Of a stretch of 4,734 bases of DNA, positions 1 through 4,734 are shown piece by piece. Both the position numbers and the translations under genes were made by a program. The DNA is taken from IMG/VR virus record IMGVR_UViG_2778261417_000009; one strand, given 5' to 3'. Positions within the stretch are counted from its first letter, which is position 1. The number at the start of each line of letters is the position of its first letter. The notes under the pieces were generated by a model that saw nothing but the letters and a program-made list of their open reading frames with translations, was not told the origin of the DNA and made no database searches. Origin of the DNA: a virus (Duplodnaviria > Heunggongvirae > Uroviricota > Caudoviricetes).

Positions 1-40
1 CCACGGGAATATCTGCGGCAGCGGGCTTGTAATGGGTTAA

Positions 41-553
41 GTGATAACAGATGTCTGGAAATATAGGGGCAAATCCAATAGTGCAGGAAAGTTACGCTAT
101 TCGTTTAAGGAGGTTTCAGCAGTAAGCCTGAATGGTGTTGCCGGAGGTAACGGTTTTTGTATCGACAGTTTTGATATTCAGTTCGATAACAAACTCCAGA
201 CACAGCGTTGTATCGGGACTGGCTCGCCTTATGCAGGAGCAAATATTCCGACTACTTTTACACCGTCCGGTACGGTGACGCTTTCATGGTCTAAAGCCGC
301 GTGGGAAATCTGGAGTAAAACACTGACTGGAGAAACAGTTCCGTTCAGCTTCACGCTTTCGAATGGAGAGGGGGCATACACTTTCAGTTTCCCGAAGGTT
401 CAGGTGTCAGGTGAATGGCCTGATGGGGGTAATACTGACATTATCCAGGTTCAATTGAGCATTACCGCAGCAGATGAAGCACCTACGATAACCAGAAAAA
501 AATGCTCCCCGACTGCCGTGATCGCAAAAGCCAGTGCTGATGCGATTAGTTGA
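41..553 (+). CDS. Candidate major tail (tube) protein, ~170 aa; start codon uncertain (GTG at 41 immediately after an in-frame TAA at 38-40)
   Basis: Open frame 41-553 from the six-frame track. Position immediately upstream of the chaperone and tape measure genes matches the conserved order major tail protein - chaperone - tape measure. The Gly/Ser/Thr-rich, beta-strand-like composition (e.g. GTVTLSWSKAAWEIWSKTLTGETVPFSFTLSNGEGAYTFSFPKVQVSGEW) fits small tail tube proteins. No internal Met exists, so the start must be GTG 41 or another non-ATG codon, with no clear Shine-Dalgarno upstream. The call rests on synteny, not on recognised motifs. Confidence 0.5.
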   Translation: MITDVWKYRGKSNSAGKLRYSFKEVSAVSLNGVAGGNGFCIDSFDIQFDNKLQTQRCIGTGSPYAGANIPTTFTPSGTVTLSWSKAAWEIWSKTLTGETVPFSFTLSNGEGAYTFSFPKVQVSGEWPDGGNTDIIQVQLSITAADEAPTITRKKCSPTAVIAKASADAIS

Positions 554-565
554 TTTTCCGTTATT

Positions 566-592
566 CCCCCTGTGGTACTGCACTACAGGGGG
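566..592 (+). promoter_or_regulatory. Strong hairpin (11-bp stem, 5-nt loop) in the tube-chaperone intergenic region, overlapping the chaperone Shine-Dalgarno
   Basis: CCCCCTGTGGT (566-576) pairs with ACTACAGGGGG (582-592) with one G-U pair; loop ACTGC (577-581). No U-tract follows on either strand, so it is not a typical intrinsic terminator. The 3' arm contains the GGGGG that is the only Shine-Dalgarno candidate for ATG 602. Confidence 0.4.
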
Positions 593-601
593 ACGCATTG
601 A

Positions 602-1063
602 ATGAGGTTATGGATGTTTATTCTTAATCAGAAAATTATCACCGGTGGAGAACGCTGGTTTACGCCAATGAAGGACTTAAAACCTGTAGACGGGTTAAAA
701 CTGTTGGTGGCAAGCAGCGATAACGATCAGTATCGCTCCCGTAATGCATTAATCCGTCGTCACATTGAGAAAATGGATGCCAGTTTGCACGTCGGAACGA
801 AGGAGTTTGATATTTCAAAGGTTTCCGAGGTAGATTCTGTTGATGATTTACTCATTGATAATGCCGCTCGTTATCTGCTGAAAGACTGGAAAGGGGTTGG
901 TGAACTGGTTAATGGTGCTGAGGTTGCACTGGAATATACGCCAGAACGAGGGATCGCGCTGCTTAAGCAGAATCCAGAGTTGTACTGGCAGATCCTTGCA
1001 GAAGCAGCCAGCATCGCCCAGGGTAAAGAGCAGCAGAAGCAGGATACGATAAAAAAGCCATAG
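602..1063 (+). CDS. Tail assembly chaperone, short (zero-frame) product, lambda gpG analogue
   Basis: 153-aa ORF lying between the candidate tube gene and the tape measure gene. It ends in TAG at 1061-1063, one codon after a canonical slippery heptamer, with an overlapping open -1 frame. Purine-rich Shine-Dalgarno (GGGGG, 588-592) sits 9 nt upstream of ATG 602. Alternative starts at ATG 614 and ATG 668 cannot be excluded. Confidence 0.7.
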   Translation: MRLWMFILNQKIITGGERWFTPMKDLKPVDGLKLLVASSDNDQYRSRNALIRRHIEKMDASLHVGTKEFDISKVSEVDSVDDLLIDNAARYLLKDWKGVGELVNGAEVALEYTPERGIALLKQNPELYWQILAEAASIAQGKEQQKQDTIKKP

Positions 1064-1371
1064 CCGCCCAGCGGTGGTTATCGGAGTTCGGGGGAGAAAG
1101 GGGGGAAAAGGCAAGATGGAAGCGAGAAAAACTCAGGTTGCCACCGATACCGGAACCAGAAATAGACCCGGTGCTTAAGGAATTGTTGTACGCCTATTCG
1201 GTAATATCCCGTGCCCGACGTTATGCTGGAATGACCGGGGTGCCTTTGCCTTTATCTCTGACAGAGATAAATGAATATTTAGCCACTCATCCGGTATTGA
1301 TTGAGCGCGATGAGTTTGAAGCAGTGATCTTTGCACTGGATGACCAGTATTTTCAGGAGCAGTGTGTGTAG
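602..1371 (+). CDS. Tail assembly chaperone, long product made by -1 programmed ribosomal frameshift at 1051-1057 (lambda gpGT analogue); predicted ~256 aa (152 aa zero frame + 104 aa from the -1 frame, 1057-1371)
   Basis: The zero-frame codons AAA (1052-1054) and AAG (1055-1057) sit in the heptamer A AAA AAG (1051-1057). The -1 frame is open from 1027 to the TAG at 1369-1371. The only start the ORF track finds for this frame is a TTG at 1138 with no Shine-Dalgarno, so independent translation is unlikely. The arrangement matches the conserved chaperone frameshift found upstream of tape measure genes in long-tailed phages. Confidence 0.6.
1051..1057 (+). other. -1 programmed ribosomal frameshift slippery heptamer A AAA AAG
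   Basis: Read directly from the sequence: ...ACG ATA AAA AAG CCA TAG in the chaperone frame. The heptamer is identical to the classic E. coli dnaX slippery sequence. An AGGA (1041-1044) lies 6 nt upstream and a short GC-rich stem (about 1063-1077) begins about 6 nt downstream; both are possible stimulators. Confidence 0.65.
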
Positions 1372-1494
1372 TTGTTAATTACGTACACTCTGTTACAGAG
1401 ATGTGATGGTGTCTTTAATTAAATCGATGATGCTCCTGGAGAAAAGCATTGCGTGGCCTCGTAATCGCTATATCTACTATTATGTCGCCTGAAA

Positions 1495-1517
1495 CCCACT
1501 TCGGTGGGCTTTTTGTT
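1495..1517 (+). terminator. Candidate rho-independent terminator (or attenuator) immediately upstream of the tape measure gene
   Basis: CCCAC (1495-1499) / UUCG tetraloop (1500-1503) / GTGGG (1504-1508), followed by CTTTTTGTTGT (1509-1519); the upstream AAA (1492-1494) can pair with the U-tract. The stem is short (5 bp), so strength is uncertain. Confidence 0.45.
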
Positions 1518-1534
1518 GTCTGGAGTTTTAATAA

Positions 1535-4500
1535 ATGGCAGAGCAAACCTCGCGTCTCGCAATAATTATTGATAGCACTGGAGCAAAAAATAATGCTGAC
1601 AATCTGACCTCCTCATTAGTCAAAATGACGCAGGCCGGGGAAACTGCTGCAAATAGCGCAGGGAAAGTGACTAAGGCAACAGAAGATGAGAAGAACGCGC
1701 TCGCAAAATTAAAAGCAGCTATTGATCCAGTTGGTGCCGCAATTGATACTGTCGGTCGACGCTATTCTGAATTAAAGAAATTTTTCGATAAAGGGCTTAT
1801 TGATAAAGAAGAATATGAATTTCTTGTCCGTAAACTTAATGAAACCACAGAGGAATTGAGCGGGGTTGCGCAAGCGCAGAGAGAAGCCGAGAAGGCCGGA
1901 AAACTTGCTGCCGCCCAGCAGGAATCGCAGGCTCAGGCCTTTCAAAGAATGCTGGACAAGATCGACCCTCTGGTTGCGGCGCTAAGAAATCTTGAACAAC
2001 AGCAGGATGAACTTAATGCTGCGTTTGCATCCGGGAAAATAAATGGTTCTCAGTTTGAGAATTATAGCCGAAAAATACAGGAAACACGGCGAGAGCTTAC
2101 CGGAGAGGCTCAGGCAGAGCGAGAAGCAGCAAAAGCGCATGATGAACAGGTTGCTGCTTTGCAACGTCTGATTGCTCAACTTGACCCTGTCGGAACTGCT
2201 TTTAATCGTCTGGTAGAACAACAGAAACAGCTCAATGAAGCAAAAGCTAAGGGGATGCTCTCTCCTGAAATGTATGAGGAACTTTCTGGAAAACTTCGTG
2301 CTATGCGGAGTGAGCTTGAGGTTACTCAATCTCAATTAAGCAAAACCGGAATGTCGGCAAAACAAACGGCTTTTGCTATGCGCATGTTGCCTGCACAAAT
2401 GACGGATATTGTTGTTGGGTTGTCCACTGGTCAGTCGCCTTTTTTGGTGTTAATGCAGCAGGGCGGCCAGCTAAAAGATATGTTCGGTGGGATTGGCCCG
2501 GCGATCAAAGGTGTTGGTTCTTATGTGCTGGGATTAATTAATCCTTTTACCCTGGCCGCAGCAGCCGTTGGCGTCTTAGGGCTGGCTTACTATAAAGGCT
2601 CTCAGGAGCAGGACGAATTTAATAAATCTCTTATTCTTACCGGAAATCAGTTGGGGACAACCAGCGGGCAATTGGGCGATATAGCTCAACGTGCCGGGAA
2701 TGCGGCTGATTCGACAACTGGTGCTGCGGCGGCAGTATTAAATCAGCTTGTGCGTTCGGGAAAGGTAGCGAGCAGTTCGCTGGAGCAAGTGACGACAGCG
2801 ATAGTAAAAACGAGCGAAGTAACAGGAATATCAACCGAACAACTGGTTAATGACTTCAATGAAATTGCAAAGGATCCTGTCAGTGCCATATCAAAACTTA
2901 ATGATCAGTACCATTTTCTGACACTTGCGACTTATAACCAGATTAAGGCGCTACAGGATGAAGGGAACCAGCAGGAGGCCGCCCGCATTGCGACAGAAGA
3001 ATACTCATCTTCAATGATCCAGCGCACCAACCAGATTAAAGAAAATCTTGGTTATCTTGAGACTGCATGGAAAGCTGTCGCAGACTCCGCAAAATGGGCA
3101 TGGGATTCCATGCTGGATATTGGCCGTGAGGCCTCCCTTGATCAAAAAATCTCAGATGTTCTCCGTCAAATTGATGAAATAGAAAAAAATACCCGACCCG
3201 GAGTTTTCGGGTTAGGTGGCATTGGAGATGGCGGAGCTCAAAATAAAAGGCTGGCACGATTAAAGCAGCAATTGGGCGTACTTCAAGCAGAAAAAATTGC
3301 TCAGGACGTCCTAAATTCATCAATAAACGATTACAACAAGCGACAACAGGAAGGAATTGAACTCAGACAGAGAGCAGATGCCTTTTCAAAACAATATCAG
3401 ACCCGGGAGCAGCAGAGAGCTAGTGAACTTGCAAAACTGGAAAAGCTAAAGAGTCAGTATTCAAAGGAAGAATATAATAATTTTATCGCTCAAATAAATG
3501 AGCGTTATAAAGATCCAAAGCAACCAAAGGCGAAAGGTTATTCGGATGATGCTGCCCAACGAATGATTGATCATCTGAATCAACAGAATGCGTTACTAAG
3601 TTCACAAACTGAATTAACCGTTAAATTAAGTTCCTCTGAACAGGAACTGGTTAAGTGGCGTCAGCAGATTGCCGACCTGGAGTCACGACCGTCATCGAAA
3701 TTAACCCAGGATCAGAAATCGCTTCTCTTACACCGGGAAGAAATAACCGCGTTGATGGAGAAAAATGTTGCGATTGAAAAAAATAACAGGCTAATCAAGG
3801 AATCCGCCGAAATAGCTGCATGGCGTGATTCATTGCAGGCTTCGATTGATAATCGTCAACAGGGGTATGATATTCAGATTGCTGGTTATGGGGTTGGCGA
3901 TAAAAATCAGCAACGCCAGCAGGAATTACTGCGGATTGAACGTGAATATAACAATCAGCGTCTGCAACTTGAACGTGACTATGCAGATAAATCCCGTGGG
4001 ATGTCAAATCATGTTTTTCAGGAGAAAATGCAGGCTCTGAATGATGCTCTGGAACGAGAAAAAGAAATTGTCAGACAGAAAAACGAGCAGCTCGATATTC
4101 AGGCAGGAGACTGGGTTAGTGGTGCCTCCCAGGGATTCAATAACTGGCTGGATGACACTAAGGATATCAGTGAGCAGATAAAATCAACCACGACTCAGAT
4201 GTTTGATGGAATGACCGATGCGCTGGGTGATTTTGTCACGACAGGCAAGGCAAATTTTCGTTCTTTCGCTACTTCCGTGATTTCGGATCTTAGTCGAATA
4301 GCATTAAAGGCTTCAATTACTGGGATTTTCGACAGCATTAGTAACAGTTCTTCTGGGGGGATTTTAGGAACTATCGGGAGTGCTATTAGTAAATTTATTC
4401 CGAATGCAAAGGGCGGTGTTTATGAGTCTCCGTCATTGAACACGTATTCGAACGGTATTTATGATTCCCCGCAATTTTTTGCTTTTGCAAGAGGGGCTGG

Positions 4501-4609
4501 TGTTTTTGGTGAGGCTGGTCCGGAAGCCATTATGCCATTAACACGAACTTCCGATGGTTCTCTTGGTGTCAGAGCTATTAATAGTAAAAGTGGTAATGGA
4601 GGCGGGTAA
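1535..4609 (+). CDS. Tail tape measure protein, lambda gpH family, 1024 aa
   Basis: Single 3075-nt ORF with GGAG (1522-1525) 9 nt upstream of ATG 1535. The N-terminal ~270 aa are alpha-helical, Ala/Glu/Lys/Gln-rich repeats. A conserved hydrophobic block ([39 protein letters not shown]...) follows, which as I recall closely matches lambda gpH ([12 protein letters not shown]...GGQSPWLILLQQGGQVKDSFGG). Further matching blocks are [14 protein letters not shown]...WDSMLDIGR and the C-terminal TTQMFDGM...FRSF region. The product ends in a Gly-rich tail (GNGGG). Its size and position after the frameshifted chaperone are as expected for a tape measure protein. Confidence 0.93.
1697..2350 (+). repeat. 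Three tandem ~70-80-aa protein-level repeats within the tape measure N-terminus (diverged at the DNA level)
   Basis: The IDP/LDP motif recurs at residues 63-65, 143-145 and 216-218. Each unit has the pattern L-x-(K/R)-(I/L)-DP-(V/L)...G-x-I...(Y/F)-E...E-T-x-x-EL-x-G-x-AQA-x-REA-x-KA, e.g. [25 protein letters not shown]... / [25 protein letters not shown]... / [26 protein letters not shown]... Confidence 0.6.
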
Positions 4610-4734
4610 TGACTCCAACTTACTGATAGTGTTTTATGTTCAGATAATGCCCGATGACTTTGTCATGCAGCTCCACCGATTTTGAGAACGACAGCGACTT
4701 CCGTCCCAGCCGTGCCAGGTGCTGCCTCAGATTC

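Follow-up and report, generated by a model that had tools for sequence, protein, structure and literature searches.

A tail assembly chaperone pair with a probable G/GT-type -1 frameshift in an interrupted Rac-like lambdoid tail module

Among the described systems closest to the locus reported here is the G/GT pair of phage lambda, in which a -1 frameshift takes place at the heptamer G GGA AAG (Levin, Hendrix and Casjens 1993; Xu, Hendrix and Duda 2004, 2013, 2014; all as cited in PMC5009743). Lambda makes G and GT at about 30:1, in an arrangement that is conserved widely (PMC5009743). For two tail-chaperone genes from an HK97-like cluster, frameshifting has been measured at 6-7% (PMC3711429). 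Also close are the HK97 tail assembly chaperone (PDB 2OB9) and the chaperone fold termed 'spiral' (Pell et al. 2013, cited in PMC5313236). In Escherichia coli, the heptamer A_AAA_AAG is highly shift-prone, the most shift-prone context being one with CC on its 3' side (PMC5009743). The E. coli dnaX signal, which has a Shine-Dalgarno-like stimulator upstream and a strong stem-loop downstream, reaches a shift of about 50% (PMC3711429).

Against this background, we analyzed a stretch of phage DNA of 4,734 nucleotides, which is referred to below as the window. From sequence comparison, we judge it highly probable (roughly 0.9) that the window carries a tail assembly chaperone pair from a Rac-like lambdoid siphophage tail module, and that the two parts are joined by a G/GT-type -1 frameshift. 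This interpretation had been put forward in an earlier reading made from the letters alone (hereafter the sequence-only reading), and it is now supported by synteny, phase, conservation, coding signature, profile collinearity, and fold. The features of the window are as follows.

1-77, no strand given: IS2 end (terminal 77 bases), in place of the 5' half of the tail-tube gene
78-553, plus strand: tail-tube (major tail protein) gene, 3' fragment of about the last 158 codons (Phage_tube_2, phrog_290)
602-1063, plus strand: G-like tail assembly chaperone gene (YdaY family), likely start ATG 614, stop TAG 1061-1063
1041-1044, plus strand: AGGA, proposed earlier as a Shine-Dalgarno-like stimulator, probably just Gln-Asp codons
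1051-1057, plus strand: slippery heptamer A AAA AAG in X XXY YYZ phase, with CC directly 3'
1057-1371, plus strand: T-like extension, 104 codons in the -1 frame and the stop TAG 1369-1371
1058-1084, plus strand: hairpin 3' of the heptamer (11 pairs, tetraloop), a possible local modulator
1495-1518, plus strand: terminator-like hairpin CCCAC-TTCG-GTGGG followed by a T run, from a consensus scan
1535-4609, plus strand: tape-measure protein gene, cut by IS1 at codon 1024 (1077 codons in intact relatives)
4604-4734, no strand given: IS1 end, which gives the truncated tape-measure ORF its stop codon

The order of tail-tube gene, chaperone pair, and tape-measure gene is common to the window and its intact relatives. 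The tube fragment matched Pfam Phage_tube_2 (1.6e-11) and phrog_290 (1.2e-49), and the intact gene in E. coli 90-1 encodes 320 aa annotated as 'phage tail tube protein'. On the other side, the tape-measure gene matched Pfam TMP_2 (2e-81), Tape_meas_lam_C, and TMP_4, as well as phrog_24; its intact counterpart in E. coli 90-1 is 3234 nt long. Both flanking genes have been interrupted. The first 77 bases match, at 100% identity, the IS2 ends of 1338 plasmid records carrying an 'IS3-like element IS2 family transposase', and homology to phages and prophages starts only at base 78. At the other end, phage homology stops at base 4605, and positions 4604-4734 are 98.5-99.2% identical to IS1 or InsB of phage P1, SfIV, and others. 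The two insertion junctions were found together in none of the complete E. coli genomes in the collection. Because the tube gene is cut by IS2 and the tape-measure gene by IS1, the tail module in the window is dead, nothing in the window is under selection for tail assembly, and the frameshift signal in this copy is a fossil. The slip signal itself is intact in the window, with no assembly role remaining for it. The terminator-like hairpin sits in the 163-nt spacer between the stop of the T-like ORF and the tape-measure start; the number of such sites recovered by the consensus scan was no higher than the shuffle expectation.

The chaperone ORF matched phrog_313, 'Tail assembly chaperone', at 6.6e-47 (161 bits). 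Precomputed assignments to PF27119 Phage_YdaY were available for homologues that share 57-99% identity with the window's G, E. coli YdaY clusters among them; a Pfam search of G itself returned no match, the Pfam set used being one without PF27119. Read from ATG 602, G is 153 aa (17.4 kDa) and the fused GT product is 256 aa (29.3 kDa); read from ATG 614, the two are 149 aa (16.9 kDa) and 252 aa (28.8 kDa). The start falls at the position of ATG 614 in 29 of 31 homologues, and ATG 614 is preceded by GAGG 5 nt upstream. The true start is therefore likely to be ATG 614, giving products of 149 and 252 aa. The sequence-only reading had expected a fusion of about 256 aa, with products of about 17 and 28 kDa; the length holds for ATG 602, where the fusion weighs 29.3 kDa, and has to be shortened to 252 aa and 28.8 kDa for the likelier start. 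When profiles of G and T were searched against PDB sequences, the matches were at chance level only. An initial AlphaFold model of G, built with 32 close homologues, reached a pLDDT of only 51 and was discarded, while the addition of Pseudomonas homologues raised pLDDT to 81. Among solved structures, the best match to the confident model was the HK97 tail assembly chaperone (PDB 2OB9). In the model, the G part thus has a tail assembly chaperone fold.

The 3' end of G reads GAT ACG ATA AAA AAG CCA TAG (D T I K K P stop) in the 0 frame, which places AAAAAAG at 1051-1057 in X XXY YYZ phase, one codon before the chaperone stop, as had been pointed out from the letters. It is the sole in-phase heptamer of the X XXY YYZ type in the whole chaperone ORF. 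The translation likewise bears out the earlier description of the -1 frame: it follows a TAA at 1024-1026, runs without a stop from 1027 as far as the TAG at 1369-1371, shares 37 nt (12 codons) with G, and supplies an extension of exactly 104 codons (1057-1368). The first start codon available in this frame is TTG 1138, followed by GTG 1171. Since an AGG abuts TTG 1138 directly, it lacks the spacing of a usable ribosome-binding site, in line with what the sequence-only reading had noted. The bare heptamer is not over-represented in the window (2 copies observed against 2.5 expected), and the information it carries therefore lies only in its phase and placement. The probability that the 12-codon overlap contains an in-phase AAAAAAG by chance is about 0.002, and the -1 frame remained open over 1057-1368 in 11 of 5000 dinucleotide shuffles. 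Judged on these figures, the placement of the heptamer is non-random, and it is the conservation across relatives described below that settles the question of chance.

The extension and G also behave as parts of one protein in profile searches. The T extension matched phrog_1189 at 1.7e-36 and PF23812 Phage_TAC_18 only weakly (20.3 bits, under the cut-off of 27). A search of the fused translation against chaperone families, which had been suggested as a check of the assignment, returned phrog_313 as a single collinear stretch, with residues 5-253 of the 256-aa product aligned to profile positions 13-246 of 258 (177 bits, 1e-51, compared with 161 bits for G alone). Additionally, the match to phrog_8233 crosses the G/T junction and strengthens from 0.0099 for G alone to 1.2e-7 for the fused product. 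An NCBIfam search of the fused protein yielded no match.

The evolutionary behavior of the arrangement was examined in 109 loci that contain both parts, drawn from about 14 genera and including intact prophages and sequenced phages. By automatic frame call, T lies in the -1 frame in 107 of the 109; in one exception (L108), an indel inside G accounts for the call, and T is still in the -1 frame relative to the last G segment. Amino-acid conservation of T starts with the first codon past the heptamer. Over the 27 codons past the heptamer, the three codon positions of the -1 frame show diversities of 0.26, 0.24, and 0.51, and there are about 5-13 synonymous codon changes in the -1 frame versus 0-4 in the other two frames, in a comparison with every relative except one that is near-identical (the lower end being 6 or 5). 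By these substitution patterns, the 27 codons evolve as -1-frame coding sequence.

These observations bear directly on the notion that the T ORF is a small gene in its own right, with translation beginning at TTG 1138 or GTG 1171 either de novo or by re-initiation after the TAG at 1061. Both start codons are present in the window, and PGAP as well as the GenBank records of phages annotate the equivalent of 1171-1371 on its own, as a 66-aa 'hypothetical protein'. Neither start, however, has a spaced ribosome-binding site, and the 27-38 codons that lie upstream of them carry the amino-acid conservation and the -1-frame synonymous signature. In 8 of 18 representative loci there is no ATG, GTG, or TTG within the first 40 codons of the -1 frame, and where starts exist they are not positionally conserved. 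Moreover, the stop of G lies 0, 1, 7, 25, or 35 codons past the heptamer, whereas the position of the heptamer is fixed; a stop that moves by up to 35 codons around a stationary heptamer argues against an independent T gene. We consider this alternative very improbable.

The slip site itself varies among relatives within narrow bounds. At the homologous position, 95 loci carry AAAAAAG, and GGGAAAG is seen in Raoultella, Serratia, Pantoea, Tatumella, and the Acinetobacter phage TRS1, so that one or the other is found in more than 100 loci. Further variants are G GGG AAG in Pectobacterium, C GCA AAG in Erwinia phage Gungnir39 (with a stop codon directly after it), and G GAA AAG in Pseudomonas syringae phages. 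The final AAG is kept in every variant, and its lysine is invariant in the protein alignment.

This series also weighs on transcriptional slippage, in which RNA polymerase would add an A within the A6 run and the ribosome would not slip at all. The site is a homopolymeric A run, and one extra A in the mRNA would give an identical protein, as can be seen in a Providencia stuartii genome that has A7 in place of A6. For transcriptional slippage to be productive in bacteria, runs of about 8-9 or longer are generally required, and A6 falls below that length. The runs listed in the literature are of A or T and longer than 7-8 (PMC3711429). The sites G GGA AAG, C GCA AAG, and G GAA AAG of the relatives hold only 3-4 A residues; they cannot sustain slippage by the polymerase, and they do fit slippage of tRNA-Lys on A AAG. 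Polymerase slippage is marginally less probable than an independent T gene.

In the same Providencia genome, the A7 run turns the fusion into one ORF, with the junction ETIKK|VIEAQKW at exactly the predicted place. Least probable of all is that a single ancestral gene was split by a frameshift mutation or by a homopolymer sequencing error in the A run, leaving a pseudogene: the decay of the surrounding module (IS2 and IS1 insertions), the Providencia A7 allele with its single fused ORF, and the indel-prone nature of homopolymer runs all fit a broken gene, but about 107 of 109 loci, across about 14 genera, show the same division over two frames together with a slippery heptamer in phase, the heptamer switches between two classic slippery sequences without decay, and the short G product ending near the slip site is itself conserved among relatives.

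With ribosomal frameshifting as the preferred reading, the flanking elements proposed as stimulators deserve separate consideration. The sequence-only reading had pointed to an AGGA at 1041-1044 and a GC stem at 1063-1077; both are present, and neither is supported as a conserved stimulator. Only 6 nt separate the AGGA from the heptamer downstream of it, and the AGGA is missing from the Flyfo, Pectobacterium, Serratia, and Siccibacter relatives, and no conserved upstream Shine-Dalgarno-like element was found among the relatives. Downstream, the hairpin at 1058-1084 folds with a dG of -14.2 kcal/mol (z -3.1), a value that 1 of 200 shuffles equals; its GC-rich core spans about 1063 to 1077/1078 and starts 5 nt past the heptamer. 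This hairpin is limited to the E. coli clade, where it folds at -14.2, -11.3, or -9.9 kcal/mol, and the downstream fold in other clades ranges from -2.4 to -9.4 kcal/mol. RNAalifold on 17 diverse relatives gave a trivial structure of 4 pairs (-0.8 kcal/mol) with no compensatory changes, and single-sequence folds of the relatives were at shuffle level, except for a weaker hairpin in one Tatumella locus. The hairpin was therefore rejected as a family-wide element. A scan of the whole window against Rfam in E-value mode returned no match.

On the preferred reading, most ribosomes would translate the chaperone ORF from 614 (or 602) to the TAG ending at 1063 and release a G-like protein of about 17 kDa. 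We infer from the sequence evidence that a minority would slip back by one base on A AAA AAG at 1051-1057, the P-site and A-site tRNA-Lys re-pairing from AAA AAG to AAA AAA, and would read on in the -1 frame from GCC ATA GCC as far as the TAG at 1369-1371. The slip would add a T-like domain of 104 residues and yield a fusion of about 29 kDa whose junction reads DTIKK-AIAAQRW, for which the predicted Glu-C junction peptide is QQKQDTIKKAIAAQRWLSE. By analogy with lambda, the G part would bind the tape-measure protein and the T part would recruit the tail-tube protein, and the frequency of the slip would set the G:GT ratio. In the E. coli clade, the clade-specific hairpin may contribute to the slip.

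A broader proposition drawn from the slip-site series, taken as a whole, is unlikely though conceivable. It holds that the site has been swapped repeatedly within the chaperone family, with only the lysine of the final AAG invariant; that slippage of a single tRNA-Lys would suffice for G/GT expression if the non-canonical sites (C GCA AAG, G GAA AAG, and G GGG AAG) work; and that the E. coli clade, in which A AAA AAG is accompanied by a 3' CC and a hairpin of its own, might shift far beyond the few percent of lambda and thereby alter G:GT. The natural series of heptamers at one homologous position could serve to study the minimal requirements of a G/GT slip site.

The main value of these results lies in annotation, namely in a correct long product. 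RefSeq and GenBank keep the two ORFs separate, as YdaY and a 66-aa 'hypothetical protein' from GTG 1171, and a literature search on ydaY found no frameshift reported for this gene. For the records examined, the evidence would be better matched by a joined, frameshifted CDS than by YdaY followed by an ORF with an arbitrary GTG start. The chaperone gene, slip site, and downstream ORF are present in more than 1000 complete E. coli genomes, and the Rac prophage of K-12 derivatives keeps the 3' part of G, the slip site, and the T ORF. Recognition of the slip site also gives a function to two uncharacterized families, PF27119 Phage_YdaY and phrog_1189. Our understanding of recoding and of tail assembly is unchanged by the locus, which is an ordinary example of a well-known phage strategy.

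A comparison with known systems places the locus accordingly. The upstream stimulator of dnaX lies about 10-14 nt from its heptamer, whereas the AGGA of the window stands at 6 nt and is not conserved, and so does not fit the dnaX-type upstream element. The dnaX-type cassette also calls for a stable and conserved stem-loop some 5-6 nt past the heptamer. Unlike the strong stem-loop of dnaX, the window's hairpin is weak to moderate and clade-specific, and the dnaX shift shortens its product whereas the shift proposed here lengthens it. What the two share is the identical heptamer A AAA AAG, on which a single tRNA-Lys slips (PMC5009743). The sequence-only reading had taken this dnaX-like heptamer as a choice different from that of lambda, whose G GGA AAG it called non-canonical. 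In fact, the lambda heptamer is a canonical X XXY YYZ sequence, and because the chaperone family switches between A AAA AAG and G GGA AAG at the homologous position, the heptamer of the window is not a special departure.

Among the systems compared, Acinetobacter phage vB_AbaS_TRS1 (TRS1_18 and TRS1_19) is a distant homologue, with T 31-39% and G 20% identical. Its slip site aligns with that of the window, and its long form is annotated as a joined CDS with slippage. It differs in having G GGA AAG, placed 26 codons before the G stop, in its host, and in a much diverged sequence.

The relationship to lambda is of another kind. BLASTP of the window's proteins against lambda G and T gave no alignment at E <=100, hhalign returned probabilities of 0.1%, and homology to the lambda G and T families was rejected on both counts; what the locus has in common with lambda is architecture and fold rather than a sequence family. 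The window's heptamer is A AAA AAG, with the G stop one codon past the site, a clade-specific hairpin follows it, and the head genes of the window's intact relatives are P22-like, all unlike lambda. Nonetheless, in both systems the pair lies between the major tail (tube) and tape-measure genes, the second ORF is in the -1 frame without a start of its own, and close to the end of the first ORF there is an X XXY YYZ heptamer, in phase, whose last letters are A AAG. The sizes are also alike (140 aa for lambda G; 149-153 aa for the window's G, with its 104-aa extension), and the exact heptamer of lambda occurs in some members of the window's chaperone family. Of the features of a G/GT-type pair with conserved -1 frameshift (Xu, Hendrix and Duda 2004), the locus shows the position, the -1 overlap, the conserved heptamer, the coding signature, and the G fold.

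The locus is best explained by tandem -1 slippage of tRNA-Lys on the heptamer A AAA AAG (1051-1057), a reading to which we assign a probability of about 90%. As in lambda, this mechanism would yield mainly the chaperone ORF product (G), along with a minor fusion (GT) of G to a -1-frame extension (T). Such a G/GT-type frameshift had been proposed in an earlier sequence-only reading, and it is supported by synteny, the -1 arrangement in related loci, conservation of the site, and chaperone profiles and fold. The window, a 4734-base fragment of a siphophage tail module, contains the following features.

1-77: IS2 end, 100% identity to annotated copies of the element
78-553: 3' half of the tail-tube gene (Phage_tube_2, phrog_290)
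602-1063: 153-codon ORF (phrog_313 'Tail assembly chaperone', 6.6e-47)
1027-1371: open -1 frame
1535-4609: tape-measure gene (TMP_2, 2e-81)
4604-4734: end of an IS1 copy

The first ~162 tail-tube codons are replaced by the IS2 end, with prophage homology from base 78 onward, and the tape-measure gene is cut by the IS1 end at codon 1024 of ~1077, its TAA stop coming from IS1; in intact relatives, these genes have 320 and 1077 codons, respectively. Because both genes are truncated, the tail module in the window is a dead remnant unable to build tails, a point missing from the sequence-only reading. The two IS junctions occur together in none of the complete E. coli genomes in the collection. Between the T stop and the start of the tape-measure gene lies a non-coding spacer of 163 nt (1372-1534); in some relatives, additional small ORFs are present here. 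A textbook-looking intrinsic terminator lies in the spacer, midway through a presumed late operon: a hairpin at 1495-1508 (CCCAC-TTCG-GTGGG) is followed by CTTTTTGTTG, with the T run reaching 1518.

The in-phase heptamer one codon before the TAG and the -1 frame open over 1027-1371, both noted earlier, were confirmed. The 0 frame ends ...ATA AAA AAG CCA TAG, and A AAA AAG is therefore in X XXY YYZ phase; it is the only such in-phase heptamer in the chaperone ORF. In the -1 frame, a TAA at 1024-1026 is followed by open sequence up to the TAG at 1369-1371. While the bare heptamer count in the window shows no over-representation, the probability of an in-phase copy within the 12-codon overlap is ~0.002, and the -1 frame remains open in just 11 of 5000 dinucleotide shuffles. 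Slippage is predicted to give the junction ...DTIKK-AIAAQRW... and an extension of 104 codons. Counted from ATG 602, the predicted products have 153 and 256 aa (17.4 and 29.3 kDa); G probably starts at ATG 614, which has GAGG 5 nt upstream and is the start position in 29/31 homologues, giving 149 and 252 aa (16.9 and 28.8 kDa) instead.

Related loci were gathered by tblastn of the predicted fusion against phage records and by pattern scans of viral contigs and of one genome per species. This yielded 109 loci with both G and T parts, from Escherichia, Shigella, Salmonella, Citrobacter, Klebsiella, Raoultella, Siccibacter, Dryocola, Pectobacterium, Serratia, Pantoea, Tatumella, Erwinia, and Pseudomonas; a separate alignment was made for Acinetobacter phage TRS1. 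T was automatically called in the -1 frame in 107 of the 109 loci; one of the exceptions, L108, carries an indel within G, and, measured from the last G segment, its T is also at -1. The slip site's final AAG encodes a lysine (K152 in the window's G) that does not vary in the protein alignment.

Sequences at the homologous slip position
A AAA AAG: 95 loci
G GGA AAG: Raoultella, Serratia, Pantoea, Tatumella, Acinetobacter phage TRS1
G GGG AAG, non-canonical: Pectobacterium (L102 1920-1926)
C GCA AAG, non-canonical, TAA directly after: Erwinia phage Gungnir39 (L004 1986-1995)
G GAA AAG (then CCA), non-canonical: Pseudomonas syringae phages (L005/L006/L010)

Relatives with non-canonical sites keep the -1 ORF and its conservation, the final AAG being the sole shared part of the site. 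These alternatives at one homologous position form a natural series of modest interest. Lambda's own heptamer, previously taken to be non-canonical, is canonical too.

If T were instead expressed through independent initiation, the earliest candidate starts in the window would be TTG 1138 and GTG 1171, and a spaced Shine-Dalgarno sequence is absent at both. Among 18 representative loci, eight lack any ATG, GTG, or TTG over the first 40 -1-frame codons. Amino-acid conservation in the -1 frame runs from the first codon past the heptamer (consensus A[IL]EAQKWL.EFGGE.GEKAKW.REKL.LPP), and over the 27 codons past the heptamer, nucleotide diversity is 0.26, 0.24, and 0.51 by -1-frame codon position. 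Synonymous codon changes between the window and all relatives but one near-identical number 6-13 in the -1 frame versus 0-4 in either other frame. The slip site is fixed in place, with the G stop 0, 1, 7, 25, or 35 codons past it. Together, the -1-frame conservation and synonymous pattern, the missing starts, and the fixed site with its moving G stop rule out family-wide independent initiation of T and a one-off frameshift mutation. Independent initiation at this locus, contradicted by the same comparative data, is very improbable. Transcriptional slippage on the A6 run is also very improbable and is at odds with relatives whose homologous site is G GGA AAG or C GCA AAG. That a pseudogene or sequencing error lies behind the split G/T frames is scarcely credible against the comparative data.

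A TAG-to-TTG change removes the G stop in viral contigs L071-L077 (~91% aa identity to the window's G), and the 0-frame product extends 35 codons beyond the heptamer, overlapping T by 244 nt; the heptamer and -1 ORF are unaltered. Two natural single-ORF fusions were also found. Providencia stuartii CP114582.1 (L111 2762-2791) has A7 for A6 and one ORF with the junction ETIKK-VIEAQKW; the extra A is either a sequencing error in the homopolymer or a natural allele in which GT is hard-wired. A 10-nt direct repeat, GCAGAAGCAG, is present at 998-1007 and 1033-1042, 35 nt apart. A 35-nt deletion between the copies would link G and the -1 frame at a point before the heptamer (...ILAEA-GYDKKAIAAQRW...), and the 240-aa E. 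coli protein P0001 has exactly the expected sequence.

In the profile search suggested earlier, the fused 256-aa sequence matches phrog_313 in a single stretch (residues 5-253, profile 13-246 of 258), scoring 177 bits versus 161 for G alone. A phrog_8233 ('tail assembly chaperone') match spans the junction, at 1.2e-7 for the fusion versus 0.0099 for G alone. T alone matches phrog_1189 (unknown function; 1.7e-36) and falls below the Pfam cut-off for PF23812 Phage_TAC_18, which 4/16 T homologues match at E <0.01; the precomputed Pfam family on G homologues is PF27119 (Phage_YdaY). A first AlphaFold model of G was unusable (pLDDT 51). The second, whose alignment took in Pseudomonas homologues at 27% identity, reached pLDDT 81.4 and pTM 0.71. 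Annotated tail or tape-measure chaperones make up its best Foldseek matches in viral models, with fused chaperones from phages Loki, Seurat, and K1H (259-268 aa) among them.

An AGGA motif and a GC stem had been put forward as possible stimulators. The 11-pair hairpin at 1058-1084 (dG -14.2 kcal/mol, z -3.1) has a GC-rich core beginning 5 nt past the heptamer, a suitable spacing, and its paired bases are the -1-frame codons for A-A-Q-R-W. Only the E. coli clade has it, with 24 loci at -14.2 kcal/mol, 42 at -11.3, 1 at -8.7, and 7 at -9.9; the same stretch gives -2.4 to -7.5 in other clades, save one Tatumella locus at -9.4. RNAalifold on the relatives found no shared structure or compensatory changes. 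AGGA (1041-1044) lies 6 nt upstream of the heptamer, the spacing of the dnaX stimulatory element being ~10-14 nt, and is missing from Flyfo, Siccibacter, Pectobacterium, and Serratia relatives. The data do not support either element as belonging to a conserved signal; the hairpin may be a local tuner of frameshift efficiency. The heptamer's 3' neighbours in the window are CC, which a review reports to give A_AAA_AAG its most shift-prone 3' context in E. coli (PMC5009743).

DNA 98-99.8% identical is found in ~1070/5426 complete E. coli genomes, as well as in induced prophages of E. coli. The records examined call the chaperone ORF 'YdaY', as in the K-12 Rac prophage, and give the downstream ORF as a separate 'hypothetical protein' starting at the equivalent of GTG 1171; ribosomal slippage is annotated in none of them. 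K-12 derivatives (H42-H49) keep only window 712-1540, at 98.4% identity, so the K-12 Rac remnant retains the heptamer and T ORF. K-12 strains have a ParB-like ORF (ynaK) fused with the 3' portion of the G-like gene, protein P0039 combining PF27119 and PF02195.

We infer the occurrence and efficiency of the slip, as well as the roles of G and T. Lambda has a G:GT ratio of ~30:1; its tape measure is bound by G, and its tube protein is recruited by T (PMC5009743). For two tail-chaperone genes of an HK97-like cluster, frameshifting was measured at 6-7% (PMC3711429). The locus has all computable defining features of the conserved G/GT frameshift class, namely synteny, -1 overlap, in-phase heptamer, conservation, and chaperone fold, and resembles lambda G/GT and HK97 gp12/13 in its working. 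It lies outside both the lambda G and T sequence families (BLASTP and hhalign show no similarity of the window's proteins to either) and belongs to Phage_YdaY / PHROG 313. With the dnaX cassette, it has only the heptamer in common. Its distant homologue in Acinetobacter phage TRS1 already has the long chaperone annotated as a joined CDS, and the present locus is a currently unannotated instance of this well-known G/GT frameshift kind.

Follow-up and report, generated by a model that had tools for sequence, protein, structure and literature searches.

What occupies the 163 nt that separate the tail chaperone from the tape measure gene in a Rac-type tail operon, and why does this untranslated stretch end in a terminator-like hairpin? 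The locus lies in a window of 4,734 bases (the whole stretch of DNA analysed here). A first-pass annotation had placed the gap between the end of the chaperone's frameshift extension at 1371 and the start of the tape measure gene at 1535, and these coordinates hold: the untranslated junction spans 1372..1534 on the + strand. The same annotation had set the gap against the tight packing expected at such a junction. We found this premise to be weak. The term moron was first applied to gene 15 of phage HK97, which is located between tail chaperone and tape measure (PMC3594210), at exactly the same junction.

The window is a fragment of the tail module of a Rac-type prophage. Positions 78-4605 matched complete Escherichia coli genomes with 99.8% identity (megablast), and the gene order in the matched genomes is tail tube, ydaY, a 'hypothetical protein' and a 1077-aa tape measure gene. 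In E. coli K-12 the same stretch lies within the cryptic prophage Rac, as ydaY (b1366) and ynaA (b1368). Insertion sequences bound the fragment on both sides: positions 1-77 of the window come from one end of an IS2 copy, and their homologous stretch carries the annotation IS3-like element IS2 family transposase, while positions 4606-4734 are the end of an IS1 copy. The loss of the 5' part of the tube gene and of the 3' part of the tape measure gene follows from these insertions. Only 78-553 remains of the tube gene, and the listed open reading frame 41..553 begins inside the IS2 end. The tape measure gene (1535..4606, + strand) is cut at its 3' end by IS1, which supplies the last residues and the stop codon of the resulting 1024-aa reading frame; in intact relatives the product has 1077 aa. 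Among the complete E. coli genomes of the collection, none carried both IS insertions at these sites, and we found nothing relevant in the literature on ydaY and ynaA.

YdaY, encoded upstream of the gap, is the tail assembly chaperone G, which starts at 602 or 614 and ends at 1063. A slippery heptamer, A_AAA_AAG (1051..1057, + strand, read in the G frame), leads by a -1 shift into the T extension (1057..1371, + strand), which comprises 104 codons up to a TAG at 1369-1371. Of 109 distinct relatives, 105 have the heptamer AAAAAAG at the corresponding position. The T extension is 63-81% identical to the T extensions of relatives, with 46 invariant columns, and the mechanical reading frame 1138..1371 shares its frame. 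Beyond the TAG, the T frame remains open up to a TAA at 1420-1422, a hint that the first stop is premature and of recent origin. Despite a suggestive picture in a MAFFT alignment, the similarity of 1372-1422 to the longer T tails of relatives L072-L075 was not above that of shuffles, and we rejected this candidate. In RefSeq, as seen for the regions 6627-7294 of the intact Rac-like prophage L001 and 3622-4455 of the K-12 locus L003, the start of ydaY is set at an internal ATG, and the T extension appears as a separate 'hypothetical protein' or, in K-12, is not listed; the programmed -1 frameshift at A_AAA_AAG is left unannotated.

We compared the junction across related loci, which were sampled as T-extension homologs in viral contigs and in one genome per species, and in each of them we located the end of T and the first codon of the tape measure gene. 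The 243 related loci yielded 129 distinct junctions, from hosts that include Escherichia, Shigella, Klebsiella, Citrobacter, Serratia, Pectobacterium, Pantoea and others. The length of the chaperone-tape measure junction ranged from 38 to 3887 nt. Junctions of the Rac type measured 163-165 nt, and junctions of 38-39 nt were found in some Klebsiella, Scandinavium and other elements (the L077 group, L090, L186 and L194). All junctions that were neither Rac-type nor 38-39 nt long contained one to several genes, belonging to cargo families such as Ail_Lom (outer membrane porins), Phage_pRha (Rha regulators), SocA_Panacea, zinc ribbon membrane proteins and lipoproteins. The range of lengths and the unrelated cargo genes identify the junction as a hypervariable cargo slot, in line with one option raised by the first-pass annotation, that the gap is the scar of a module junction; we read the window's 163 nt as such an accessory-gene slot standing empty. 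The chaperone-tape measure junction is thus a place to seek cargo, including surface proteins, toxin-antitoxin pairs and exclusion genes. Examples of cargo-bearing junctions are L096, L072, L092, L004 and L088. In L096, from Citrobacter pasteurii, a SocA/Panacea-domain antitoxin is followed by a 142-aa reading frame without a Pfam match, and the two may form a toxin-antitoxin pair. A consensus scan of two cargo-bearing junctions found no sigma-70 promoter on the + strand.

Near its 3' end, the gap of the window contains a terminator-like hairpin (1492..1508, + strand). This element consists of an A-run foot at 1492-1494, a stem of CCCAC (1495-1499) paired with GTGGG (1504-1508) and a UUCG loop (1500-1503), and it is followed by the U-rich tail CTTTTTGTTGTC (1509..1520, + strand). 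Our scan matched CCCAC-TTCG-GTGGG at 1495-1508, then CTTTTTGTTG, which confirms the GC stem, UUCG loop and U-tract that the first-pass annotation had described near the end of the gap. Four of the five stem pairs are G-C, and five of the first eight bases of CTTTTTGTTG are T. The Shine-Dalgarno sequence of the tape measure gene, GGAG (1522..1525, + strand), lies 9 nt before the ATG at 1535, which is directly preceded by an in-frame TAA. The predicted energy of the hairpin was -8.7 to -9.6 kcal/mol, with z between -0.1 and -1.9 depending on the flanks included. By its sequence features, the element qualifies as a candidate intrinsic (Rho-independent) terminator. Supplementary tables of Term-seq in K-12 list no 3' end near the homologous positions (approximately 1426414-1426440), an absence of little weight, since K-12 does not express the late genes of Rac.

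We judged the hairpin to be real from its conservation among relatives and not from statistics on the window, in which five terminator-like sites were found against 4.6 +/- 2.2 in shuffles, a number not above chance. The first-pass annotation had singled out conservation in related elements, in advance, as a point on which its reading would turn, and there the hairpin is kept, with many different stems, in support of its interpretation: a GC stem with a loop of 3-8 nt and a T-run occurred within the 60 nt that precede the tape measure start in 124 of the 129 distinct junctions, a count that exceeds the number of independent events because the loci share ancestry. When distinct last-60 sequences were the unit of counting, 81 of 85 had hairpin and T-run, and the four misses were one-mismatch variants. 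The stem ended 17-27 nt upstream of the tape measure ATG. The background on this strand of these loci was 0.5-0.9 such motifs per kb, so the chance of finding one is roughly 3-5% per 60-nt window. The 55 distinct hairpins fell into at least eight stem families, among them CCCAC/GTGGG (Rac), CTCGC/GCGGG or GCGAG, CCCGC/GCGGG, GCCGC/GCGGC, CCCGG/CCGGG, GGCCCCGC/GCGGGGCT and CCCAG/CTGGG. Given the number of stem families and host genera, neither chance nor simple inheritance is likely to be the full explanation. A loop-anchored tabulation, which is partly circular in that the hairpins were chosen as paired, showed several pair types per stem position. MAFFT followed by RNAalifold on 81 junction sequences returned four pairs and -0.25 kcal/mol, from an alignment in which stems and loops of unequal length had put the structures out of register.

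The sequence that follows the stem is conserved more strictly. In the 81 distinct junction sequences, the columns of the T-run were invariant or at least 90% conserved, GGA was invariant and the final G was present in at least 90%; invariant columns occurred in the T-run and GGAG only, and the stretch from the T-run through GGAG was the most conserved non-coding stretch of all. The empty junctions of 38-39 nt consist of a stop codon, the hairpin, the T-run and GGAG, and nothing else. To which side of the slot the hairpin belongs was indicated by 127 pairs of junctions with an identical hairpin core and different cargo length, which we compared with the tape measure start codon as the anchor. 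Over the 40 nt upstream the median identity was 0.35, as for unrelated sequence, and over the 60 nt downstream, which run from the ribosome-binding site into the gene, it was 0.82. These results show that the hairpin belongs to the tape measure flank and that cargo has been swapped upstream of it.

Much of this arrangement is already known from HK97, and the window is a new example of it that does not overturn current understanding. In the HK97 record (NC_002167), positions 8398..8422 are annotated as a putative terminator, ACCCGC-TATCA-AGCGGGT followed by eight T, 12 nt before the tape measure gene. HK97 and the window therefore share the succession of a chaperone stop, inserted DNA, a GC hairpin with a T-run and a tape measure gene about 12-25 nt further on, and several stems of the Rac-like family are similar in kind to ACCCGC/GCGGGT of HK97. 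HK97 and the window differ in that the HK97 slot holds a 62-aa gene, which encodes the superinfection exclusion protein gp15, whereas the slot of the window holds none, and the HK97 proteins belong to another phage lineage than those of the Rac-like family. In HK022, which lacks gene 15, the junction is 19 nt long and has no hairpin, indicating that in the HK97/HK022 pair the terminator came with the moron. The Rac-like family departs from this pair in one respect: its hairpin persists where the junction is empty and goes with the tape measure flank.

The HK97 layout was reportedly described in 2000. A moron, in the sense of Hendrix and Juhala, is an inserted unit of promoter, gene and terminator that separates genes found side by side in related phages. 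The gap resembles such a unit in being extra DNA (163 nt, against 38-39 nt in some relatives), and perhaps also in having a terminator-like hairpin at its 3' end and in its lower GC content (0.40, against 0.45-0.50 in the flanking genes), a difference that comes mainly from a 51-nt AT-rich 5' segment with a GC content of 0.31. It is unlike a moron in that it contains neither a gene nor a promoter, and in that its hairpin co-segregates with the tape measure flank and not with any particular cargo. With gene and promoter both missing, the gap of the window is not itself a moron.

The explanation that we prefer, and consider moderately probable, is that the gap is a gene-less moron slot in the tail operon of a Rac-type siphophage, closed by a terminator-type hairpin that belongs to the tape-measure side. 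In the window itself, where IS2 and IS1 bound a prophage fragment, the element is most likely a relic. The proposed slot would explain the unannotated gap in the Rac prophage, which in E. coli K-12 lies between ydaY and ynaA. We infer termination at the hairpin, read-through of it and the purpose that it serves as follows. RNA polymerase lacking a Q-like modification, which could have started at a promoter of the cargo or at another upstream site in the lysogen, would stop about 20 nt short of the ribosome-binding site of the tape measure gene, and as a result the tape measure and distal tail genes would be silent in the lysogen. Late transcription modified by Q would pass the terminator, and the tape measure protein would then be translated from its own GGAG and not by coupling. 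By analogy with G and GT of lambda, few ribosomes should frameshift into T, so that the tape measure gene would need a ribosome-binding site of its own, and the tolerance of the junction for insertions probably stems from this independent translation.

Read-through of this kind, which the first-pass annotation had offered as one reading beside an RNA stability or processing element, calls for an antiterminator, and a candidate is present in an intact relative. In an intact Rac-like prophage (L253 11328-11870, minus strand), the gene in the position of Q, which lies upstream of those for lysis and structural proteins, encodes a DUF1133 protein. This protein matched the Pfam family Phage_antitermQ with 26.1 bits, at a cut-off of 26, and DUF1133 may be a divergent family of Q-type antiterminators. 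As in lambdoid Q antitermination, such a protein could override internal terminators; unlike a lambdoid Q system, the window contains no regulatory genes. Insulation of the tape measure gene from cargo would need cargo to be transcribed independently, and we do not claim such transcription, given that no promoter was called in the cargo junctions inspected.

A strong rival, compatible with the moron slot and in our estimate possible, though a good deal less than probable, is that the hairpin is a core element of the late operon during lytic growth, acting as a partial attenuator, as a barrier to 3' exonucleases or as both. Tube and chaperone messages would then exceed those of the tape measure and distal tail genes, and the cargo slot would be a by-product. 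In support of this, the tube-chaperone junction also has a conserved GC hairpin, of which we found 77 distinct variants, mostly with a T-run and with GGAG right after it. The conservation of this hairpin at a junction without a cargo slot points to a role in the late operon that goes beyond cargo insulation. UUCG hairpins with T-runs also follow the minor head and major capsid genes of an intact relative, and the hairpin before the tape measure gene is kept in the empty 38-39 nt junctions, whereas the HK022 junction has none. SPP1 offers a parallel, since its late gene clusters are likewise delimited by intergenic stem-loop terminators (PMC6316719). The Rac-like family resembles it in that terminator-type stem-loops follow its genes for the minor head protein, the capsid and the tube, and one precedes its tape measure gene; host and phage lineage are different. 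Two points weigh against this rival. Q-antiterminated late transcription, which the Q-like gene suggests, should largely suppress termination, and the tube-G hairpin of the Rac type has no U-run, so the two hairpins may differ in mechanism.

In the window, the hairpin between the tube stop (553) and the chaperone start has 12 pairs (565-593; CCCCCTGTGGTA-CTGCA-CTACAGGGGG). Its predicted energy was about -22 kcal/mol (z = -3.3), and no U-run follows it. The UUCG hairpins with T-runs of the intact Rac-like prophage L001 lie at 1629-1648 and 3727-3740, directly after the minor head gene and the gene for a P22-type major capsid protein. From its sequence, the late operon appears to be punctuated by terminator-like elements, and those before the tape measure gene and at the tube-chaperone junction suggest a tuning or insulating role in the expression of tail genes.

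The moron slot and the late-operon role can also be combined. The hairpins between tube and G and between GT and tape measure may both be selected core parts of the operon in this Enterobacterales siphophage family, and not baggage of the cargo, that set the ratio of tube, chaperone and tape measure messages through transcript amount or stability, with the one on the tape-measure side doubling as a cassette boundary; we regard this bolder proposal as rather unlikely, if worth stating. If it were true, the hairpin before the tape measure gene would be the fixed right-hand boundary of the slot, and possibly a landing site for recombination. Defence and surface-modification genes would be swapped through the slot, and a hairpin retained in empty junctions, unlike in HK022, would be its signature. 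The family-wide retention of terminator-like hairpins around the chaperone cistron is the part that might repay experiment.

Several features of the window itself would fit a neutral leftover, either the terminator of a deleted cargo gene or a chance hairpin, with no present function in the window's lineage. Base 1509 of the window is C, a minority allele found in 9 of 46 Rac-type haplotypes, and the window also has the minority base T1521. The majority allele has the tail TTTTTTGTTG, in which T at 1509 gives most haplotypes a longer stem and U-run. As a result, the hairpin of the window is among the weakest of the family (-9.6 kcal/mol, compared with a family median of -12.5 kcal/mol), and the C interrupts its U-run. 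Motifs of this kind occur in the window at the rate of shuffles, as noted above, and a stem-breaking substitution, G1508T, is present in 4 of 46 Rac-type haplotypes. The window is moreover a dead fragment, bounded by IS2 and IS1. A neutral leftover is nevertheless improbable. Hairpin and T-run are found in about 96% of distinct junctions, with at least eight stem families in many genera and with cargo-free junctions included, and most Rac-type haplotypes have the stronger allele, at -12.5 to -13.5 kcal/mol.

We also considered whether the gap might be a miniature moron that encodes a small RNA, or a 28-aa peptide (1406..1492), with a terminator of its own. In favour of this, the reading frame for the peptide stops 2 nt before the hairpin stem, and the gap is not more variable than a neighbouring coding region: over the 46 Rac-type haplotypes, 14 of 163 columns vary in the gap and 32 of 308 in the T extension, a similar rate. 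Only 5 of the 14 variable columns lie within the 123 nt upstream of the hairpin; most of the variation concerns the hairpin loop, the first base of the tail and the base that precedes GGAG. This low variation could, however, reflect one recently shared recombination block. The reading frame has no Shine-Dalgarno sequence, and its ATG is lost in 8 of the 46 haplotypes (G1408 to A or T), so we rejected it as a gene on the grounds of its unconserved start codon. The other reading frames listed in the gap, of 38-47 aa, are mechanical only. A consensus scan of 1372-1534 found no sigma-70-like site on the + strand, and no acceptable pair of -35 and -10 elements could be seen by eye, which agrees with the earlier statement that neither a convincing sigma-70 promoter nor a reading frame is visible in the gap.

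The suggestion that a search of RNA families might reveal a structured RNA was not borne out. A scan of 1000-1700 on both strands against Rfam 15, at a permissive threshold, gave no match at the gathering score, and the best matches (CRISPR-DR46, MIR5643 and isrB) reached 15.8-18.2 bits against thresholds of 35-94, with E values of 3-6, the level of chance. The fold of the whole gap was not better than that of shuffles (z = -1.2). Its AT-rich 5' segment (1372..1422, + strand) contains an imperfect inverted repeat, 1375-1388 against 1409-1422, with a fold of -11.7 kcal/mol that was not significant (z = -1.8). The remainder, up to the foot of the hairpin, is an orphan spacer (1423..1491, + strand), which has no conserved reading frame, promoter or homolog beyond Rac-type junctions.

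Sequence comparisons of the gap likewise found no counterpart in any other context, a further point against an encoded RNA or peptide. When the 120 nt before the hairpin were compared with all other junctions (blastn-short), matches fell in the hairpin only; tblastx against cargo gave no match below E = 0.01; and blastn searches of phage and plasmid collections (E <= 1) returned Rac-type junctions only, or none. A miniature moron is on these results very improbable. We also rejected the idea that the gap is a remnant of a Lom-type upstream region, for which Smith-Waterman scores lay below the shuffle mean (z = -0.2 to -0.9). For the preferred explanation of a gene-less slot, we conclude from the sequence that the slot is apparently empty or decayed in the lineage of the window.

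That the hairpin and U-run act on translation of the tape measure gene, as a U-rich enhancer or by pairing with the ribosome-binding site, seems to us barely credible: the near-fixed distance from the ATG and the strict conservation from T-run to GGAG would suit such a role, but GGAG never lies within a stem in the predicted folds, the stems change freely while GGAG stays constant, so that no conserved alternative pairing is evident, and what is conserved is the full architecture of a terminator, with A-run, GC stem, short loop and U-run.

One other site in K-12 lies close to the junction. A supplementary table of a 3'-end mapping paper (eLife 2021) contains an antisense site on the minus strand inside ynaA, at 1426769 of NC_000913.3, approximately 315 nt downstream of the K-12 counterpart of window position 1535.

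Follow-up and report, generated by a model that had tools for sequence, protein, structure and literature searches.

[quoted passage not shown] TMPs are the textbook molecular ruler, and a change in their length through internal repeats is an established phenomenon of which the unit described here is another example. Phages alter ruler length, and probably tail length with it, by gaining and losing such units; that the block is extended, that it affects how long the tail is and that recombination changes its copy number we infer. What is new is a specific and widespread 72–80-aa module, present in 0–5 copies at what would be the head-proximal end of lambda-family rulers.

A tape measure gene in a defective prophage

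The window is a piece of a Rac-like lambdoid E. coli prophage and is defective. Its features are as follows.

1..77, no strand assigned: right end of IS2 (context; IS2 truncates the tail tube gene on its 5′ side)
78..553, plus strand: 3′ fragment of the tail tube gene, encoding the C-terminal ~158 aa (Pfam Phage_tube_2; match to the tube protein CDS of the intact relative L001)
602..1063, plus strand: ydaY, encoding a tail assembly chaperone and placed as lambda G is (phrog_313 'Tail assembly chaperone', E 7e-47)
1051..1057, plus strand: slippery heptamer A_AAA_AAG in the ydaY zero frame, a candidate –1 frameshift site (sequence reading)
1138..1371, plus strand: T-like ORF, chaperone extension, in the –1 frame relative to ydaY (phrog_1189, E 5e-37)
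1535..4609, plus strand: TMP ORF, 1024 of 1077 aa, its stop codon supplied by the end of IS1 (Pfam domains, intact homologue)
1535..1690, plus strand: TMP leader, aa 1–52, kept in relatives at every copy number (alignment of 9 full-length relatives)
1691..1930, plus strand: repeat unit 1, aa 53–132, 80 aa, with invariant D64-P65 and G87
1931..2146, plus strand: repeat unit 2, aa 133–204, 72 aa, with invariant D144-P145 and G167
2147..2362, plus strand: repeat unit 3, aa 205–276, 72 aa, with invariant D217-P218 and G240
2333..2947, plus strand: TMP_2 core, aa 267–471, with the AMRMLPAQ block at aa 281–288 (PF06791)
4605..4734, no strand assigned: end of IS1 (context; 99% identical to IS1 in many records)

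The gene is that of a lambda-family tail TMP. Its product matches Pfam TMP_2 (2e-81), TMP_4 and Tape_meas_lam_C, scoring 273 bits against TMP_2 (PF06791, cut-off 30.2) over aa 267–471 and 91.5 bits against the lambda-type C-terminal domain (PF09718, cut-off 23), and an intact relative scores 217.6 bits against TIGR01541 (cut-off 104.75). The gene stands behind a frameshifted-type chaperone pair and ahead of the tail-tip genes, the latter as seen in L001, an intact prophage of E. coli strain Z0117EC0040, where the order is tube, ydaY, T, TMP, followed by M, L, K, I and J of lambda type; in the window itself these downstream genes are replaced by IS1. The name ydaY is the one that the chaperone gene carries in RefSeq relatives. 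From the A_AAA_AAG heptamer the –1 frame is open to 1371, and since the G/GT frameshift is known this candidate site would give a G-T-type fusion chaperone. The T-like ORF also has weak matches to Pfam Phage_TAC_18 and to phrog_3817 'tail chaperonin', and is kept upstream of the TMP gene in relatives with one, three and four units. The TMP leader is 54–96% identical among relatives, and residues 1–54 of lambda gpH occupy the same place upstream of the aligned region. The TMP_2 core contains a hydrophobic stretch at about aa 325–352 of the window protein, as read from the translation.

Both ends of the locus are insertion sequences. The first 77 nt are identical to the IS2 end in another record (L045), with divergence beyond, and position 78 of the window already falls inside the tube gene, matching L001 6001. 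On the other side the IS1 terminal inverted repeat GGTAATGACTCCAACTTACTGATAG begins at 4605, where the element has inserted and removed the last 53 aa of the TMP. The initial annotation had taken the protein to be 1024 aa long; this length is set by IS1, and the intact protein, which matches the window ORF up to residue 1024 with 4 substitutions, has 1077 aa. Copies of 1077 aa are common: the corresponding 90% cluster has 4455 members, and 14/14 of the full-length members listed are of this length. As IS1 has truncated the TMP gene and IS2 the tube gene, the TMP copy in the window cannot work and no tail is made, and the 1024-aa ORF is best annotated as an IS1-truncated pseudogene of the 1077-aa protein.

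Three diverged helical units

When aligned with one another by Smith-Waterman (BLOSUM62) the three units score 118, 85 and 97 (z = 17.7, 11.4 and 14.8), and in 1000 shuffles, which gave means of 26–28 with a standard deviation of about 5, the observed unit-pair score was never reached (0/1000). Searched with an HMM of the three units, the TMP shows precisely three strong copies and otherwise noise. Unit 3 overlaps at its end with the start of the TMP_2 match, and unit 2 represents the unit type that is duplicated once more in four-unit relatives. BLASTP of the TMP against itself returned the identity hit only and no internal repeat match, and Tandem Repeats Finder together with a repeat search on the window DNA gave nothing meaningful, a null result at the DNA level that agrees with old, diverged copies. 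Units are 31–38% identical to each other in amino acids and 40–47% in codon-aligned nucleotides (longest common word 9 nt), and from this low identity the triplication is old. Its age is also supported by the fact that units at the same position are 65–95% identical across genera versus 31–38% for paralogous units; unit types 1, 2 and 3 remain distinct across genera.

Each unit contains an Asp-Pro and a Gly that are invariant in 28/28 units compared, and the D-P, the G, an aromatic residue and the GxAQA motif align in register in 28–37 units from several genera, the last helix of the unit ending in G-x-A-Q-A-x-R-E-A-x-K-A. The units are under purifying selection (pN 0.10–0.23 versus pS 0.72–0.96; dN/dS 0.24 where measurable). 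Near-identical E. coli variants carry in-frame deletions of 25 and 37 aa inside the block.

The units have a helical character and strong heptad periodicity. An AlphaFold2 monomer model of the N-terminal part is 91% helix over aa 53–276 at moderate confidence (mean pLDDT 64), with a pTM of 0.27 that makes the overall fold unreliable, and it lays out each unit as a short helix, the Asp-Pro, a helix of ~21 aa, a 5-residue loop at the conserved Gly and a helix of ~46–53 aa. Over the same residues hydrophobicity has power at a period of 3.5 (z 9.9) and none at 3.6, the 3.5-residue periodicity in helical sequence that marks a coiled coil, and the heptad phase is hardly interrupted at the DP and Gly positions. 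Thus the central claims of the initial annotation stand: it had described three tandem N-terminal repeats at 1697–2350 (aa 55–272), which self-align significantly (z 11–18), as a helical unit of ~70–80 aa with coiled-coil character, here 72–80 aa, diverged at the nucleotide level and duplicated long ago, and the identities given above agree with both the divergence and the age.

Searches with the units and the model returned generic or sub-threshold resemblances. For the AlphaFold2 N-terminal model, Foldseek found nothing in the PDB at E<0.7, only generic helical proteins. A match of the three-unit profile to influenza HA2 residues 56–95 (E 0.03–0.1) is ascribed to chance, as a 28-unit profile gave none in the PDB at E 0.01, and weak NCBIfam matches to SMC and Rad50, which score far under the respective cut-offs, are due to coiled-coil composition. 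The unit core, in unit 1 aa 79–101, weakly resembles the ~28-aa helix-Gly-helix motif of SHOCT (PF09851) and the SHOCT-like DUF1707 (PF08044); the best single unit scores 21.1 bits against a SHOCT gathering threshold of 27 and only 5/28 units reach E<0.1, so that we regard this as resemblance and reject membership.

Unit number among relatives and its proposed consequences for the tail

We counted units by HMM in 120 homologue fragments. Proteins of the family with the 'M[AT]EQTSRLA' leader have 1, 2, 3 or 4 units and differ by whole in-register units, and more distant proteins of the wider TMP_2 family have 0–5. Full-length TMPs measure 951, 960 and 985 aa with one unit, 1024 and 1078 aa with two, 1077–1213 aa with three and 1127 and 1195 aa with four, the full-length four-unit genes being taken from L019 and P0122 (P0010, tried as a four-unit representative, is a 505-aa truncated TMP in a decayed prophage). 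In the alignment of nine full-length relatives the gaps coincide with whole units, and N-terminal length is discrete, at 128, 281 and 361 aa. In two pairs, Cama3/ST974phi18.2 and Ros3/Rnec1, the proteins are otherwise 75–87% identical and nearly equal in length, and almost the whole length difference of ~150 aa falls in the repeat block. One further protein, P0126, is an in-register fusion of units 1 and 2 at their common GxAQAxREAxKA motif. The proposal in the initial annotation that the TMP was lengthened by internal duplication is upheld by these two pairs, and the variation in unit number that it looked for among homologues is found, with 1–4 units in the leader family and 0 in lambda.

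Across 98 TMP_2-core proteins, a sample biased by having been chosen through unit-profile matches, each detected unit goes with ~57 aa more of N-terminal length (r 0.69, p 2e-15) and the remaining protein length is uncorrelated with copy number. Regressed linearly on copy number, total TMP length shows no significant trend (r 0.09) because of outliers of 1800–2000 aa; the rank correlation is significant (rho 0.40, p 4e-5). Total length follows copy number only loosely since other segments vary too, a four-unit Raoultella TMP (1127 aa) being shorter than the three-unit Kpn_R1 (1141 aa). Searching 1.84 billion representative proteins with a profile gave 426 clusters at E<=1e-3, and the best 150 of these are mostly proteins of ~850–1300 aa with 1–5 matched stretches; a recount of long units in the proteins of at least 800 aa among these 150 gave 0–9. 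Very high stretch counts (22 in P0140, 23 in P0168) are not to be taken as TMP unit numbers, and P0140 (2581 aa) was rejected as a TMP, being a GA-like-domain repeat protein.

In the mechanism that we favour, the block would be stretched out inside the tube lumen, at the end nearest the head, and act as extra ruler; the tube would go on polymerising for longer before being capped by the terminator, and copy number would shift when units recombine in register. A single unit would contribute about 11–12 nm (2.6–2.8 tube rings), and three units about 33 nm (8 rings), values of which the 11 nm per unit assumes full extension; the monomer model has a loop at the conserved Gly of each unit, and a hairpin fold-back in the tube would give less. 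At about 28 aa per ring, such a ruler would predict about 38 rings for a TMP of 1077 aa and about 34–35 for TMPs of 951–985 aa. That units may affect tail length is argued by analogy with the lambda TMP deletion work, as cited in a T1 study (PMC11945409), and with T1 itself, where a TMP of 957 aa goes with about 34 rings, each rising 42 Å, or 0.149 nm per residue (PMC11945409). Tail lengths of phiCbK are likewise well predicted by 0.15 nm per residue (PMC3556154), and deletions and a duplication in the TP901-1 TMP altered tail length in proportion (PMC5099701). A literature search for electron microscopy of phages with this TMP type (vB_EcoS-...R, ST...phi prophage records, HK639) found none, and the published cryo-EM structures of T1 and lambda do not resolve the N-terminal part of the TMP (PMC11945409, PMC12617516). 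The natural pairs that differ almost only in unit number, and whose tube and chaperone families are shared, could test for tail steps of about 2.6–2.8 rings, and equally whether what counts at the N-terminal end is length alone or a particular structure.

The invariant residues are helix breakers (D-P, G) and not core positions. This and the positional identity that the units keep across genera point to more than a passive spacer. Since unit types 1–3 do not blend from genus to genus, and since it is the helix breakers that never vary, the unit might conceivably be a helix-break-helix 'ruler quantum' with position-specific roles, docking YdaY or YdaY-T or setting the register of the TMP bundle, a reading that we put forward tentatively and think rather improbable. 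If it is true, tails should fall into discrete length classes, with N-termini of 128, about 208, 281 and 361 aa.

A related alternative is that the units are docking or oligomerisation modules for YdaY, YdaY-T or TMP chains, their number tuning assembly and length being a by-product. The invariant Asp-Pro and Gly, the purifying selection, the distinctness of unit types across genera and the sub-threshold SHOCT and DUF1707 matches in the unit core would all fit such a role, as would the speculation of Mahony et al. that TMP repeats together with hydrophobic regions help to recruit the chaperone (PMC5099701). However, YdaY, T and tube proteins of the same families work with TMPs of one, three and four units and lambda assembles with none, so no fixed number of units is needed; the SHOCT match is below threshold and confined to 5 of the 28 units, and in TP901-1 a whole repeat was swapped for alanines without effect (PMC5099701). 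We therefore hold docking as the primary function to be unlikely, and even if it occurs it does not exclude extra ruler length, with which it is compatible.

The block could instead act after ejection, when the TMP N-terminus would help to form the envelope channel, and more units would mean a longer or differently anchored conduit. A study of Ur-lambda places gpH* in the periplasmic channel, with the N-terminal third tentatively at the outer membrane (PMC12617516), and the TMP_2 core with its hydrophobic stretch follows the repeat block immediately. Yet lambda forms its channel with zero units, and one strain, Rosenbergiella metrosideri JB07, hosts both a one-unit prophage (L021, TMP of 985 aa) and a three-unit one (L018, 1095 aa), so envelope width does not explain copy number and we give this explanation very little credence. 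Finally, the view that the repeats resemble one another by chance through their coiled-coil composition, or are neutral debris of a prophage in decay, as the insertion sequences disrupting the remnant, the 25- and 37-aa deletions and the compositional SMC/Rad50 matches might suggest, is effectively refuted by composition-preserving shuffles that never came near the observed scores, by a register shared across genera and by a pN far below pS, and intact 1077-aa copies are common besides.

Comparison with known rulers

The extra ruler length that we propose is best seen against lambda gpH (853 aa; PDB 8iyk/8iyl/8k35), which belongs to the same family, with TMP_2, TMP_4 and Tape_meas_lam_C all present and the AMRMLPAQ block in common, and whose gene has the same position as here, with a G/T-type chaperone pair upstream and M, L, K, I and J downstream. 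With phmmer, aa 268–1077 of the TMP align with residues 55–850 of the lambda chain (8iyk_H, E 1e-70), and MRMLPAQ starts at aa 69 in lambda versus aa 282 here. The intact TMP is 224 aa longer than gpH, 212 of these being N-terminal, and lambda has zero units between leader and core; from the alignment and the motif offset, the extra ~212 aa are therefore the repeat block. This confirms the initial annotation, which had ascribed the extra N-terminal length mostly to the repeats.

The TMP of T1, gp38 (957 aa), which from its length appears to be the 957-aa PDB chain 9l9p_B, is homologous over most of its length (TMP 107–967 with 9l9p_B 37–868, E 5e-57), and its ring count thus calibrates ruler length inside the family. 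It contains at least one detectable unit (aa 68–140), and a tblastn alignment spans units 2–3 of the TMP, but its units are fewer and far more diverged, and its virion type differs (virulent Drexlerviridae).

That TMPs acquire and shed ruler units in the form of internal repeats has been proposed before (Belcaid et al. 2011, PMC3271669; Mahony et al. 2016, PMC5099701), and our literature search found no description of a 72–80-aa module in lambda-family rulers. As in the TMPs of Belcaid et al. (PMC3271669) and of TP901-1 (PMC5099701), the number of internal repeats varies among related phages. Those repeats, however, are of 11 or 18 aa with spaced Trp/Phe, a period that is absent here, where self-alignment and HMM give 72–80 aa with an invariant Asp-Pro and Gly; and unlike them, the units described here are confined to the N-terminal end and are old copies, 31–38% identical to one another.

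The tail module and its insertion sequences

The window is a tail-module fragment from a lambdoid, Rac-like E. coli prophage. Megablast matched it, at 99.5–99.8% identity, to several deposited prophage records and to E. coli genomes in the hundreds.

Features of the window (nucleotide positions)
1-77: IS2 right end, identical to IS2 here and divergent beyond; cuts the tube gene at its 5′ side
78-553: tail tube gene, 3′ part (Pfam Phage_tube_2)
602-1063: ydaY, tail assembly chaperone (phrog_313, E 7e-47)
1138-1371: T-like ORF, in the -1 frame relative to ydaY
1535-4609: tape measure protein (TMP) ORF (TMP_2, 273 bits; TMP_4; Tape_meas_lam_C)
4605-4734: IS1 end; deprives the TMP of its final 53 aa

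The initial annotation took the TMP to be 1024 aa long. However, the TAA closing the ORF comes from the IS1 inverted repeat, and the product matches intact 1077-aa relatives through residue 1024 with 4 substitutions and without the final 53 aa; in its cluster (4455 members), 14 of the 14 full-length members listed are 1077 aa. As the stop is supplied by IS1, the 1024-aa length is an artefact of truncation and this copy of the module is dead. Records of the exact 1024-aa product are limited to two contigs, the longest being 4734 bp, so that the window resembles an entire contig from short-read assembly, broken at insertion sequences.

Upstream of the TMP gene the canonical -1 slippery heptamer A_AAA_AAG is found at 1051–1057 in the ydaY frame, one codon ahead of the ydaY stop, and the -1 frame stays open from there across the T-like ORF to 1371, a layout that fits a lambda G/GT-type programmed frameshift; RefSeq either shows this arrangement as two separate genes or gives it no annotation. 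A terminator-like hairpin at 1495–1517 (CCCACTTCGGTGGG then CTTTTTGTT) separates the chaperone genes from the TMP gene, directly 5′ of the TMP ATG (1535). The distance from the T-like ORF to the TMP start is only 163 nt in the window, and six related loci (L003, L004, L016, L017, L019 and L022) hold 1–3.6 kb of additional DNA there. In the Klebsiella prophage ST974-OXA48phi18.2 this interval encodes a hypothetical protein and a zinc-ribbon protein, and it looks like an insertion hotspot for cargo genes.

Three tandem units ahead of the TMP_2 core

Between a leader of ~52 aa and the TMP_2 core, TMP residues 53–276 form three units in tandem.

Repeat units of the TMP
R1: residues 53-132, nt 1691-1930, 80 aa
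R2: residues 133-204, nt 1931-2146, 72 aa
R3: residues 205-276, nt 2147-2362, 72 aa

Three diverged copies of an old duplication had been proposed here from the sequence, and both the number and the age are upheld. Unit-against-unit local alignments score 118, 85 and 97 over shuffle means of 26–28 (sd ~5; z = 11–18), with 0 of 1000 shuffles reaching the observed scores, and a unit HMM run on the TMP recovers exactly three copies, namely R1–R3. The units share 31–38% amino acid and 40–47% codon-aligned nucleotide identity, and neither Tandem Repeats Finder nor a separate repeat search detected DNA-level repeats in the window. The repeat is real and old.

The window protein, which has all the testable defining features of the lambda TMP family, belongs to that family. 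Lambda gpH itself has zero units. The conserved AMRMLPAQ block begins at aa 281 in the window TMP and the corresponding MRMLPAQ at aa 69 in lambda gpH, and phmmer aligns the window TMP with the deposited TMP of lambda from residues 268 and 55 onward, respectively; the three units therefore explain the N-terminal excess over lambda. Weak unit-core-like matches (G-hydrophobic-x4-Y/F) also occur centrally, at aa 410–439 of lambda gpH and 627–657 of the window TMP (independent E 0.001 and 0.045), and could be degenerate relics of the unit motif or chance.

Across 28 aligned units from several genera (consensus xxALxRLxxxIDPVxAAxxxLxxQQxxLxxAxxxGxLxxExYDxLSxKLxETRxELxGxAQAxRxAxKA), only an Asp-Pro (D64-P65, D144-P145 and D217-P218 in the window TMP) and one Gly (G87, G167 and G240) are invariant. 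An AlphaFold2 model of TMP residues 1–300, built from an 18-sequence alignment (mean pLDDT 64; unit cores 75–83), predicts the repeat block to be 91% helix, in which the D-P motifs each interrupt the helix for a single residue and the conserved Gly positions each bring a loop of 5 residues, with no other breaks. Hydrophobicity over the whole block has a z of 9.9 at a 3.5-residue period with no power at 3.6, and the local heptad phase is almost uninterrupted across the D-P and Gly sites, making 'coiled-coil repeat', the label first given, fair at the level of sequence. A SHOCT-like core is matched weakly, below the Pfam threshold, in 5 of the 28 units, a likeness for which we reject SHOCT membership; Pfam, NCBIfam and PHROGs contain no separate model for the unit. 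The pN of 0.10–0.23 versus pS of 0.72–0.96, with a dN/dS of 0.24 in the sole unsaturated pair, shows that the units are under purifying selection, and constraint on them is weaker than on the start of the TMP_2 core.

Unit number among relatives

Homologues with the 'M[AT]EQTSRLA' leader carry one, two, three or four units.

Full-length TMPs by unit number
1 unit: Rosenbergiella L021 (985 aa) and L022 (951 aa); Klebsiella prophage ST974-OXA48phi18.2 (960 aa)
2 units: P0126 (1078 aa)
3 units: E. coli / Shigella / E. ruysiae (1077 aa); Citrobacter (1091, 1111 aa); Rosenbergiella L018 (1095 aa); Klebsiella Kpn_R1 (1141 aa); Klebsiella phage 5 LV-2017 (1213 aa)
4 units: Raoultella L019 (1127 aa); P0122 (1195 aa)

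The HK639 TMP (1024 aa), with another leader type, has 2 units, the TMPs of T1 and related phages contain one or two highly diverged units, and the TMP_2 protein P0128 has five. Gaps in the multiple alignment are entire units, in register, and the N-terminus ahead of AMRM[IL]PAQ measures 128, 281 and 361 aa for 1, 3 and 4 units, so the suggested variation in copy number is found, as whole-unit differences. In P0126 units 1 and 2 are fused in register at the common GxAQAxREAxKA motif. Units in the same position are 65–95% identical across genera versus 31–38% for paralogous units, and the triplication is therefore older than these lineages; the additional unit of the 4-unit proteins is a later duplicate of the unit-2 type (57–64% identity).

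Two natural pairs are nearly isogenic apart from the repeat block. In one, 3-unit Citrobacter L017 and 1-unit ST974-OXA48phi18.2 share 75% identity past the anchor, where they measure 830 aa and 832 aa and align with just 2 gap columns. In the other, 3-unit Rosenbergiella L018 and 1-unit L022 share 87% identity past the anchor. The YdaY, T and tube families are common to 1-unit and 3-unit loci, YdaY and tube genes are present at the locus of a 4-unit fragment (L009), and the 4-unit Raoultella locus has a T-like ORF, the only one of these genes within the stretch covered. A single strain, R. metrosideri JB07, harbors one 3-unit and one 1-unit prophage.

Searching 1.84 billion representative proteins with the profile returned 426 clusters at E ≤ 1e-3, and the best 150 of these, candidate TMPs by profile match, are mostly ~850–1300 aa with 1–5 matched stretches. 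Among 98 TMP_2-core proteins, a sample skewed to unit-profile matches, each detected unit goes with ~57 aa more ahead of the core (r 0.69), the remaining protein shows no correlation of length with unit number, and total length follows unit number with a rank rho of 0.40 (p 4e-5).

Near-identical E. coli variants (P0015/P0016 and P0121) have recent in-frame deletions within the repeat block (window aa 199–235 and 256–280), one of 37 aa and the other of 25 aa flanked by a direct repeat, AMR...AMR; known from partial proteins only, these may reflect prophage decay. A common 342-aa truncated TMP (E. coli loci L014 and L015; cluster P0012, whose names read only 'phage tail tape measure protein, partial') keeps the full leader and three units and is presumably similar to tmpR/ynaA, the remnant in the Rac prophage of K-12.

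The repeat block as a proposed ruler

The best-supported reading is the one first proposed, in which the repeat block would serve as extra ruler, placed head-proximally in the TMP. That tail length is set by TMP length is established: later papers cite deletion experiments in lambda for it (Katsura and Hendrix 1984; Katsura 1987), TMP deletions and a duplication in TP901-1 shift tail length proportionally (PMC5099701), and the tails measured for phiCbK agree with a prediction at 0.15 nm per residue (PMC3556154). T1 gp38, a homologous TMP of 957 aa in a tube of ~34 rings with a 42 Å rise (PMC11945409), yields by our computation 0.149 nm per residue, or ~28 aa per ring. At this calibration each 72–80-aa unit would add ~11–12 nm (2.6–2.8 rings) and the three together ~33 nm (8 rings), and we infer ~38 rings for the intact 1077-aa TMP and ~34–35 for 1-unit relatives. 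The literature searched contained no electron microscopy of phages in this TMP subfamily, and the TMP N-terminus is without resolved density in the T1 (PMC11945409) and lambda (PMC12617516) structures.

The invariant residues of the units are helix breakers, and each positional type retains its identity across genera, which hints at a role beyond filler; the units could act as hinges, bind the chaperone or set the register of the bundle. However, a strict requirement of this kind is disfavored, as one chaperone family serves 1–4 units and lambda functions with none. If the Gly loops were true hairpin turns once the tail is assembled, the contribution per unit would fall below 11 nm, but hairpins would seem unlikely on steric grounds, as the lambda tube was recently reported to contain six gpH chains (PMC12617516).

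TMP length change via internal repeats is already established (Belcaid 2011, PMC3271669; Mahony 2016, PMC5099701) and a 2026 homorepeat paper (PMC13585406) cites tandem repeats among the causes of TMP length variation. Our literature search found no paper on this 72–80-aa unit and none tying SHOCT-like motifs to TMPs. We rate the repeat as solid and tidy yet unsurprising, an apparently undescribed unit of an established phenomenon, whose unit-number variants have modest value as a natural experimental system. The units of Belcaid and Mahony are 11 or 18 aa long with aromatic residues as their hallmark, in contrast to the present unit, which spans 72–80 aa and has D-P and G in that role.
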